DNA of 64,000 nucleotides from Gammaproteobacteria bacterium (GTDB lineage Bacteria > Pseudomonadota > Gammaproteobacteria > Burkholderiales > Gallionellaceae): the NCBI GenBank assembly GCA_018820925.1, contig JAHJNJ010000017.1, positions 8,064-72,063 of the forward strand. Reading direction: 5' to 3'. This document shows positions 1 to 64,000 of this stretch, in pieces (within the stretch, counting starts at the first letter, position 1; each line of letters begins with the position of its first letter). A model generated the notes under the pieces. That model had not been told where the DNA came from and ran no database searches. It worked only from the letters and a program-made list of their open reading frames with translations. The position numbers and the translations under genes are program-made.

Positions 1-956
1 TCAGCCCTGCCATATAGATGACACCTCACCCCCTGCCCCTCTGCCACCACCGTCCATTCCGGTGTCTGTTCGTGGCACAGCGCCCAAGCCTTGTCGCAGC
101 GCGGCGCAAAACGACAGCCCTGCGTAATGCTGCCCAGTGGCGGCACGCTACCGGAAATGGCGCACAATGCTTGCCCTGTTCGCTCAGCACTCGGCAGCGC
201 TGCAAACAACTTCTGCGTATACGGATGCAAAGGTTTGCCAAACAACTGCTCGCGGCTGGCCTGTTCGACGATCTGTCCGGCATACATCACGCCGACGCGA
301 TGTGCATTCTCCGCCACCACGCCCAGATCATGCGTAATGAGCAATGTCGCCATGCCCGTTTGCGATTGAGTGTCGCGCAACAGTTGCAACACCTGCGCCT
401 GTATCGTCACATCCAGTGCGGTGGTCGGCTCGTCGGCAATCAGCAGCTTCGGCTTGCCCGCCAATGCCATTGCAATCATCACGCGCTGCTTCATGCCGCC
501 GGAAAGCTGGAACGGATATTCATCAAGGCGACGGGACGCATCGGGGATGCCGACCTGATCCAGCAACTCGATGCAGCGCTCACTCGCTGCGTCTTCCCGC
601 AGGCCACGATGCAGCGCCAATACCTCGGCAATCTGCCCGCCCACCGTCATGACGGGGTTCAGGCTCAACCCCGGCTCCTGGAAAATCATCGCCATCTTGC
701 CGCCGCGCACCTCGCGCATCTCGCGTTCCGGCAAATCGAACAACCTGGCGCCATCCATCCGCGCCTCTCCACCCGCATGCACCACCCCATCCGGCAGCAG
801 CCGCATCAGGGACAGCGCCGTCATGGACTTGCCGCAACCCGATTCGCCGAGCAACGCAAAAGTTTCGCCTGCGGCAATTTCGAACGAAATGTCATCGACG
901 ATATTTGCGCCGTTGCGCAGACAAGCAACCAGATTTTTTACGGAAAGCAGACTCAA
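1..956 (-). CDS. Dipeptide/oligopeptide ABC transporter ATP-binding protein (runs off the window edge)
   Basis: Manual translation from TTG at 956: MSLLSVKNLVACLR...LLGESGCGKSMTALSLMRLLP (Walker A); VRCHLY motif near position 10-30; start overlaps the permease stop; no stop before base 1. Not in the ORF track. Confidence 0.9.
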   Translation of the reverse strand, partial: MSLLSVKNLVACLRNGANIVDDISFEIAAGETFALLGESGCGKSMTALSLMRLLPDGVVHAGGEARMDGARLFDLPEREMREVRGGKMAMIFQEPGLSLNPVMTVGGQIAEVLALHRGLREDAASERCIELLDQVGIPDASRRLDEYPFQLSGGMKQRVMIAMALAGKPKLLIADEPTTALDVTIQAQVLQLLRDTQSQTGMATLLITHDLGVVAENAHRVGVMYAGQIVEQASREQLFGKPLHPYTQKLFAALPSAERTGQALCAISGSVPPLGSITQGCRFAPRCDKAWALCHEQTPEWTVVAEGQGVRCHLYGRA

Positions 957-2320
957 ACGCCGACCTCCGTCCGGTTCAGGCGCGGATCGAAAGCATCGCG
1001 CACCGCATCGGCAAACAGGTTCGCCGCCAGCACCAGCACCAGCATGAAGCCGAAAGCCGAGGCCAGCGCCCACCACACCATCGGCTCGCGTCCCATTTCC
1101 AGCCTGGCGCCGTTGATCATGGTGCCGAAGCTGATCATGGTCGGATCGACACCCACGCCGACATAAGACAACACCGCCTCCGCCAGCACCAGCGCGGAAA
1201 AATCCATCACCAGCGAGATCAGCACGATGTGCATCACGTTGGGCATGATATGGCGCGTCAGGATGCGCAGGCCGGATACGCCGAACGATTGCGCGGCCTG
1301 GATGTACTCCATCTCGCGCAGCTTCAGCGTCTCGCCGCGCAACAGACGGCACAAACCGGTCCAGCTTGTCACCCCGAGAATCAGGCACAGGAATACCAGC
1401 CGCAAGTCGGCGCGCGAAGCCGTGGTAGCGAACCATTCCGGATGCGTATCGATGGTCACCTGCATCATCAGCACCGCCGCCGCAATCAGCAACACGCTGG
1501 GGATGGAGCTCAGCACGGTATAGATATACTGGATGGCATCGTCCACCCAGCCGCGAAAATAGCCCGCCGCGACGCCGAGAAACAAGGCCAGCGGCAGCGT
1601 CACCAGCGTCGTCACCGTACCGATGATGAGTCCGGTGCGGATGCTCTTCAACGAGAGATACAGCACATCCTGCCCCACCTTGTCGGTGCCGAGCACGTGG
1701 TAGACAGCGGCAAGACTGATGATCGCACCGATGAGGGTGGTGAGGATCATGGTGACGACGGAGACCGCCCGGTCGCATCCGGAAGCGCAGTGCAACTTCC
1801 TGTGCGTAAGATAGAACGACAACAGCCCGACAAATAACCCCAATCCGGCGCCAATCAACGCGCGGACCACCACATCCGCATCGCGCCTGGACACATCCTC
1901 CAGATGCGCCCCGCCGTATTGCAGTCGCGGGAACTCGCGCAGCACATTGCCTTGCGCGTCGGTGCGCGTCTCCCTGGCATACAAGGTCAACGCGAACGGT
2001 GCGGAATAAGTCTTTTCGGTATGCGTGCGCAACGGGTCGACAAGCTTGTCGAACACGCTCAGCACTTCCGGCGAATACACTTTCTCGCCACCATTCGATT
2101 GCGGCAACACACTGCGAAAGTGCAGCGTATCCAGCAGGCCGACCAGAAGGAATAGCGACAACACCAGCAGCGAAACCATCGCCAGGCTGTTATGCGTCAC
2201 GCGCCGCCACGGCAGCAGCAAGTGCTCGTGGCGCCGCACGTACCAGACCGCCACGCCCGTCACCGCAATCAGCAGGAACACCAGCGCATCGCTCCAAAGA
2301 ATGACCGGCATGAAACTCAT
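953..2320 (-). CDS. Peptide ABC transporter permease (DppC/OppC-like)
   Basis: LGTDKVGQDV, EAA-loop region (EYIQAAQSFG...HIMPN), C-terminal DAFDPR. Confidence 0.92.
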   Translation of the reverse strand: MSFMPVILWSDALVFLLIAVTGVAVWYVRRHEHLLLPWRRVTHNSLAMVSLLVLSLFLLVGLLDTLHFRSVLPQSNGGEKVYSPEVLSVFDKLVDPLRTHTEKTYSAPFALTLYARETRTDAQGNVLREFPRLQYGGAHLEDVSRRDADVVVRALIGAGLGLFVGLLSFYLTHRKLHCASGCDRAVSVVTMILTTLIGAIISLAAVYHVLGTDKVGQDVLYLSLKSIRTGLIIGTVTTLVTLPLALFLGVAAGYFRGWVDDAIQYIYTVLSSIPSVLLIAAAVLMMQVTIDTHPEWFATTASRADLRLVFLCLILGVTSWTGLCRLLRGETLKLREMEYIQAAQSFGVSGLRILTRHIMPNVMHIVLISLVMDFSALVLAEAVLSYVGVGVDPTMISFGTMINGARLEMGREPMVWWALASAFGFMLVLVLAANLFADAVRDAFDPRLNRTEVGV

Positions 2321-3294
2321 GCCAGCCTCACGCGTGGATCGACAACTGTGTACGAGAGATCGGTCAATATCAGGCCGACGATGTAAAGCACCGACCCCAG
2401 AAACACCATGGCGCGCACGATGCTGAAATCCTGCGCATTGATGGCATCGATAGTGTAGCTGCCCAGGCCGGGAATGCCGAAGAACGACTCGGTGAGCAGG
2501 CTGCCCAGGAACAGCAGCGGTATCACCACCACCACGCCGGTCAGGATGGGAATCATCGCGTTCTTCAGTACATGCGTAAACAGCACGCGCAGCTCGGATA
2601 AACCCTTGGCGCGTGCCGTGCGCACATAGTCCTTGCCGATTTCCTCGAGGAAGATGGTGCGATACCAGCGGCTGCTGGAACCGACCCCGCCCATCACCCC
2701 GATAACAATGGGCAACACCACAAATTTGAAGCTATCCAGACCGCCCGCATAGCCGGAGATGGGCACCAGATGCCACAACTTGCTCACCAGGAACTGTCCG
2801 CCGATGATGTAAAACAAAGTGGAGATGGACATCAACACGACACACAAGGCCACGCCTGCCACATCCAGCACTGTGGCGCGGAACAGCGTCATCAATAACG
2901 CAAAGCTGACATATACCAGCAGACCAACGAAAAAAGTCGGCAGCGCAATCGACAGGCTGGGCCCCATGCGCGTGACGATTTCGCGGCTGATACTGCGCCC
3001 GTCGTCCGAGTAACCGAAATCGAACACGAACATGCTGGCGGACTTCTGCCAGAAAATGGTGTCGGTCAGTTTATCCTTGCCGCTTGCAGTGCTATTGATC
3101 AGCAACGGCTTGTCATACCCATGCTGCTGCTTCCATTTGCTGATGGATTCCGGCGTGACACGCTTGATGCCGAGCTGCATGCGCGCCATATCGTCCGGTG
3201 TATTCACCACAAAGAACAGCGCGAAGGTGAGCAGGTTCACCCCGATCAGAATGGGTACGGCATAAAGGATGCGGCGGAATAGGTAGGCAATCAT
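2317..3294 (-). CDS. Peptide ABC transporter permease (DppB/OppB-like)
   Basis: Start MIAYLFRRIL at 3294; DYVRTARAKGL, HVLKNA, VVDPRVRL; 4-bp overlap with next permease. Confidence 0.92.
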   Translation of the reverse strand: MIAYLFRRILYAVPILIGVNLLTFALFFVVNTPDDMARMQLGIKRVTPESISKWKQQHGYDKPLLINSTASGKDKLTDTIFWQKSASMFVFDFGYSDDGRSISREIVTRMGPSLSIALPTFFVGLLVYVSFALLMTLFRATVLDVAGVALCVVLMSISTLFYIIGGQFLVSKLWHLVPISGYAGGLDSFKFVVLPIVIGVMGGVGSSSRWYRTIFLEEIGKDYVRTARAKGLSELRVLFTHVLKNAMIPILTGVVVVIPLLFLGSLLTESFFGIPGLGSYTIDAINAQDFSIVRAMVFLGSVLYIVGLILTDLSYTVVDPRVRLA

Positions 3295-3437
3295 GAGTGC
3301 CGCTATTGTAAGGCAAACGCCGGATTGCCAAACACCGGGCTGAAGCAGAGAATGGAATCGCGAAAAAAGCGGAAACTTTGCCAGAACAACCCCGGTCGTA
3401 TTTTCATGATGCATAAACCAACAAAAAGGAGAACGCC

Positions 3438-4076
3438 ATGAAAATCGGAATCCTTGGATCAGGAGATGTAGCAAAAGCCTTGGCAGGCGGTTTTCTCAAG
3501 CATGGTCATGACGTTACGCTGGGCACACGCACGGCAGACAAGCTGGCCGACTGGATTGCAAAAAACCCCAAGGCCCGCGTAGCCAATTTTGCCGATACCG
3601 CCCGCTTTGCCGAACTGGTGGTTCTGGCAGTCAAAGGGACGGCGGCGGCTGAAGTGCTGCGCATGGCCGGCGCTGCCAATATTTCCGGCAAGCCGGTCAT
3701 CGACGCCACCAACCCCATTGCGGACGCGCCCCCCGTCAACGGCGTATCGAAGTACTTCACCACACTTGAGGACTCGCAAATGGAACGCCTGCAGCGCGAA
3801 TTCCCGGCCGCGCGCTTCGTCAAAGCTTTCAATTCCGTCGGCAATGCCTTTATGGTCAATCCGCAGTTCAAGGGCGGCAAGCCGACCATGTTCATCTGCG
3901 GCAACGACGCGGCGGCCAAAAAGATCGTGAGCGGAATCCTCGACCAGTTCGGCTGGGAAACGGCCGACATGGGCATGGTCGAGGCAGCGCGCGCCATCGA
4001 GCCGTTGTGCATCCTGTGGTGCATACCCGGCTTCCTGCGCAACGACTGGGCGCATGCCTTTAAACTGTTGGCCTGA
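3438..4076 (+). CDS. F420-dependent NADP oxidoreductase-like (Rossmann) protein
   Basis: MKIGILGSGDVA dinucleotide-binding motif, VIDATNP, FVKAFN; AGGAG RBS. Confidence 0.85.
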   Translation: MKIGILGSGDVAKALAGGFLKHGHDVTLGTRTADKLADWIAKNPKARVANFADTARFAELVVLAVKGTAAAEVLRMAGAANISGKPVIDATNPIADAPPVNGVSKYFTTLEDSQMERLQREFPAARFVKAFNSVGNAFMVNPQFKGGKPTMFICGNDAAAKKIVSGILDQFGWETADMGMVEAARAIEPLCILWCIPGFLRNDWAHAFKLLA

Positions 4077-4106
4077 GTCAAACCGCGCAATGACAAGGAG
4101 AACACC

Positions 4107-4742
4107 ATGCAAATAGAGGTCTGGTCGGATGTGATTTGCCCTTGGTGCTACATCGGCAAGCGGCGGCTGGAAATGGCATTGGCGAAGTTTCCGCACTGGG
4201 AAAGTGTGCACGTAGTCTGGCGCAGCTTCGAACTTGATCCTGAATCGCCGCTTCAGCCACCGGGTACCCTGGAAGAGTTATTGGCGAAAAAATACGGTGT
4301 CAGCAGAGAGGAAGCGGCCGCGATGAATGCACGCGTCACCGAAGCTGCCAAACAAGTCGGGCTGGAATACCGCCTGGCCGACGCACACCCCGGCAACACC
4401 TTCGACGCGCACCGCCTGCTGCATTTCGCCGCATCGAAACAACTGGACGACGGCGCTTCGGAGCGCCTCATGCACGCCTATTTTTCGGAATCGCTTGCGG
4501 TCAGCGATCATGCCGCACTGGCCCGCCTCGCCCCGGACTTCGGCATTTCCGAAGAAGAGGCGCTGGCGGTGCTTAATAGCAACGCCTATTCCGGAGAAGT
4601 GCGGGCGGATGAAGCGCGCGCGGCGAGCTTTGGCATCACTTCCGTGCCGAGCTTCGTCATTGATGAAAATATCGGCATTTCCGGTGCGCAGCCGGTCGAG
4701 GCGTTTGCCAAAGCAATACAGCAAGCATGGGACGAATCGTAA
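4107..4742 (+). CDS. DsbA-family oxidoreductase (FrnE-like)
   Basis: WSDVICPWCYIGKRRL CxxC motif; ITSVPSF cis-Pro loop; GAQP. Confidence 0.9.
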   Translation: MQIEVWSDVICPWCYIGKRRLEMALAKFPHWESVHVVWRSFELDPESPLQPPGTLEELLAKKYGVSREEAAAMNARVTEAAKQVGLEYRLADAHPGNTFDAHRLLHFAASKQLDDGASERLMHAYFSESLAVSDHAALARLAPDFGISEEEALAVLNSNAYSGEVRADEARAASFGITSVPSFVIDENIGISGAQPVEAFAKAIQQAWDES

Positions 4743-4752
4743 ACTGCGCGAG

Positions 4753-6873
4753 CTATCGCGCCTCTTCCCGCTTCCGCAACGCCCGCCACATCCACAATCC
4801 AAACAGTAACACTCCCCCCACGCCCAGCCACAACGGCCAGCGCACCGGCTGGTTCCACTCGCGACGCAGCCGGTCGCGCAATGTGGGGTCCACGCGCCAG
4901 TACTTGAGCTTGTTGTTGGCCATGATGTTGGGTTTGATGTTGTGCAGCCACTGATGCTGCAGCACGTAGTTCTTGGGGTGGTAGCCCCATAGCCAGGGCG
5001 AATCGCGGCGCAGTATTTCCAGCATCCGGTCGATGATCGCCTGCCGCTCCGGACTGTTGTCCATGTTCTTCATCTGCTCGAACAGGCGGTCGAATTCCGG
5101 ATTTTCGTAGTTGGACGCATTTTCGCCGCCCTTGCTCGCCTTGGCCTGGGGGCCGTTCAGCAGAAACAGGAAATTCTCCGGGTCGGGATAGTCGGCGTTC
5201 CATCCGAAATAATACATTTGCGTATCGCCGCGCCTGAGCTTGTCCTGGAAACGGTTGTAGTCGGTACTGCGCACATCAAGCTGCACGCCGATCTTGTCGA
5301 ACTGTTTGCGTATCCAGTCCAGCCGCGACTTGTTGCCAACGCCGCCGGCAGTGGTGTCAAGGTGAATCACCAGCGGCTGTCTGGTCCTGGCATCCACACC
5401 GCCCGGGTAGCCCGCTTCGGCGAGCAGGCGCCGGGCCTCAGCAATGGGTTTGCGTTCCGGCTTCCCTTTCACGCAATCGTACACGTAGGTATTGATGCCG
5501 GCACACCCTTCGCGGTAACCGAAAATGCCCGGCGGGATGGGGGACTGCGCAACGATCCCGCGCCCGTTGGCAAAGATGGAAATGAACTCCTCGAAGTCCA
5601 CCGCAATGGCAATGGCACGGCGCAACTTGCGCGTTCTTTCAGATGATCCGCCCACCACCGGATCCAGCCAGTTAAAACCGGTATAGAAAGTGGAAGTGGA
5701 AACGGAGGTAGAAAGCGTGATGCCCTGCGCCTTCATCACGTCGCTGACATTGGCTTCGCCGTTCACACTCACCTGCACCGCCTGATCAAAGCTGTCCGAA
5801 CTGATGCCGGAAGCATCGTAATAACCCTGCAGGAATTTGTTCCAGTACGGGATGGTTTCTTTTTCCAGCGAGAATACGATCCGGTCGATCAGGGGCAGCG
5901 GCTTACCCGCATCAGACAACAACCCTGCCTGTGCATCGCCCTGCCCGCCTTCGCCGGGATAGTTTTCGCTGTCGTAATAGGGATTGCGCGCGAGCACCAT
6001 GCGCCGGTTCGGCTCGTTCTCGGACAGGTAATACGGCCCGCTGCCCACCGGCCACCAGTCCAGCGATAGGTTGCGTTCGCGCATGCCGGGTTGCGCATAG
6101 AAACGCTCCACCTCCTGCGGCATGGGCGAGAAGAACGGCATCGCCAGCCAGTAGGCGAATTGCGGATATTTGCCGTGAATGGTGATGCGATAGGTCGTGC
6201 CATTCACCACTTCGACGCCGGGCAACGGGTACCGATTCAAATCGAGAAAATCGTCCGGATGCGCCTTGGCCGCGTCCTGCAGCGTGGCGGCATATTCCTT
6301 GAGGCCGACGATATATTCGCTCATCACGCCTGCGATCGGCGTGTGCAACTGCGGGTGCACAAGACGCTTGATCTGGTAAACGTAATCCGCTGCCGTAACC
6401 GTGCGTGTGCCGGTTTCTGGAAAATCATTCAACCCGTAAACACCGCGCAGACCGCCGGGCTTGAGCATGTCATTTCCCGGCACAAAAGCCGGATGCGGCT
6501 GGTAACGCATGTTCGGTTTGAGGTGTATCTCATAGACACTGAAGGCAATACGCCCGGGCGCAGCCTTCTCCGGCAATAGCCGATGCTGCTGGTCCAGATA
6601 CATCACCCTGGGCATTTCACTGGCCGCCAGCGGAACAAGTTGATACGGGCGCTTCAGATAGTGGTATTGCAACGGCGGCGAATAGATCAGCGCGAGAAAT
6701 TCATATTCATTCTCGGAATACGCCTGGGCCGGATCCAGGTGCTTGGGGCGCTCGGTAAAAGCCGTGTAGAGAATGGACTTGCCTTCATCCGCCGCGGGAT
6801 AAGGATCGTTCCACAGCCCGCCATCGCAGGCAGTAAGCGACAAAAATGTTAAGGCAAGCAGCAGTGCTTTCAT
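4753..6873 (-). CDS. Peptide ABC transporter substrate-binding lipoprotein (family 5) with C-terminal hydrophobic segment
   Basis: Lipobox LTAC after MKALL; PVGSGPY, GWNADYPDPENF; C-terminal WLGVGGVLLFGLWMWRALRKR. Confidence 0.88.
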   Translation of the reverse strand: MKALLLALTFLSLTACDGGLWNDPYPAADEGKSILYTAFTERPKHLDPAQAYSENEYEFLALIYSPPLQYHYLKRPYQLVPLAASEMPRVMYLDQQHRLLPEKAAPGRIAFSVYEIHLKPNMRYQPHPAFVPGNDMLKPGGLRGVYGLNDFPETGTRTVTAADYVYQIKRLVHPQLHTPIAGVMSEYIVGLKEYAATLQDAAKAHPDDFLDLNRYPLPGVEVVNGTTYRITIHGKYPQFAYWLAMPFFSPMPQEVERFYAQPGMRERNLSLDWWPVGSGPYYLSENEPNRRMVLARNPYYDSENYPGEGGQGDAQAGLLSDAGKPLPLIDRIVFSLEKETIPYWNKFLQGYYDASGISSDSFDQAVQVSVNGEANVSDVMKAQGITLSTSVSTSTFYTGFNWLDPVVGGSSERTRKLRRAIAIAVDFEEFISIFANGRGIVAQSPIPPGIFGYREGCAGINTYVYDCVKGKPERKPIAEARRLLAEAGYPGGVDARTRQPLVIHLDTTAGGVGNKSRLDWIRKQFDKIGVQLDVRSTDYNRFQDKLRRGDTQMYYFGWNADYPDPENFLFLLNGPQAKASKGGENASNYENPEFDRLFEQMKNMDNSPERQAIIDRMLEILRRDSPWLWGYHPKNYVLQHQWLHNIKPNIMANNKLKYWRVDPTLRDRLRREWNQPVRWPLWLGVGGVLLFGLWMWRALRKREEAR

Positions 6874-6942
6874 GGCGCAAGAGTTTAGCCGAAACCATCC
6901 GCTTCGCGGTAAGATTGCATACATTCAGGGATGGGCAAAAAA

Positions 6943-7974
6943 ATGAACCAGGATTGGCAAAACTTCCTCGCAGCGCAAGGCGCGCAAATACAGGATGGTA
7001 CCGTGCAGCATTTCGGCGATGCGGTCGCAGAGCATACTGCCACGCGCGACGGCACCGTGTTGTGCGACCTGTCGCAGTTCGGCGTGATCAAGGTTTCCGG
7101 CGAAGAAGCGCAGGGTTTCCTGCACAACCTGTTCAGCAGCGATGTCAATGCGCTCACACCGCAACAGGCGTTGCCCAGCAGTTTCAACACGGCCAAGGGG
7201 CGCGCATTGGCGACCTTCATGATCTGGCGCACTCCGGACGAATTCTTCCTGCATCTGCCGCAAAGCCTGCTCGCGACTATCCAGAAGAAACTCACGATGT
7301 ATGTATTGCGCGCCAAGGTCAAGATCGAAAATGCCAGCGACAGCATCGTCTGTCTCGGCCTGGCGGGTGCGGATGCAGCCGCACTGCTGCAACAGCAATT
7401 CCCGACACTGCCGCAAAATCCGCTCGACGCCGTGCAGCACGACGACACCGGACTCATCTGCCTCGGAGCGGACCGCTTCCAGATCAACACCTCTCCGCAA
7501 CACGCCCCCGCCCTGTGGCAGAAACTCAGTACCGAAGCGCGCCCAGCCGGGTCGCCCTGCTGGGACTGGCTCAACATCCGTGCCGGCATCCCCGTCATCC
7601 TGCCGCAGACACAGGAACAGTTCGTGCCGCAAATGGTAAATCTCGAACTCATCGGTGCGGTGAATTTCAAGAAGGGTTGCTATCCGGGACAAGAGATCGT
7701 GGCGCGCATGCAATACCTCGGCAAAAACAAACGCCGCATGTACCTCGCGCAAGTCTATGCAGAAGCAGCGCCGCAACCGGGTGCCGAGCTGTTCAGCATG
7801 GAAACGGAAGGCCAGGCCTGCGGCATGGTGGTCAATGCACAACATTCGCCAGACGGCGGCTACGACCTGCTGGCCGTGGTGCAGATCGCCAGCCACGACG
7901 CCTTCCCGGTGCATCTCGGCGCGCTGACCGGCCCGCGCCTGCAATTCCATCCTTTACCCTACCCGATGCCGTGA
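6943..7974 (+). CDS. ygfZ: Folate-binding Fe-S cluster/tRNA-modifying protein YgfZ
   Basis: KKGCYPGQEIVAR signature; GcvT-like N-terminus. Confidence 0.93.
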   Translation: MNQDWQNFLAAQGAQIQDGTVQHFGDAVAEHTATRDGTVLCDLSQFGVIKVSGEEAQGFLHNLFSSDVNALTPQQALPSSFNTAKGRALATFMIWRTPDEFFLHLPQSLLATIQKKLTMYVLRAKVKIENASDSIVCLGLAGADAAALLQQQFPTLPQNPLDAVQHDDTGLICLGADRFQINTSPQHAPALWQKLSTEARPAGSPCWDWLNIRAGIPVILPQTQEQFVPQMVNLELIGAVNFKKGCYPGQEIVARMQYLGKNKRRMYLAQVYAEAAPQPGAELFSMETEGQACGMVVNAQHSPDGGYDLLAVVQIASHDAFPVHLGALTGPRLQFHPLPYPMP

Positions 7975-8639
7975 ACCTGCCACCCCAACTTTTCACGAAC
8001 GACTGGTTGTGGCTGGCCGACTTTGTCTTTGCCATCGTTCTGTATCAGGCAGCGGCTCGAGCACCGTGGCGCGCATTATTGAAAAATGGCGCCATGGTGA
8101 ACGCACTGGCAGGGCTGACCATCGGTGTATTTTTCTTCTGGCAAATGAATGTGGGCCTTCGTCCCGGCATCAATTTCCACATCCTGGGCTCCACCCTGTT
8201 CATGCTGATGTTTGGCTCGCACATTGCCACCGTTGCCATTTCGCTGGTCATGCTCGCCACCTGGCTGCGCACGGATATATCCCTGATCACGCTCGGCCTC
8301 AACGGCCTGTTGATGATCGCCCTGCCCGTGAAATTCAGCGAATGGCTGCTGCAGTTCAGCAAACGCAACCTGCCGAAAAATCTTTTCTTGTTCGTGTTGT
8401 GGAACGGCTTTGCCTGCGGTGCGATCTCCATCATACTGAACGTGGCCGCGACTTCCATACTGCTACTGCTGGTGACCCACTACACCTGGCCGCAGATACA
8501 ACACCATTACCTCGTCGCCTCCAGCGTCATTGTGGTCTCTGAAGCCTTTACCACCGGCATGTTGATCACCGCTTTCACGGTATTTCAACCGCAGGCAGTC
8601 ATGCACTTCAGTGACGAAGAATATTTGAACGGGAAGTAA
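7971..8639 (+). CDS. ECF-type S-component-like (CbiM-family) membrane protein
   Basis: GTG start overlapping ygfZ stop (GTGA); about 6 hydrophobic helices; GINFHILGSTL motif. Confidence 0.72.
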   Translation: MNLPPQLFTNDWLWLADFVFAIVLYQAAARAPWRALLKNGAMVNALAGLTIGVFFFWQMNVGLRPGINFHILGSTLFMLMFGSHIATVAISLVMLATWLRTDISLITLGLNGLLMIALPVKFSEWLLQFSKRNLPKNLFLFVLWNGFACGAISIILNVAATSILLLLVTHYTWPQIQHHYLVASSVIVVSEAFTTGMLITAFTVFQPQAVMHFSDEEYLNGK

Positions 8640-8641
8640 AT

Positions 8642-9079
8642 TCAGGGGGGAGAAAATTTCAATTTCATCTTCTTGTGCGGCATTCCGGCATCCATGAATT
8701 CCTTGCCGTGCTCGACAAAACCGAAGTTGTGGTAGAACGGTATCGCGAAAGTTTGCGCATCGATATCGACTTGTTTGTAGCCGCGCGAACGTGCCTCTTC
8801 CAGTAGTGCCTCCATAATTGCCGTGCCCACCTTCTGCTTGCGCCATTGCGGCAGCACCGCCATGCGGCCGATATGCCCGTTCGGCAATATGCGCCCGCAG
8901 CCGATGGCATCGCCATTCAGGCTCAAGACCAGCGCGTGACGGCTCCCCTCATCCTGTCCATCCCACTCCAATTCTTCGGGAACATTCTGCTCGCGGATGA
9001 ACACCGCCTCGCGTATGGCTCGCAGCAAAGGCTCGCCGTCGTGCCAGCTCACCAGACTGACTGTGAAAGGTGTAGACAT
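8642..9079 (-). CDS. GNAT N-acetyltransferase (ElaA/YjcF-like)
   Basis: IREAVFIREQ, IGRMAVLPQWRKQKVG acetyl-CoA motif, FMDAGMPH. Confidence 0.88.
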   Translation of the reverse strand: MSTPFTVSLVSWHDGEPLLRAIREAVFIREQNVPEELEWDGQDEGSRHALVLSLNGDAIGCGRILPNGHIGRMAVLPQWRKQKVGTAIMEALLEEARSRGYKQVDIDAQTFAIPFYHNFGFVEHGKEFMDAGMPHKKMKLKFSPP

Positions 9080-9152
9080 AGCTCACTCCTTTACTCCCTC
9101 TTTTTCGCCTTGCGGTGAAAAGGGAAGAAACATTGTTATTCTTCGTACTGCC

Positions 9153-10252
<1,100 letters not shown>

Positions 10253-10286
10253 TCAGAATGCCAGCGCTCAATTCCGTTATACACAC

Positions 10287-10961
10287 ATGCAGCAACAAAC
10301 CACCGGCAGGCCCGAAAGAAGAGCGCACGCACGCGACCAGACGCTTGGCGAAGAAATCGCCAATAGCATCAGCCATAGCGTCGGATTGGGGGCGGCCATT
10401 GTCGGCACGCCGCTGCTCATCGTGAATGCGGTACAACACGGCGGAATAGGCTATCTGGTCGGCAGCGCCATCTTTTCCGCCACCATGATCGTGCTATACC
10501 TGTCTTCGGCGCTTTACCATTCTTTCCGTCCCGGCAGACTCAAGCACATCTTCCGCATCATCGACCACTCGGCGGTGTACCTGCTCATCGCAGGCACCTA
10601 CACCCCCTTCACCCTGGGCGTGCTGTACGGGGCATGGGGCTGGACGCTGCTGGTACTGATCTGGGTATTGGCGCTGACCGGCGTGGCGCTCAAGGTACTG
10701 CGGCGCATGACCCACCCCATCATCTCCACCATCCTGTACCTGCTGATGGGATGGCTCATCATCGTCGCGATAGACCCGCTCTACCAACGCCTGCCCGCAG
10801 CGGGCCTGGCCTGGCTGGTGGCCGGAGGACTGGCCTACACGCTGGGCACCATCTTCTTCGTCGCCGATTCGCGCCTGCGCTATGGACACTTCATCTGGCA
10901 CTGGTTCGTGCTGGCGGGCACCACCTGCCATTATTTTGCGGTGTATTGGTACGCGGCTTAA
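10287..10961 (+). CDS. Hemolysin III family (PAQR) membrane protein
   Basis: EEIANSISH, SALYH, DHSAVYLLIAGTYTPF, HFIWHWFVLAG...H. Confidence 0.9.
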   Translation: MQQQTTGRPERRAHARDQTLGEEIANSISHSVGLGAAIVGTPLLIVNAVQHGGIGYLVGSAIFSATMIVLYLSSALYHSFRPGRLKHIFRIIDHSAVYLLIAGTYTPFTLGVLYGAWGWTLLVLIWVLALTGVALKVLRRMTHPIISTILYLLMGWLIIVAIDPLYQRLPAAGLAWLVAGGLAYTLGTIFFVADSRLRYGHFIWHWFVLAGTTCHYFAVYWYAA

Positions 10962-10962
10962 T

Positions 10963-11165
10963 GGGAGCGCCGACGTCTCATCGGCTTATTCAAACAATCA
11001 TGCCGACGAGGACGTCGGCGTTCCCGGAAACCGGCCTGGTAGGGTGGGCACGGCAGATGGTGGTTTTGTAGGTGCGAATTTATTCGCACGCCCACCGAAT
11101 ATTGGGCGAATGAATTCGCCCCTACATCCCCCAATGGGAGCGCCGACGAGGACGTCGGCGCTCCC
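10963..11165. repeat. Mixed REP cluster (GGGAGCGCCGACG...GTCGGC family x3, truncated GTAGGGTGGGCAC, GTAGGTGCGAA doublet)
   Basis: Palindromes at 10963-10985, 11002-11025, 11135-11165; inverted GTAG pair 11068-11124; lies between convergent genes. Confidence 0.75.
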
Positions 11166-11171
11166 GTGCTC

Positions 11172-11903
11172 TTAGGGCATCCTCGGCCGTGCCGTCCCAC
11201 TCTGCCGCACCGAATTACGTAGCGCACGCAGCACGTTTTCGATGGTGCGTATCTGCATCTTGCGTACCGGCGAAGGCGGGCTTTTCTCATCCGGGATTTC
11301 GGTGCCATAGCCCGGCTTGTCGATGACCACGCTGCCGAATTCATTGGAAACCACGATGGAAGTCTGCTTGCCCGCTTCTTCCGGTTCCAGCAACACGATT
11401 TTGGCGGAAGCATCCACCGTCTTCCCGTCTATTTCCTGGCGGTCGGTCACTTCGCCTTCGACCTGGGTGCCGCGAATGCCGATCGTGGCCACCCTCGCCC
11501 GCACCGTCATTTCGCGTCCCTTGGTATGCGCGATCAGGCCGGACACGAAACGGAAAACACCCTTGATGATCCTGGAATGAAAGGCATCCTCTTCCGCACC
11601 TTTGGTGTATTTGAATTTATCAATCACAAACTCGGTATTCGGCCCCAGGGCGAAACGCGACTCATCGGTGAACTGGATGTGAACACTGGTGTTCTTGTCA
11701 GTCGAGATATGTTCCCCGGAATACACGGCATCGCCCACACTGAGCTTGCGCGAAGTACCGTCGGGCTGCCGGGCTTCGGCAACATCCCCGGTCATCTTCG
11801 ACACTTCCCCCGCAGAAGGCGGGCCCGCCATGGCCGAAGCCATCACCGGCGATAAAAGCACGCCCAAAAAAATCAAACCTGTCATCCAATTTTGATATTT
11901 CAT
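11172..11903 (-). CDS. FecR-domain exported protein
   Basis: Signal peptide; RKLSVGDAVYSGE, F.D.S...LGPNT, ATIGIRGT typical of FecR domains. Confidence 0.8.
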   Translation of the reverse strand: MKYQNWMTGLIFLGVLLSPVMASAMAGPPSAGEVSKMTGDVAEARQPDGTSRKLSVGDAVYSGEHISTDKNTSVHIQFTDESRFALGPNTEFVIDKFKYTKGAEEDAFHSRIIKGVFRFVSGLIAHTKGREMTVRARVATIGIRGTQVEGEVTDRQEIDGKTVDASAKIVLLEPEEAGKQTSIVVSNEFGSVVIDKPGYGTEIPDEKSPPSPVRKMQIRTIENVLRALRNSVRQSGTARPRMP

Positions 11904-11977
11904 TTTCTATCTCCTTTGGTGCTGATTGATGCGACGCATGAGGGCTATGTGATGAAACCAGTGCTGTTGCAGCCTAA

Positions 11978-12187
11978 AGCCCCTCACCCTAACCCCCTCC
12001 CGCCTGCGGGAGAGGGAATTGATATGTTTAATCTCTTCGGGAAAAATTCCCCGCTGCTTGCAGCGCCAGATTTTGTAGGATGGGTTGAGCGCAGCGATAC
12101 CCATCAAATTCCGGGTGGCCAACAAATGATGGGTATCGCTGCGCTCAACCCATCCTACACAAGCAATACCACGCAGCTTGCTGCGGG
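11978..12187. repeat. Nested repeat mosaic: CCCTC-type hairpin, two CGC(T/A)GCTTGC(A/T)GCG hairpins, perfect 31-bp inverted GTAGGATGGG REP doublet
   Basis: ccctcaccctaacccctcccgcctgcgggagaggg near 11980; GTAGGATGGGTTGAGCGCAGCGATACCCATC 12075-12105 and its exact inverse 12128-12158. Confidence 0.75.
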
Positions 12188-12210
12188 GTACTTTATTACT
12201 CAGTGCCCCC

Positions 12211-15200
12211 TCACTTCTTAATATCCACCGCCAAACGCGCCGTCCCCAGGCTGCTGCTGGGCAACAATGTACTACCTTTGGCGGGAAGGTAGCGCGCCCC
12301 GACCAATTGTTTCTCAACCTTGAGGCTCTCCACTTTCCACCTGGCCTGGCCTCTCGAATCCAGCTTGACCGGTCGTCCGACCCGTTTGCCGTTAAGCGTG
12401 AACTGCACGGTTCCCGTCGGGACAACTTTTCTGGCGACGTCCATCCGGGTGATCGCGGCGTGTCGCACCACTGTCGCGGTAAACGTGACCGTCTTCTTGT
12501 CCCTGGAAATACCCCTGTCGTCGCGCAATACGATTGCGGTCAACCCGGTGCGTACCTTCTGGGTGAGCGCATGGCCCTTGGCAAGGTTGGCATTCCCCAT
12601 GACTCTTACGTCGAACACACAGTCTGCCTTCTCGTTCTTGCCCGCGACACCGCGACAGGCAAGCTGCGCAGCCTTGAGCCCGAGCGGCTTGGCAACCGGC
12701 CCGCTACCCGTGGCATACGGCCCGTTCTCCGTCGGCCATGCCTTGTTGGTAAAGCTCACTGTCGAAGTACCCTCGGCATAATCGAACAGGCTGGTCTCCT
12801 TGTTCACGCGCCAGGAATCGGCAAACTTCACATACAGCTCGACATAGCGGTCATGCGGTGCGGCGGGCATCATTCCCAGCGCCGAACCATTCGCCAGCCT
12901 GGGCAGCCAGCTTCCCTTGCCGCGCGCCCCCATGATGCCTTCGTAGGCAGATGTGTGGAACACATTGATATGCAGCCACCACGCGCCGTAGAAAGGCCAC
13001 GAACTGGTGTTGACCATCAGCGTGGTCTGATCCGGGAAGTCGATCTGAATGCCGCTGGCCTGCGCCATCACCCGGCCGCCATCGCCAAGATCGATGCCGT
13101 CAACAGGCAATGTGGTCGGCACGCCGTCCACGCGCAATACGAACGTACCGCCCGCCGCATTGGGACTGGTATCCGGCTGATAGGTCACGCGATGCTTGCC
13201 TACTCGTGCCGCGACCGCAGTATTGACACTCGCCCCGCTGGTCAGACCGGTATAGGCATCGGGGAGCGGCGGCGCGGTGGGAACTGCGGCCATGCGCAGT
13301 TGAATCTCCATACCCTTGGCACCGCGCAAGGCCACGAACTCGCCCGCGCCCTGGAAGTCGTAGTGCAGACCGTCAACGGTGGTGATGTGCGGGTCACCCA
13401 CGGCAGTTGCATCAGTGGCGCTGCAAACGCTTTCCGGGGTGCCGCCACCATCCGTGTAGGACACGCACACGCTCATGAATTGGCCGATATCGGCTGCAGC
13501 CAGGACATAAGTGTCACTGTTCCCGCCCACCGGTGCGCCAGTGGCCTGCCACTCATAGCTGAAAGCACCCAAACCATCCGCATCAAAAATCGGGTTGGGT
13601 AAAGTGGCCGTAAGCGTATTGGCCGTGAGCGTCTGGCCCACCGTCCTTGTGCCGCTGATGAACGGCAGCCCGGTCGGTGCATCGTTCATCGGCGCCACAT
13701 TCACCGTCACCGTCGCCACGTTCGAAGTCAGGCCCCCATCTGTCGCCTGGTAGGTGAAATTCGCCGTACCGTTAAAGTTCGTGTTCGGCGTAAAGGTCAC
13801 CGTACCACCGCCGTTCAGCACTACCGTGCCGCCCACGCCATTTGTCACGCTGGCAACCGAGAGCGTCGTGCCCGCATCCACATCCGTATCGTTACCCAGC
13901 AATTGTGCCGCCGTATAAGTCACCGGCATGTCCTCGGTTGCAGCAAGCGTGTCGTTATTCGCCACTGGCGCATGCGGCACCGCCGCCGACACATTCACCG
14001 TCACCGTCGCCACGTTCGACGGCAAGCTGCCGTCCGTTGCCGTGTAAGTGAAGTTCGCCGTGCCGCTAAAACCGGCTGTCGGCGTAAAAGTCACCGTGCC
14101 ATCACCGTTCAGCACCACTGTTCCGTTGGCACCGCTTGTCACGCTGGAGATCGTAAGCGTCGTGCCCGCATCCACATCCGTATCGTTACCCAGCAATTGC
14201 GCCGCCGTGTAGGTCGCCGGCGTATCCTGAGCCGCCGCAAGCGTATCGTTATTCGCCACCGGCGCTTCGTTCACGTTCGTGATCGCCAGCGAGAAAGCCT
14301 GGGAGGCATCCGGTGTCGCCCCGACACTCACATCATCGACGCTGACCGTGACGCTATAGCTGTTCTTGACCTCGTAATTGGCACTGCCGGAGAAATACAA
14401 CTCGTTGCCGGCAATATTGAATGACCCCGCATCCGCCCCCGACAAGGCCAGCAGGTTTGTCCCCAGTCCGTCATCGGTGACCACAATATCCGCCACCTTG
14501 ATATTGCCGCCGTTTTCGGGTGTAGCGGGAACCGTGTTCGACAGCACCAGCGCTGTCGGCGGATCGTTCACGTTGATCACGTTCACCGTCAAAGGCTGAT
14601 CAAATGCCGCCCCAAAAAAATCCGTCACACGGACAGTCACGGCATAGCTCGGTTTCGTTAGATAGTTCAAAACACCGGCATTGATACGCAGTGTATTGGT
14701 TGCGGAATTGATACTGAAAACTGCCGAGTCGGCCCCACCATTGATGCTGAAAGTATACTTGTCGCACGTATCGGTATCGATTGCACTCAACGTGCCAACG
14801 TCATAACCGCCGCTCGTATTGATATGCTCGTTGAGGCTGCTGCTGGAAAGAGTGACGCCTGTCGGCACTTGATTGCGTTGCATCATTGCGCGATAGATGT
14901 CGAGACGCGGCGCGCTACTTCCATCAGGGAATGGCACCGTAACATTTGCGCTGGTGCGCAAGGTGGATTCGATTTGGTCGAGTGGGACGCCGCAGGAATT
15001 CAGGATTGCAGCTGCACCAGCGATCATGGGCGAAGCTAACGAAGTACCGCTTGGACTGCTATAGCCTCCACCCACAGCAGTCGTGCGAATAACTGATCCT
15101 GGGGCAACCATATCTACCCAAGCTCCATAATTGCTGTCGCTACAACGTTGATCCAGCGCAACCGAGCCACAAGCTGGATCAACCACTGATGCACTATTTG

Positions 15201-16923
15201 CAACGGTAATAAACAACGCCTTGTTTGTCAGGGCAGCATGCTCAGGCCGTACAGAGTCGTTGCATCGCGCAGGGTAATAGAAACTATTTACGTTATTGTT
15301 TCCAGCACCATTTACAGCAACAGCAATAGGTACACCTGCATTAAGCACTGCAGAATTAACTGCAGAACAAAGAGGAGTGACATCTACCAGCCCCCCCCAA
15401 GGCCCCCCGATAAAGCTGGCATTTATGACAGAGGCAAGCCCATAAGCTGCAGAATCGGTAAAACCTTGCGTCATTTCTGCAAAAGTAATCACGGCATCTG
15501 CACTCACCTGTATGGATTTGATCTTACTCCCGTACGAAACTCCAGCCACCCCCAAAGCATTGTCTGTCTTTGCCGCAACGACTCCAGCGACCTGAGTGCC
15601 GTGCCCAACAATGTCGGTATTGGCTGAACCACAGTCGTTATCTACCAACTGACAGTTGCCTACAATACCGAAATCAGGATGAGTGCGGTCCAGTCCTGTA
15701 TCCAACACAGTCATAGTCACACCAACACCCGTCGCCCCGATATCCCAAACATCCTGCGCTCTCACGCGCTGCAAACCATGCTGGCTCGCATATTCAGTGT
15801 CGGAGGGCGTGAACACATAAGCACCAATCGCGTTAACCGATACGGACTTCACCTCGGATCGCTTATTCAATTCATCAATCAATGACAACAATCGAGAAGA
15901 GTTCGCAGGTTCGGGAAGCCGCAATTGATACAAGTTCAAAGGCAGAATGCTGCCGACAACTTTTGCATTGATATCTGCCGCCAACATTAGTATCGATTTC
16001 GAATTGACCCCAGGTGCCACCGTGATTAGCAGTTCATCCGCAACCGCTTTAGTGCCACCCGATAAAACCACAGGCTTGGATATATTCGAAGCTGCCGCGC
16101 GCACCGGAAATGCACTTACACATAACTTGAGTGGCGAGGAAACCACTTCGGTGCGTCCTTTATGAATTACCGCCTCATAACTCAAACACGAATCCGGTTT
16201 CAACAGGCCCGTATCGACGACAACATTCACACCATAGATCCCATCCTTGGCAATCAAGTCGCCCTCTTTGCCGAGGTCGTTCATAGCAATCAATTTACGG
16301 CCAGCGCCACTACGCAGATAGACTTCATTTGACGTACCAAACTTCCCTGCAGTCCTGACGCTGAACCGGACTTTAGCTTTGCCGCTATCCGCTTTCAACG
16401 CATAGGGTTCTGCTCGCGGCTCCAGCGGAGCCAGCTCAACACCTGCACTCACATGGGAAGCGGATGCAAAAGGCGATCTCACCGTATTAACCCGAATCGC
16501 TTTTGTGGTAACCGTTTGTCTGACTTTTTCAACTGCATAATCCACCCGAACCGCCTTGGTCATGCCGCCAGCTACCAACCTCTCTTTAGGTAATGCAAAT
16601 TCAAAGTAAGGCTGCCCATCCTTACCTATCCCTTGTGCATTCAGGACGCGCACAGTCTTGAGTGCATCCTGATCAATCGACAGTCGCAAAGGAGAAAGAA
16701 GCGCAGCTCCAGAGCGGTTCCTAACGCGCACCAGGGTGGAATAGATACCTTTTTTTGCATCAAACTGAACCTTGGAAAAGGTGACCGTCACGCGGTGATC
16801 GACACTGACAACAACAGGCGTCTCAGCGGCCATCACCTGGAACGAGAACAAAGATAGAACAAGCACCCCCAACAGTCGGTGGAATCGCTGCATTATGTTG
16901 GTTGTTGTTAAACATGCATTCAT
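12211..16923 (-). CDS. Large secreted S8 subtilase with cadherin/Ig repeats, VWD-like domain and C-terminal Ig-like domain
   Basis: GGAGG RBS before ATG 16923; triad VLDTG / GHGTQVAG / GTSLASPMIAGAAA; APVANNDTL repeats; GDPHITTVDGLHYDFQGAGEF; no C-terminal TM. Confidence 0.85.
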   Translation of the reverse strand: MNACLTTTNIMQRFHRLLGVLVLSLFSFQVMAAETPVVVSVDHRVTVTFSKVQFDAKKGIYSTLVRVRNRSGAALLSPLRLSIDQDALKTVRVLNAQGIGKDGQPYFEFALPKERLVAGGMTKAVRVDYAVEKVRQTVTTKAIRVNTVRSPFASASHVSAGVELAPLEPRAEPYALKADSGKAKVRFSVRTAGKFGTSNEVYLRSGAGRKLIAMNDLGKEGDLIAKDGIYGVNVVVDTGLLKPDSCLSYEAVIHKGRTEVVSSPLKLCVSAFPVRAAASNISKPVVLSGGTKAVADELLITVAPGVNSKSILMLAADINAKVVGSILPLNLYQLRLPEPANSSRLLSLIDELNKRSEVKSVSVNAIGAYVFTPSDTEYASQHGLQRVRAQDVWDIGATGVGVTMTVLDTGLDRTHPDFGIVGNCQLVDNDCGSANTDIVGHGTQVAGVVAAKTDNALGVAGVSYGSKIKSIQVSADAVITFAEMTQGFTDSAAYGLASVINASFIGGPWGGLVDVTPLCSAVNSAVLNAGVPIAVAVNGAGNNNVNSFYYPARCNDSVRPEHAALTNKALFITVANSASVVDPACGSVALDQRCSDSNYGAWVDMVAPGSVIRTTAVGGGYSSPSGTSLASPMIAGAAAILNSCGVPLDQIESTLRTSANVTVPFPDGSSAPRLDIYRAMMQRNQVPTGVTLSSSSLNEHINTSGGYDVGTLSAIDTDTCDKYTFSINGGADSAVFSINSATNTLRINAGVLNYLTKPSYAVTVRVTDFFGAAFDQPLTVNVINVNDPPTALVLSNTVPATPENGGNIKVADIVVTDDGLGTNLLALSGADAGSFNIAGNELYFSGSANYEVKNSYSVTVSVDDVSVGATPDASQAFSLAITNVNEAPVANNDTLAAAQDTPATYTAAQLLGNDTDVDAGTTLTISSVTSGANGTVVLNGDGTVTFTPTAGFSGTANFTYTATDGSLPSNVATVTVNVSAAVPHAPVANNDTLAATEDMPVTYTAAQLLGNDTDVDAGTTLSVASVTNGVGGTVVLNGGGTVTFTPNTNFNGTANFTYQATDGGLTSNVATVTVNVAPMNDAPTGLPFISGTRTVGQTLTANTLTATLPNPIFDADGLGAFSYEWQATGAPVGGNSDTYVLAAADIGQFMSVCVSYTDGGGTPESVCSATDATAVGDPHITTVDGLHYDFQGAGEFVALRGAKGMEIQLRMAAVPTAPPLPDAYTGLTSGASVNTAVAARVGKHRVTYQPDTSPNAAGGTFVLRVDGVPTTLPVDGIDLGDGGRVMAQASGIQIDFPDQTTLMVNTSSWPFYGAWWLHINVFHTSAYEGIMGARGKGSWLPRLANGSALGMMPAAPHDRYVELYVKFADSWRVNKETSLFDYAEGTSTVSFTNKAWPTENGPYATGSGPVAKPLGLKAAQLACRGVAGKNEKADCVFDVRVMGNANLAKGHALTQKVRTGLTAIVLRDDRGISRDKKTVTFTATVVRHAAITRMDVARKVVPTGTVQFTLNGKRVGRPVKLDSRGQARWKVESLKVEKQLVGARYLPAKGSTLLPSSSLGTARLAVDIKK
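13697..14284 (-). repeat. Two tandem 294-bp intragenic repeats (98-aa cadherin-like/Ig units)
   Basis: acattcaccgtcaccgtcgccacgttcga at 13697 and 13991; long shared stretches such as gtgcccgcatccacatccgtatcgttacccagcaattg. Confidence 0.85.
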
Positions 16924-16975
16924 CACTGCCTCCAGGATTGAAAAGTGCTGCTTATTGATGAGAACCTCTCGCATT

Positions 16976-17043
16976 GTCATGCCGAACTTGATCCGGCATC
17001 CAGTTGTTTTATTCAACCAGATTCCAGCCTCCGCCGGAATGAC
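16976..17043. repeat. GTCAT-type REP-like inverted pair
   Basis: GTCATGCCGAACTTGATCCGGCATCCAG at 16976-17003 facing the inverse of GTCATTCCGGCGGAGGCTGGAATCTGG at 17017-17043. Confidence 0.65.
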
Positions 17044-17059
17044 AAAATTTGTTTTTTCC

Positions 17060-17875
17060 CTAATCCGCCGCCAATCCCCCAAGTATTTCCCCCCAAACAT
17101 CTTGCCAACAGCAACTGTGATCCTGCTTCGGGAATACCTTGAACGTTGCCCCTTGCTGCCGCACAAGCGCATCACGCACCAGCATCGGCGGCACGTTGTC
17201 ATCCAGTGCACCAGCAAAATGCATCTGCCTGATACGCGGTAGCAATGGCGGACGGGTTGCGGGGTTAAGCGAACCTGTCAGCGGCTGTTGCTTGTGCAAT
17301 GCTGCCCAGCGCTCCGTATCCAGGTTAGCGGCAATAGTGATGACTGTTTGGGTTTTCGGCTGCCGTGCTGCAATCAGCATTGCCAGTGCGCCGCCTCCGC
17401 TATAACCCAAGATATCCAGTGCCTGATAATCCACCGACAACCGATCCAGCGCTGCGGACATGCTGGCCACGACGGCCTCCGAATAACGACGATTCGTCCA
17501 CATGTCGGGCGTGCAGCCCTTTGCAGTATTCAGTCCGTGATAACAGGGCCGCCCCAGATAGAGGCTGGGCGATGGATCGAGCAGCATGAGTTCCAGCATC
17601 AGTGGCGTACGCGGTGTAGGATCAGCGGCCGCTACCCGCCTATGCACCCAGGGTGTGCCGTCGCCTTCCAGATAAACATGCAATGCCGAATGCGGCGTTG
17701 CGCTGCCATTCTTGATATACGCGACATGGCTGAAACCATCTCCCCTCACCACTACTCTCCGGTAACCCAGAGCAGCCGCTCGATCATCAATGCGCTGGGA
17801 TGGATTGGCGCAACCTGATATTTGTGCAGCAACGAGCAGCAACAATAGCAGCCTCATTGCACATGCTGTTTTCAT
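17060..17875 (-). CDS. Alpha/beta hydrolase lipoprotein
   Basis: Lipobox ISGC; HVYLEGDG oxyanion region; GYSGGG nucleophile elbow; putative Asp (GALDDNV) and His (QDHSCC). Confidence 0.8.
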   Translation of the reverse strand: MKTACAMRLLLLLLVAAQISGCANPSQRIDDRAAALGYRRVVVRGDGFSHVAYIKNGSATPHSALHVYLEGDGTPWVHRRVAAADPTPRTPLMLELMLLDPSPSLYLGRPCYHGLNTAKGCTPDMWTNRRYSEAVVASMSAALDRLSVDYQALDILGYSGGGALAMLIAARQPKTQTVITIAANLDTERWAALHKQQPLTGSLNPATRPPLLPRIRQMHFAGALDDNVPPMLVRDALVRQQGATFKVFPKQDHSCCWQDVWGEILGGLAAD

Positions 17876-18081
17876 CGATATCACTGCGAATAAAGTAAGG
17901 ATTGAATAATCGACGCATGATTCGACGTGTTTCCGTTCGCCCTGATAGCCACCAACTTGTAACCAACGACTTGGGTGGCCTTGTATACCAGCTTAGTCGT
18001 GCGGCTAGTAGTTCCGCCAGTACCGCGCACGATACGGTGGATCAAAGGGGTGAATGTGAAACACTACTCGGCTCGTATTGT

Positions 18082-19293
18082 TCAGAACTCCATCAACGCG
18101 CCGAGGCTGACCGCCCAGCTACTTAACAGTTTGTCCTGTGCGCGTCTATCATAATCAAGGAACAGTTGGGTGCCGCCATTGAGCGCTGCTGATACTCCCA
18201 AACCCAGATCTAAATAGTTACGGTCTGGAGCATCCGTTGTCACAGTGAAACCATAGCCGGGAGTGCCAACCAATTCATTGGTGATCTGCTTAGAATTATT
18301 TTGAAACTCATGCACTGTGGCCAAACGTGCTGTTGGATTCAAGGTACCCCAGTCGTAACCATAAGAGGTACTCAATCGCGCCCCAAGACTTGTTGTCATT
18401 GAGATTGTGCTTCGATCGAAGTAGTGCATCTCGAGAGACGTCGTACCGCTCTCGCGGTACCCATCAATAAACGTCTTAATGTAATCCAGATTAATAAAGG
18501 GAGACAGATTTAAACGACCTACATCTTTTTGGTAACTGGTTGAGATGCCAGCCATGACCTGATGTCCGTTAGTTGTACCGCTGGTCGTGCCGGATATAAG
18601 GCCAAACTCAACATGACGATTGCTATCGAAGTTAAGTTTCCCATAACCCAAGTAACCATCGACTGAGACGCTCTCCGATGGCAACCAAGTGCTATACATT
18701 GTTAATGCATTACTGCTAGTTTTGATAAAACCGGCACTGTTGAGAAAAGTAGCATTATCTTTTGTATAACCGAGGGTCGCACCGAATACAAAACTATTCG
18801 AATATCTGTAATCCAGTCCTGCAACCAACCCTATTAATTTAGATTGATAGCCATTCTCGAGGTCGGTCTCGTTGCGGTTGCTATTGCCGAACTGAGGTGT
18901 CAGCAAAAAACCCCACGAACTTCCATCGGCACTGGCACCCTTTTCAGTTTCTTCTTTCTGTTCATCCCGAAGCTCACGAATCCCTTTGTTTTTTCTAGAA
19001 GCACTCCCGCTGGCTGCATTGACACTAAGGTTAGTAGAAACTGTCACGGCAGCCGTTCCAGAAATCGGTTGACCTGCAAATGCATCCAAACAGTTCTGAC
19101 CAGTTAATGTCCATCCAGGAGGGACGGGATAAGCGGTGCAAATATTGACTAGGTATTGCTTGAACTGAGTATCTGCAGAATTTGCCATAACTTGGTTCGG
19201 AAATAGCCAAAACCCCAATGACAAAACAATAACACCAGATTTACTGGCAAACGCGCAACGACCCACTTTGGACTTGATTACTCCCATATTCAT
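18082..19293 (-). CDS. Autotransporter-type outer-membrane beta-barrel with very short passenger
   Basis: Signal peptide, about 85-aa segment with two Cys, then amphipathic strands (GLVAGLDYRY, SLGARLS, LDLGLGVSA), terminal Phe. Confidence 0.8.
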   Translation of the reverse strand: MNMGVIKSKVGRCAFASKSGVIVLSLGFWLFPNQVMANSADTQFKQYLVNICTAYPVPPGWTLTGQNCLDAFAGQPISGTAAVTVSTNLSVNAASGSASRKNKGIRELRDEQKEETEKGASADGSSWGFLLTPQFGNSNRNETDLENGYQSKLIGLVAGLDYRYSNSFVFGATLGYTKDNATFLNSAGFIKTSSNALTMYSTWLPSESVSVDGYLGYGKLNFDSNRHVEFGLISGTTSGTTNGHQVMAGISTSYQKDVGRLNLSPFINLDYIKTFIDGYRESGTTSLEMHYFDRSTISMTTSLGARLSTSYGYDWGTLNPTARLATVHEFQNNSKQITNELVGTPGYGFTVTTDAPDRNYLDLGLGVSAALNGGTQLFLDYDRRAQDKLLSSWAVSLGALMEF

Positions 19294-19383
19294 ATCTCCC
19301 CCCGGATTAATTGCCTATGAACTAAATGCCACCTCGAAAAAAAACCTGCAATCCATAGCGACTTTGAATTGAATCTCCCCCTA

Positions 19384-19413
19384 AGTCAATATGACTATAT
19401 ACCTGACAGGTAT
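19384..19413. promoter_or_regulatory. Two adjacent palindromes in divergent promoter region
   Basis: AGTCA-ATA-TGACT (19384-19396) and ATACCTG-A-CAGGTAT (19399-19413). Confidence 0.4.
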
Positions 19414-19631
19414 TATCTGGATTCGCCACATCACCTGCTTATGGTTTTCGGTCAGTGATATAGCTGTCATGCATAGATCACGATTCGCTCCATATATGTC
19501 CCCAAAGCCGTACCTCATATCGCTCCCGGGAAACTAAAGACCGGAATATATAGGCCATCAAAACCCTTTCCCTGCCATAGCTTTTCAAACTACTATCGCG
19601 GTCGACTTTTCACAGTAACGGGAAAACCAGC

Positions 19632-22600
19632 ATGAACCGAAAAAACCTGAGTATCGTCGCTTCTGTGTTCTCGATGTTCGTTCTGACGCTGTGGCTCACG
19701 CAAGATCATGACGAAGCTGCGCAGACCGCGTCTTCATCCAGCGAGGCAAAGCTGGTAGCGACCAATGCAAAGCCCTCCGCGAATCCATCGGCGACATCTG
19801 GCAAGTCCGGAAACGGTACTTCCTCCACCCGGCAGCATGATCGATATGCAACACAAGGCGCGCTGACCGCTCAAGCAACGTCCGTCGCAACACCTCCTGC
19901 CCGCAACGGCGCAAATAACGATCCATCCAGCTACAATTCATCTCCGCTTCAATCTTCCCTTCAGGCGAAAGCCAGGGTCGAACCAACACCGCTTGAACCA
20001 CGCGCCGATCCATATGCATTGAAGGCCAACAGCGGCAGCGTCAATGTCCGGTTCAGCGTCAGGCTGATCGGGGATGCCGATGCATCGACCAGGGTCTATC
20101 TGCGCCAGGACGGGGCGAATGGCGTCATCGCATTGAACGACCGGGGCGCGGATGGCGATATCGTCGCCGGAGACAATATCCACGGCGGCAACATCGTGCT
20201 GGACACTTCACGTCTGCAACCGGATACCTGCCTGAGTTACATCGCAGCGCTCAGGGATGGCGAGAGCGAAACCGTTTCGTCGCCGCTGAGCTTGTGCATC
20301 AGCAACCTGCCGGTGCGTACTGCGGCATCGAACACCGACAACCCTGTTGTGTTCGCCGACGGCTCCAAAGCCGTTGCGGATGAAATACTCGTCACTGCTC
20401 TACCCGGCACCAAGATTGCCGCGATACAGGCCCTCGCCGCCAGCATCAACGCCACCATCGTCGGCAGTATCCCGCCGCTGAATCTGTATCAACTCAAACT
20501 CGCCGCACCTGCCAGCGAAGCACAGTTGGTTGCGTTGGTTGCGCAATTGAATACGCAGCCTGAGGTGAAGGCGACATCAGTTAATGCGGTTGGCAGTTAT
20601 GCATCCACACCCAACGACACGGAATATGGGAACCAGCATGGTTTGCAACGAGTGCGCGCACAGGACGTGTGGGATAACGGGGCGACGGGAAATGGGGTGA
20701 TCGTCACCGTGCTTGATTCAGGATTAGATCGCTCGCATCCTGATTTTGGAGTGCCCGGCAACTGCCAGTTGGCAACAGACGCAACACCGGGCGTGGCAAA
20801 TACAGATTGTGGTGGTACGAACAATGATTCTTTAGGCCACGGAACGCAAGTCGCTGGTGTGATTGCCGCGAAGACCAACAATGCATTGGGTGTGGCTGGG
20901 GTAGCGCACGGCAGCAGGATACATTCGATTCAAGTAAGCGCTACTGCTCCTTCTCTTGTGGAAATGATGCAAGGCTTTACTGATGCGGCAGCCTATGGAG
21001 TCGCTTCGGTAATCAATGCCAGTTTCGCTGTTTTGGTATCGCCATCCACAAACGTATCTGGTCTATGTAACAGGATAAATACAGCGGTATTGAATGGAAC
21101 GAATGCTGTTGCGGTGGTGGTCAATGCGGCCGGGAATAGCAGCACCAACGACTACTACTATCCAGGTCGCTGCAACGTCAATGATCTAGCGAACCATATA
21201 GGTCAACATGAGATGCTTACCCGCAAAGATTTATTCATCACTGTAGCGAATAGCGCATCTGTGGCCGATGCGGCATGCGGTTCCGTTGGGATTGATCAGC
21301 GATGCAGCACGAGTAATTATGGCGCCTGGGTGGATATTGCAGCACCGGGTACACAAATACGAACGACCGCAATAGGTGCGCCTCAACCACCGGCTGGAAA
21401 TTACGCCAGTCCGTCAGGTACTTCATTCTCTGCACCAATGGTCTCCGGGGCTGCTGCGATATTGAAGCAGTGCGGCGTGCCTTTGGATCAAATTGAATCG
21501 AAACTCATGACAGGTACCATCCCGTCTATCCCTATAGTGTCTGTTCCGTTCCCTGATGGTAGCAGCGCACCGCGACTGGATATCTATCGTGTCTTGGCGC
21601 ATCTTAACCGTGCCCCCACTTCAGTTAATCTCACCAACAACAGTCTCAATGATGGTACCGACACCACGACTGGCGTGGAGGTTGGTACCCTGACGTCTGC
21701 CGATCTCGACACTTGCGACAAGCATAGCTACACAATCAATGGGGGTGCCGATGCCGCCAAGTTCAGCATTGGTGGTGCCGCATCCGACAGGCTGATACTG
21801 ACTGACGGGGTGCTGAACTATACAAACCAGTCCAGCTATACAGTCATCGTTCACGTGACAGACTTTTTCGGCGCAACACATGATCAAGCGCTGACGGTGA
21901 ACGTAGCCGCCGTGAACCACGCCCCAACCATTTCCAGCCAGACTTTCCGCACCAACGAGGACACTGCCAACAGCACGACTGTTGGAACGGTACTCGCAAG
22001 CGACCCGGACAGCGGCAACGTGCTCACTTACAGCATCACTGCGGGCAACACGAGCAGTGCCTTCAGCATCAACGCCAACACGGGGGTGCTCAGCGTCAGC
22101 AACAGCACGGCACTGGTTTACGCGACCAACCCGACTTTCAGCCTGACCGTGACAGTGACCGATGGCGGCGGGTTGAGCGCTAACGCCACGGTGACGGTGA
22201 ATGTCAACAAGGCTCCGACCCTCTCGAATCAGACTTTCAGCGTCAACGAGAGCGGTGCCAGCGGCACCGTTGTTGGAACGGTGCAGGCCAGCGATGCGGG
22301 CGATACGTTGAGCTACAGCATCACGGCAAGCAGCCCCAGCACTGCCTTCAGCATCAATTCATCCACGGGGGTGGTTAGCGTCAGCAACAGTGCGGCTTTG
22401 GTTTATGCGACCAACCCGACTTTCAGCCTGACCGTGCAGGTCACGGACACGGGCGGATTGACCGCGTCAGCCACGGTGACGGTGAATGTGAACCCGCCGG
22501 GTACGCCGACAAATAACGCACCGGTTATCGCCAATCAAACCTTTGTCGTTGCCGATAGTGCTGCCAACGACACGGCGGTCGGGTCGGTAGTCGCCAGCGA

Positions 22601-23018
22601 CCCGGATGCGGGCGATAGCCTGAGCTTCAGCATCACGGCAGGCAATACGGACAGCGCCTTCGCCATCAACCCGGCCACAGGGGTACTCAGCGTGAGCAAC
22701 AGCGCGGCGGTAAGTTATACGACCAATCCGACGTTCGGTTTGACCGTTCGCGTGACCGATGGCGGCGGTTTGACTGCGGCGGCGACTGTGACGGTGAATG
22801 TGAATGCGCCGACTTCTCCCCCACCCGCGTCTGGTGGTGGCAGCCCAAGTGGCGGTGGCGGCGGGTGTTCGGTGATGCCTGTTGGGGCTGATCCTGATTT
22901 GTCCCTGATCCTGGCGGTGCTGGGTTTGCTGGCTTATGGGTTGCGACGGCAAGGAACTATTGCTTATAAATCCATACTCGCGGTCGCAATTTCAAAAGTA
23001 ACGGGGAAACCAGTATGA
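19632..23018 (+). CDS. S8 subtilase with cadherin repeats and GlyGly/JDVT-type C-terminal sorting signal (paralog 2)
   Basis: VLDSG / GHGTQVAG / GTSFSAPMVSGAAA; cadherin repeats; GGGGCSVMPVGADPDLSLILAVLGLLAYGLRR. Confidence 0.87.
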   Translation: MNRKNLSIVASVFSMFVLTLWLTQDHDEAAQTASSSSEAKLVATNAKPSANPSATSGKSGNGTSSTRQHDRYATQGALTAQATSVATPPARNGANNDPSSYNSSPLQSSLQAKARVEPTPLEPRADPYALKANSGSVNVRFSVRLIGDADASTRVYLRQDGANGVIALNDRGADGDIVAGDNIHGGNIVLDTSRLQPDTCLSYIAALRDGESETVSSPLSLCISNLPVRTAASNTDNPVVFADGSKAVADEILVTALPGTKIAAIQALAASINATIVGSIPPLNLYQLKLAAPASEAQLVALVAQLNTQPEVKATSVNAVGSYASTPNDTEYGNQHGLQRVRAQDVWDNGATGNGVIVTVLDSGLDRSHPDFGVPGNCQLATDATPGVANTDCGGTNNDSLGHGTQVAGVIAAKTNNALGVAGVAHGSRIHSIQVSATAPSLVEMMQGFTDAAAYGVASVINASFAVLVSPSTNVSGLCNRINTAVLNGTNAVAVVVNAAGNSSTNDYYYPGRCNVNDLANHIGQHEMLTRKDLFITVANSASVADAACGSVGIDQRCSTSNYGAWVDIAAPGTQIRTTAIGAPQPPAGNYASPSGTSFSAPMVSGAAAILKQCGVPLDQIESKLMTGTIPSIPIVSVPFPDGSSAPRLDIYRVLAHLNRAPTSVNLTNNSLNDGTDTTTGVEVGTLTSADLDTCDKHSYTINGGADAAKFSIGGAASDRLILTDGVLNYTNQSSYTVIVHVTDFFGATHDQALTVNVAAVNHAPTISSQTFRTNEDTANSTTVGTVLASDPDSGNVLTYSITAGNTSSAFSINANTGVLSVSNSTALVYATNPTFSLTVTVTDGGGLSANATVTVNVNKAPTLSNQTFSVNESGASGTVVGTVQASDAGDTLSYSITASSPSTAFSINSSTGVVSVSNSAALVYATNPTFSLTVQVTDTGGLTASATVTVNVNPPGTPTNNAPVIANQTFVVADSAANDTAVGSVVASDPDAGDSLSFSITAGNTDSAFAINPATGVLSVSNSAAVSYTTNPTFGLTVRVTDGGGLTAAATVTVNVNAPTSPPPASGGGSPSGGGGGCSVMPVGADPDLSLILAVLGLLAYGLRRQGTIAYKSILAVAISKVTGKPV

Positions 23019-26000
23019 GCCATAAAAACCTGAGCATTGTCGCTTCTGCATTCTTGCTGTTCTTTATGATGCTGTGGCTCACGCAAGATCATGATGAAAG
23101 TGCACAGACAGCGACTTCACCCAACGGAATGAAGCCGCTTGCGAGCAATGCAAAACCCTCTGCCATGTTTTCAGCAACATCTGACAAGTCCCGAAACGGA
23201 TCCCCCGGCACCCCTCAGCATGATCAATACGCAACTCAAAGCGCGCAGTCCGGTGAAGCCACCTCCGCCGCAACAACTCCTGCCCGCAACAGCACAAACA
23301 ACAATCCATCCAGAGACAACTCATCCCCGCTTAACTCTGCCATTCAGGCGAAAGCCAGGGTCGAACCAACACCGCTTGAACCGCGCGCCGATCCATATGC
23401 ATTGAAGGCCAACAGCGGCAGCGTCAATGTCCGGTTCAGCGTCAGGCTGATCGGGAATGCCGATGCATCGACCAGGGTCTATTTGCGCCAGAGCGGTACG
23501 GATGATGTTGTCGCCATGAACGATCAGGGCATGAACGGCGATCTTGTTGCAGGAGATAACATCCATGGTACGAACATCGTGCTGGATACGTCCAGGCTGG
23601 CACCGGATACTTGCCTGAACTACACCGCCATGTTGAAAGAAGGCGAGCACGAAGCGCTTTCGTCACCGCTGCGCTTGTGTGTAAGCAGCTTGCAAGTACG
23701 GGTGACGGCATCGGATACCACTAACCCCGTTATCTTCGCCGATGGCACAAAAGCCGTTGCCGACGAGATACTGGTCACCGCTCAGCACGGTACAAAAATC
23801 GCCGCGATGCAGGCCCTCGCCGCCAGCATCAACGCCACCATCGTCGGCAGCATCCCGCCGTTGGACTTGTATCAACTCAAACTCCCCACCCCCGCCACCG
23901 AAGCGCAACTGACCTCGCTTGTTGCGCAATTGAATGCTCACCCTGAGGTGAAAGGAGCTTCGGTCAATGCGATAGGGGAAGCCGCCGCCGCGCCAAACGA
24001 TCCTGAATATGTAAACCAACATGGTCTGCAACTTGTCCGTGCGCAGGATGTGTGGGATGCAGGTGCTACAGGCAGTGGAATTATCGTCACCGTGCTGGAT
24101 ACGGGTATTGACCGCACACATCCTGATTTTGGAACAGTGGGAAATTGCCAACTAGCAGAGAATGACTGCGGCTCTGCGAATACCGATGCTGCGATAGGCA
24201 CAACCCTTGCTGGGCACGGCACGCAAGTCGCGGGTGTTATTGCAGCAAAGACCAACAATGCCTTGGGTGTGGCAGGTGTCGCGCCTGGCAGCAAGATTCA
24301 TTCGATTAAGCTCGCAGACTACACTGCAGCAGGAATGGTGCAAGGTTTCACCGATGCAGCCACCTACGTTAGTGCTTCTCTAATCAATGCCAGTTTCTAC
24401 GGTGAGTGGGACCCATCAAGTTGGGTATATGCATCAAGCCTAACGGCTTTATGCACCTCAATCAATTCTGCCGTAGTGAATGGAAATACACCTGTCGCGG
24501 TGGTCGTCAATTCAGTTGGAAATAACGGCATGAATGGCAATTTCTACCCTGCGCGATGCAACGATTCCACAAACGCCCTACATGGGCAACTAACCCGCAA
24601 AGATTTACTTATTACCGTTGCCAATAGTATTTCCTCGCTACCCGTTGACCCACTTTGCGCAAACGCCGTTGCTGTAGATCAACGCTGTGGTGGTACATCC
24701 ACAGGAATCTACTACACCAGCAATTATGGTGCGTGGGTGGATATTGTCGCGCCTGGTGCGCAGATACGTACGACCACATTAACTAATGCCGGAAGCTACA
24801 CCAGCCCTACAGGCACTTCATTCTCATCCCCCATGGTCGCAGGCGCGGCAGCCATACTGAAACAATGTGGAGTACCACTTGGCGACGACCCAGCAACGCC
24901 ATCGGTTACAGAAGGAATCGAACACGTATTGAAAGCAAGTGGTGCCAATGTAATGGTTTCATTCCCCGACGGCAGCAGCGCCCCACGCCTCGACATCTAC
25001 CGCGCCCTCGAACTAGTCAACCGCCCCCCCACAGCCCTGGCAATCTCCAACAGCAGCCTTCTCAGCAATCTCAACACCTCAGCCGGAGCCGAGGTTGGAG
25101 CGTTGAGCAAAACGGATCCCGACACGTGCGACAAGTGGACTTACAGCATTGTGGGCGGCGCAGATGCCGCATCGTTCAGCATCGGCGGCACTGCTTCCGA
25201 CAGACTGATACTGACTGCCGGCGTGTTGAATTCTGCAGTCAAGTCCAGCTATGCCGTTACTGTCCGTGTAACGGACTATTTTGGAGTGCCGTTCGATCAG
25301 CCAATGACGGTAAACGTAACTTCCGTGAACAACCCGCCCACCATTTCCAACCAGACCTTCCGCATCAACGAGAGCAGTGCCAATGGCACGGCTGTGGGAA
25401 CCGTGCTCGCCAGCGATCCGGATAGCGGCAATGTGTTGAGCTACAGCATCACTGCGGGCAATACCAGCAGTGCCTTTAGCATTAACGCCAGCACGGGCGC
25501 GCTCAGCGTCAATAACACTGCAGCATTGGCAGCCAACCCGACTTTCAGCCTGACCGTAACAGTGACCGATGGCGGCGGATTGAGCGCTAACGCTACCGTG
25601 ACGGTGAATGTCAACAAGGCTCCGTCCATTTCCAACCAGACTTTCAGCATCAACGAAGGCAGTGCCAATGGCACGTCTGTCGGGACGGTGATAGCCAGCG
25701 ATGCGGGCGATACGTTGATCTACAGCATCACTGCAAGCAGCCCAAGCAGTGCTTTCAGCATCAATTCTTCCACGGGGGTGATCAGTGTCAGCGACACTAC
25801 GGCGTTAATTTATGCAACCAACCCGACTTTCAGCCTGACCGTGCAGGTAACGGATAGCGGTAATTTGTCTGCGTCTGCCACGGTTACGGTAAATGTGAAC
25901 CCGCCGGGAACACCAGCAAACAACGCACCAAGCATTGCCAATCAGACGTTTGCCATCGACGACTGTAGCGCGAATGGCACTGTCGCAGGTTCGGTACTCG

Positions 26001-26371
26001 CCTCGGACCCGGATGCAGGCGATAGCCTGAGCTTCAGCATCACGGCGGGCAACACGGACAGCGCCTTCGCCATCAACCCGACCACGGGGGTGCTCAGCGT
26101 GAGCAACAGTGCGGCGGTGAGTTATACGACCAATCCGACTTTCAGCCTGACTGTGCAGGTGACTGATAACGGCAGCCTGAGCGCGAATGCCACCGTGACG
26201 GTGAATGTGAATGCGCCGACTTCTCCCCCACCCACTTCTGGTGGTGGCAGCCCAAGTGGCGGTGGCGGCGGGTGTTCGGTGATGCCTGTTGGGGCTGATC
26301 CTGATTTGTCCCTGATCCTGGCGGTGCTGGGTTTGCTGGCTTATGGGGTGCGGCGGCGGCGGCAAGTTTGA
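23015..26371 (+). CDS. S8 subtilase with cadherin repeats and GlyGly/JDVT-type C-terminal sorting signal (paralog 3)
   Basis: VLDTG / GHGTQVAG / GTSFSSPMVAGAAA; same architecture; ends YGVRRRRQV. Confidence 0.87.
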   Translation: MSHKNLSIVASAFLLFFMMLWLTQDHDESAQTATSPNGMKPLASNAKPSAMFSATSDKSRNGSPGTPQHDQYATQSAQSGEATSAATTPARNSTNNNPSRDNSSPLNSAIQAKARVEPTPLEPRADPYALKANSGSVNVRFSVRLIGNADASTRVYLRQSGTDDVVAMNDQGMNGDLVAGDNIHGTNIVLDTSRLAPDTCLNYTAMLKEGEHEALSSPLRLCVSSLQVRVTASDTTNPVIFADGTKAVADEILVTAQHGTKIAAMQALAASINATIVGSIPPLDLYQLKLPTPATEAQLTSLVAQLNAHPEVKGASVNAIGEAAAAPNDPEYVNQHGLQLVRAQDVWDAGATGSGIIVTVLDTGIDRTHPDFGTVGNCQLAENDCGSANTDAAIGTTLAGHGTQVAGVIAAKTNNALGVAGVAPGSKIHSIKLADYTAAGMVQGFTDAATYVSASLINASFYGEWDPSSWVYASSLTALCTSINSAVVNGNTPVAVVVNSVGNNGMNGNFYPARCNDSTNALHGQLTRKDLLITVANSISSLPVDPLCANAVAVDQRCGGTSTGIYYTSNYGAWVDIVAPGAQIRTTTLTNAGSYTSPTGTSFSSPMVAGAAAILKQCGVPLGDDPATPSVTEGIEHVLKASGANVMVSFPDGSSAPRLDIYRALELVNRPPTALAISNSSLLSNLNTSAGAEVGALSKTDPDTCDKWTYSIVGGADAASFSIGGTASDRLILTAGVLNSAVKSSYAVTVRVTDYFGVPFDQPMTVNVTSVNNPPTISNQTFRINESSANGTAVGTVLASDPDSGNVLSYSITAGNTSSAFSINASTGALSVNNTAALAANPTFSLTVTVTDGGGLSANATVTVNVNKAPSISNQTFSINEGSANGTSVGTVIASDAGDTLIYSITASSPSSAFSINSSTGVISVSDTTALIYATNPTFSLTVQVTDSGNLSASATVTVNVNPPGTPANNAPSIANQTFAIDDCSANGTVAGSVLASDPDAGDSLSFSITAGNTDSAFAINPTTGVLSVSNSAAVSYTTNPTFSLTVQVTDNGSLSANATVTVNVNAPTSPPPTSGGGSPSGGGGGCSVMPVGADPDLSLILAVLGLLAYGVRRRRQV

Positions 26372-26480
26372 AACCTAACCCCCTCCAACTCCCCCTTATG
26401 CGAGCATCCGCTGCGCGAATTGCCTGCTTACCGGACTTTGTATAGCAACTGTGTGCTTCAAAAGATACTTTTTCCTTGGG

Positions 26481-26530
26481 TGTTGGCTGATTTGACAACA
26501 TGATTTAATGTTGGCATAGTGGCCAACATG
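26481..26530 (+). promoter_or_regulatory. Sigma70-like promoter with overlapping operator palindrome; probably leaderless
   Basis: TTGACA 26492-26497, 17 bp, CATAGT 26515-26520; ATGTTGGC-N6-GCCAACAT 26508-26529 covering -10 and ATG 26528. Confidence 0.7.
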
Positions 26531-26812
26531 TCAGCCCAACTTATTGCACGCTTCAAAAACATCACAACCGATGGCGCTCTTCTTGAGGTTGTTGTGTGGA
26601 AAGTGCCCGAACCTGTGCCGCCTACGGACCATGGCTATAAATATAGAGCGGTCTATGTGGTGGATGGAATTCGCGTAGTGGGATTTGATAATGAGCGCGG
26701 CAAGGGCGATCACTGCCACCTCGACGGTATTGAAGCGCCCTATGCTTTCAGGGGAGTGGAGCAGTTAATCGAAGACTTTATTGCGGCAGTTGCCGCCAGG
26801 AGAAAACCATGA
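26528..26812 (+). CDS. DUF6516 (TumE-like) putative toxin
   Basis: HGYKYRAVYVVDG.RVVGFDNERGKGDHCH motif; 94 aa; overlaps HTH gene. Confidence 0.75.
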   Translation: MSAQLIARFKNITTDGALLEVVVWKVPEPVPPTDHGYKYRAVYVVDGIRVVGFDNERGKGDHCHLDGIEAPYAFRGVEQLIEDFIAAVAARRKP

Positions 26813-27162
26813 CCGAACGTTACCTTACCATAACCATGCAGCCTGACTGGAAGGGTGCTTTACGCGCTATGGGGCAAGCAGCCAAGGCGGATACCTACCA
26901 AGGTGAAGTGCTTAATTTCGAGAGCCCCGGTCACTTCTTTGGCCAACTCTCTGAAAAGCGCTGGGAGATTGTCCGTGCCGCACAAGGTAAAGGTGAACTA
27001 TCGGTGCGTGAACTAGCTCGTGCAGTTGGGCGCGATGTTAAGCGCGTGCATGAAGACGTAGTTATTCTGGCTGAATTGGGCTTGCTGGAACGTACAGAGG
27101 GAGGTGGTGTGATGTGCCCTTATACTTCCATGCACATTGACATGTACCTAAAAGCGGCTTGA
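26809..27162 (+). CDS. HVO_A0114-family HTH protein, putative antitoxin
   Basis: LSEKRWEIV, SVRELARAVGRDVKRVHEDV..L.ELGL HTH; ATGA overlap with upstream gene. Confidence 0.75.
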   Translation: MTERYLTITMQPDWKGALRAMGQAAKADTYQGEVLNFESPGHFFGQLSEKRWEIVRAAQGKGELSVRELARAVGRDVKRVHEDVVILAELGLLERTEGGGVMCPYTSMHIDMYLKAA

Positions 27163-27246
27163 AACATCGAGACTTCGCACTTCTTGTGAACGCGCCGGTG
27201 TTGATTGGACACAAGCCAAGCGTGCTGCCCTGCCTAATTCAGTGAG

Positions 27247-27300
27247 GTAACCCCCCGGCTATGCCGGGGGATTCAACAAGGTTTGACCTATGCGGCGGGC
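27247..27300 (+). mobile_element. IS200/IS605-like end hairpin without transposase (remnant)
   Basis: CCCCCCGG-CTATG-CCGGGGG hairpin followed by GGTTTGACC, recalled as typical of IS200-group ends; no Y1 transposase follows. Confidence 0.4.
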
Positions 27301-27468
27301 ATGCATAGCCATTGAGCGGTTGGGCGGCAAGCCGTATTTTGTTTAATCCAATTGATCCGGCGGTCCCTTCAAATACCCATACTAGCGTACCCAAACCCAC
27401 ACCCGCCGATGCCGCTTGCCTAACCGCCCGATTTTGACAACAATGGCAGCCAGTAACCGGAGCCCCGA

Positions 27469-27924
27469 ATGCCAAAACAAGCTGTAGCCGATTTCACCCT
27501 GCCCGCCACCGGCGGTGTCGATTTCACGCTTTACCCCATCCGCAGCAAATCGTTGGTGATTTATTTCTATCCCAAGGACAGCACGCCGGGTTGTACCACC
27601 GAGGCGCAGCAGTTCCGCGATTTGTATGCCGAATTCAAGGAAGCGGGCAGCGAGATCGTCGGTATTTCGCGCGACGGCATCAAGTCGCACGAAAACTTCA
27701 AAACGAAATTCACGCTGCCGTTTGCATTGCTTTCCGATGAGGAAGAGAAGGTATGCAACCTGTTCGGCGTGCTGAAGAAAAAGCTGATGTACGGCAAGAC
27801 AGTACACGGCATCGAGCGCAGCACCTTTGTGCTCGATAACAAGGGCATCATCCGCAAGGAATGGCGCGGCCTCAAGGCGGACGGCCACGCAGATGAAGTA
27901 CTCGATTTTGTTCAAACAATTTAA
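27469..27924 (+). CDS. bcp: Peroxiredoxin BCP
   Basis: YFYPKDSTPGCTTEA, IERSTF. Confidence 0.92.
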   Translation: MPKQAVADFTLPATGGVDFTLYPIRSKSLVIYFYPKDSTPGCTTEAQQFRDLYAEFKEAGSEIVGISRDGIKSHENFKTKFTLPFALLSDEEEKVCNLFGVLKKKLMYGKTVHGIERSTFVLDNKGIIRKEWRGLKADGHADEVLDFVQTI

Positions 27925-27932
27925 AGGACAAC

Positions 27933-29345
27933 ATGAACGCTCGTAAAGCAACACCGGACAACGTCACCAAACTTTTCGTGCTGGACACCAACGTGCTGAT
28001 GCACGACCCGACTTGCCTGTTCCGCTTCGAGGAACACGATGTCTATCTGCCGATGTTCGTGCTGGAGGAGTTGGACAATAACAAGAAGGGCATGACGGAA
28101 GTCGCGCGCAACGCGCGCCAAGCCAGCCGCTTCCTGGATAACCTGGTCAGCTCGAGCGAAGAGAACATCGACGAAGGCGTGCCGCTGGATGCCCTGGGCA
28201 ACAAGAACGCAACCGGGCGCTTGTATCTGCAGACCAAATTCATCAACGACCCGATACCGGCGACGCTGGCGAACGGCAAAGCCGATAACGCCATTCTCGG
28301 CGTGGTCAGCCATCTGCACACGCAGCACAGCAACCGCCAGATTGCGCTGGTCAGTAAAGACATCAACATGCGCATCAAGGCGCGTGCGCTGGGCCTGGCG
28401 GCGCAGGACTACTTCAACGACAAGGTACTGGAAGACACCGACCTGTTGTATACCGGCGTGCGCGAACTGCAGGCGGATTTCTGGGACAAGAATGGCAAGG
28501 ACATGGTGTCCGGCACCCAGGGCGCCCACACTTTCTACAATATCAAAGGCCCGGATTGCCGCGACCTGCTGGTGAACGAGTTTGTGTTCCAGGACGACCC
28601 CAACAATCCGTTCTATGCGGTGGTCACCGCGCAGGACAGCGGCTCCGCCACGCTGCGCACCCTCACCGACTACACGCACAGCAAGAACGGCATCTGGGGC
28701 ATCACCGCGCGCAATCGCGAGCAGAACTTCGTGCTCAACCTGCTGATGAACCCGGAGATTGATTTCGTCACGCTGCTGGGCCAGGCCGGCACCGGCAAGA
28801 CCCTGCTCACGCTGGCGGCCGGACTGATGCAGACGCTGGAACACAAGCTCTACACCGAGATCATCATGACCCGCGTCACCGTGCCGGTGGGCGAGGACAT
28901 CGGCTTCCTGCCCGGTACCGAAGAAGAGAAGATGTCACCGTGGATGGGCGCGCTGGACGACAACCTCGACGTGCTCAACAAGTCCGACGACGAGGGCGGC
29001 GAATGGGGCCGCGCCGCCACGCGCGACCTGATCCGCAGCCGCATCAAGATCAAGTCGCTCAACTTCATGCGCGGCCGCACCTTCCTCAACAAATACCTGA
29101 TCATCGACGAGGCGCAGAACCTGACGCCCAAGCAGATGAAGACGTTGATCACGCGTGCCGGTCCCGGCACCAAGGTGGTGTGCATGGGCAACATCGCGCA
29201 AATCGACACGCCCTACCTGACCGAGGGCAGTTCCGGCCTGACCTATGTGGTGGACCGATTCAAGGGCTGGGCGCACAGCGGCCATGTCACCCTGATGCGT
29301 GGCGAACGCTCGCGGTTGGCAGATCACGCGGCGGAAGTGCTTTGA
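27933..29345 (+). CDS. PIN-PhoH (PhoH2) family ATPase
   Basis: N-terminal PIN FVLDTNVLMHDP; Walker A GQAGTGKT; RGRT, DEAQN. Confidence 0.92.
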   Translation: MNARKATPDNVTKLFVLDTNVLMHDPTCLFRFEEHDVYLPMFVLEELDNNKKGMTEVARNARQASRFLDNLVSSSEENIDEGVPLDALGNKNATGRLYLQTKFINDPIPATLANGKADNAILGVVSHLHTQHSNRQIALVSKDINMRIKARALGLAAQDYFNDKVLEDTDLLYTGVRELQADFWDKNGKDMVSGTQGAHTFYNIKGPDCRDLLVNEFVFQDDPNNPFYAVVTAQDSGSATLRTLTDYTHSKNGIWGITARNREQNFVLNLLMNPEIDFVTLLGQAGTGKTLLTLAAGLMQTLEHKLYTEIIMTRVTVPVGEDIGFLPGTEEEKMSPWMGALDDNLDVLNKSDDEGGEWGRAATRDLIRSRIKIKSLNFMRGRTFLNKYLIIDEAQNLTPKQMKTLITRAGPGTKVVCMGNIAQIDTPYLTEGSSGLTYVVDRFKGWAHSGHVTLMRGERSRLADHAAEVL

Positions 29346-29371
29346 AACCAAGGCCCACAGTTGATGCGGCT

Positions 29372-29459
29372 GTAGGTGCGAATTTACCTCGCAGAGGTTC
29401 TTGCACCCTGTGGGTGTTCGCACGCCCGTTAAGTCATGTGCGAATGAATTCGCACCTAC
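29372..29459. repeat. GTAGGTGCGAA REP inverted pair
   Basis: gtaggtgcgaatttacctcgca ... gtgcgaatgaattcgcacctac. Confidence 0.75.
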
Positions 29460-29490
29460 ATAGGCAATGTAATCTACCGGGTTCTCAATC

Positions 29491-30099
29491 ATGAAACTGA
29501 TCGGATCAACCACCAGCCCCTACGTACGCAAAGCGCGTCTGGTATTGCTGGAAAAAAACATCCCGCACACGTTTGTGATCGACTCGCCGCATGAGCCGAA
29601 CAACACGGTGGCGCAATTCAATCCGCTGGGCCGTATCCCCGCGTTGATCCTCGACGACGGCACCTGCGTGTTCGATTCGGCCGTGATCGCCGAATACGCC
29701 GACACGCTGAACGACACGCCCATCCTGATCCCGCGCAACGATGCACTGGCCAGGATGCGCGTCCGGCGCGGCGAAGCGCTGGCGGACGGCATCATGGACT
29801 CCGCCGTTGTGGTGCGCATGGAGCTCATCCGCCCCGCCGAAAAGCAGGAGCAGGGCAATATCGACCTGCACTACAGGGCTATTACCCGCACGCTGGAACA
29901 TATTGCCGCTCAACTGGGTCAGAGCGAATGGTGCGTAGGCAACAGCATCTCGCTGGCCGACCTGGCGCTGGTGGCGGCGCTGGTTTATCTCGATCTGCGC
30001 CAACCGGAACGCGACTGGCGCGGCGCGCACCCGAACCTGGCGGCATGGTTCAAGCGGCTCGGCACTCGTCCCAGTGTGAAAGCCGCTTTGGCGGAATAA
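29491..30099 (+). CDS. Glutathione S-transferase family protein
   Basis: TSPYVRKAR, NPLGRIPAL, DSAVIAEY, SLADLA. Confidence 0.9.
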   Translation: MKLIGSTTSPYVRKARLVLLEKNIPHTFVIDSPHEPNNTVAQFNPLGRIPALILDDGTCVFDSAVIAEYADTLNDTPILIPRNDALARMRVRRGEALADGIMDSAVVVRMELIRPAEKQEQGNIDLHYRAITRTLEHIAAQLGQSEWCVGNSISLADLALVAALVYLDLRQPERDWRGAHPNLAAWFKRLGTRPSVKAALAE

Positions 30100-30100
30100 G

Positions 30101-30180
30101 GTAGGGTGGGCACGTTTTCTGTGCCCACGCTGTAGGCAAATGTTGTTTCCGCGTGGGCACAGAAAACGTGCCCACCCTAC
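30101..30180. repeat. Perfect 29-bp inverted REP doublet (GTAGGGTGGGCAC family)
   Basis: 30101-30129 is the exact reverse complement of 30152-30180. Confidence 0.85.
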
Positions 30181-30201
30181 ATGAGCAATTCAGGATATAC
30201 G

Positions 30202-30594
30202 ATGAGCAATACCGAAAAATCCGATGATGAATGGCGCGAAGAACTGACGCCGGAACAGTATGAGGTCTGCCGCGAGTGCGGCACCGAGCCCGCCTTTACC
30301 GGCGAATACTGGGATTGCCACGATATCGGCATCTACCGTTGCGTGTGTTGCGGCTCGCCCTTGTTCGATTCCGAGACCAAGTTCGAATCGGGCAGCGGCT
30401 GGCCAAGCTTCTGGCAACCGATCAATGAATACTTGGTCGAATACCGCGACGAAGATAAACTCGGCTTGGATCGCATCGAAGTCTGCTGCGCACAATGCGA
30501 CGCGCATCTCGGCCATGTATTTGAAGACGGCCCAGAACCCACCGGGCTGCGCTTCTGCATCAATTCAACTTCGCTCGCACTCGACCGGAAATAA
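30202..30594 (+). CDS. msrB: Peptide methionine sulfoxide reductase MsrB
   Basis: TEPAFTG, CxxC pairs, SGSGWPSF, HLGHVFEDGP, RFCINS. Confidence 0.95.
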   Translation: MSNTEKSDDEWREELTPEQYEVCRECGTEPAFTGEYWDCHDIGIYRCVCCGSPLFDSETKFESGSGWPSFWQPINEYLVEYRDEDKLGLDRIEVCCAQCDAHLGHVFEDGPEPTGLRFCINSTSLALDRK

Positions 30595-30595
30595 T

Positions 30596-30626
30596 GATGG
30601 GTATCGCGTTGCTCCACCCATCCTAC
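30596..30626 (-). repeat. Single GTAGGATGGG-family REP
   Basis: gatgggtatcgcgttgctccacccatcctac, variant of the 12128-12158 copy. Confidence 0.75.
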
Positions 30627-30646
30627 ACTTTGGATAGAAAGTAATC

Positions 30647-31192
30647 ATGAAACTGCTGTTCGACCTGTTCCCCGTTATCCTGTTTTTTGTCACGTTCAAA
30701 TTCGCGGGCGTCTTCACCGCCACCGCGGTGGCCATTGGCGCCACCTTTGTGCAGGTCGGCTGGGTGAAATACCGCCACGGCAAAGTTGACACCATGCTGT
30801 GGGTGAGTCTGGGCATCATCAGCGTGTTTGGCGGCGCAACGCTGCTGCTGCATGACGAAACCTTCATCAAGTGGAAGCCGACCGTGCTGTACTGGTTCTT
30901 CTCGGCAGCGCTGTTGCTCGCACCTGTCCTGTTCAAAAAGAACCTGATGCGCGCGCTGTTGCAGGAAAAGATCGCGTTACCCGATCCGGCGTGGAGCCAG
31001 CTCAACCTCGCGTGGAGCGCGTTTTTCGCGGTGCTTGGTGTGGTCAACGTGTATGTTGCATACAACTTCAGCACCGACGCATGGGTCAACTTCAAACTGT
31101 TCGGCGCCACCGGCATGATGTTTGTCTTCGTATTGCTGCAAAGTCTGTGGCTGTCGAAATATGTAGAAGAAGACAAGAAGGAAAACCAATGA
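30647..31192 (+). CDS. ispZ: Inner membrane-spanning protein YciB/IspZ
   Basis: [29 protein letters not shown]. Confidence 0.93.
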
Positions 31193-31500
31193 TGCTCTAC
31201 GCCATTTTTGGACAAGATGTCCCGGATAGCCTGCAAAAACGCCAGGCCGCGCGCCCCGCGCACCTGGCGCGCTTGCAGGCCTTGCAGGACGAAGGACGTT
31301 TGTTGCTGGCCGGCCCCTTCCCGGCCGTGGACGCCATCGATCCCGGCTTGGCCGGTTTTACCGGCAGCCTCATCGTGGCCGAGTTTGCCTCGCTGGAAGC
31401 AGCACAAAAATGGGCGGATGCAGACCCCTACGTCGGCGCCGGCGTATATGCCCAAGTCGCCGTAAGACCTTTCAAGAAGGTCTTTCCGGCCCATGCATAA
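31189..31500 (+). CDS. yciI: YciI family protein
   Basis: [27 protein letters not shown]; ATGA overlap with ispZ. Confidence 0.9.
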
Positions 31501-31566
31501 GGCGTGCTATATTGCGCGTCTGATTTTTCCGAACCACCCCAACATCAACTCTCAAAGGAAAGAAAC

Positions 31567-32352
31567 ATGCTGAAATTTTCCAAGTTCGCGCTTCTGTCGG
31601 CTTTGCTGGCCTTTGCAGCAGCCGTACAAGCTGCCGATGACAAACCCGAAGCACTGGTTAACGGCGTATCCATCCCCAAATCCCGCGTTGATTTGCGCGT
31701 CAAAATCGCCGCGCAACAGAACCAGCCGGACAGCCCGGAATTGCGCAAAGCGATTGTCGATGAACTTGTCGGTCTGGAGTTTCTCTCGCAAGCCGCCGTC
31801 AAGGAAGGTCTCGACAAACAGCCGGAGACAGTTCAGCGCCTGGAAATTACACGACAAAACGTGCTGGCCGATGCGCTCGTACAAAATTACGTCAAGACCC
31901 ATCCCGTCACCGACGACCAGTTGAAGCAGGAATACGAGGTCTTCAAGAACCGCATCGGGAAAACAGAATACAAGCTGTCGCACATTCTGGTGGACACGGA
32001 AGATGAAGCCAAAAAAATTGCGGCCAGCCTGAAAAAAGGCGGCAATTTTGCCAAGCTCGCCAAGAGCAAGAGCAAGGATCCGAGCGCCAAGGAAAACAGC
32101 GGCGAATTGGGCTGGACCATTCCGGCCAAGTTTGTGCAGCCTTTCGCCGAAGCCATCACCAAGCTGAAGAAAGGCCAGATCAGCGCCCCGGTGCAAACCC
32201 AGTTCGGCTGGCACATCATTAAGCTGGAAGACACGCGCGACCTGAAAGTGCCGTCTCTGGAAGACATGAAACCAAACATTGAAAACAGCCTGCATCAACA
32301 GGCGGTCAAGAAATATATCGACGAGCTGCGCAGCAAGGCCAAGATCGAATAA
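31567..32352 (+). CDS. PpiC/parvulin-type peptidyl-prolyl isomerase
   Basis: Signal peptide; SHILV, SKDPS, GELGW, PVQTQFGWHII. Confidence 0.92.
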   Translation: MLKFSKFALLSALLAFAAAVQAADDKPEALVNGVSIPKSRVDLRVKIAAQQNQPDSPELRKAIVDELVGLEFLSQAAVKEGLDKQPETVQRLEITRQNVLADALVQNYVKTHPVTDDQLKQEYEVFKNRIGKTEYKLSHILVDTEDEAKKIAASLKKGGNFAKLAKSKSKDPSAKENSGELGWTIPAKFVQPFAEAITKLKKGQISAPVQTQFGWHIIKLEDTRDLKVPSLEDMKPNIENSLHQQAVKKYIDELRSKAKIE

Positions 32353-32370
32353 TCCTGCTACTCAGCTTCC

Positions 32371-32402
32371 AAAAAAGGACATCCCGGTGATGTCCTTTTT
32401 TT
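32371..32402 (+). terminator. Rho-independent terminator (bidirectional type)
   Basis: AAAAAAGGACATC-ccggt-GATGTCCTTTTTT. Confidence 0.85.
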
Positions 32403-32491
32403 ATGGGCGAACCGCCCGGAAATTTGAATATTCAAGACACCCACTCACCCCCCAGTTACAATGCCGGCAAGCCCATGAGCATCATGTAGAT

Positions 32492-35400
32492 ATGCATAAA
32501 CTCACCCTGCAATCCGTCCTTTCGCCCTCGGTGTTCACCGTTGCGCCGGATGCGCCCTTGCCCGATGTGCTGGCCAGCATGGAATCGATGCGCATCAGCT
32601 GTGTGGTCGCGGTAGACAAGTCTAATCGCCCGCTGGGCATTTTCACCGAACAGGATGCCATTCGCCTGATGGCAGAACGCAGAGTGGTGGCGAAACTGCA
32701 TATGTCCGAGGTGATGAGCGCCTCTCCACTTACAGCACCGTCCAGTCTGGATTTCCGCGATGCATACCGGCTGATTTCGGAAAAAGGCTTCCGGCATCTC
32801 GTTGTGGTGGACGATAGAGGCGGTGTCGCCGGCGTGGTCAGCGAAGCGGATTTCATGCAGCACATGGGCATGGAGTATCTGGTCGGCATCAAGAACGTCG
32901 GCAGTGCCATGACGCGCGATCTCATCAGCCTGAAAGAGGACGCCACACTGGCCGATGCGGTCGATTTGATGACCAGAAAGAAGATCAGCTGCGTCATCGT
33001 CACCCGGGAAAACACTCCAGTCGGCATTCTGACCGAACGCGATGCCGCAGGACTCGCGCGCACCATCAGCGACCCAACAAGAATCGGCATCGCAAGCGTG
33101 ATGAAATCGCCGGTGCAAACCGTCGAGGCCGCTTTGTCGATACCGGACGCCATGCTGCGGATGGAATCAACCGGTATCCGCCGCCTGGTCGTGGTTGAGG
33201 AAGGGATATTGGCCGGGATTGTCACCCGCCACGACTTCGTCAAGACCATGCAGGGGCGTTATATCGAATTCCTGTACGAGACGCTGGATTTTCAACGCAA
33301 GGATTTGTTCCTTGCGCAAAAACAAGTCGAACAAACGCGCCAGCAACTGCTGTACCACAGCCTGATGGAACAGATCAACGATGCGATCTTCGTCATCAAG
33401 GCGGAAAACGGCGGCGTTGTCGATTGCAACGAGCAGGCCTGCCGCGATCTGGATTACACGCGCGACGAGTTGTTGCGCATGACCCTCTTCGACTTCACCA
33501 CCCGTCTCAAGCCCGGCCCGCTCTGGCAAGCCGAACTGGAGGTCATCTCCCGCGAAGAACACCGGATAACCGGGACACACCACAGGCGCCGCGATGGAAC
33601 CATTTTCCCGGTTGAAATCAACGCGCACCTCATCCGGAAAGATAACGAACGCTTCATCGTCGCCGTCGCGCGCAACCTGACCGAACGCAAACGCGCCGAG
33701 ACGCAGCTGCACCTGCAGGATACGGCACTCAACTCCTCGGCCAACGCCGTGGTCATCACCGACAGGGATGCCGTCATCCAGTGGGCGAATCCGGCGTTTT
33801 CGGAAATGACCGGTTTCACACTGGAAGAAACCATCGGCAAGCGTCCGAAAGATCTGGTGACTTCAGGCATCCAGCCCCCGGGCTTCTATGATGCACTCTG
33901 GAGCACCATCCTGAGCGGCCAGGTATGGCGCGGCGAGCTGGTCAACAAGCGCAAGGATGGCTCGCTGTATACCGAAGAAATGACCATCACGCCGGTGCAT
34001 ACGGAAAACGAAACCATTACGCATTTCATCGCCGTCAAACAGAACATCAGCGAACGCAAAAAAATTGAAGCGCAATTGCGCGAAGCCGCTGCCGTCATGC
34101 AGAACACGCATGAAGGCGTGGTCATTACCGACACGACGCCGCACATTCTCGCTGTCAACGATGCCTACACAACCATCACGGGCTATTCCCGCGATGAAGC
34201 AATCGGCAAAGACCCGGGCATTCTCAACTCCGGACGGCAGGACAGTTCGTTCTACGAATTCATGTGGAAGACGCTGCTTCATGACGGTTTTTGGCAGGGA
34301 GAACTGTGGAACCGGCGCAAGAACGGCGAAATCTACCCGCAATGGATGAGCATCAGCGCCGTCCTCAACGACCAGCAGCAACCCGTGCGTTACATCGGCG
34401 TGTTCTCGGATATTTCGAAACTGAAGGAAAGCCAGTCGCAACTGGAATTCCTCGCCCACCACGACCCGCTGACCCGGCTCTTCAACCGCTCCGCGGTTGA
34501 GTCGCGCATGGAACATGAACTGGAGCAGGCGAAACGGCATGACCGTGCGTTAAGCGTGCTGTTCATCGACCTGGATCGTTTCAAGCAGGTGAACGACAGT
34601 TTCGGCCACCTGATCGGCGACGAACTCCTGTGCAGCGTGGCCGAACGCCTGCGGGCACGCCTGCGCGATGGCGATGTGTTGGGCCGCCTGGGCGGCGATG
34701 AATTTGTCCTGCTGGCGTCGCCGTTGCAGGAAAAACAGGATGCCGCCGTCATTGCGCGCGACATCCTCGTTGCCTTGAGCGAACCGTACAATCTTTCCAC
34801 CGGACACGAAGTGTTCATCGGCGGCAGTATCGGCATCAGCCTGTTCCCGGACAACGGTTCGACGGTGGCCGAGTTGACCAAGAATGCGGATGCCGCGATG
34901 TATCTGGCCAAGGAAAACGGCCGCAACCAGTTTTCTTTCTACACGCCGGAATTGAACGCCGATGCGCGCAAGAAACTGGAACTGGAAAACGACCTGCGCC
35001 GCGCCGTCATGCACAACGAATTGCGCTTGCACTACCAGCCCAAAGTGAATATCGACAACGGGCAAATCAGCGGCGCCGAAGCACTCGTGCGCTGGAAACG
35101 ATCCGACGGTAGTTGGGTATCGCCCGGCGAATTCATCCCGGTTGCGGAAAAATCCGGTGTCATCCTGACCATTGGCAACTGGGTGATCGATCAGGCCTGT
35201 GCGCAGATACGCGCCTGGATGGAAGACGGACTGCCGGAAATTTGCGTCGCCGTGAACGTCTCGGCACGCCAGTTCCGCAGCGGCCATCTGGACAAACTGG
35301 TCAGGAATGCGCTGGAAAAACACGGAGTCCTGCCGCATCAACTGGAACTGGAACTGACCGAGAGCATGCTGATGAACGAGCCGGAGCACGCCATCGACAC

Positions 35401-35752
35401 CATGAACAAGTTGAAGAGGATCGGTGTGAAGATATCGCTCGACGATTTCGGGACGGGCTATTCCAATTTCGGCTACCTGAGACGTTTCCCGATCGACAGC
35501 CTGAAGATCGACCAGTCTTTTGTGCGCGGCGTGGCCATCAAAGCGGACGATGCGATGATCGTCGATTCGATCATCGGCCTGGCACAGCGCATGAAACTGC
35601 ATGTCATCGCCGAAGGCGTCGAGACCGCCGACCAGCTCCATTATCTGCGCACCAACCACTGCGACGAAATACAGGGGTATTATTTCAGCAAGGCGCTACC
35701 AGCCGAAGCATTCGCCGAATTGCTGCGCAGCGGGAAAAGATTGCTGGATTGA
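32492..35752 (+). CDS. CBS-CBS-PAS(3)-GGDEF-EAL c-di-GMP enzyme
   Basis: Two CBS pairs (RHLVVVD, RRLVVVE), PAS repeats, HDPLT, RDGD-x5-GGDEF, AEALVRW, DDFGTGYS; start approximate. Confidence 0.9.
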   Translation: MHKLTLQSVLSPSVFTVAPDAPLPDVLASMESMRISCVVAVDKSNRPLGIFTEQDAIRLMAERRVVAKLHMSEVMSASPLTAPSSLDFRDAYRLISEKGFRHLVVVDDRGGVAGVVSEADFMQHMGMEYLVGIKNVGSAMTRDLISLKEDATLADAVDLMTRKKISCVIVTRENTPVGILTERDAAGLARTISDPTRIGIASVMKSPVQTVEAALSIPDAMLRMESTGIRRLVVVEEGILAGIVTRHDFVKTMQGRYIEFLYETLDFQRKDLFLAQKQVEQTRQQLLYHSLMEQINDAIFVIKAENGGVVDCNEQACRDLDYTRDELLRMTLFDFTTRLKPGPLWQAELEVISREEHRITGTHHRRRDGTIFPVEINAHLIRKDNERFIVAVARNLTERKRAETQLHLQDTALNSSANAVVITDRDAVIQWANPAFSEMTGFTLEETIGKRPKDLVTSGIQPPGFYDALWSTILSGQVWRGELVNKRKDGSLYTEEMTITPVHTENETITHFIAVKQNISERKKIEAQLREAAAVMQNTHEGVVITDTTPHILAVNDAYTTITGYSRDEAIGKDPGILNSGRQDSSFYEFMWKTLLHDGFWQGELWNRRKNGEIYPQWMSISAVLNDQQQPVRYIGVFSDISKLKESQSQLEFLAHHDPLTRLFNRSAVESRMEHELEQAKRHDRALSVLFIDLDRFKQVNDSFGHLIGDELLCSVAERLRARLRDGDVLGRLGGDEFVLLASPLQEKQDAAVIARDILVALSEPYNLSTGHEVFIGGSIGISLFPDNGSTVAELTKNADAAMYLAKENGRNQFSFYTPELNADARKKLELENDLRRAVMHNELRLHYQPKVNIDNGQISGAEALVRWKRSDGSWVSPGEFIPVAEKSGVILTIGNWVIDQACAQIRAWMEDGLPEICVAVNVSARQFRSGHLDKLVRNALEKHGVLPHQLELELTESMLMNEPEHAIDTMNKLKRIGVKISLDDFGTGYSNFGYLRRFPIDSLKIDQSFVRGVAIKADDAMIVDSIIGLAQRMKLHVIAEGVETADQLHYLRTNHCDEIQGYYFSKALPAEAFAELLRSGKRLLD

Positions 35753-35789
35753 TCGTGAAAGACGCAGTTGGATGAATGCTCTGATAATT

Positions 35790-37481
35790 TGTAGTAGTTC
35801 CAACTTCATCTGACAGATACTGTCCGAAGTTCGGCCTAAGCGGACTATCGCGAGATCTCTTTGTTGCTTCTGCTCTAGGACTAATAACGGACGGTTGAAA
35901 TTTCTCTAAGTAGCCGACCTTTATGCATGTATAAGCCAGAGATATACCTTTTGGCATATTGCCTTGCTGTTAACTGCAGCCTAAGCTTCGGCATCCTTAC
36001 TTACTATGCATCCCTCGTTGTTTCCAGCAGCACAGACTCGCAGGTCCGTCTATTAATGGTCAGTTCATCATGGAAGAAGAAAAATGAAATCCTCAACCCT
36101 AAATACGTTGTTGGTTGCTAAGTCTATCTACACCGAAACAAAAAGCTTGGTTAATTCGGGCGACAAACATTTCTGTACTGCAGGAATTATCCTGCTCCAG
36201 GATTTTGTTGAGCTAGTTGTCTTGGCAGCATTGGATGAGCTAGATGTTGATGAACAAAGAAGTCTGGAGTCCAAATGTTTTGACGAACTGCTAGGGGAAT
36301 TAAAAATTCAGGGAATTCCAATAATTAAGTCAGGAACCATCAAGGCATTGAATAAGCAGAGAGTGATTTCAAAACACTATGGTCAACTGACTGAGTCTGC
36401 ATCTGCGGTTAATTATTTCAATGTGGCAGAAATATTTGTTGATGACCTTTTGAAAAAAGTCACCGGAAAAACGCTTCAAGAAATCTTTATGACAGACCTC
36501 CTAAAGGAGGGGGCGGTTAAAGAAGCTGTGAAATTTGCAATTACTTTGTCTGACCAAGAAAACTTCATCGATGCATTAGTTGAACTACGAAAAGCTTTTT
36601 TTCTAGGGTACGAGAAAGACTTTTCAATCTACGCATGGAAAGATCAAGATAAAGTTCACTCTCCCGCTGTTGGGCTATTAAGTTTTTTTCGTGGTGGCAC
36701 CAAGGCCCACAACTGGAAGAAGAACAAACAGTGGATCGATGAAAATGTCACAGAACCTACAGATTACGTTCAGATAGATTACGATCAATTAAAAATTGAC
36801 TGCATGGAATGGGGACTTAGTACCGTTCATGTTGATAACTTCAGGAGGCTGACACCTAAGGTAATCGAGACAGCGAAAGACCAATGGCATACAAGTTACG
36901 AATCAGGCCTTGTCGCCAATGAAGCGAACATTGAAAATTTCCGTTATTGCTTGGATTTGCTATTGGATTTTCTACTAAAAAAGCAGGAGTTTGATTCCAG
37001 AATGAAATGGCCAAAGTCAGAAAAATCCATCCCCCCACCACCTATTTATATTGATAAGCCTGTTTATGAAAAACCAAATCCGGGATCAAAAGTTGTGCAT
37101 ATGGTCCAAGCTGATTATTTCTATTCAGTCGATAGGGTCGTAACAGGGTTTGATAGCAAGGAGCGATATTTATACGTCCATTTATATCAAGAAGATAATG
37201 GTGCTAGGATGAATCATGTTCGCGGCTACCTACTTGTTGAAGAAGAAAACTAACAAAGTCATGCCGTCGGACAAAAGCGTGGGTCGGGCGATGCGCCCGC
37301 TTAATTAAGCTTAAGCAGGCGCATTCAAGACGATGAAATGAACCGGAGTCGAATTGTTTTTGCCACTCATAAAATCGAGTGACTACTGTTGGCCATAGCG
37401 GAAGTTGCGCTCCGCTATTCTGAATTTCCGCAATGGCCGAATTTCGGACAGTGTCTGTCAGATCAAGTCGCGACTACTACA
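35790..37481. mobile_element. Non-autonomous transposable cassette with 47-bp TGT...ACA terminal inverted repeats and 7-bp target duplication
   Basis: Left IR 35790-35836 versus reverse complement of 37435-37481: 41/47 identical; GATAATT at 35783-35789 and 37482-37488; no transposase inside. Confidence 0.85.
36084..37253 (+). CDS. AT-rich hypothetical protein with HEPN-like N-terminal domain
   Basis: 389-aa ORF, visibly AT-rich; QDFVEL helix plus LNKQRVISKHYG (R-x4-H). Confidence 0.6.
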   Translation: MKSSTLNTLLVAKSIYTETKSLVNSGDKHFCTAGIILLQDFVELVVLAALDELDVDEQRSLESKCFDELLGELKIQGIPIIKSGTIKALNKQRVISKHYGQLTESASAVNYFNVAEIFVDDLLKKVTGKTLQEIFMTDLLKEGAVKEAVKFAITLSDQENFIDALVELRKAFFLGYEKDFSIYAWKDQDKVHSPAVGLLSFFRGGTKAHNWKKNKQWIDENVTEPTDYVQIDYDQLKIDCMEWGLSTVHVDNFRRLTPKVIETAKDQWHTSYESGLVANEANIENFRYCLDLLLDFLLKKQEFDSRMKWPKSEKSIPPPPIYIDKPVYEKPNPGSKVVHMVQADYFYSVDRVVTGFDSKERYLYVHLYQEDNGARMNHVRGYLLVEEEN

Positions 37482-37503
37482 GATAATTCATTATGCTGCC
37501 CAT

Positions 37504-37561
37504 GTAGGTGCGAATTCATTCGCACATAGCTCAATGGGCGTGCGAATGAATTCGCACCTAC
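37504..37561. repeat. Perfect inverted GTAGGTGCGAATTCATTCGCAC REP doublet
   Basis: 22-bp arms, exact inverse. Confidence 0.85.
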
Positions 37562-37620
37562 AAGCACCTCAACTGCGTTTTCCTGTTTTATTGCGGTATC
37601 AGCCCCGCCCGCGCGAAGCT

Positions 37621-39069
37621 TCACTGCGCCTTGGCAACCGCCTGCTTCTGCCAGCCTCCCCCCAGAGCCTTGAACAGATCGGCGACCGCGCTGCGTTGCG
37701 CGCGTTCCGCATCCAGCCGATTCAACTGGGCCTGCAGATAATTGCGCTCCACATCCAGCAATTCCAGGCGGCTCGCAATCCCCGCCTCGTAGCGCAATCC
37801 GGCCTGCTTGTACGCCGACTCCAGCGCATCGCTGCGCGCGCTTTCATAAGCCAGCACCTGCCTTGCCGCGTCCTGTGCCGACAAGGCATTGCGCACATCG
37901 CCGAAAGCGTTGGCTACCGCCTGCTTGTACTGGATCAGCACCTGATCGCGGCGCGCTTCGGCCGCATCCACCAGATACCCCACCCGGCCGGCATTGAAGA
38001 TCGGCTGGGTAATGTTGGCAGCAAACTGGAAGATGCGCGCGGGACCGGTGAACAGGTCGGAAAACGCCACGCTTTCACCGCCCACATAGCCGGTCAGCGC
38101 GAGCGAAGGAAAATACTGCGCCCGGGCAACGCCAATACGCGCATTCATTGCCACCAGACGCTGCTCGGCATCTCTCAGGTCGGGCCTGCGCAACAGCAGG
38201 TCGGAAGGCAAACCTTCCGGCACGGTTGCCACGGGCAAGGAGGGATTGCCGCGTTGCACGCTTGCCGTCATCACTTCACGCGGCGAACGTCCCAGCAACA
38301 GCGTCAGCGCGGTTTCCTGTTTGTTGCGCGCCTGGCTTATCGAAACGAGTTGCGATTGCACCGCCGCCACATCGGCTTCGGCCTGATGCAGGTCGTATTC
38401 GGAAATCAGGCCGACCGCCAGCTGTTTCCTGTTGAGGTCGATGCGTTCCTGACGGCTCGCCAGCAAACGATTGACGGCAGTCTCCTGCGCATCCAGCGCA
38501 ACGAGGGTGAAATACTGTTGCGCCACTTGCGCGGTCAGTGTCAGGCGCACGGTTTCCTGTGCCGACTCTGCCGACAACAAGTCCGCGCGCGCGGCTTCGC
38601 TGGCGCGCCTGAGCTTGCCCCACAGATCGAGCTCATAACTCGCATCGAGCGAGGTGTGCGACAGATTCTGGATGCGCGGCAAAGTCGCCGGGCGCGGAAC
38701 AGCTCCCGCCAGGGTACTTTTGGTGCGGCTCCCCATCATATGTGCACTGACGGTCGGATATAAATCCGCCCTGGAAATCCCCGCCTGCGCCTGCATTTCC
38801 AGCACCCGCGCCGCCGCCACCTGGATATCCGAGTTGTGTGCCAGCGCCTCTTCTTCGAGCCGGTCGAGCGTGGTGTCGGCATACAAATGCCACCATTGCT
38901 CATCCGCACTGTTCGCCTTGTGGGCGCTCTCGTCCTGCTGCACCGGCCATGCTTCCGGCAGCGCCATGTCGGGGCGCTTGTAGTCCGGCCCGGCGGCACA
39001 GGCTGCAAGCAGGCAGGCTGGTAACAGAACTGCGACCGCATTCAATTTTCTTTTCATCTTGCTACTCAT
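37621..39069 (-). CDS. RND efflux outer-membrane lipoprotein (OprM/NodT family)
   Basis: Lipobox LAAC-AAGPDY; SYELDLWGKL; PSDLLLRRPD; LFKALGGGW. Confidence 0.93.
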   Translation of the reverse strand: MSSKMKRKLNAVAVLLPACLLAACAAGPDYKRPDMALPEAWPVQQDESAHKANSADEQWWHLYADTTLDRLEEEALAHNSDIQVAAARVLEMQAQAGISRADLYPTVSAHMMGSRTKSTLAGAVPRPATLPRIQNLSHTSLDASYELDLWGKLRRASEAARADLLSAESAQETVRLTLTAQVAQQYFTLVALDAQETAVNRLLASRQERIDLNRKQLAVGLISEYDLHQAEADVAAVQSQLVSISQARNKQETALTLLLGRSPREVMTASVQRGNPSLPVATVPEGLPSDLLLRRPDLRDAEQRLVAMNARIGVARAQYFPSLALTGYVGGESVAFSDLFTGPARIFQFAANITQPIFNAGRVGYLVDAAEARRDQVLIQYKQAVANAFGDVRNALSAQDAARQVLAYESARSDALESAYKQAGLRYEAGIASRLELLDVERNYLQAQLNRLDAERAQRSAVADLFKALGGGWQKQAVAKAQ

Positions 39070-42000
39070 GCTTGTCCTCCTCATGCGGCGCCTTGCCGGG
39101 GAAGATGTGGCGAATCACCACGAAGAATACCGGCACCAGGAACACCGCCAATACGGTCGCGGCGATCATGCCGCCCATGACGCCGGTACCGATGGCGTGA
39201 CGCCCGTTCGCCCCGGCACCCGAGGAGAGGACCAGCGGCAGAACACCCAGCACAAAAGCGATGGAGGTCATCAGGATGGGACGGAACCTGAGGCGGCACG
39301 CTTCCAGCGTGGCGTCGATCAGGTCATGCCCCTTCTTTTGCAGGTCGAGTGCAAACTGGATGATCAGGATCGCGTTTTTCGCCGCCAGACCGATGATGAC
39401 AATCAAGCCAACCTTGAAATAGATGTCGTTGCTCAAACCGCGCATGTGGACGGCGGACAACGCACCAAGAATGCCGATGGGCACGACAAGAATGACGGCA
39501 ATCGGAATGGTCCAGCTTTCATACAGCGCCGCCAGACACAGGAACACGGCGATTACCGAGAGTCCAAACAGGAACGGTGCCTGGCTGCCGGAGAGACGCT
39601 CTTCACTGGAGGTGCCGGCCCATTCGAAACCGAAACCCGGCGGCAATCTGGACGCGATATCTTCCATTGCCGCCAACGCCTCACCGCTGCTGCGGCCGGG
39701 TGCCGCGCTGCCCGCAATCTTCATCGCCGGCAGGCCGTTGAAGCGGTCCAGCTTGGGCAGATCCACGACCCAGCGCGCGCGCGCAAATTCGGACAGCGTC
39801 ACCATCCCGCCCTGCGCATTGCGCACCGGTATCTGCAATATGCTTCTCGGCGTGGCGCGCGTGCCGGGCTCTGCCTGCATCTGTACGCGCAGGATGCGGC
39901 CTTCGCGCACGAAATCGTTGATGTAGGCAACGCCCAGTGTCGACTGCAGCGTCTCGTTCAGGTCGGCAATCTCCACACCCAGTGCACGCGCTTTCAGGCG
40001 GTCGATATCGATCAACAGTTGCGGTCCCGGTTCTTGTCCCTCGGGACGCACACCGACCAGTGCCGGATTCTTGCCGGCCATGCCCAGTGCCATGTTGCGC
40101 GCTTCCATGAGCTTGGCGCGGCCCTGGCCGGAACGGTCCTGCAGGCGGAAATCGAATCCGCCCACAGCTGCCAGTTCGGGAATCGGCGGCACGTTAATGG
40201 CAAAGATGAATGCCTGCTTGATGCGGAACAGTGCCATGTTGGCACGCTTCACCATCGAGGTGGCCGAACCATCCTTGTTGGGCCGTTCATCCCAATCCTT
40301 GAGACGCACGAAGGCGATGGCGGCGTTTTGGCCGCGACCGAAAAAGGAGAACCCCAGCACACCGATGACATGTTCCACCTCGGGCTGTTGCAGATAAAAC
40401 TGTTCCACTTTTTGCAGCACTTCCTGCGAGCGTTCGCGTGTGGCGCCGGGTGGCAACTGGATCAGGTTGATGAAATAGCCCTGGTCCTCCTCGGGCAGGA
40501 AACTGGTCGGCAAGGTCACGAACAGCCAGCCCATGATGGCCAGCAGCCCGCCGTACAGCAGCAGGTAGCGGCCGGTGCGTTTCAATACAGCCGTTACGCC
40601 ATTCTTGTAGCTTTGCGTGGTCCTGGCAAAGAAGCGGTTGAACCAGCCAAGAATACCCGTCGTCGGCACCATTTCGTGACCGGGCGTGTTTTGCAGCAAT
40701 GCGGCGCACAGCGCCGGTGTCAGCGTCAGCGCCATCAGCACCGAGAACAGGATGGTCAGGATCAGGGTAACCGCGAACTGGCGGTAGATCGCACCGACGG
40801 AACCGCCGAAGAACGTCATCGGGATGAATACCGCGCACAGTACCAGCGTGATGGCAATGATGGCGCCGAAGATCTGTCCCATGGCCTTGCGTGTTGCATC
40901 ACGCGGACCGAGCCCTTCCTCGGTCATGATGCGTTCCACGTTCTCCACCACCACAATGGCATCGTCCACCACGATACCCACGGCCAGCACCATGGCAAAC
41001 AGCGTCAGCGTGTTGACCGAATAGCCGACGGCGTACAGGCCCACCAGGCCGCCGATCAGCGCGATCGGCACAACAATGGCGGGAATGAAAGTGGCGCGCA
41101 GGTTGCCCAGGAACAGGTAGATGACGATGAATACCAGCAGCATGGCTTCCGCCAGCGTTTTCACGACTTCGCTGATGGATATCTCGACGAACTTGGAGGT
41201 GTCATAAGGAATGATCCAGTCCACACCCTTGGGGAAAAACCTGGACAGCTCGTCCATCTTGGCCTTGACCGCCTTGGCGGTATCCAGCGCATTGGCGGTG
41301 GGCGACAGCCGGATCGCAATCGCCGCTGCCGGTTGCCCGTCGATGCGGGCGGCAACGGAATAGTCCTGCGCGCCCAGCTCCACCCGCGCCACGTCCTTGA
41401 CGCGCACTGAAGATCCGTCCGCGTTTGCACGCACGATGACATTGCCGAATTCCGCCACTGTCGACAAGCGGCTGCGCGTCACGATGACCGCGTTGAACTG
41501 CTGACCGGAAACGGCGGGCAAGTCCCCCAATTCACCTGTGGCGAGTTGTGCGTTCTGGGCACGCACGGCACGGCTCACATCGCCGGGTGACAGGTTGTAG
41601 GCATGCAGTTTTTCCGGCTTCAGCCACAAGCGCATCGAGTACTCGGTGCCGAACAACAGCGCCTCGCCCACGCCCGGCACACGCCGGATATTTTCCAGCA
41701 CGCTGGCAGCCGCATAACTGCCGAGCGCCACATTGTCATGACTCTTGTCCGGCGAAATGAGCGCCATGATCATCAGGAAGTTGCGCGCCGACTTGCCCAC
41801 GGTAACGCCCACACGCCGCACATCTTCCGGCAAACGTGCTTCGGCGCGCTTCACCCGGTTCTGTGTTTCGACCGACGCCACATCCAGGTCGGTACCCGCG
41901 TCAAAAGTCAGCGTGATGGTGCCGCGCCCCTGCTCGGAGGAGGAATCCATGTACAGCAGGTGTTCGATGCCGTTCAGTTCCTGCTCGACCAGCGCCACGG

Positions 42001-42184
42001 CGGTTTCTTCCACCACCTGCGCCGAAGCACCCGGGTAAATAAGCGTGATTCCCAGCGCGGGCGGTGCCACTGCCGGATAGGAAGCGACAGGCAGATTCTT
42101 GAAGGCCAGGCCGCCGCTCAGCAAAATGATGAGCGCAATAACCCAGGCAAAGATCGGACGGTCAATAAAGAATTTTGCGAACAC
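39062..42184 (-). CDS. RND efflux transporter (AcrB/MexB HAE1 family)
   Basis: FFIDRPIFAWVIA, GIVVDDAIVVVENVER, RFRPILMTS. Confidence 0.96.
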   Translation of the reverse strand: MFAKFFIDRPIFAWVIALIILLSGGLAFKNLPVASYPAVAPPALGITLIYPGASAQVVEETAVALVEQELNGIEHLLYMDSSSEQGRGTITLTFDAGTDLDVASVETQNRVKRAEARLPEDVRRVGVTVGKSARNFLMIMALISPDKSHDNVALGSYAAASVLENIRRVPGVGEALLFGTEYSMRLWLKPEKLHAYNLSPGDVSRAVRAQNAQLATGELGDLPAVSGQQFNAVIVTRSRLSTVAEFGNVIVRANADGSSVRVKDVARVELGAQDYSVAARIDGQPAAAIAIRLSPTANALDTAKAVKAKMDELSRFFPKGVDWIIPYDTSKFVEISISEVVKTLAEAMLLVFIVIYLFLGNLRATFIPAIVVPIALIGGLVGLYAVGYSVNTLTLFAMVLAVGIVVDDAIVVVENVERIMTEEGLGPRDATRKAMGQIFGAIIAITLVLCAVFIPMTFFGGSVGAIYRQFAVTLILTILFSVLMALTLTPALCAALLQNTPGHEMVPTTGILGWFNRFFARTTQSYKNGVTAVLKRTGRYLLLYGGLLAIMGWLFVTLPTSFLPEEDQGYFINLIQLPPGATRERSQEVLQKVEQFYLQQPEVEHVIGVLGFSFFGRGQNAAIAFVRLKDWDERPNKDGSATSMVKRANMALFRIKQAFIFAINVPPIPELAAVGGFDFRLQDRSGQGRAKLMEARNMALGMAGKNPALVGVRPEGQEPGPQLLIDIDRLKARALGVEIADLNETLQSTLGVAYINDFVREGRILRVQMQAEPGTRATPRSILQIPVRNAQGGMVTLSEFARARWVVDLPKLDRFNGLPAMKIAGSAAPGRSSGEALAAMEDIASRLPPGFGFEWAGTSSEERLSGSQAPFLFGLSVIAVFLCLAALYESWTIPIAVILVVPIGILGALSAVHMRGLSNDIYFKVGLIVIIGLAAKNAILIIQFALDLQKKGHDLIDATLEACRLRFRPILMTSIAFVLGVLPLVLSSGAGANGRHAIGTGVMGGMIAATVLAVFLVPVFFVVIRHIFPGKAPHEEDKHE

Positions 42185-42193
42185 GGTGTCCCT

Positions 42194-43345
42194 CTATTTC
42201 TTTTCAGGTGCTGCGGGGACATTCTGTGCCGGTGTACTTGCCTCGGGACTCCACTCAACCGCTTTCACCGGCGCGCCGGGACGTATCTTTTGCAAGCCGT
42301 TGACGATCACCCTGTCGCCGGGTTGCAAGCCTTCCTCAATGACAAAGTCGCCACCCACCATGTCGCCCGTTTTGACGGGACGCGGCGCGGCTTTGCCTTG
42401 CTCGTCCACCACCATTACGGACTGGCCCTGCGTCGACATTTGCACCGCACGCTGCGGCACCCTGATGCTGCGATCGTTTATGCCTTCCGGGAAACGCACG
42501 CGCGCGAACATACCGGGCAGCAATTCGTGGTGCGCATTGGGAAATTCTGCGCGCAACGAAACGCTGCCGGTGCTCGAATCCACCGCAAGGTTGGAGAACA
42601 ACAGCTTGCCCGGTTGCGGATAGACACTGCCGTCTTCAAGTATCAATTCGACTTTGGCCGATCCGGTACGCTGCATCTTGCCGGACTGGAAAGCCTGCTG
42701 CAGGCGCAGCACATCGGAACCCGGCTGGGTGAAATTGGCATAGATGGGATTCACCTGTTCGATCGTCGCAAGCAAGGTGGCTTCGCCGCGTCCGACCAAT
42801 GCGCCCTCGGTCACCAGCGCGCGACCGATACGACCGTCGATCGGTGCGGGCACACGGGTATTGTCAAAGTCGAGCTGCGCTCTGGACATGGCCGCTTCGG
42901 CCTGCTTGAACCTGGCCTCGGCCAGGTCGTAATCCTGCTGACTCACCGCCTTGAACTCCAGCAGCGGTTTGTAGCGTTCCACTGTCTGGCGCGCCACGGC
43001 CAGGTCGGACTTGGCGGATTCGTAAGCGGTACGGTAGTTGCGCGCATCGATCTGGAACAGCGTGGCGCCTGCCTTCACATCGCTGCCTTCCTTGAACAGG
43101 CGTTTCTCGACAATCCCCTCCACCCGCGCGCGTACTTGGGCGCTGCGGTACGCCTCCAGACGCCCCGGAAGATCCTGGGTCAGCACGATGCGGCTCGTGG
43201 CAACCGTCACCACATCCACTTCGGTTGGCGGCGGCGCGGCGCCTGCAGCCTGCTTTCCTCCGTCTTCCTTTGAACCGCAAGCGGCGAGCGCTAACACGAC
43301 CGCAACAACCACAGCGGCGTTTGGAAAAAGTATTCTTGTATTCAT
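42194..43345 (-). CDS. RND membrane fusion lipoprotein (AcrA/MexA family)
   Basis: Lipobox LAAC; VRARVEGIV, APIDGRIG, LLPGMF. Confidence 0.95.
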   Translation of the reverse strand: MNTRILFPNAAVVVAVVLALAACGSKEDGGKQAAGAAPPPTEVDVVTVATSRIVLTQDLPGRLEAYRSAQVRARVEGIVEKRLFKEGSDVKAGATLFQIDARNYRTAYESAKSDLAVARQTVERYKPLLEFKAVSQQDYDLAEARFKQAEAAMSRAQLDFDNTRVPAPIDGRIGRALVTEGALVGRGEATLLATIEQVNPIYANFTQPGSDVLRLQQAFQSGKMQRTGSAKVELILEDGSVYPQPGKLLFSNLAVDSSTGSVSLRAEFPNAHHELLPGMFARVRFPEGINDRSIRVPQRAVQMSTQGQSVMVVDEQGKAAPRPVKTGDMVGGDFVIEEGLQPGDRVIVNGLQKIRPGAPVKAVEWSPEASTPAQNVPAAPEKK

Positions 43346-43414
43346 CGAAAATCTCCGGCCGGATTCTTAATTCTTGATGGCTGTCCGAATAGCATTTCAG
43401 GCAGCAGGCTAATC

Positions 43415-43442
43415 GTTAGCAAGCTAACTATTAGCAGATTAA
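43415..43442. promoter_or_regulatory. MarR/SlyA-type operator palindrome upstream of RND operon
   Basis: GTTAGC-AA-GCTAAC (43415-43428) containing TTAGCAAGCTAA; second imperfect TTAGCAGATTAA at 43431-43442. Confidence 0.6.
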
Positions 43443-43564
43443 CATAATCTGCGTATTCTGCAGTATGGGCATATGCGTTCACCGAAAATTTACAGCCACA
43501 ACATTCAAGTTGCCACTATCTCAAGATATTGGCTTCTGAAACAGGCTCACACCGGTCACATGCC

Positions 43565-43960
43565 TCACCACTCGCGCGGCAAGCGGTACTTCTCCGGCAA
43601 TAACTCGATGATTTCCCTTTGTACCATGATGTTGTGCTCTTCGTAGAGCGGCTCACCACACAACGCAAGCACCTCATCCAGGTTATCCAGCACCTTTTCA
43701 CCCTGCCATACCCAGTCGACCGGCAGGCACACCTCGTCTTTGCCTGCAACCGAAAAGTCGGACTGCACAATGCCTACCGCCTTGATATGCATACTGGATT
43801 GCGGCGTACATTGCTTGATAAACACGATGTCTTCGTGCCTGATGGGCGAAACGATGCCGTGCAAGTCAGCATTACCGTCCGGCAGGTGCGGAAAACATAC
43901 CGTGCTCCTGTCGATATAGCCCCGTGCATTGTGCTCGTCGATTCCAAAAAATGCAGACAT
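43565..43960 (-). CDS. Hypothetical protein (possible PUA/EVE-like fold)
   Basis: GGAGGA RBS then ATG 43960; EDIVFIK...IKAVGIV...VDW pattern. Confidence 0.55.
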   Translation of the reverse strand: MSAFFGIDEHNARGYIDRSTVCFPHLPDGNADLHGIVSPIRHEDIVFIKQCTPQSSMHIKAVGIVQSDFSVAGKDEVCLPVDWVWQGEKVLDNLDEVLALCGEPLYEEHNIMVQREIIELLPEKYRLPREW

Positions 43961-44324
43961 GATGTCCTCCCTCAGTTTGGCGGTTTGAATACCGCGTTTT
44001 TCCCTGATTTCCTTTGCCGCCCGCACAAATGCGGCACCGGGTAATTCAGCAGACCGGTCACGGGCGTGGAAAAGGCGCCAAAACTATCAGGGGGCAAAGA
44101 CGATACAGCCCGCCCGCACACCCATTACCAATATGCCGGCATCGTTTGAATTAATGCGGTAGCCACTGCTGTATTGCGATGTCGAGCACGAACAAATTCT
44201 CTTGCCGAACCTTGCGGACGATCTTGAATTCATCCGGGATGGAAAGCCTAAAATTAGCGACCGTGTTTGTCAACGTTACCCCCCCATCCACTCACCGTTA
44301 CAAAAATGGCAGGGGATAGCCTTG

Positions 44325-46067
44325 TCAACAGTATGTATTCGAGCCGTTGTGTTTGGCCTTGTACATGGCTGCATCGGCTTTGCTCAGGATGATTTCCATA
44401 TCGCGCCCGTCGTCGGGATAGATGGCAATGCCCATACTGCCCGTAATGTGGATTGCGTGCCCGTCGATGCTATAGGGGAGGCTCAACGCTGCCAGTATCT
44501 TGTCGGCCAACGTTGTCACATCGTTGCGTGTCGACACTTCGCTCATCAGCACCGCAAACTCATCCCCGCCGAACCGGGAAACCGTGTCGATTTCCCTGAC
44601 CTGCAGCTTCAGTCTCTCCGCAACAGCCACCAGCAACTGGTCACCCACCTGATGCCCCAGCGTATCGTTCACCGGTTTGAATTTATCCAGGTCGATATAC
44701 AGGACGGCGAATTTTTTCTTGTGCCGCTTTGCCCGCGCCAGTTGCTGCTTGAAACGGTCGCGGAATAACAACCGGTTCGGCAGATTGGTCAGGAAATCGT
44801 GTTGCGCCTGATGCGCCACGGTTTCCTGCTCGGCCCTGATTTGCGTGACGTCGGAAAAGACGCCGATGCGATTCACCACTTTGCCGAGTTTATCCTTGAG
44901 TGTGTATATGGAAAGCTGTTCCAGAAATGCTTCGCCATCCTTGCGACGGCTCCACAGCTCGCCATTCCAGTAGCCCGTTTCGATCAATGATTTCCACATG
45001 TCCGAATAAAACTCCGGACTTTGCTTGCCGGAAGACAATAATTTCGGATCCCTGCCGAGCACCTCGTCATGGGAATATCCGGTCAATTCGGTAAAAGCCG
45101 GATTGACCTCGATGATCCTGTTTTCGGCATCCACGATCATGATGCCGTCATTGCTGACCGCGAACACTTTGGCATTGAGGGTGATCAGGTGCGCAGCCCT
45201 GCGCTGTGCCGTGGACAGCACCGCAAGCGCCATGCCGGACACGGCCAGCAACATCGCAAACATCCAGAAATTGGACAAACCATATCGGGAGAAATCATCG
45301 GAAAAATAGCCGACTTTGTAATACGCGCCGGCCAGCACCTGAGCCATGAACATCAACTGGATCAGCGCGGTATTTCTTCTTCCCGTGCGCAACCCCGCCC
45401 ACACCAGTATCGGGATAATCCAGGTCAGCACAATCGGTTGATCGAGCGCGACACCCGGCAGTTTCCAGCCGAGGAAAATGCTTTGTCCGATGACAAACGA
45501 TGCCGTCCACAATGCCATCAATTCCCAGGCTTTGGAAAGCTTCAGGAATTTGGACTTTTGTCCTGCGAACACAAGAACGATGGGCGTAAAGAATGCGATG
45601 CCCAGCACGTTGGCACGCCACCACTGCCACATGACATCGGGAAGAATACCCGGCGTAACCAAACCGGATCCCAGCAAAGACAGGGGGCCCAAAGTGGCAC
45701 TGGCGATCGGGGGAATCAATCCTCCCAGCAGAATGACCTGAAACAGATCGCGTGGGCGGCTGAGCGATAAATCGAGATGGTTGAAGCGTCTGAGCAGATA
45801 AAAACCAATATATGTTTCCAGCGTATTTCCAACGGTGAACCCCAGCGCAAAGAACGGCGATGCGCCCACCATCATGGCCGTGATACCCGCTGCCAGGAAT
45901 ACCGAGGGAAGATAGCGGATTCCGCCGAGCAGCAAAGCAGCCAGCGCAATACCACCCGGAGGCCAGAATATCGTGGCACTACTGCTCACCGTTCCGAATA
46001 CCAATCCGACCTTGGCTGCAACAAGATACGCAACAACCAGGATTACTGAGTTAACGATGAATGGCAA
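44325..46067 (-). CDS. MASE1-PAS-GGDEF diguanylate cyclase
   Basis: IFWPPGGIALAAL (MASE1), PAS, HDFLTNLPNR, REID-x5-GGDEF. Confidence 0.9.
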   Translation of the reverse strand: MPFIVNSVILVVAYLVAAKVGLVFGTVSSSATIFWPPGGIALAALLLGGIRYLPSVFLAAGITAMMVGASPFFALGFTVGNTLETYIGFYLLRRFNHLDLSLSRPRDLFQVILLGGLIPPIASATLGPLSLLGSGLVTPGILPDVMWQWWRANVLGIAFFTPIVLVFAGQKSKFLKLSKAWELMALWTASFVIGQSIFLGWKLPGVALDQPIVLTWIIPILVWAGLRTGRRNTALIQLMFMAQVLAGAYYKVGYFSDDFSRYGLSNFWMFAMLLAVSGMALAVLSTAQRRAAHLITLNAKVFAVSNDGIMIVDAENRIIEVNPAFTELTGYSHDEVLGRDPKLLSSGKQSPEFYSDMWKSLIETGYWNGELWSRRKDGEAFLEQLSIYTLKDKLGKVVNRIGVFSDVTQIRAEQETVAHQAQHDFLTNLPNRLLFRDRFKQQLARAKRHKKKFAVLYIDLDKFKPVNDTLGHQVGDQLLVAVAERLKLQVREIDTVSRFGGDEFAVLMSEVSTRNDVTTLADKILAALSLPYSIDGHAIHITGSMGIAIYPDDGRDMEIILSKADAAMYKAKHNGSNTYC

Positions 46068-46200
46068 ATTTCCCTCTCAAGTCAAGGAACGGCTCCCACA
46101 CATCTCCCCATCAACAACTGCATATTTTATTGTTTGGGCAAGTTATAGACGCACAAATTGAATAAGTCAATTCGCGAATATCCCCGCAATCGCAAAGGAA

Positions 46201-46755
46201 TCACGCACCCGGAGTGCATGTGACGGGCCGGACAAGTTCGATCCATTCGCAATTGGTGACGCTGCGCAGCGCGGTCTGCGCAGGATACGCACTCGTCAGG
46301 CACAACGCGGCCACGATGGGATTTTCGTGAGAAACCGCCATCACGACACCGTCCGGGTGGCGTGCCGCAATCTCATCCAGAAAACCGCGCAGCCGCTCCA
46401 TCTGTTCCAGAAATGACTCGCCCTGCGGCGGCTTGGTGCGCAGGTAATCGGCCCGTACCAGATCGTTGAAGTCATCCACGTGCCGCCCGTCCATGCCGGA
46501 GAGACGCTCGTTCAGGCGCGCATCGATGCAGATCTCGATATTCCGCTGCTGCAGCAGGATCGCGGCAGTCTGTTGCGCGCGCGGAAACTGCGAGGCATAG
46601 GCGTGGGTGAAAGACATGTCGCGCAGCCGCTCCTTTGCCGCTTCGGCCTGCAACCTGCCCCTTGCAGTCAGGTTGACGATGCGTCCGGGATCGTCGTTGA
46701 TTTCGTGCCGGACGTTGCCCTCGCTCTCGCCGTGTCGTATCAGAATGATTTTCAT
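46201..46755 (-). CDS. Histidine phosphatase (phosphoglycerate mutase-like) family protein
   Basis: LIRHGESEGN, RAQQTA, GES, VSH. Confidence 0.88.
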   Translation of the reverse strand: MKIILIRHGESEGNVRHEINDDPGRIVNLTARGRLQAEAAKERLRDMSFTHAYASQFPRAQQTAAILLQQRNIEICIDARLNERLSGMDGRHVDDFNDLVRADYLRTKPPQGESFLEQMERLRGFLDEIAARHPDGVVMAVSHENPIVAALCLTSAYPAQTALRSVTNCEWIELVRPVTCTPGA

Positions 46756-46767
46756 ATGAAGTCCGGA

Positions 46768-47541
46768 TCAGAGATTCCTGCTCTTCTTGATCATGTCGTA
46801 AGCGACCTGTATCTCTTTTGCCTGCTCGGTCGCCATGGCGATCATATCGGCAGGCAAGCCCTGTCCCATCAACTTGTCGGGATGGTACTGGCTCATCAGC
46901 TTGCGATAGGCGCGCTTCACTTCCGCGTCGGTCGCATCCTTGCCCACGCCCAACGCCTTGTAGGCGTCGTCCAGCGCGTCGGCAGTAACGGCCTGTCCGG
47001 CACCGAAATGCGACTGGTTCAACACCATGTCCAGCAAGTGCTTGAACGCATCCCTTCCATAACCGAGGCGTCCCGCAATTTCGGTGAGCAACGCTTCTTC
47101 TGCCGGGTGAAAATGCCCGTCCGCCAGTGCCATCACAATCAGGTACACCAGCAACATTTCTTTCAGATTCCGCGTCTGTCCGCAAACCGCCATGAACCTG
47201 GCAAAAGTCTGCTCAATATCGAAAGCCGGATCGGCGCCCTGCTTGAACAGCGCAATAGCCTGCAGGCGATGTTCCGCCGTCATGCCCAGCTTTTGCATGA
47301 ACTGCTCGACATGCTCGATCTCGTCCTGCGAAACACGTCCATCGGCCTTCGCCAGTCTGCCCATCGAGATAAACACCGTCTCCAGGAATACGGTCTGGCG
47401 CACCGCATTCTGCAAGGGATTCATTGCGCCGGAACCATATGCTCTCACCCGGTCAATGGACGAGCCGAGGAAGAAGCCCAGGAGCGCTCCCCAAAATCCC
47501 AAAAAGTAATAACCCGCAACGACACCAATGAGCTTGAACAA
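46768..47541 (-). CDS. djlA: DnaJ-like co-chaperone DjlA
   Basis: N-terminal TM, TerB-like AKADGRVS, J-domain YRKLMSQYHPDKL; TTG start. Confidence 0.88.
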   Translation of the reverse strand: MFKLIGVVAGYYFLGFWGALLGFFLGSSIDRVRAYGSGAMNPLQNAVRQTVFLETVFISMGRLAKADGRVSQDEIEHVEQFMQKLGMTAEHRLQAIALFKQGADPAFDIEQTFARFMAVCGQTRNLKEMLLVYLIVMALADGHFHPAEEALLTEIAGRLGYGRDAFKHLLDMVLNQSHFGAGQAVTADALDDAYKALGVGKDATDAEVKRAYRKLMSQYHPDKLMGQGLPADMIAMATEQAKEIQVAYDMIKKSRNL

Positions 47542-47609
47542 GACGACTCCAGAGAAAAGAATTGAATGGAAACCAAACCGAAGGCGCGCATTATACCCGC
47601 GACTCGTCG

Positions 47610-47639
47610 TTGACAGCCCGCAACCAACTCCCCTACAGT
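47610..47639 (+). promoter_or_regulatory. 18-bp-spacer promoter, copy 1 of 5
   Basis: TTGACA-GCCCGCAACCAACTCCCC-TACAGT. Confidence 0.65.
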
Positions 47640-47693
47640 CCGGACAAATCGCTTAATGAACGTTGATTGCACCAACCAAATGCAGGAGCCACC

Positions 47694-48377
47694 GTGGTGA
47701 ACGTGTACCGGCACAACAAGTCTCTCTCCGCTCCTCTCGCACTGATCGCCCTGGCCCTGTTCTGCATGGAGGCGACGGCCTTCGAGGCGGCGTTCGAAGA
47801 GGCTTACACCCCCTCCGGCGTTTACTCGCAAGCCGGTTTCCATTTCCTGGTGCGCGAAGGCATCACCGGTGGCGGGGACACCCTATCCGGGATCACTTTA
47901 TCCAACGGCACAAAGAGTGAAATCATCGCCGGCGGTGCCTATCAGATCGGCCTGGGCACGCGTTATCAACTGGATGTTGTCCCGGTTTCGCTCGCACTGA
48001 GCGTCAACTACCACTACGACGCAGACCATAATGAATACGACGACGCCTCATTCCGGCGTGTCCCGCTCGAAGCCCTGCTCTACATCGAGATGCCGGGCAA
48101 CCTCCGCCTGGGTGCGGGAACCCGCTACGTTCACTCGGCAAGAGCGACCTCAACCATCAACGGCGTATCCGAAAAGATCGCGTTCAAGAACACCAGGGGG
48201 AGCGTTGTCGAGATCGGCTATCACGTCGCACCCTACGGCTGGGTCGACCTGCGCTATGTAAAAGAAACCTATCAGGTCGAGTCCTACTCCAGCACGGGAG
48301 ACGCAAACCCGGCAATATGGGGCAACACCCCTTACGACGGTGCGCACGTCGGTTTGTTCATCACTTTCGAAAACTGA
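47694..48377 (+). CDS. Putative outer-membrane beta-barrel protein
   Basis: AGGAG RBS and GTG; signal peptide; alternating strands; C-terminal VGLFITFEN. Confidence 0.6.
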   Translation: MVNVYRHNKSLSAPLALIALALFCMEATAFEAAFEEAYTPSGVYSQAGFHFLVREGITGGGDTLSGITLSNGTKSEIIAGGAYQIGLGTRYQLDVVPVSLALSVNYHYDADHNEYDDASFRRVPLEALLYIEMPGNLRLGAGTRYVHSARATSTINGVSEKIAFKNTRGSVVEIGYHVAPYGWVDLRYVKETYQVESYSSTGDANPAIWGNTPYDGAHVGLFITFEN

Positions 48378-48403
48378 ATTCCGTCGCCCGCTATCAGGCA
48401 GGA

Positions 48404-48612
48404 TTGACACCGCCCTCGCAACTCCCCTAAAGTTCGCATCAATTGCAAATCCGTCGGAATGCATGCGCGCCGCAAAGCACGGTGCGCGGCTGCCGAAGGA
48501 CCCTCCAGAACGAGGCTGGCGCAAGAATATACCCCGCACATGCGGGAGATATCGCCGCTATCAGGACTTGTTCGAAAGGAGGATCACCTGACTTCACTTC
48601 TCACCGATCTTC
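48404..48612 (+). ncRNA. Promoter plus conserved structured leader/ncRNA candidate (copy A)
   Basis: TTGACA-N18-TAAAGT, then blocks shared in order with 63393-63604; predicted stems show compensatory changes. Confidence 0.55.
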
Positions 48613-48750
48613 ATTACGCCGGCACGATACATCGCGTTCCCGGAAATTCCTGCTGCAAACCCCGGCGTTACTGAACCAATATTTTCCTGAAATTCTTTGC
48701 GAGTGCGAATTGAAAGTCGATTCGATTATTTCAATGAAAGGAGAAACATC

Positions 48751-49605
48751 ATGGCTACGATACATGGAATGGGTATGGGGCGGCAACGCGATTTGGCGGA
48801 CTTCCGCGACCGCACGGTGCAGACTGATTCAATCAAGGCAATCCTGGGCAAATCGGCGCCGCTCAAAGCCGCCGCACGGAAACAACCCGCTTCCATCGAT
48901 TTGCGGGCATGGTGCTCGCCCGTCGAAAACCAGGGCAATCTGGGATCGTGCACCGCCAATGCGGGGGTCGGCATGCTTGAGTATTACGAACGCCGCACCT
49001 CGGGCAAGCATATTGACGGATCGCGCCTGTTTCTCTACAAGGTCACGCGCGAACTGCAGGGAATCAAAGGCGATGACGGCGCCCAATTGCGCGACGTCAT
49101 GAAAGCCATGGTGCTGTTCGGCGTCCCGCCGGAAAAATACTGGCCGTATCTCGTCGACAAATTCAACGACGAACCGAGCAATTTCTGTTACGCCTTCGCG
49201 CAAAACTATCAGGCGCTCCAATATTACCGTCTCGATCCTGCAGGCACATCGCCCACCGATGCGCTTGCCGCAATCAGGAAAAACCTGGCTGCCAAATTGC
49301 CGGCCATGTTCGGTTTTTCCGTATACAGCTCCATACCGCCCCTGGGCGATGGCAAAGGAGAGATACCGTTCCCCGAACTGGGCGACTCCCTGGAAGGCGG
49401 TCACGCCGTGCTTGCAGTCGGCTACGACGACAGCAAGAAAATCGGCAAGACCAAAGGTGCCTTGCTGATCCGCAACTCATGGAGCACAGACTGGGGCGAC
49501 AAAGGCTACGGCTGGCTGCCCTACGCCTATGTCGAACAGGGACTCGCAGACGATTTCTGGTCCATGGTCAAGGCAGAGTATGTGGACACAGATTTATTCA
49601 AGTAA
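48751..49605 (+). CDS. C1 (papain-like) cysteine peptidase, no signal peptide
   Basis: QGNLGSCTANA (Gln/Cys), GGHAVLAVGY (His), IRNSW (Asn); AAGGAG RBS. Confidence 0.9.
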   Translation: MATIHGMGMGRQRDLADFRDRTVQTDSIKAILGKSAPLKAAARKQPASIDLRAWCSPVENQGNLGSCTANAGVGMLEYYERRTSGKHIDGSRLFLYKVTRELQGIKGDDGAQLRDVMKAMVLFGVPPEKYWPYLVDKFNDEPSNFCYAFAQNYQALQYYRLDPAGTSPTDALAAIRKNLAAKLPAMFGFSVYSSIPPLGDGKGEIPFPELGDSLEGGHAVLAVGYDDSKKIGKTKGALLIRNSWSTDWGDKGYGWLPYAYVEQGLADDFWSMVKAEYVDTDLFK

Positions 49606-49671
49606 AGCGCGCGGCGCGAATGACAGACAAATCGACCAACAATCTTCGATCAATCGGGAGGTGTACCAATC

Positions 49672-51342
49672 ATGCGCAACAGACAAGAGAAAGACCAGTT
49701 GAGTGTTCAAGCCATAGCCGGGACCCATGTGGTATTGCTCGGCATTAACCTGCCCAAAGCAAAATGTTCCGGATTGCTCGGCTTCGCGATCCGGCGTGAA
49801 GACCATACCGAGGGGGAACGCTACTGGTTGAGCGGATACAAAACCTTCGCCAGCGTCGAACCCGATCCCGCACCCGGCGCACAATATTCGACGCGGCGCC
49901 ACCCGATACAGGGATTCACATGGTCGGATTTTTCGGCCAAGCCGGGTTACGACTATACCTATGAGGTCGTGGCAATGCGCGGCTCGCCGTCGGCACCGGA
50001 TGAGGCCGAACGCGTGAGCGTAAAGATCAGCACCGAATCCGAATCGCCAACCGGCAGCAAACACCACGTGCACTTCAACCGGGGTGCGGCGGCATCGCAG
50101 GAATACACGCGGCGCTTCGGCGACAAACGCCCTGAAGAAATCGGACAGTCGGCTTTCAACTGGCTGTCGCGCGGCGCGGCAGAATCAATCAAACAACTCA
50201 TCGAACGCGCCGCCGATGCGGGTTGGGGACTGCGCGTGTGCGCCTACGAGTTCACCGATGACCATGTGCTGCAGGCGCTCAAGGACGCGCACAAACGCAA
50301 GGCGGACGTGCGCGTGCTGTATCACGCACGCAATGACAGCACTAAAACCGGTAACGAAGAAGCGATCAAAAAATATGCCCTGTCCCGGATATGCAAGCCG
50401 CGCAATGCCAAAGGCCTTTCACTCTCGCACAACAAGGTAATCGTCCTCACCCAGGGCGGCAAGGCACAGGCGGTACTTACCGGCTCGACCAATTTCAGCG
50501 AGGGCGGCATCTACGGCCACAGCAACGTCGTGCACATCTGCGAAGACCGCAACATTGCCGCGCAATATCTGTGGCTATGGAACGAACTCGCCAAGAATGA
50601 AGACCGGCGTTATGCGGCCCCGTTACTGGCGGAAAAAACGCCGCTGCCCGCCGACCCGAAAACGCCCGGCACCTCTCCCATCTTCAGCCCGCGCGCCGAT
50701 TTGTCCGCACTGGAATGGTATGCCCGGCAGGCCAAGGACGGCGGCGGGGCGCTGTTCATGACTTTCGCTTTCGGCATGAACGACCTGTTCCAGGATGCGT
50801 ACCGCGATGGTAAGGCGAAACTGCGCTACAGCCTCATGGAACAAATGAGCGGCCCGACCCGAACCCCAGCGCAGAAAAAAGCGAACGAAGCCAAGATCAT
50901 CGCATTGCGCAAAATGGTCGAAAACAAATTTGCCATCGGCTCGCAATTGAAGGATGGCACCTTTGAACGCTGGCTTGACGAAAGCTTGAGCGGTCTCAAT
51001 GTCCACGTGAAATACCTGCATACCAAATACATGCTGGTCGATCCGCTGGGCAAGAATCCGCTGGTGGTCAGCGGCTCTGCCAACTTCAGCGAGGCTTCCA
51101 CCACTTCCAACGACGAGAACATGCTCGTCATCCGCGGCGACACACGTGTGGCCGATATCTACCTGGGCGAATTCATGCGCCTGTACCGCCACTATGCGTT
51201 TCGCGACTGGCTGTCCTCGCAACCGGACAACCAGCAGACCGAAGCCAAAGTGTCCCACCTCGACGAAAAGAATACCTGGTGGAAGCGATATTTCGGCACC
51301 TCGTTCGCCTCGCGCCAGCGCGCATACTTTGCCGGGAAATGA
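49672..51342 (+). CDS. Phospholipase D/nuclease superfamily protein with two HxK motifs
   Basis: HNKVIVLT..LTGSTNFS and HTKYMLVD..VSGSANFS. Confidence 0.85.
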   Translation: MRNRQEKDQLSVQAIAGTHVVLLGINLPKAKCSGLLGFAIRREDHTEGERYWLSGYKTFASVEPDPAPGAQYSTRRHPIQGFTWSDFSAKPGYDYTYEVVAMRGSPSAPDEAERVSVKISTESESPTGSKHHVHFNRGAAASQEYTRRFGDKRPEEIGQSAFNWLSRGAAESIKQLIERAADAGWGLRVCAYEFTDDHVLQALKDAHKRKADVRVLYHARNDSTKTGNEEAIKKYALSRICKPRNAKGLSLSHNKVIVLTQGGKAQAVLTGSTNFSEGGIYGHSNVVHICEDRNIAAQYLWLWNELAKNEDRRYAAPLLAEKTPLPADPKTPGTSPIFSPRADLSALEWYARQAKDGGGALFMTFAFGMNDLFQDAYRDGKAKLRYSLMEQMSGPTRTPAQKKANEAKIIALRKMVENKFAIGSQLKDGTFERWLDESLSGLNVHVKYLHTKYMLVDPLGKNPLVVSGSANFSEASTTSNDENMLVIRGDTRVADIYLGEFMRLYRHYAFRDWLSSQPDNQQTEAKVSHLDEKNTWWKRYFGTSFASRQRAYFAGK

Positions 51343-51379
51343 GCTGCGAAATTGGTGCCTGACACAGCGCTGCGCATAG

Positions 51380-51408
51380 AAAAAGGCGACCCGACGGTCG
51401 CCTTTTTT
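51380..51408. terminator. Bidirectional terminator
   Basis: AAAAAGGCGACC-cgac-GGTCGCCTTTTTT between convergent genes. Confidence 0.85.
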
Positions 51409-51444
51409 AACTGGTAACAAGTGCCGCTCTCAGGCGCCAGACCT

Positions 51445-52173
51445 TTACTCCAGCGTCGCTTCCTCGATAAGCACCTTGTAGGCATAACCCGAACCGAAGT
51501 CCTTGTCCGTACGAACAGTCCCTTTAACAGTCACGACATCCCCAACCCTGGTTTCGCTCTGCGAGGTCACCAGAATATCGTTCGTGTCGTCAGTAGCCGA
51601 TCCAGAACCGTCACGCAGGTGGATCCAGTTCTTGCCCATGATGCTTGGGTTGAACTTCACTACCCTGCCGCGCAGTTGGACAGTTTTGTCCTTGAGATCG
51701 GCGCTGCTGGTGACAATCTCGGAAACCGTGTACGCGTTCGCACCGCTGGCCTTGGCAACCGGCGCTTCGTTAATCGTTTCCAGCTTCTTGCCCGGAACAA
51801 GCGGATAGGCCGTGCCCAGGCCATGCCCGGTCGGCGCCATTGCAGTTGCACTTCCCAATGTGCCGAACAGAATCGTCGGGAAGGTTTTGTTCAGTGCCTT
51901 GCTGTGAAAGTTGTTCATCACCACCCCGTTTTCAACGGTGACGGTGCTGCCTTTCCTGACCTTGGCCGTCATCACCGCAGCCCATAGTTCGCCGTCCCGG
52001 GTTTTGAGACGGAGGAAGGTGTAACTGTCGACATCCTTGACCTCAAGCACCTTGCCCGTCATGGAAACGGCTGGCGCTGTCGGCATGGCGGCGGGGGGCA
52101 TTGTGGCAGGTGTTTCAGATGCAATAACGAGCGTCGAAAAAAATAACATGCAAATTGCCAACAATGCTTTCAT
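51445..52173 (-). CDS. Exported tandem OB-fold protein
   Basis: Signal peptide; GKVLEVKDVDSYTFL; RGRVVKFNPSIMGKNWIHLRDGSG. Confidence 0.65.
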   Translation of the reverse strand: MKALLAICMLFFSTLVIASETPATMPPAAMPTAPAVSMTGKVLEVKDVDSYTFLRLKTRDGELWAAVMTAKVRKGSTVTVENGVVMNNFHSKALNKTFPTILFGTLGSATAMAPTGHGLGTAYPLVPGKKLETINEAPVAKASGANAYTVSEIVTSSADLKDKTVQLRGRVVKFNPSIMGKNWIHLRDGSGSATDDTNDILVTSQSETRVGDVVTVKGTVRTDKDFGSGYAYKVLIEEATLE

Positions 52174-52349
52174 GGTCTGACTACTCCTTCTTGTAAAGTT
52201 CGCAAAGTGTAACAGGACAAAAAATTCCGGTCATGCCCGCCTGGGGGATGTGAGGGCTGTTGCACCGATAAAGTTGCATCGGATTGAAAATATCGACGTG
52301 GCGCAGGTGGCAGTACCCCTGCCGAATACAGGACTTCCTGCCCGGAACT

Positions 52350-54995
52350 TTATGTTGTTGCAGTGCGGTACAGCCAACCGCGCCGCACCATCCATTTTTC
52401 GATCTCCACGGCAAAGAACACGACACTGGATGAAATAATGCAAATTGCCAGTTCGCCCGGGCTGAGCGGCTTTGTTTTGAAAATCTCGTTGAAGAGCGGC
52501 AAATAGATTGTCGTCATCTGGAGCATAAAGGTAAAGATGATGCTTGCCGCCATCGCCGGGTTGGAAAAGAAGCCGACACTGAACAAGGATTCCTTTTCCG
52601 AGCGTATGGCCATTACATGGGCAAGTTGCGACAGGGTAAGCACTGTGAACACCATGGTTTGCCAGTTTGCCGAACCACTGCGCATACTCCAGGCTTGTAT
52701 CAACAAACATATCCCTGCCATCAACATCCCGACCCAGATCATGTGCTGCCACATGCCGTGCGCGAAGATGCTTTCCTGCGGGGGACGCGACGGACGGCGC
52801 ATGATGCCGCGCTCGGCGGGTTCTATTGCCAACGCCAGACCGGGTAAACCATCGGTGACCAGATTGATCCACAAAATCTGAATCGGCAACAGCGGAATCG
52901 GCAATCCGAGAAACGGTGCCAGAAAGATCGTCAGGATTTCGGCTGAGTTGGTGGAAATGCCGTAGCGGACGAATTTGCGGATATTGTCGTACAGGCGGCG
53001 CCCCTGGCGCACGGCATGCACAATGGTGGCGAAATTGTCGTCGAGCAACACCATATCCGCCGCCTCGCGCGCCACATCGGTGCCGCCCTTGCCCATGGCA
53101 ATGCCGATGTCCGCCGCCTTGAGCGCGGGTGCATCGTTGACGCCGTCGCCGGTCATTGCCACCACTTCGTGCATATCTTGCAGCGCACGCACAATTTTGA
53201 TTTTCTGCGCCGGATTAACGCGCGCATATACCCTCACCTGCTTAACCATGGCTTCGAATGCAGCCTGATCGAGTTGCGCCAACTCCACACCGGTCATTAC
53301 GCGACCGTCGCCATCGTCAAGGATGCCGAGCTGGCTGGCAATCGCGCGCGCGGTGGCCGGATGGTCGCCGGTGATCATCACGGGTGTAATGCCGGCGGAA
53401 ATGCATTGTGCCACCGCTTCCTTCACTTCGCCGCGCGGAGGATCGATCAGCCCGACGAATCCCACAAAGACCAAATCCTGTTCCAGCTCTGCGTTGCGTT
53501 CGCTTTCCGGCAACGAAGGCCAGTGCCGAAACGCAATTGCCAGTACGCGCAAACCGTCTGCGGCCATGGACTCCGCCTGCCGCAGCAGCGCATCGGCATC
53601 CACGGCCTGTTCACCAGATGCGCCAAGCATGCGGGTACACTGCGACAACACCGTTTCCGGGGAACCTTTGGTATAGGCAACAACCTGCTCGGCGCTGGCG
53701 TGAAAAGTCGTCATACGTTTGCGCTCGGAATCGAACGGCAGCTCTTTCAGGCGCGGTGTTTCCAGTTCCAGCACTGATTTGTCATAGCCCGCCGCCTGCG
53801 CGGCATGCAGCAGCGCCGCCTCGGTCGGTTCGCCGCGCACCTTGTGGTGTTTGTCCAGAGATGCGTCATTATTCAGTGCCAGCGCTCGGAACAATGTCGG
53901 CCAGGGCTCGGCATCCCTTCCACCAGGCGTAGCGTCACGTATCGCACCATCGGCGTAGATCGCCGTCATGGTCATCTTGTTCTGCGTAAGTGTGCCGGTC
54001 TTGTCGGAGCAGATGAAGCTGACCGAACCCAGCGTCTCGACAGCAGGCAGGCGACGGATCAATGCCTGCTGTTTGACCATTTTATGCGCGCCCAATGCCA
54101 GCGAGATCGTCACCACCGCCGGAAGCGCAGACGGAATTGCAGCGACGGCAAGGCTCAGCGCGGTCATGAACATCAGCAGCAGCGGTTCGCCTCGCAACAC
54201 GCCAATAGTAAACACCAGTACGCAGATCGCCAGCGCTGCAATGGCAAGTTGTTTGCCCAAACGCGTCAGCCGTTTCTGCATCGGCGTCTTGCTTTCTTCG
54301 CTTGCATTGAGCAGCGCGGCTATCTTGCCCAGTTCCGTGTCCATGCCGGTTGTCACCACCAAGCCCTGCGCCCGGCCAAAGGTAACGATGGTGCCTTTGT
54401 AGGCCAGACATAGCCTGTCGCCCAGCGGAGCATCAAGCGCAGTCTGCGCCTGAGCCAGTTTTTCCACGGCGACCGATTCCCCGGTAAGCGCAGATTCGTC
54501 GATCTTGAGACGAGTTGTCTCGACAATGCGCAGGTCGGCGGGCACCACATTGCCCGCCTCCAGCAGCACCGCATCGCCTGGCACCAGTTCCGAGGCATTG
54601 ACCGTTTCCACGCGGCCATCGCGCAATACCTGTGCGCTCGCCTCCGCCATGCGCTTGAGCGCGGCCATGGCACGCTCCGCGCGGAATTCCTGGATGAAGC
54701 CGATCAGCGCATTCAGGATCACGATGACGATGATGGCGATGGTGTCACCCACATCGCCGACGACGCCGGAGATGATCGCCGCACCGATCAACACAATGAT
54801 CATGAAATCGCTGAATTGGTCGAGCAGCATGCGCCAAGGAGAACGCGCACGTTTTTCCTGCAGGGCATTGGTACCGAAACGCGTCAGCCGCTCGACCGCC
54901 TCCGCCGCACTCAGTCCGGAATGCAGGCTGGTCTCAAGGCGTTGCGCGACTTCATCGGCGCCCAGCGTGTGCCAGTTGTCGGGCTTATTGGGCAT
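52350..54995 (-). CDS. Type IIA (Ca2+-type) P-type ATPase
   Basis: DKTGTLT, TGES, PFDSERKRM, MITGDH, TGDGVNDAPAL, INLVTDGLP. Confidence 0.95.
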   Translation of the reverse strand: MPNKPDNWHTLGADEVAQRLETSLHSGLSAAEAVERLTRFGTNALQEKRARSPWRMLLDQFSDFMIIVLIGAAIISGVVGDVGDTIAIIVIVILNALIGFIQEFRAERAMAALKRMAEASAQVLRDGRVETVNASELVPGDAVLLEAGNVVPADLRIVETTRLKIDESALTGESVAVEKLAQAQTALDAPLGDRLCLAYKGTIVTFGRAQGLVVTTGMDTELGKIAALLNASEESKTPMQKRLTRLGKQLAIAALAICVLVFTIGVLRGEPLLLMFMTALSLAVAAIPSALPAVVTISLALGAHKMVKQQALIRRLPAVETLGSVSFICSDKTGTLTQNKMTMTAIYADGAIRDATPGGRDAEPWPTLFRALALNNDASLDKHHKVRGEPTEAALLHAAQAAGYDKSVLELETPRLKELPFDSERKRMTTFHASAEQVVAYTKGSPETVLSQCTRMLGASGEQAVDADALLRQAESMAADGLRVLAIAFRHWPSLPESERNAELEQDLVFVGFVGLIDPPRGEVKEAVAQCISAGITPVMITGDHPATARAIASQLGILDDGDGRVMTGVELAQLDQAAFEAMVKQVRVYARVNPAQKIKIVRALQDMHEVVAMTGDGVNDAPALKAADIGIAMGKGGTDVAREAADMVLLDDNFATIVHAVRQGRRLYDNIRKFVRYGISTNSAEILTIFLAPFLGLPIPLLPIQILWINLVTDGLPGLALAIEPAERGIMRRPSRPPQESIFAHGMWQHMIWVGMLMAGICLLIQAWSMRSGSANWQTMVFTVLTLSQLAHVMAIRSEKESLFSVGFFSNPAMAASIIFTFMLQMTTIYLPLFNEIFKTKPLSPGELAICIISSSVVFFAVEIEKWMVRRGWLYRTATT

Positions 54996-55989
54996 GTTCG
55001 AACAATATCCACGAGTTGAGCACATACAGCATGAGCAAGCCCAGGCTCACCCAGGTCAGCCCCAGCACGACACGGCCTTGAGGCCGGTAGATCAGGCCCA
55101 CGGTCACCAGCGCGCTCATCATCACGGCGGTGAAAGCAGTCAACGCGTGGCTGGTTTGCGCATGCGCAAGCAAAGGGCCTTTGGTGTAAAACACATCCAC
55201 CACCGCCAGCACCGCAATATCAAACAAGTTGCTGCCGAGCAGATTGGCAATGGCCATATCCAGCGCACCGATGCGCAACGCCGAAATAGTGACCGCCGCT
55301 TCCGGCGCCGAAGTCACGCCCGCCACCAGCAACGTGCCGACAAAACTCTGGCCCCAGCCCATCAGGTCGGAGATATCCTTGGCGATCACCGGCAACCAGA
55401 TACCGGCCAGCACCACCGCGAAAGCCGCCTTGGCGTAGCCGATGACAGCGCTGCGCAAGGTCACCTCAGGATAACGCTCGACTGAAGCCTCGGCATATTC
55501 GGACAGCGTACGGCGTTCATAGCTGTACACGGCGCGCATGGACACCAGGTAAACCAGCACGATCAGCGGCGTATAGAGCCCGACGAATCCAAGCGACATA
55601 TTCATTCCCGCATGATCCAGCAGCAAACTGAATCCGGCGAACGCGATCAGCATCGTGCCCAGCGCAGCCGACAGGATGTGGCCCTGTGCGGCACGCCCGT
55701 ACATGCTCTCGCGCCGGTACAACGCATCCAGCACTACCAGGATGGCAAGGTTGAATACCGTGCTGCCCAGCACCTCGCCGACCGCGATATCCGGCGAATC
55801 CGCTAACGTGACGGCGGAAATGCCGGTGATCAATTCCGGCAGCGAGGTTGCCGTGGCGAGCAGGATGAGGCCGATCCAGGAAGCGGAGATGCCGGATTTC
55901 TCGGCGATGATGTCGCCGTAACGTGAAAGGTAATAGCCCGCGTAAGCAATGACGGAAAGACAAATCAGGAATTCCAGCCAGATCAGCAT
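54985..55989 (-). CDS. Sodium:calcium antiporter (YrbG/CaCA family)
   Basis: Alpha repeats LATATSLPEL and GVTSAPEA, LLGSNLFD; GGAGA RBS. Confidence 0.88.
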   Translation of the reverse strand: MLIWLEFLICLSVIAYAGYYLSRYGDIIAEKSGISASWIGLILLATATSLPELITGISAVTLADSPDIAVGEVLGSTVFNLAILVVLDALYRRESMYGRAAQGHILSAALGTMLIAFAGFSLLLDHAGMNMSLGFVGLYTPLIVLVYLVSMRAVYSYERRTLSEYAEASVERYPEVTLRSAVIGYAKAAFAVVLAGIWLPVIAKDISDLMGWGQSFVGTLLVAGVTSAPEAAVTISALRIGALDMAIANLLGSNLFDIAVLAVVDVFYTKGPLLAHAQTSHALTAFTAVMMSALVTVGLIYRPQGRVVLGLTWVSLGLLMLYVLNSWILFEHAQ

Positions 55990-56088
55990 GTCAGTCGATC
56001 TCCCAAAATATGGCAAGGCACTTGCGTCGCAATATTACATTTTACATGCGTACCAATCGGCTCCGGCCGCAAAATCGGCAACACATAA

Positions 56089-56118
56089 TTGACACTACCC
56101 TCGCAATTCCCATACTGT
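56089..56118 (+). promoter_or_regulatory. 18-bp-spacer promoter, copy 3 of 5
   Basis: TTGACA-CTACCCTCGCAATTCCCA-TACTGT-TCGC. Confidence 0.65.
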
Positions 56119-56154
56119 TCGCCCAACCTGCAAATATAGCCACAAGAAAGAAGT

Positions 56155-57327
56155 ATGGGCATCAATCTCACACGACTCGTTTTACGCAAAGGCAACCAGC
56201 CGACGCGATACACCTGGTTGAAGCCGTTCTGCTTGGTGGCATGCAGCCTGCTCGTTTCCTGCGGCGGCGGCAGCGAAACACCGCCCCCGCCAGCTGCAAC
56301 GCGCACTTTCCTCATGGGCTTCTCGCCGTGGCCGTGGGACGCAACCCAGGAAGCGGTGGACTGGACCTACCAGGCCATCATGACCAACGGCGATATCGTC
56401 TCGCACCACATCGAAGAAGGTGTGCCCTGGCCGGAAGCATTGGCCGGTTCCGCTGTCCCGGCCAGTTATGCCAGCATGCTGGCAGACCGTGTCACCCGCA
56501 CACCCGCCGGGAAAAAAATCCTGCTGCAGATCAACCCCCTCAATCTTGGCCGCGACGGACTGGCCAGTTACCGCACCGATGCCGCCATCAACGCCGCGCT
56601 GACTGTCCCGTGGAACGGCTACGCCCTCAACGCAACGGAGGTGAAGACTGCCTTTGCCAACTATGCGCTGTATATGGTGAACACCATGCACCCGGACTAT
56701 CTTCAAATCGGCGTCGAGGTCAATTTGCTCAAGCGCAATAGTCCGGCGTTGTGGACGCAATATGTCGAGTTGCAATGCTCAACCTATAGCGCAGTCAAAG
56801 CCGTGCATCCGGACCTCCCCGTTTCCGTCTCGCTGTTCTCCGTCCCGTTCTTCCCGGAATGGTCGGGACCGGACAACCTGACCGATCAGCAGAATGCGCT
56901 GGCCGATGTTTCCGCCTGCAGCGACGTGATCGGCTTCTCGGTGCATCCCTTCATGAGCGCCCTGCTCGCCGACAGTTTTCCGGCGGACTATTTCGACCGC
57001 CTGTTCGCCTATACGACAAAACCCATCGCTATCACCGAGAGCAGCTACCCGGCACAGGAATGGAGTTCTGGCAGCTCGACCTGGAACGGCACGCAGGCCA
57101 AACAGGCCGACTTTCTGGACAAGATACTGACTGCCGCCCAAAGCCACCAACTGCAATATGTGATCTGGTTCACCGTGCGCGACTACGACCAGCTCTGGAA
57201 CGGCGCACTGGCACATGACCCGACTGCATTGATCTGGCGCGACACCGGGCTCTACGATGAAAACGGATTGGCGCGCGAAGCCATGACGACCTGGAGTAAC
57301 ACACTGAGCAAGACCTATCTGCCATGA
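56155..57327 (+). CDS. Putative glycoside hydrolase (clan GH-A TIM-barrel) lipoprotein
   Basis: Lipobox LVSC-GGG; IGVEVN (acid/base-like), KPIAITESSYP (nucleophile-like), GLYDENG. Confidence 0.6.
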   Translation: MGINLTRLVLRKGNQPTRYTWLKPFCLVACSLLVSCGGGSETPPPPAATRTFLMGFSPWPWDATQEAVDWTYQAIMTNGDIVSHHIEEGVPWPEALAGSAVPASYASMLADRVTRTPAGKKILLQINPLNLGRDGLASYRTDAAINAALTVPWNGYALNATEVKTAFANYALYMVNTMHPDYLQIGVEVNLLKRNSPALWTQYVELQCSTYSAVKAVHPDLPVSVSLFSVPFFPEWSGPDNLTDQQNALADVSACSDVIGFSVHPFMSALLADSFPADYFDRLFAYTTKPIAITESSYPAQEWSSGSSTWNGTQAKQADFLDKILTAAQSHQLQYVIWFTVRDYDQLWNGALAHDPTALIWRDTGLYDENGLAREAMTTWSNTLSKTYLP

Positions 57328-57388
57328 CAACCCATGGCATGGTTTGTCGTCGATTCAATGAGTCTGACTTTTGCGACGGAGCGACTGA

Positions 57389-57901
57389 ATGAACAAATAC
57401 ATACTGCTGCTGGTGCTGATTTCCGGCATCTTGTCCGGATACCTGATCGGTGACTACCGGAACAAAGACGCGCGCGAAGCGCTGAAAAAGGCGCTCGAAA
57501 CAGGCAAGACGCTGGACACAGAGCGCGAAGCCGCCATCACCCGGCTCAAAGCCGAACTGGACGGCATCACCGACAGGCATCGCCGGGAACTGGAAGCGAT
57601 TCGCAAAAGCAACGCTGCCAAAATCGCCGAATGGCGGCGTGCCAGGGATGGATTGAACGACCAGATCAAACACTCAAGCGCCAGACTCGCCGCATCCGAC
57701 AACCGGCTGAAAACACTTGCCGCCCGGCGCGATGCCGCATCCGGTGCCGAGAGGACAAAACTTGATCTGGAGATGGCGAACCTGCGCAAGGAGCGCGATG
57801 ATTTGCAGCGGGAAATCGAAGGCAACGCATGCCTGCAAACACGGGTTCCGCTCAGTGTGTCTGAAGCACTGAATGAAACACACATCGCGGGGAGCAAATA
57901 A
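57389..57901 (+). CDS. Rz-like inner-membrane spanin candidate
   Basis: Single N-terminal TM, long predicted coiled coil, C-terminal C-x4-VP-x-SV...LN. Confidence 0.6.
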   Translation: MNKYILLLVLISGILSGYLIGDYRNKDAREALKKALETGKTLDTEREAAITRLKAELDGITDRHRRELEAIRKSNAAKIAEWRRARDGLNDQIKHSSARLAASDNRLKTLAARRDAASGAERTKLDLEMANLRKERDDLQREIEGNACLQTRVPLSVSEALNETHIAGSK

Positions 57902-58218
57902 TGAAATCACCTTGCTTGAAACTCCTGCCGATCTTGCTGGGCAGTCTGTTCATCGCGGGATGCAACACACTTCCCGTTGCCTCGCATGCGATCGGTTGCG
58001 ATGTAAGCGCAGAACTGCTCTCCGGCAAATGCGCGGCGCCCAGGCCGGTCTCCAACGGCACGACTTACGCGGCGCTGGTCGACACCATGCAGGCAGATCG
58101 CAAGGCATTACAGGAATGCGGCAATATGACAGACGCATTGCGCGATGCTCTCCTGCGCTGCAATCAGGCGACCGGCGAGTACAACAGCAAGATCGATGCA
58201 CTTAACCGCGCGCGCTAG
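57901..58218 (+). CDS. Rz1-like outer-membrane lipoprotein (o-spanin) candidate
   Basis: Lipobox IAGC; CAAPRPV...TTYAAL...ALQECG; TAATG overlap with upstream gene. Confidence 0.6.
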   Translation: MKSPCLKLLPILLGSLFIAGCNTLPVASHAIGCDVSAELLSGKCAAPRPVSNGTTYAALVDTMQADRKALQECGNMTDALRDALLRCNQATGEYNSKIDALNRAR

Positions 58219-58382
58219 ACAAGCAGCCAAGCCGAATTGGTTCTGTCCAGAGCAGCAAGAACGATTCATACCCGAAAGCTCTTTTCAGGACCTGAACGGG
58301 CATGAATCAGTTGAGTAGATTTATATGCAGCGGTGTCATTACACCTTGGAAGCGGAAAAGACGCGAATACAACGCGCCTGAA

Positions 58383-58658
58383 TCAGTAAGCGGCAGGCGG
58401 TTCGGAAGCAGAAGGCGGTTCCGGAGTTGAGTCTTCAGCCACGGCCGACGCTACTGAAGGTTCACCGGCATTCGTATCTTCGTCAGCGGGCGATGCTTCC
58501 TGTTGCACGGCGGGGGTCTTGATGGCAGCCTGCTTCTTATCTGCGGCAGCCTTGCCCAGATTGACAATGGTCCCGGACATCATCGCCTTGAATGCAAAAA
58601 TGGCAATGATGCTCACCGCAACAACGATCAGCAGGCGTTTCAGGGCGCGTTCATCCAT
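58383..58658 (-). CDS. Small hypothetical membrane protein with acidic Ala/Pro-rich tail
   Basis: N-terminal TM LLIVVAVSIIAIFAF; low-complexity C-terminus. Confidence 0.55.
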   Translation of the reverse strand: MDERALKRLLIVVAVSIIAIFAFKAMMSGTIVNLGKAAADKKQAAIKTPAVQQEASPADEDTNAGEPSVASAVAEDSTPEPPSASEPPAAY

Positions 58659-59043
58659 GCCAATCAGTCTAGCAGAACATGCAAAGGGGGCGTACGGGTG
58701 AACTTCGCAAGTCCCCTTGCGCCAAGCCAGCCCGCTTCACGCGCATGTCCTGCCCTCCTCCCTTGGCTGCATCCGTAAACACCTGTCACACACCTGTAAT
58801 AATCCGCCTCTCCCGCATTCATTTAACAGCTTGTTGTATAAAGTTTTTCCGGTTTTTGCCGATTAAATTACCCATAAACCCTCAATGGTTCTGGCGCAAG
58901 AAAAAATATTATCGACACGTATCCATGGTTTGGGAAAAAGTGTACCTTTACGGAAAATAGTGGCTTCTATTCCTAAAAGAAAAAACTGCAACAAAACAAT
59001 ACGATATTTCGACATACGAAAATTGACCCGGGGTGAGGTTGAT

Positions 59044-60669
59044 GTGTTCGCGAATTTTCTCAATGCATGCCGTTGTTCCATTCAGTTCAAACTGTTCCTG
59101 TCTTTGACAGTGATCGTTGCGCTGAGCCTGACGGCCATCCTGGCCAGCCAGGTATATCTGGTGCAGGACTATTTCATTCGCCAGGCGGAATCGAATCTGC
59201 GCAGCAGCAACTATTTGTTGAGCCGCGTTCTGGCTGACCCCCTGTTTGCACACGATTTGGTGCAATTGCAGACCCGGTTGCAGGATATCCAGACCAAACT
59301 GCCTATCTGCAATTTTCAACTGAAGGACAATATCGGATCGGTTGTATACAAGGTTGGGAATGTACGCGCACGGGCCGATACCGAATTCAATCCGGACAAC
59401 CGCGACGGCTGCTATAACACGATTCTTCCCGTGATGTACGGCGACAAACTGATGGGTACAGTGCGCATGGGCGTGCGCACCGACGACATAGCGCAAGCCA
59501 GAAAAAAACTGATTCAGGAGAGTATGTTTTTCGCCTTGTTCTGGTTTGCCCTGTTCATGTTGCCTTTTTTTGTGCAAATCCGCCGCCTGATTCGACCATT
59601 AGCCTCCTTGAATGAAGCCGCAAAGCAATTCACCAATGGCAACCTTGAGTATTCATCGACGTTGCTTGTTCCAGGGAAAGACGAGATCTCGCAGTTAATC
59701 GTCAGTTTCAAGGGAATGGCCGAGACGCTGATCCGCAACCGCAAAGAACAAGCCGCCAACCTGGCTGCGCTCGACAATGAAAAATCAACCCTGTTCGCGT
59801 TGCTGTCCACCATACCGGTCGGCGTGATCTTTGCCGACCGCAGCCATATCCGCTATTGCAACAATGCATTCCGTCGCATGTGTCTGCTCAGTGCAAATGA
59901 AGACTTGGTCGGCATGAAGAATGACGCGATGCTGTTGCGCATAGGACAGATCGTGGCCGACGCGGATTTGTTTATCAAACTGATCGCCGAAATGCTGGAG
60001 ACCAGAAAACTGACCGAACCCATTTATTTCGCGTTGAAAGACGGCCGTACGCTGCGCCTGATTTCCAATGTCGTCATCGCGCCGGAAAACAACGGCTACC
60101 TGGGCCGTTTCTGGTTGTTCGAAGACGTAACCGAGGAGCAGAAAATCCTGCAGGAGGCCGAACAGCATGCAGAAGTCGACTCACTGACCTCGATCTACAA
60201 CCGTCGGCGCTTCGATCAGGACTTGAAGCGACTTATCGCCCAGGCAGATCGGGACCATTCGCAACTCGCCCTGCTGATGTTCGATCTGGATGACTTCAAG
60301 CCCATCAACGACCTGTATGGCCACGCCTGCGGTGACAAAGTGCTCAGGCAGGTCGCGCAAACCCTGTTACAGCAATTGCGCCGCAACGAAGTACTGTACC
60401 GGATAGGCGGGGACGAATTCGCCGTATTGCTGGTCAATGCAAGCGATGAAGAGATGGCAATTATTGCGGAACGTATCGTGCACACGATCCACTCCCTCGA
60501 AGTCGAATGCAGCGGCGAATTGGCAAACGTCGGTTGCAGCATGGGCATTGCGCGTTATCCGCGCGATGCGAATTCGATCCAGAGCCTGCTGGAACTCGCC
60601 GATCATGCAATGTACGAGGCGAAACAGCAGGGCAAGAATGACTGGGTGTTGCATCACACCAGAAAATAA
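59044..60669 (+). CDS. HAMP-PAS-GGDEF diguanylate cyclase
   Basis: Two TMs, HAMP (RPLASL..DEISQL), DSLTSIYNRR, RIGGDEF; likely GTG start at 59044. Confidence 0.85.
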   Translation: MFANFLNACRCSIQFKLFLSLTVIVALSLTAILASQVYLVQDYFIRQAESNLRSSNYLLSRVLADPLFAHDLVQLQTRLQDIQTKLPICNFQLKDNIGSVVYKVGNVRARADTEFNPDNRDGCYNTILPVMYGDKLMGTVRMGVRTDDIAQARKKLIQESMFFALFWFALFMLPFFVQIRRLIRPLASLNEAAKQFTNGNLEYSSTLLVPGKDEISQLIVSFKGMAETLIRNRKEQAANLAALDNEKSTLFALLSTIPVGVIFADRSHIRYCNNAFRRMCLLSANEDLVGMKNDAMLLRIGQIVADADLFIKLIAEMLETRKLTEPIYFALKDGRTLRLISNVVIAPENNGYLGRFWLFEDVTEEQKILQEAEQHAEVDSLTSIYNRRRFDQDLKRLIAQADRDHSQLALLMFDLDDFKPINDLYGHACGDKVLRQVAQTLLQQLRRNEVLYRIGGDEFAVLLVNASDEEMAIIAERIVHTIHSLEVECSGELANVGCSMGIARYPRDANSIQSLLELADHAMYEAKQQGKNDWVLHHTRK

Positions 60670-60683
60670 GCCGCAACCAGAAG

Positions 60684-60715
60684 AAAGAAGGCGACCTGCC
60701 GGTCGCCTTCTTTTT
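60684..60715. terminator. Bidirectional terminator
   Basis: AAAGAAGGCGACC-tgcc-GGTCGCCTTCTTT, 13-bp perfect stem between convergent genes. Confidence 0.85.
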
Positions 60716-60745
60716 ATGCCACACGAACGCTCGCCAAATTGACCT

Positions 60746-62590
60746 TCATTCCAGGCTCATCTCCATTTCCAGCCAGGTTTCCTCGAGTTCCGCCACTTTG
60801 CTTTCCAGCACCTCGCGCCGTGCATTCAAATCGGCGATGAAATCGCTGCTGCAATCCGCATAGGTAGACGGGTCGCCCAGTTGGCGAATGATTCCGCTCA
60901 ATTCGGTTTGCACCTTGCCCAATTCGGTTTCCAGCCTGGCCAGTCTGGATTGCAGCGCTTTCCGGTTTGGCCTGGGTGCTGCGGGCGGGCGCGGTTTGTC
61001 TGCCTTGACCTGAACGGTCTCGCGGCGGCGCCGGGTTTCAATCCATTCCTTGTAGTCTTCCAGATCGCCGTCGAACAATTTGGCGCTGCTGTCGGCGACC
61101 AGCCACAGTTCATCCGCCACCGCGCGTATCAGGCTGCGATCGTGGGATACCAGCACCACCGCACCGGTGTACTCCTCCAGCGCCAGCGTCAGCGCGTCGC
61201 GCATGTCCAGGTCGAGATGGTTGGTGGGTTCGTCGAGCAGCAACAGATGGGGCTTCTGCCAGGCCAGCAGCGCGAGCGCCAGACGGCTTTTTTCCCCGCC
61301 GGAAAAACTCTCCACCGGACGCTCCTCGCTGTTGCCCGCCAGCCCGAAACGGCCGAGAAAGGTGCGCAACGTCAGCGCGGTTTCCCTGGGTGCCAGCCGT
61401 TCCATGTGTTGCAGCGGTGTGGCCGTGCTGTCGAGGTTTTCCAACTGATGCTGGGCGAAATAGCCGATGCGAATATCCGGGGTTATTTCCAGTTTACCCG
61501 AGGTGGGTTTGAGTTCGCCAACCAGCAATTTGATTAACGTGGATTTGCCCGCGCCGTTCGGGCCCAGCAACGCGATGCGCGCACCGGCACGCAGGTTGAG
61601 TTCGACTTTTTCAAACAGCTTCTTGTCGCCGTACGCAAAGCCCATTCCTTCCGTGCGCAGGAGCAGGTCAGGGCTGCGTTCCGGCGCTTCGATCTCCAGT
61701 TCGAAGTGGCCGTCGCTGACATGCGCGGGGGCGATGCGCGTCAGACGCTCCAGCGCCTTGACGCGGCTTTGCGCCTGCTTGGCCTTGGTGGCCTTGGCAC
61801 GAAAGCGGCGCACGAAATCTTCCAGATGGGCGATCCTGGCTTGCTGGGTCTGGAAGGCCTGATTCTGCAATGCAATGCGCTCGGCACGCGCACGCTCGAA
61901 ATCGTCGTAGTCGCCCGCATAGCTGTCGATCACGCAATCATGCACGTGGGCAATGCGATTGACGGTCGCGTTGAGGAATTCGCGGTCATGCGAGACCAGC
62001 AAAATACTGCCGGGATAACGCGCCAGATATTGCTCCAGCCAGATGATGGCTTCGAGGTCGAGGTGGTTGGTGGGTTCGTCGAGCAGCAGCAGGTCGGCGC
62101 GGTGCATCAGCGCGCGCGCCAGATTGAGGCGCATGCGCCAACCGCCGGAAAAGCTGCTGACGGGGCGCTGCAGCGTGTCGGCCTCGAAGCCCAGGCCGCT
62201 CAGCAGTTGTGCGGCGCGCGCCGGGGCGCCGTAGCCGTCGATGGACTCGAAGTGCTGCTGCGCCTCGAACCAGGCCGCGTCGTGCTGTTCCTGCGCCAGT
62301 GTCATTTCCAGTTGGCGCAATTGGGCGTCGCCGTCCAGCACAAACTCCAGCGCAGGCTGCGCGGAATTGGCGATTTCCTGTTCCACGTAGCCCAGCGTCT
62401 TGCCGCTTTGCAGCGAGACTTCGCCGCCGTCGCATTTGATCTCGCCGCGAATCAGGCGGAACAGCGTGGATTTGCCGCAGCCGTTCTTGCCGACCAGCCC
62501 GATGCGCTGGTTTGCGAAGGCTTGCAGATTTGCGGATTGGAAGAGGGGAATGCCACCTTGCAGGTACGTCATGTTTTGAATATTCAGCAT
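60746..62590 (-). CDS. ABC-F family ATPase (YheS/Uup-like)
   Basis: Two ABC domains (GKNGCGKST, GPNGAGKST), FSGG signatures, LLDEPTNHLD twice, C-terminal coiled coil. Confidence 0.93.
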   Translation of the reverse strand: MLNIQNMTYLQGGIPLFQSANLQAFANQRIGLVGKNGCGKSTLFRLIRGEIKCDGGEVSLQSGKTLGYVEQEIANSAQPALEFVLDGDAQLRQLEMTLAQEQHDAAWFEAQQHFESIDGYGAPARAAQLLSGLGFEADTLQRPVSSFSGGWRMRLNLARALMHRADLLLLDEPTNHLDLEAIIWLEQYLARYPGSILLVSHDREFLNATVNRIAHVHDCVIDSYAGDYDDFERARAERIALQNQAFQTQQARIAHLEDFVRRFRAKATKAKQAQSRVKALERLTRIAPAHVSDGHFELEIEAPERSPDLLLRTEGMGFAYGDKKLFEKVELNLRAGARIALLGPNGAGKSTLIKLLVGELKPTSGKLEITPDIRIGYFAQHQLENLDSTATPLQHMERLAPRETALTLRTFLGRFGLAGNSEERPVESFSGGEKSRLALALLAWQKPHLLLLDEPTNHLDLDMRDALTLALEEYTGAVVLVSHDRSLIRAVADELWLVADSSAKLFDGDLEDYKEWIETRRRRETVQVKADKPRPPAAPRPNRKALQSRLARLETELGKVQTELSGIIRQLGDPSTYADCSSDFIADLNARREVLESKVAELEETWLEMEMSLE

Positions 62591-62628
62591 GGCGCAATAA
62601 TAACAGAGGGCGTCACCGTCAAGCCTTG

Positions 62629-62658
62629 TTGACACTAACCGACCAACTCACCTACAGT
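62629..62658 (+). promoter_or_regulatory. 18-bp-spacer promoter, copy 4 of 5
   Basis: TTGACA-CTAACCGACCAACTCACC-TACAGT-TCGC...TTGCAAATCCG. Confidence 0.65.
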
Positions 62659-62731
62659 TCGCCCCGCTTGCAAATCCGCCCCGCGCAAATCGAAATCCCA
62701 AACCCACTTTAAATGAAGGAGAACACCAAGC

Positions 62732-63154
62732 ATGTATAACCTGTACAAACCCGAACAACCCGCCGGCCTGATGGACTTCGTGCGTGCCGCCAAGTCCTGC
62801 ATCGTTGAAATCACGCCGGTTGAACTCAAGACCAGGATGGACGCCAACGAAGACCTGGTACTGATTGATGTACGCGAAGCAGCCGAGTTCGAGCATGGCC
62901 ATATCGGCGGCGCACATCTTGTTCCGCGCGGCATCATCGAAGCCGCCGCCGACACCAGCTACCCGAAACACTATGCACCGCTATCCGGCGCCCGCGACCG
63001 GCAGGTCGTTGTCTACTGCGCCACCAGCGGACGCTCAGCCATGGCTGCCGCCGTGTTACAGATGATGGGTTTCAAAAATGTGCTCAATCTCGCCGGAGGC
63101 TATGTACGCTGGGAAGCCGAAGGAATGCCGCAAGTTCACGAAGCGGAATACTAG
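62732..63154 (+). CDS. Rhodanese-like sulfurtransferase
   Basis: LIDVRE, GHIGGA, active-site YCATSGRS, NLAGG; AAGGAG RBS. Confidence 0.9.
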   Translation: MYNLYKPEQPAGLMDFVRAAKSCIVEITPVELKTRMDANEDLVLIDVREAAEFEHGHIGGAHLVPRGIIEAAADTSYPKHYAPLSGARDRQVVVYCATSGRSAMAAAVLQMMGFKNVLNLAGGYVRWEAEGMPQVHEAEY

Positions 63155-63392
63155 GCAACCGGTGGTTCCCGGAAGGGACCACTTCCACTCAATCCTGTCT
63201 TTCCCGCAAACGGGAACGGCAGGTCATCAAACAATCTGCGCACTGCGTAACAGGCAGACCCAAAGTTGCTCGGGCGCATTTTTCCAGAATTTCCGTTTTT
63301 GTGGAAATATCCGCAATTGCAGGGTTTGTGGACTGAATTGCGGGAAGATATCAATTCCCAAAGCCAATACCGCAGCAATTCGCACAACTTCA

Positions 63393-63604
63393 TTGACACC
63401 ACCCTCTCCGCTCACCTAAAGTTCACATCCCTTGCAATTCCGCCGCACGCACATCGCACCGCAAGCATGGTGCGAGGCTCACAGCGGAACCTCCAGAACA
63501 GGATGGCTGGCGCAAGAATCGTTTCCTGCAGCGCCGGAAACATTGCCAGCAGCACAACTTGTTCAGCGAAGGGGTAGCACTTGATTGCAGGACTCACCAG
63601 ACTT
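63393..63604 (+). ncRNA. Promoter plus conserved structured leader/ncRNA candidate (copy B)
   Basis: TTGACA-N18-TAAAGT and co-linear homology with 48404-48612. Confidence 0.55.
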
Positions 63605-63675
63605 CCGTTGCCCGGGCCGGACCTATCTGTGCCTCACGCTGCCCTTTCAGAATCAATCGCAATACAAACCGCTCC

Positions 63676-64000
63676 ATGAAATCGTCCCATTCACGTGGCT
63701 GGACGAGGCTATCCGGTCTTGCCGGGCTGGCGGGTGTCATGGCCCTGTTGTTGCTCAGTCTGGGAAACGAATACCAGGAAGCTGAAAAGCAAGCCCAGTC
63801 CGAGGTGGAAACACTCTCCCGCGTGCTGGAAGAACACGCACTGGCAATCGTGCAACAAGTGGACCTGGTATTGCACGATGTGCAAAGCCACGTGCGCCCG
63901 AATGACATGCGACTGAGGCACATGTCCGGCGATGCCAGCGCCAGGAAGTTTCACGCGTTGCTCAAATCCCATCATGATGACGTGCCGGAATTAAGCCTGC
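63676..64000 (+). CDS. Membrane sensor protein, periplasmic Cache-like N-terminus (partial, runs off window)
   Basis: Manual translation MKSSHSRGW...LAGVMALLLLSL...EEHALAIVQQVDLVL; open to window end. Confidence 0.65.
   Translation, partial: MKSSHSRGWTRLSGLAGLAGVMALLLLSLGNEYQEAEKQAQSEVETLSRVLEEHALAIVQQVDLVLHDVQSHVRPNDMRLRHMSGDASARKFHALLKSHHDDVPELSL

Follow-up and report, generated by a model that had tools for sequence, protein, structure and literature searches.

Why should a bacterial chromosome carry what looks like the spanin pair of a phage, with no phage around it? Spanins, which disrupt the outer membrane, are to our knowledge known solely from the final step of phage lysis. The question is raised by two neighbouring open reading frames in a 64,000-nucleotide stretch of DNA (the window), which comes from a metagenome bin of an iron-oxidising bacterium. 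A first-pass annotation of this stretch had described them as an orphan two-component spanin and had proposed either a domesticated membrane-fusion module or an isolated prophage relic.

The gene pair and its predicted products

Both reading frames exist exactly where they had been placed, on the plus strand: gene 1 at 57389..57901 (170 aa) is followed by gene 2 at 57901..58218 (105 aa), and the one-base overlap that had been described between them is there too, as TAATG within AAATAATGAAA. Direct reading finds a Shine-Dalgarno-like GGAG/GGGGAG 5' of each gene. With an overlap of 1 nt and the i-spanin-like gene first, the pair belongs to the separated class of spanin gene arrangements; in the spanin survey of Kongari et al. 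2018 (PMC6139136), even an 8-bp overlap is still classed as separated. The pair has a G+C content of 0.56-0.60, the same as its flanks.

The only good promoter-like site for the pair in the window genome is TTGACA-N16/18-TACTGT at 56089..56116 (plus strand, 10 of 12 consensus matches), 5' of a lipoprotein gene at 56155..57327; its extended motif is common to four other sites of the window. A transcript that starts here probably covers the pair as well, which would make the three genes co-transcribed. Two other species (G004 and G005), both without the lipoprotein gene, have a TTGACA-N17/18-TAnAGT-like site directly 5' of gene 1. Where the upstream gene stops, in the spacer of 61 nt that precedes gene 1, there is a weak hairpin on the plus strand (57320..57339); it is of doubtful significance, because terminator-like sites are no commoner here than in shuffled sequences.

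Gene 1 is classed as i-spanin-like from its reading frame, its AlphaFold2 model and weak PHROG matches. Its one N-terminal transmembrane segment, part of the original description, is readily identified by direct reading and in the alignments as YILLLVLISGILSGYLIG (residues 4-21; 57398..57451, plus strand). There is no hydrophobic stretch beyond it, which suggests a protein anchored in the inner membrane by a single helix, with the remainder in the periplasm. The AlphaFold2 model, made with 20 homologues, has helices at residues 2-116, 120-151 and 155-163 and a mean pLDDT of 78; the long coiled coil of the first description appears in the model as two long helices, split by a hinge at residues 117-119 (A-S-G; 57737..57745, plus strand) that is supported by the wide-family alignment too: the break in the model coincides with A117, which is nearly invariant across the wide family of gene 1 relatives. 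The C-terminal tail with its cysteine was also described correctly: the motif EIEGNACLQTRVPLSVSEALN holds Cys148, the sole cysteine of gene 1, conserved without exception among 20 close and 20 distant relatives. It is part of the signature G145-x2-C148-L-x3-V-P154 (57821..57850, plus strand), of which G145 and P154 are nearly invariant in the alignments. Two glycines at the end of the membrane helix (G17 and G21) show no variation in the wide family.

The top four PHROG matches of gene 1 (phrogs 1152, 1327, 89 and 739) are all annotated 'Rz-like spanin', but they are weak (E 4e-4 to 0.06) and largely confined to the membrane helix and the start of the coiled coil, regions whose composition can produce misleading matches. 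The comparison with Rz/Rz1 and LysB/LysC profiles that the first-pass annotation had suggested gave no significant match for this gene: there is no match to Rz (PF03245) at E <= 10, the match to LysB (TIGR03495) is not significant (E 0.11, 12.8 bits versus a cut-off of 92.75), and hhalign gives a probability of 1% for a relation to LysB of prophages from the same genus. Foldseek with the gene 1 model returned generic helices only and nothing significant, and sequence and fold searches of the PDB generic coiled coils only. Because there is no significant match to Rz or LysB, we file gene 1 as a separate, uncatalogued i-spanin family.

For gene 2 the same comparison was more successful: it matches the Pfam family PF23793 ('Rz1-like lysis system protein LysC') with E 2.8e-5 and 24.4 bits, below the cut-off of 27. 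Its orthologues within the genus score between 19.7 and 27.3 bits and only one (G022, 27.3) is above the cut-off; a precomputed PF23793 match is on record for 23 of 84 database homologues. The best PHROG is phrog_456 ('Rz-like spanin', E 2e-4), and LysC and phrog_456 are the sole families matched at E <= 1e-3. Hhalign against LysC proteins of prophages of the genus gives E 1.8e-4 and a probability of 49%; the top Foldseek matches include annotated o-spanins, none of them significant. One homologue has a precomputed match to Pfam PF27974.

These matches, together with its cysteine pattern, suggest that gene 2 encodes a LysC-type, o-spanin-like lipoprotein of the outer membrane. It starts with a lipoprotein signal peptide (57901..57963, plus strand) that ends in the lipobox FIAG/C, found in the sequence and the alignment; the codon of the lipid-bearing Cys21 is at 57961-57963. 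Cys21 is invariant and is followed by Asn at position +2, while the close homologues aligned have N, K or Q at this position and never Asp. Lol avoidance requires Asp at +2; the Asn predicts sorting of gene 2 to the outer membrane. Four further cysteines, Cys33, Cys44, Cys73 and Cys87, are invariant, the latter two within a predicted C-terminal helix of 49 residues (residues 56-104; 58066..58212, plus strand; pLDDT about 90). The original description as a lipoprotein that contains cysteine and proline agrees with the lipobox and the conserved cysteines, but gene 2 is not rich in proline: the mature part has three prolines in 85 residues. With one periplasmic cysteine in gene 1 and four in gene 2, the pair is within the published range of spanins: up to four are found in o-spanins, in 35 of 526 systems (PMC6139136).

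A spanin family with members in lysis cassettes

When a profile of gene 1 was run against 1.84 billion representative proteins, 89 clusters were found, nearly all with a length of 162-177 aa and aligned from end to end. Common to this wide family are G17, G21, A117 at the hinge and G145-x2-C148-x5-P154. The best matches of several divergent members are again Rz-like spanin PHROGs, namely phrog_2466 (6e-6), 312 (1.9e-5), 739 (2.6e-5) and 214. A further profile search, of 5.8 billion proteins with an alignment of the gene 1 family, was dominated by coiled-coil words and yielded six proteins.

The genomic context was readable for two distant family members, on contigs L042 and L044. L042, a phage-like contig of 22 kb whose best matches among phages are to jumbo phages, encodes an endonuclease VII, a ribonucleotide reductase with an intein, and Hen1/Pnkp RNA repair; here, a 74-aa holin-like membrane protein is followed by the i-spanin and then by a lipoprotein that matches phrog_456 (1.6e-5). 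On L044 the i-spanin gene overlaps the gene of a LysC-like lipoprotein, and a 291-aa membrane protein and an amidase endolysin (phrog_833, 5e-30) come next. The usual location of spanins, in or near the lysis cassette of a phage or prophage, is found for these more distant members of the family but not for the orphan pair.

Three genomes of the genus that do not have the orphan pair carry Mu-like prophage lysis cassettes, identified by a scan for LysC. Ahead of packaging genes, these cassettes combine an endolysin, of either amidase or transglycosylase type, with a holin-like gene and with a LysB-type i-spanin whose gene is overlapped by that of a LysC-type o-spanin. We aligned the orphan o-spanin with the copies of Sideroxyarcus, of L042 and L044 and of a distant genome of the class, and with the LysC proteins of the three Mu-like prophages: all five cysteine columns, the lipid-bearing cysteine and the four others, are invariant. 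Because the family has members in a lysis context and shares this invariant five-cysteine pattern with LysC proteins of lysis cassettes, the pair is, as judged from its sequence, part of a genuine phage spanin lineage that combines a LysC-type o-spanin with a cognate i-spanin family undescribed in any library. The two-component spanin layout proposed at first sight is supported by these relatives and by the PHROG and LysC matches of the two genes.

The resemblance to known spanin systems is uneven. Like the P2 LysB/LysC type, the pair has an o-spanin of similar length with a match to the LysC profile, and an i-spanin with a membrane helix and a helical periplasmic domain; with LysC of the Mu-like prophages of the genus it shares the lipid-bearing cysteine and the four periplasmic cysteines of gene 2. 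In contrast to the P2 type, in which the genes are overlapped, the genes here are separated (1-nt overlap), gene 1 is not detectably related to LysB, gene 2 has an additional helical extension C-terminal of the last cysteine, and no holin, endolysin or phage surrounds the pair. Lambda Rz/Rz1 has the same architecture of a type II inner-membrane protein with two helical segments, a hinge and a C-proximal cysteine, partnered by an outer-membrane lipoprotein, but there is no sequence similarity to the orphan pair. Moreover, lambda Rz1 is embedded in Rz, has 40 residues in its mature form, is rich in proline and has no helix, whereas gene 2 is a separate gene whose product has 85 mature residues with three prolines and is half helix. 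T4 PseT.3/PseT.2 also has separated genes and a larger o-spanin with a predicted C-terminal helix (PMC6139136). The T4 i-spanin has no cysteine and the o-spanin has two, needed for function (PMC6139136), while the orphan pair has one and four.

Genomic context and distribution

Upstream of the pair, over about 13 kb, are genes for a papain-like protease, a PLD-like protein, a periplasmic OB-fold protein, a P-type ATPase (called from sequence motifs of the translated reading frame, not by a profile scan), a Na/Ca exchanger and the lipoprotein; downstream, to 8 kb, follow a 91-aa membrane protein, a GGDEF cyclase, an ABC-F ATPase and a rhodanese. These are ordinary chromosomal genes, and the whole of this interval is free of lysis and phage genes, both in line with the first-pass annotation. 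No second copy of either gene was found in the window genome, and homologues of the genes of the Mu-like cassettes are absent from it, except for AmpD and a transglycosylase-like match.

Two candidates for partners or further loci were rejected. The upstream lipoprotein (56155..57327), considered as a hidden endolysin, has no Pfam match and a weak similarity to GH53 galactanase; it is no partner of the pair, because only three carriers have the gene. The weak matches at a possible second locus, on contig C34, turned out as ThiS and AmpD.

Of the first 25 genomes of the genus (Sideroxydans/Sideroxyarcus; window genome included), 8 carry both genes side by side and at full length. Gene 1 was found in 16 of 61 genomes of the genus (10 of the 30 of high quality), a recurrence beyond chance, with no internal stop in any copy, and was not found in 16 other families of the order. 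A distant copy is present in one of 400 genomes sampled across the class, in an AT-rich islet that is also without lysis genes. All named homologues are from Sideroxydans/Sideroxyarcus, including Sideroxyarcus emersonii MIZ01, a carrier with a complete genome on record, in which gene 2 is MIZ01_1067. As judged by the ABC-F marker, carriers are found among near and far members of the genus, and several complete close relatives do not have the pair. The pair is thus accessory and dispensable, since it is absent from three quarters of the genus, complete close relatives included.

Its site is loosely conserved in the genus: in seven carriers, a divergent gene for the periplasmic OB-fold protein adjoins the pair or is no more than 8 kb away, and three carriers have a rhodanese gene downstream. 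In two non-carriers the OB-fold gene is beside other genes, and no reading frame of at least 100 aa at the site resembles the pair.

Possible roles of a spanin without a phage

With moderate confidence we explain the pair as a phage-derived, LysB/LysC-type two-component spanin that was unlinked from holin, endolysin and phage genes and is kept as a translationally coupled unit of the host chromosome. We assume the lambda spanin mechanism, as reportedly set out by Berry et al. in J Bacteriol 2012. The mechanism and the feature set of spanins have been surveyed by Kongari et al. 2018 (PMC6139136). By analogy, the gene 1 product should be anchored in the inner membrane and extend its helical domain into the periplasm; it would probably be a dimer, perhaps through Cys148. 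The gene 2 product would be lipidated at Cys21 and sorted to the outer membrane, with its four cysteines in disulfides. The C-terminal parts of both proteins should bind to each other, which would result in a complex that crosses the murein mesh and reaches from one side of the periplasm to the other; the predicted helices have lengths of about 14 + 5 + 7 nm, about 26 nm in total and enough for crossing the periplasm. Probably, the pair still forms such a bridge between inner and outer membrane. Because the hinge, both helices and every cysteine are conserved as in the relatives from lysis cassettes, we think that the fusion-competent design is retained: after local removal of murein, the complex would collapse and fuse the inner with the outer membrane. 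For the host it may serve as a latent device for opening the outer membrane or for vesiculation, paired with an unlinked muralytic activity.

The main alternative, which we regard as rather unlikely, is that the spanin has become a static tether of the envelope that no longer fuses membranes but links them, for spacing, stability or the positioning of machinery. Several observations would suit a tether: no holin or endolysin partner was found in the pair-bearing genomes, the pair has its own sigma-70-like promoter of a type that also precedes genes for exported and envelope proteins, it is divergently linked to the gene of the periplasmic OB-fold protein in several species, and the summed helix lengths match the width of the periplasm. 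However, the conserved hinge, the C-terminal cysteine motif and the four o-spanin cysteines, all as in the lysis-cassette relatives, would be needless for a tether, and most of the genus dispenses with the pair.

Even less probable is a lysis component that acts in trans and provides the spanin step for an unlinked prophage, tailocin, gene-transfer agent or autolysin that has no spanin of its own. In its favour, lysis genes of domesticated phage-like elements can be located away from the structural genes. Spanins do not act until the murein has been degraded, so that an unlinked muralytic enzyme would be sufficient, and carriers of the pair tend to have the larger genomes within the genus. Against this, no GH24 lysozyme was found in any pair-bearing genome of the genus sample and no convincing phrog_833-type amidase either (there is one weak match, in G064); the window genome has no Mu-like lysis cassette, and the Mu-like prophages of the genus have their own overlapped LysB/LysC.

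The second of the two explanations offered at the outset, an inert relic of an ancient prophage that was retained by chance and decays neutrally, is largely refuted, and we give it very little credence. A relic would fit the patchy distribution (16 of 61 genomes), the complete genomes of close relatives that have neither the pair nor a remnant of it at the site, and the faster evolution in comparison to housekeeping genes (amino acid identities of 56-77% for the pair versus 80-92% for the ABC-F gene). However, pairwise Nei-Gojobori comparisons between eight species gave dN/dS ratios between 0.20 and 0.53 (gene 1) and between 0.12 and 0.47 (gene 2), with dS values of 0.55-2.5 that are near saturation, and none of the eight sequenced pairs has a truncated gene. 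Seven of the eight species have kept the start/stop overlap (TAATG here, ATGA or ATGATGA in six; the remaining one has a 2-nt gap). Ribosome-binding sites, lipobox and all cysteines are conserved, the G+C content is fully ameliorated, and about 90 metagenomic variants of each gene are nearly uniform in length. The low dN/dS, full-length genes at high dS, the kept overlap and the uniform length of the variants indicate that the pair is held intact by purifying selection, which excludes a decaying relic. The relatives thus answer the question of synteny and decay that had been raised for this locus with selection at a loosely conserved site, even though several complete close relatives have no pair, and of the two original proposals domestication is favoured, by genes that are intact in 16 species, their dN/dS and the conserved translational coupling.

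Finally, it is highly improbable that an unrelated pair of a bitopic coiled-coil protein and a lipoprotein merely resembles a spanin. In favour of this reading, neither of the curated models, Rz and LysB, matches gene 1 significantly, coiled coils draw spurious profile and fold matches, and no phage relative was found by tblastn of both proteins against 50,697 phage records (chance matches only) or by pattern scans of IMG/VR with both alignments, but the same two-gene family is beside a holin-like gene on one contig and near an endolysin on another, its o-spanin has the cysteine pattern of LysC from Mu-like prophage cassettes, and gene 2 matches nothing but LysC and phrog_456 at E <= 1e-3.

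We return to the phage-derived spanin kept by its host. As the pair is maintained intact by selection in a quarter of the genus, the host probably uses it, and the most fitting name is that of a LysB/LysC-type spanin that is orphaned and maintained by its host. No report of a stand-alone spanin, orphan or domesticated, came up in literature searches. The closest precedent, and the one reported case of host use of a spanin that we found, is DLP12 of Escherichia coli, whose lysis operon is reported to modulate vesicle production (PMC7918800). In both cases, phage spanin genes are kept in a bacterial chromosome, and a role in the host envelope has been proposed for DLP12 (PMC7918800). DLP12, however, has a whole holin-endolysin-spanin operon within a recognisable defective prophage of one species, whereas here the spanin pair is alone, has no prophage remnant and is conserved across many species.

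Tentatively, and with more doubt than belief, one may think of a phage spanin that has turned into a stand-alone host device that serves no phage: it could fuse membranes, in vesicle formation or programmed lysis within biofilms of iron oxidisers, or act as a decoy that mixes with the LysB/LysC-type spanins of infecting phages and prevents phage release. If either were true, no spanin before this one would have been dedicated to a function of the host. A spanin pair that is, by itself, under purifying selection across many species would imply that a membrane-fusion machine is useful to the cell on its own. The new i-spanin family, with its GY-x-x-G membrane end, its G-x2-C-L-x3-V-P tail and its LysC-type partner, should also aid the annotation of phage lysis cassettes.

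Genes flanking the spanin pair

The most constant neighbour of the spanin pair across species is a gene for a periplasmic protein of ~240 amino acids with two OB-fold-like halves (window 51445-52173, - strand), whose transcription is often divergent from that of the pair. The 390 amino acid lipoprotein predicted from an open reading frame at window 56155-57327 belongs to no Pfam family and has no more than a weak match to the structure of a GH53 endo-beta-1,4-galactanase (7osk, E 6e-4); within the genus its gene is found in three species only, and directly 5' of the spanin pair every time.

At the other end of the pair, and convergent with gene 2, lies the gene of a 91 amino acid protein that has a single membrane helix and whose tail is acidic and rich in proline (window 58383-58658, - strand). 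No family match was found for this protein, and its gene adjoins the pair in at least one further genome of the genus (G003). The carrier genome G009 (L020 10254-13821) has two paralogous genes immediately 3' of the pair; judged by eye, their products look like putative outer-membrane phospholipases A. A gene for a transglutaminase-core protein is located 5' of the pair in the same genome, and this 5' neighbour recurs on another stretch, L043.

A repeated promoter-like motif

An extended promoter-like motif, consisting of ATTGACAC, a C-rich spacer and CCCTAnAGTTCGC, is repeated 5' of unrelated genes for exported or envelope proteins, with sites in the window at 56089, 47610, 48404, 62629 and 63393. 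It is present directly 5' of the spanin pair in two other species; outside the window, sites 5' of gene 1 are at ~2905-2935 of L019 and on the - strand of L008.

Spanin genes in prophages, a phage-like contig and a distant genome

Three genomes of the genus, all without the orphan pair, have lysis cassettes of Mu-like prophages (L025 437-1767, L024 297-1412 and L026 4-520). In these, an amidase-type or transglycosylase-type endolysin is joined by a holin-like gene and by two spanin genes, an i-spanin of LysB type and an overlapped o-spanin of LysC type; beyond them come a gene for a TraR-type zinc finger and genes for packaging.

Gene 1's own, uncatalogued i-spanin family is represented on a phage-like metagenome contig of 22 kb (L042) that encodes endonuclease VII, Hen1/Pnkp and an intein-bearing RNR. 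Here, a 74 amino acid holin-like gene, the i-spanin and a LysC-type o-spanin, the latter 183 nucleotides beyond the i-spanin, occupy positions 7945-9210; no endolysin was identified in the part of the contig that was read.

A distantly related copy of the pair, two overlapping genes for proteins of 189 and 97 amino acids (L041 1952-2811, - strand), has no lysis genes nearby. The genome that carries it belongs to another family of the class; the copy lies within an AT-rich islet next to rho and adjoins the gene of a 170 amino acid membrane protein.
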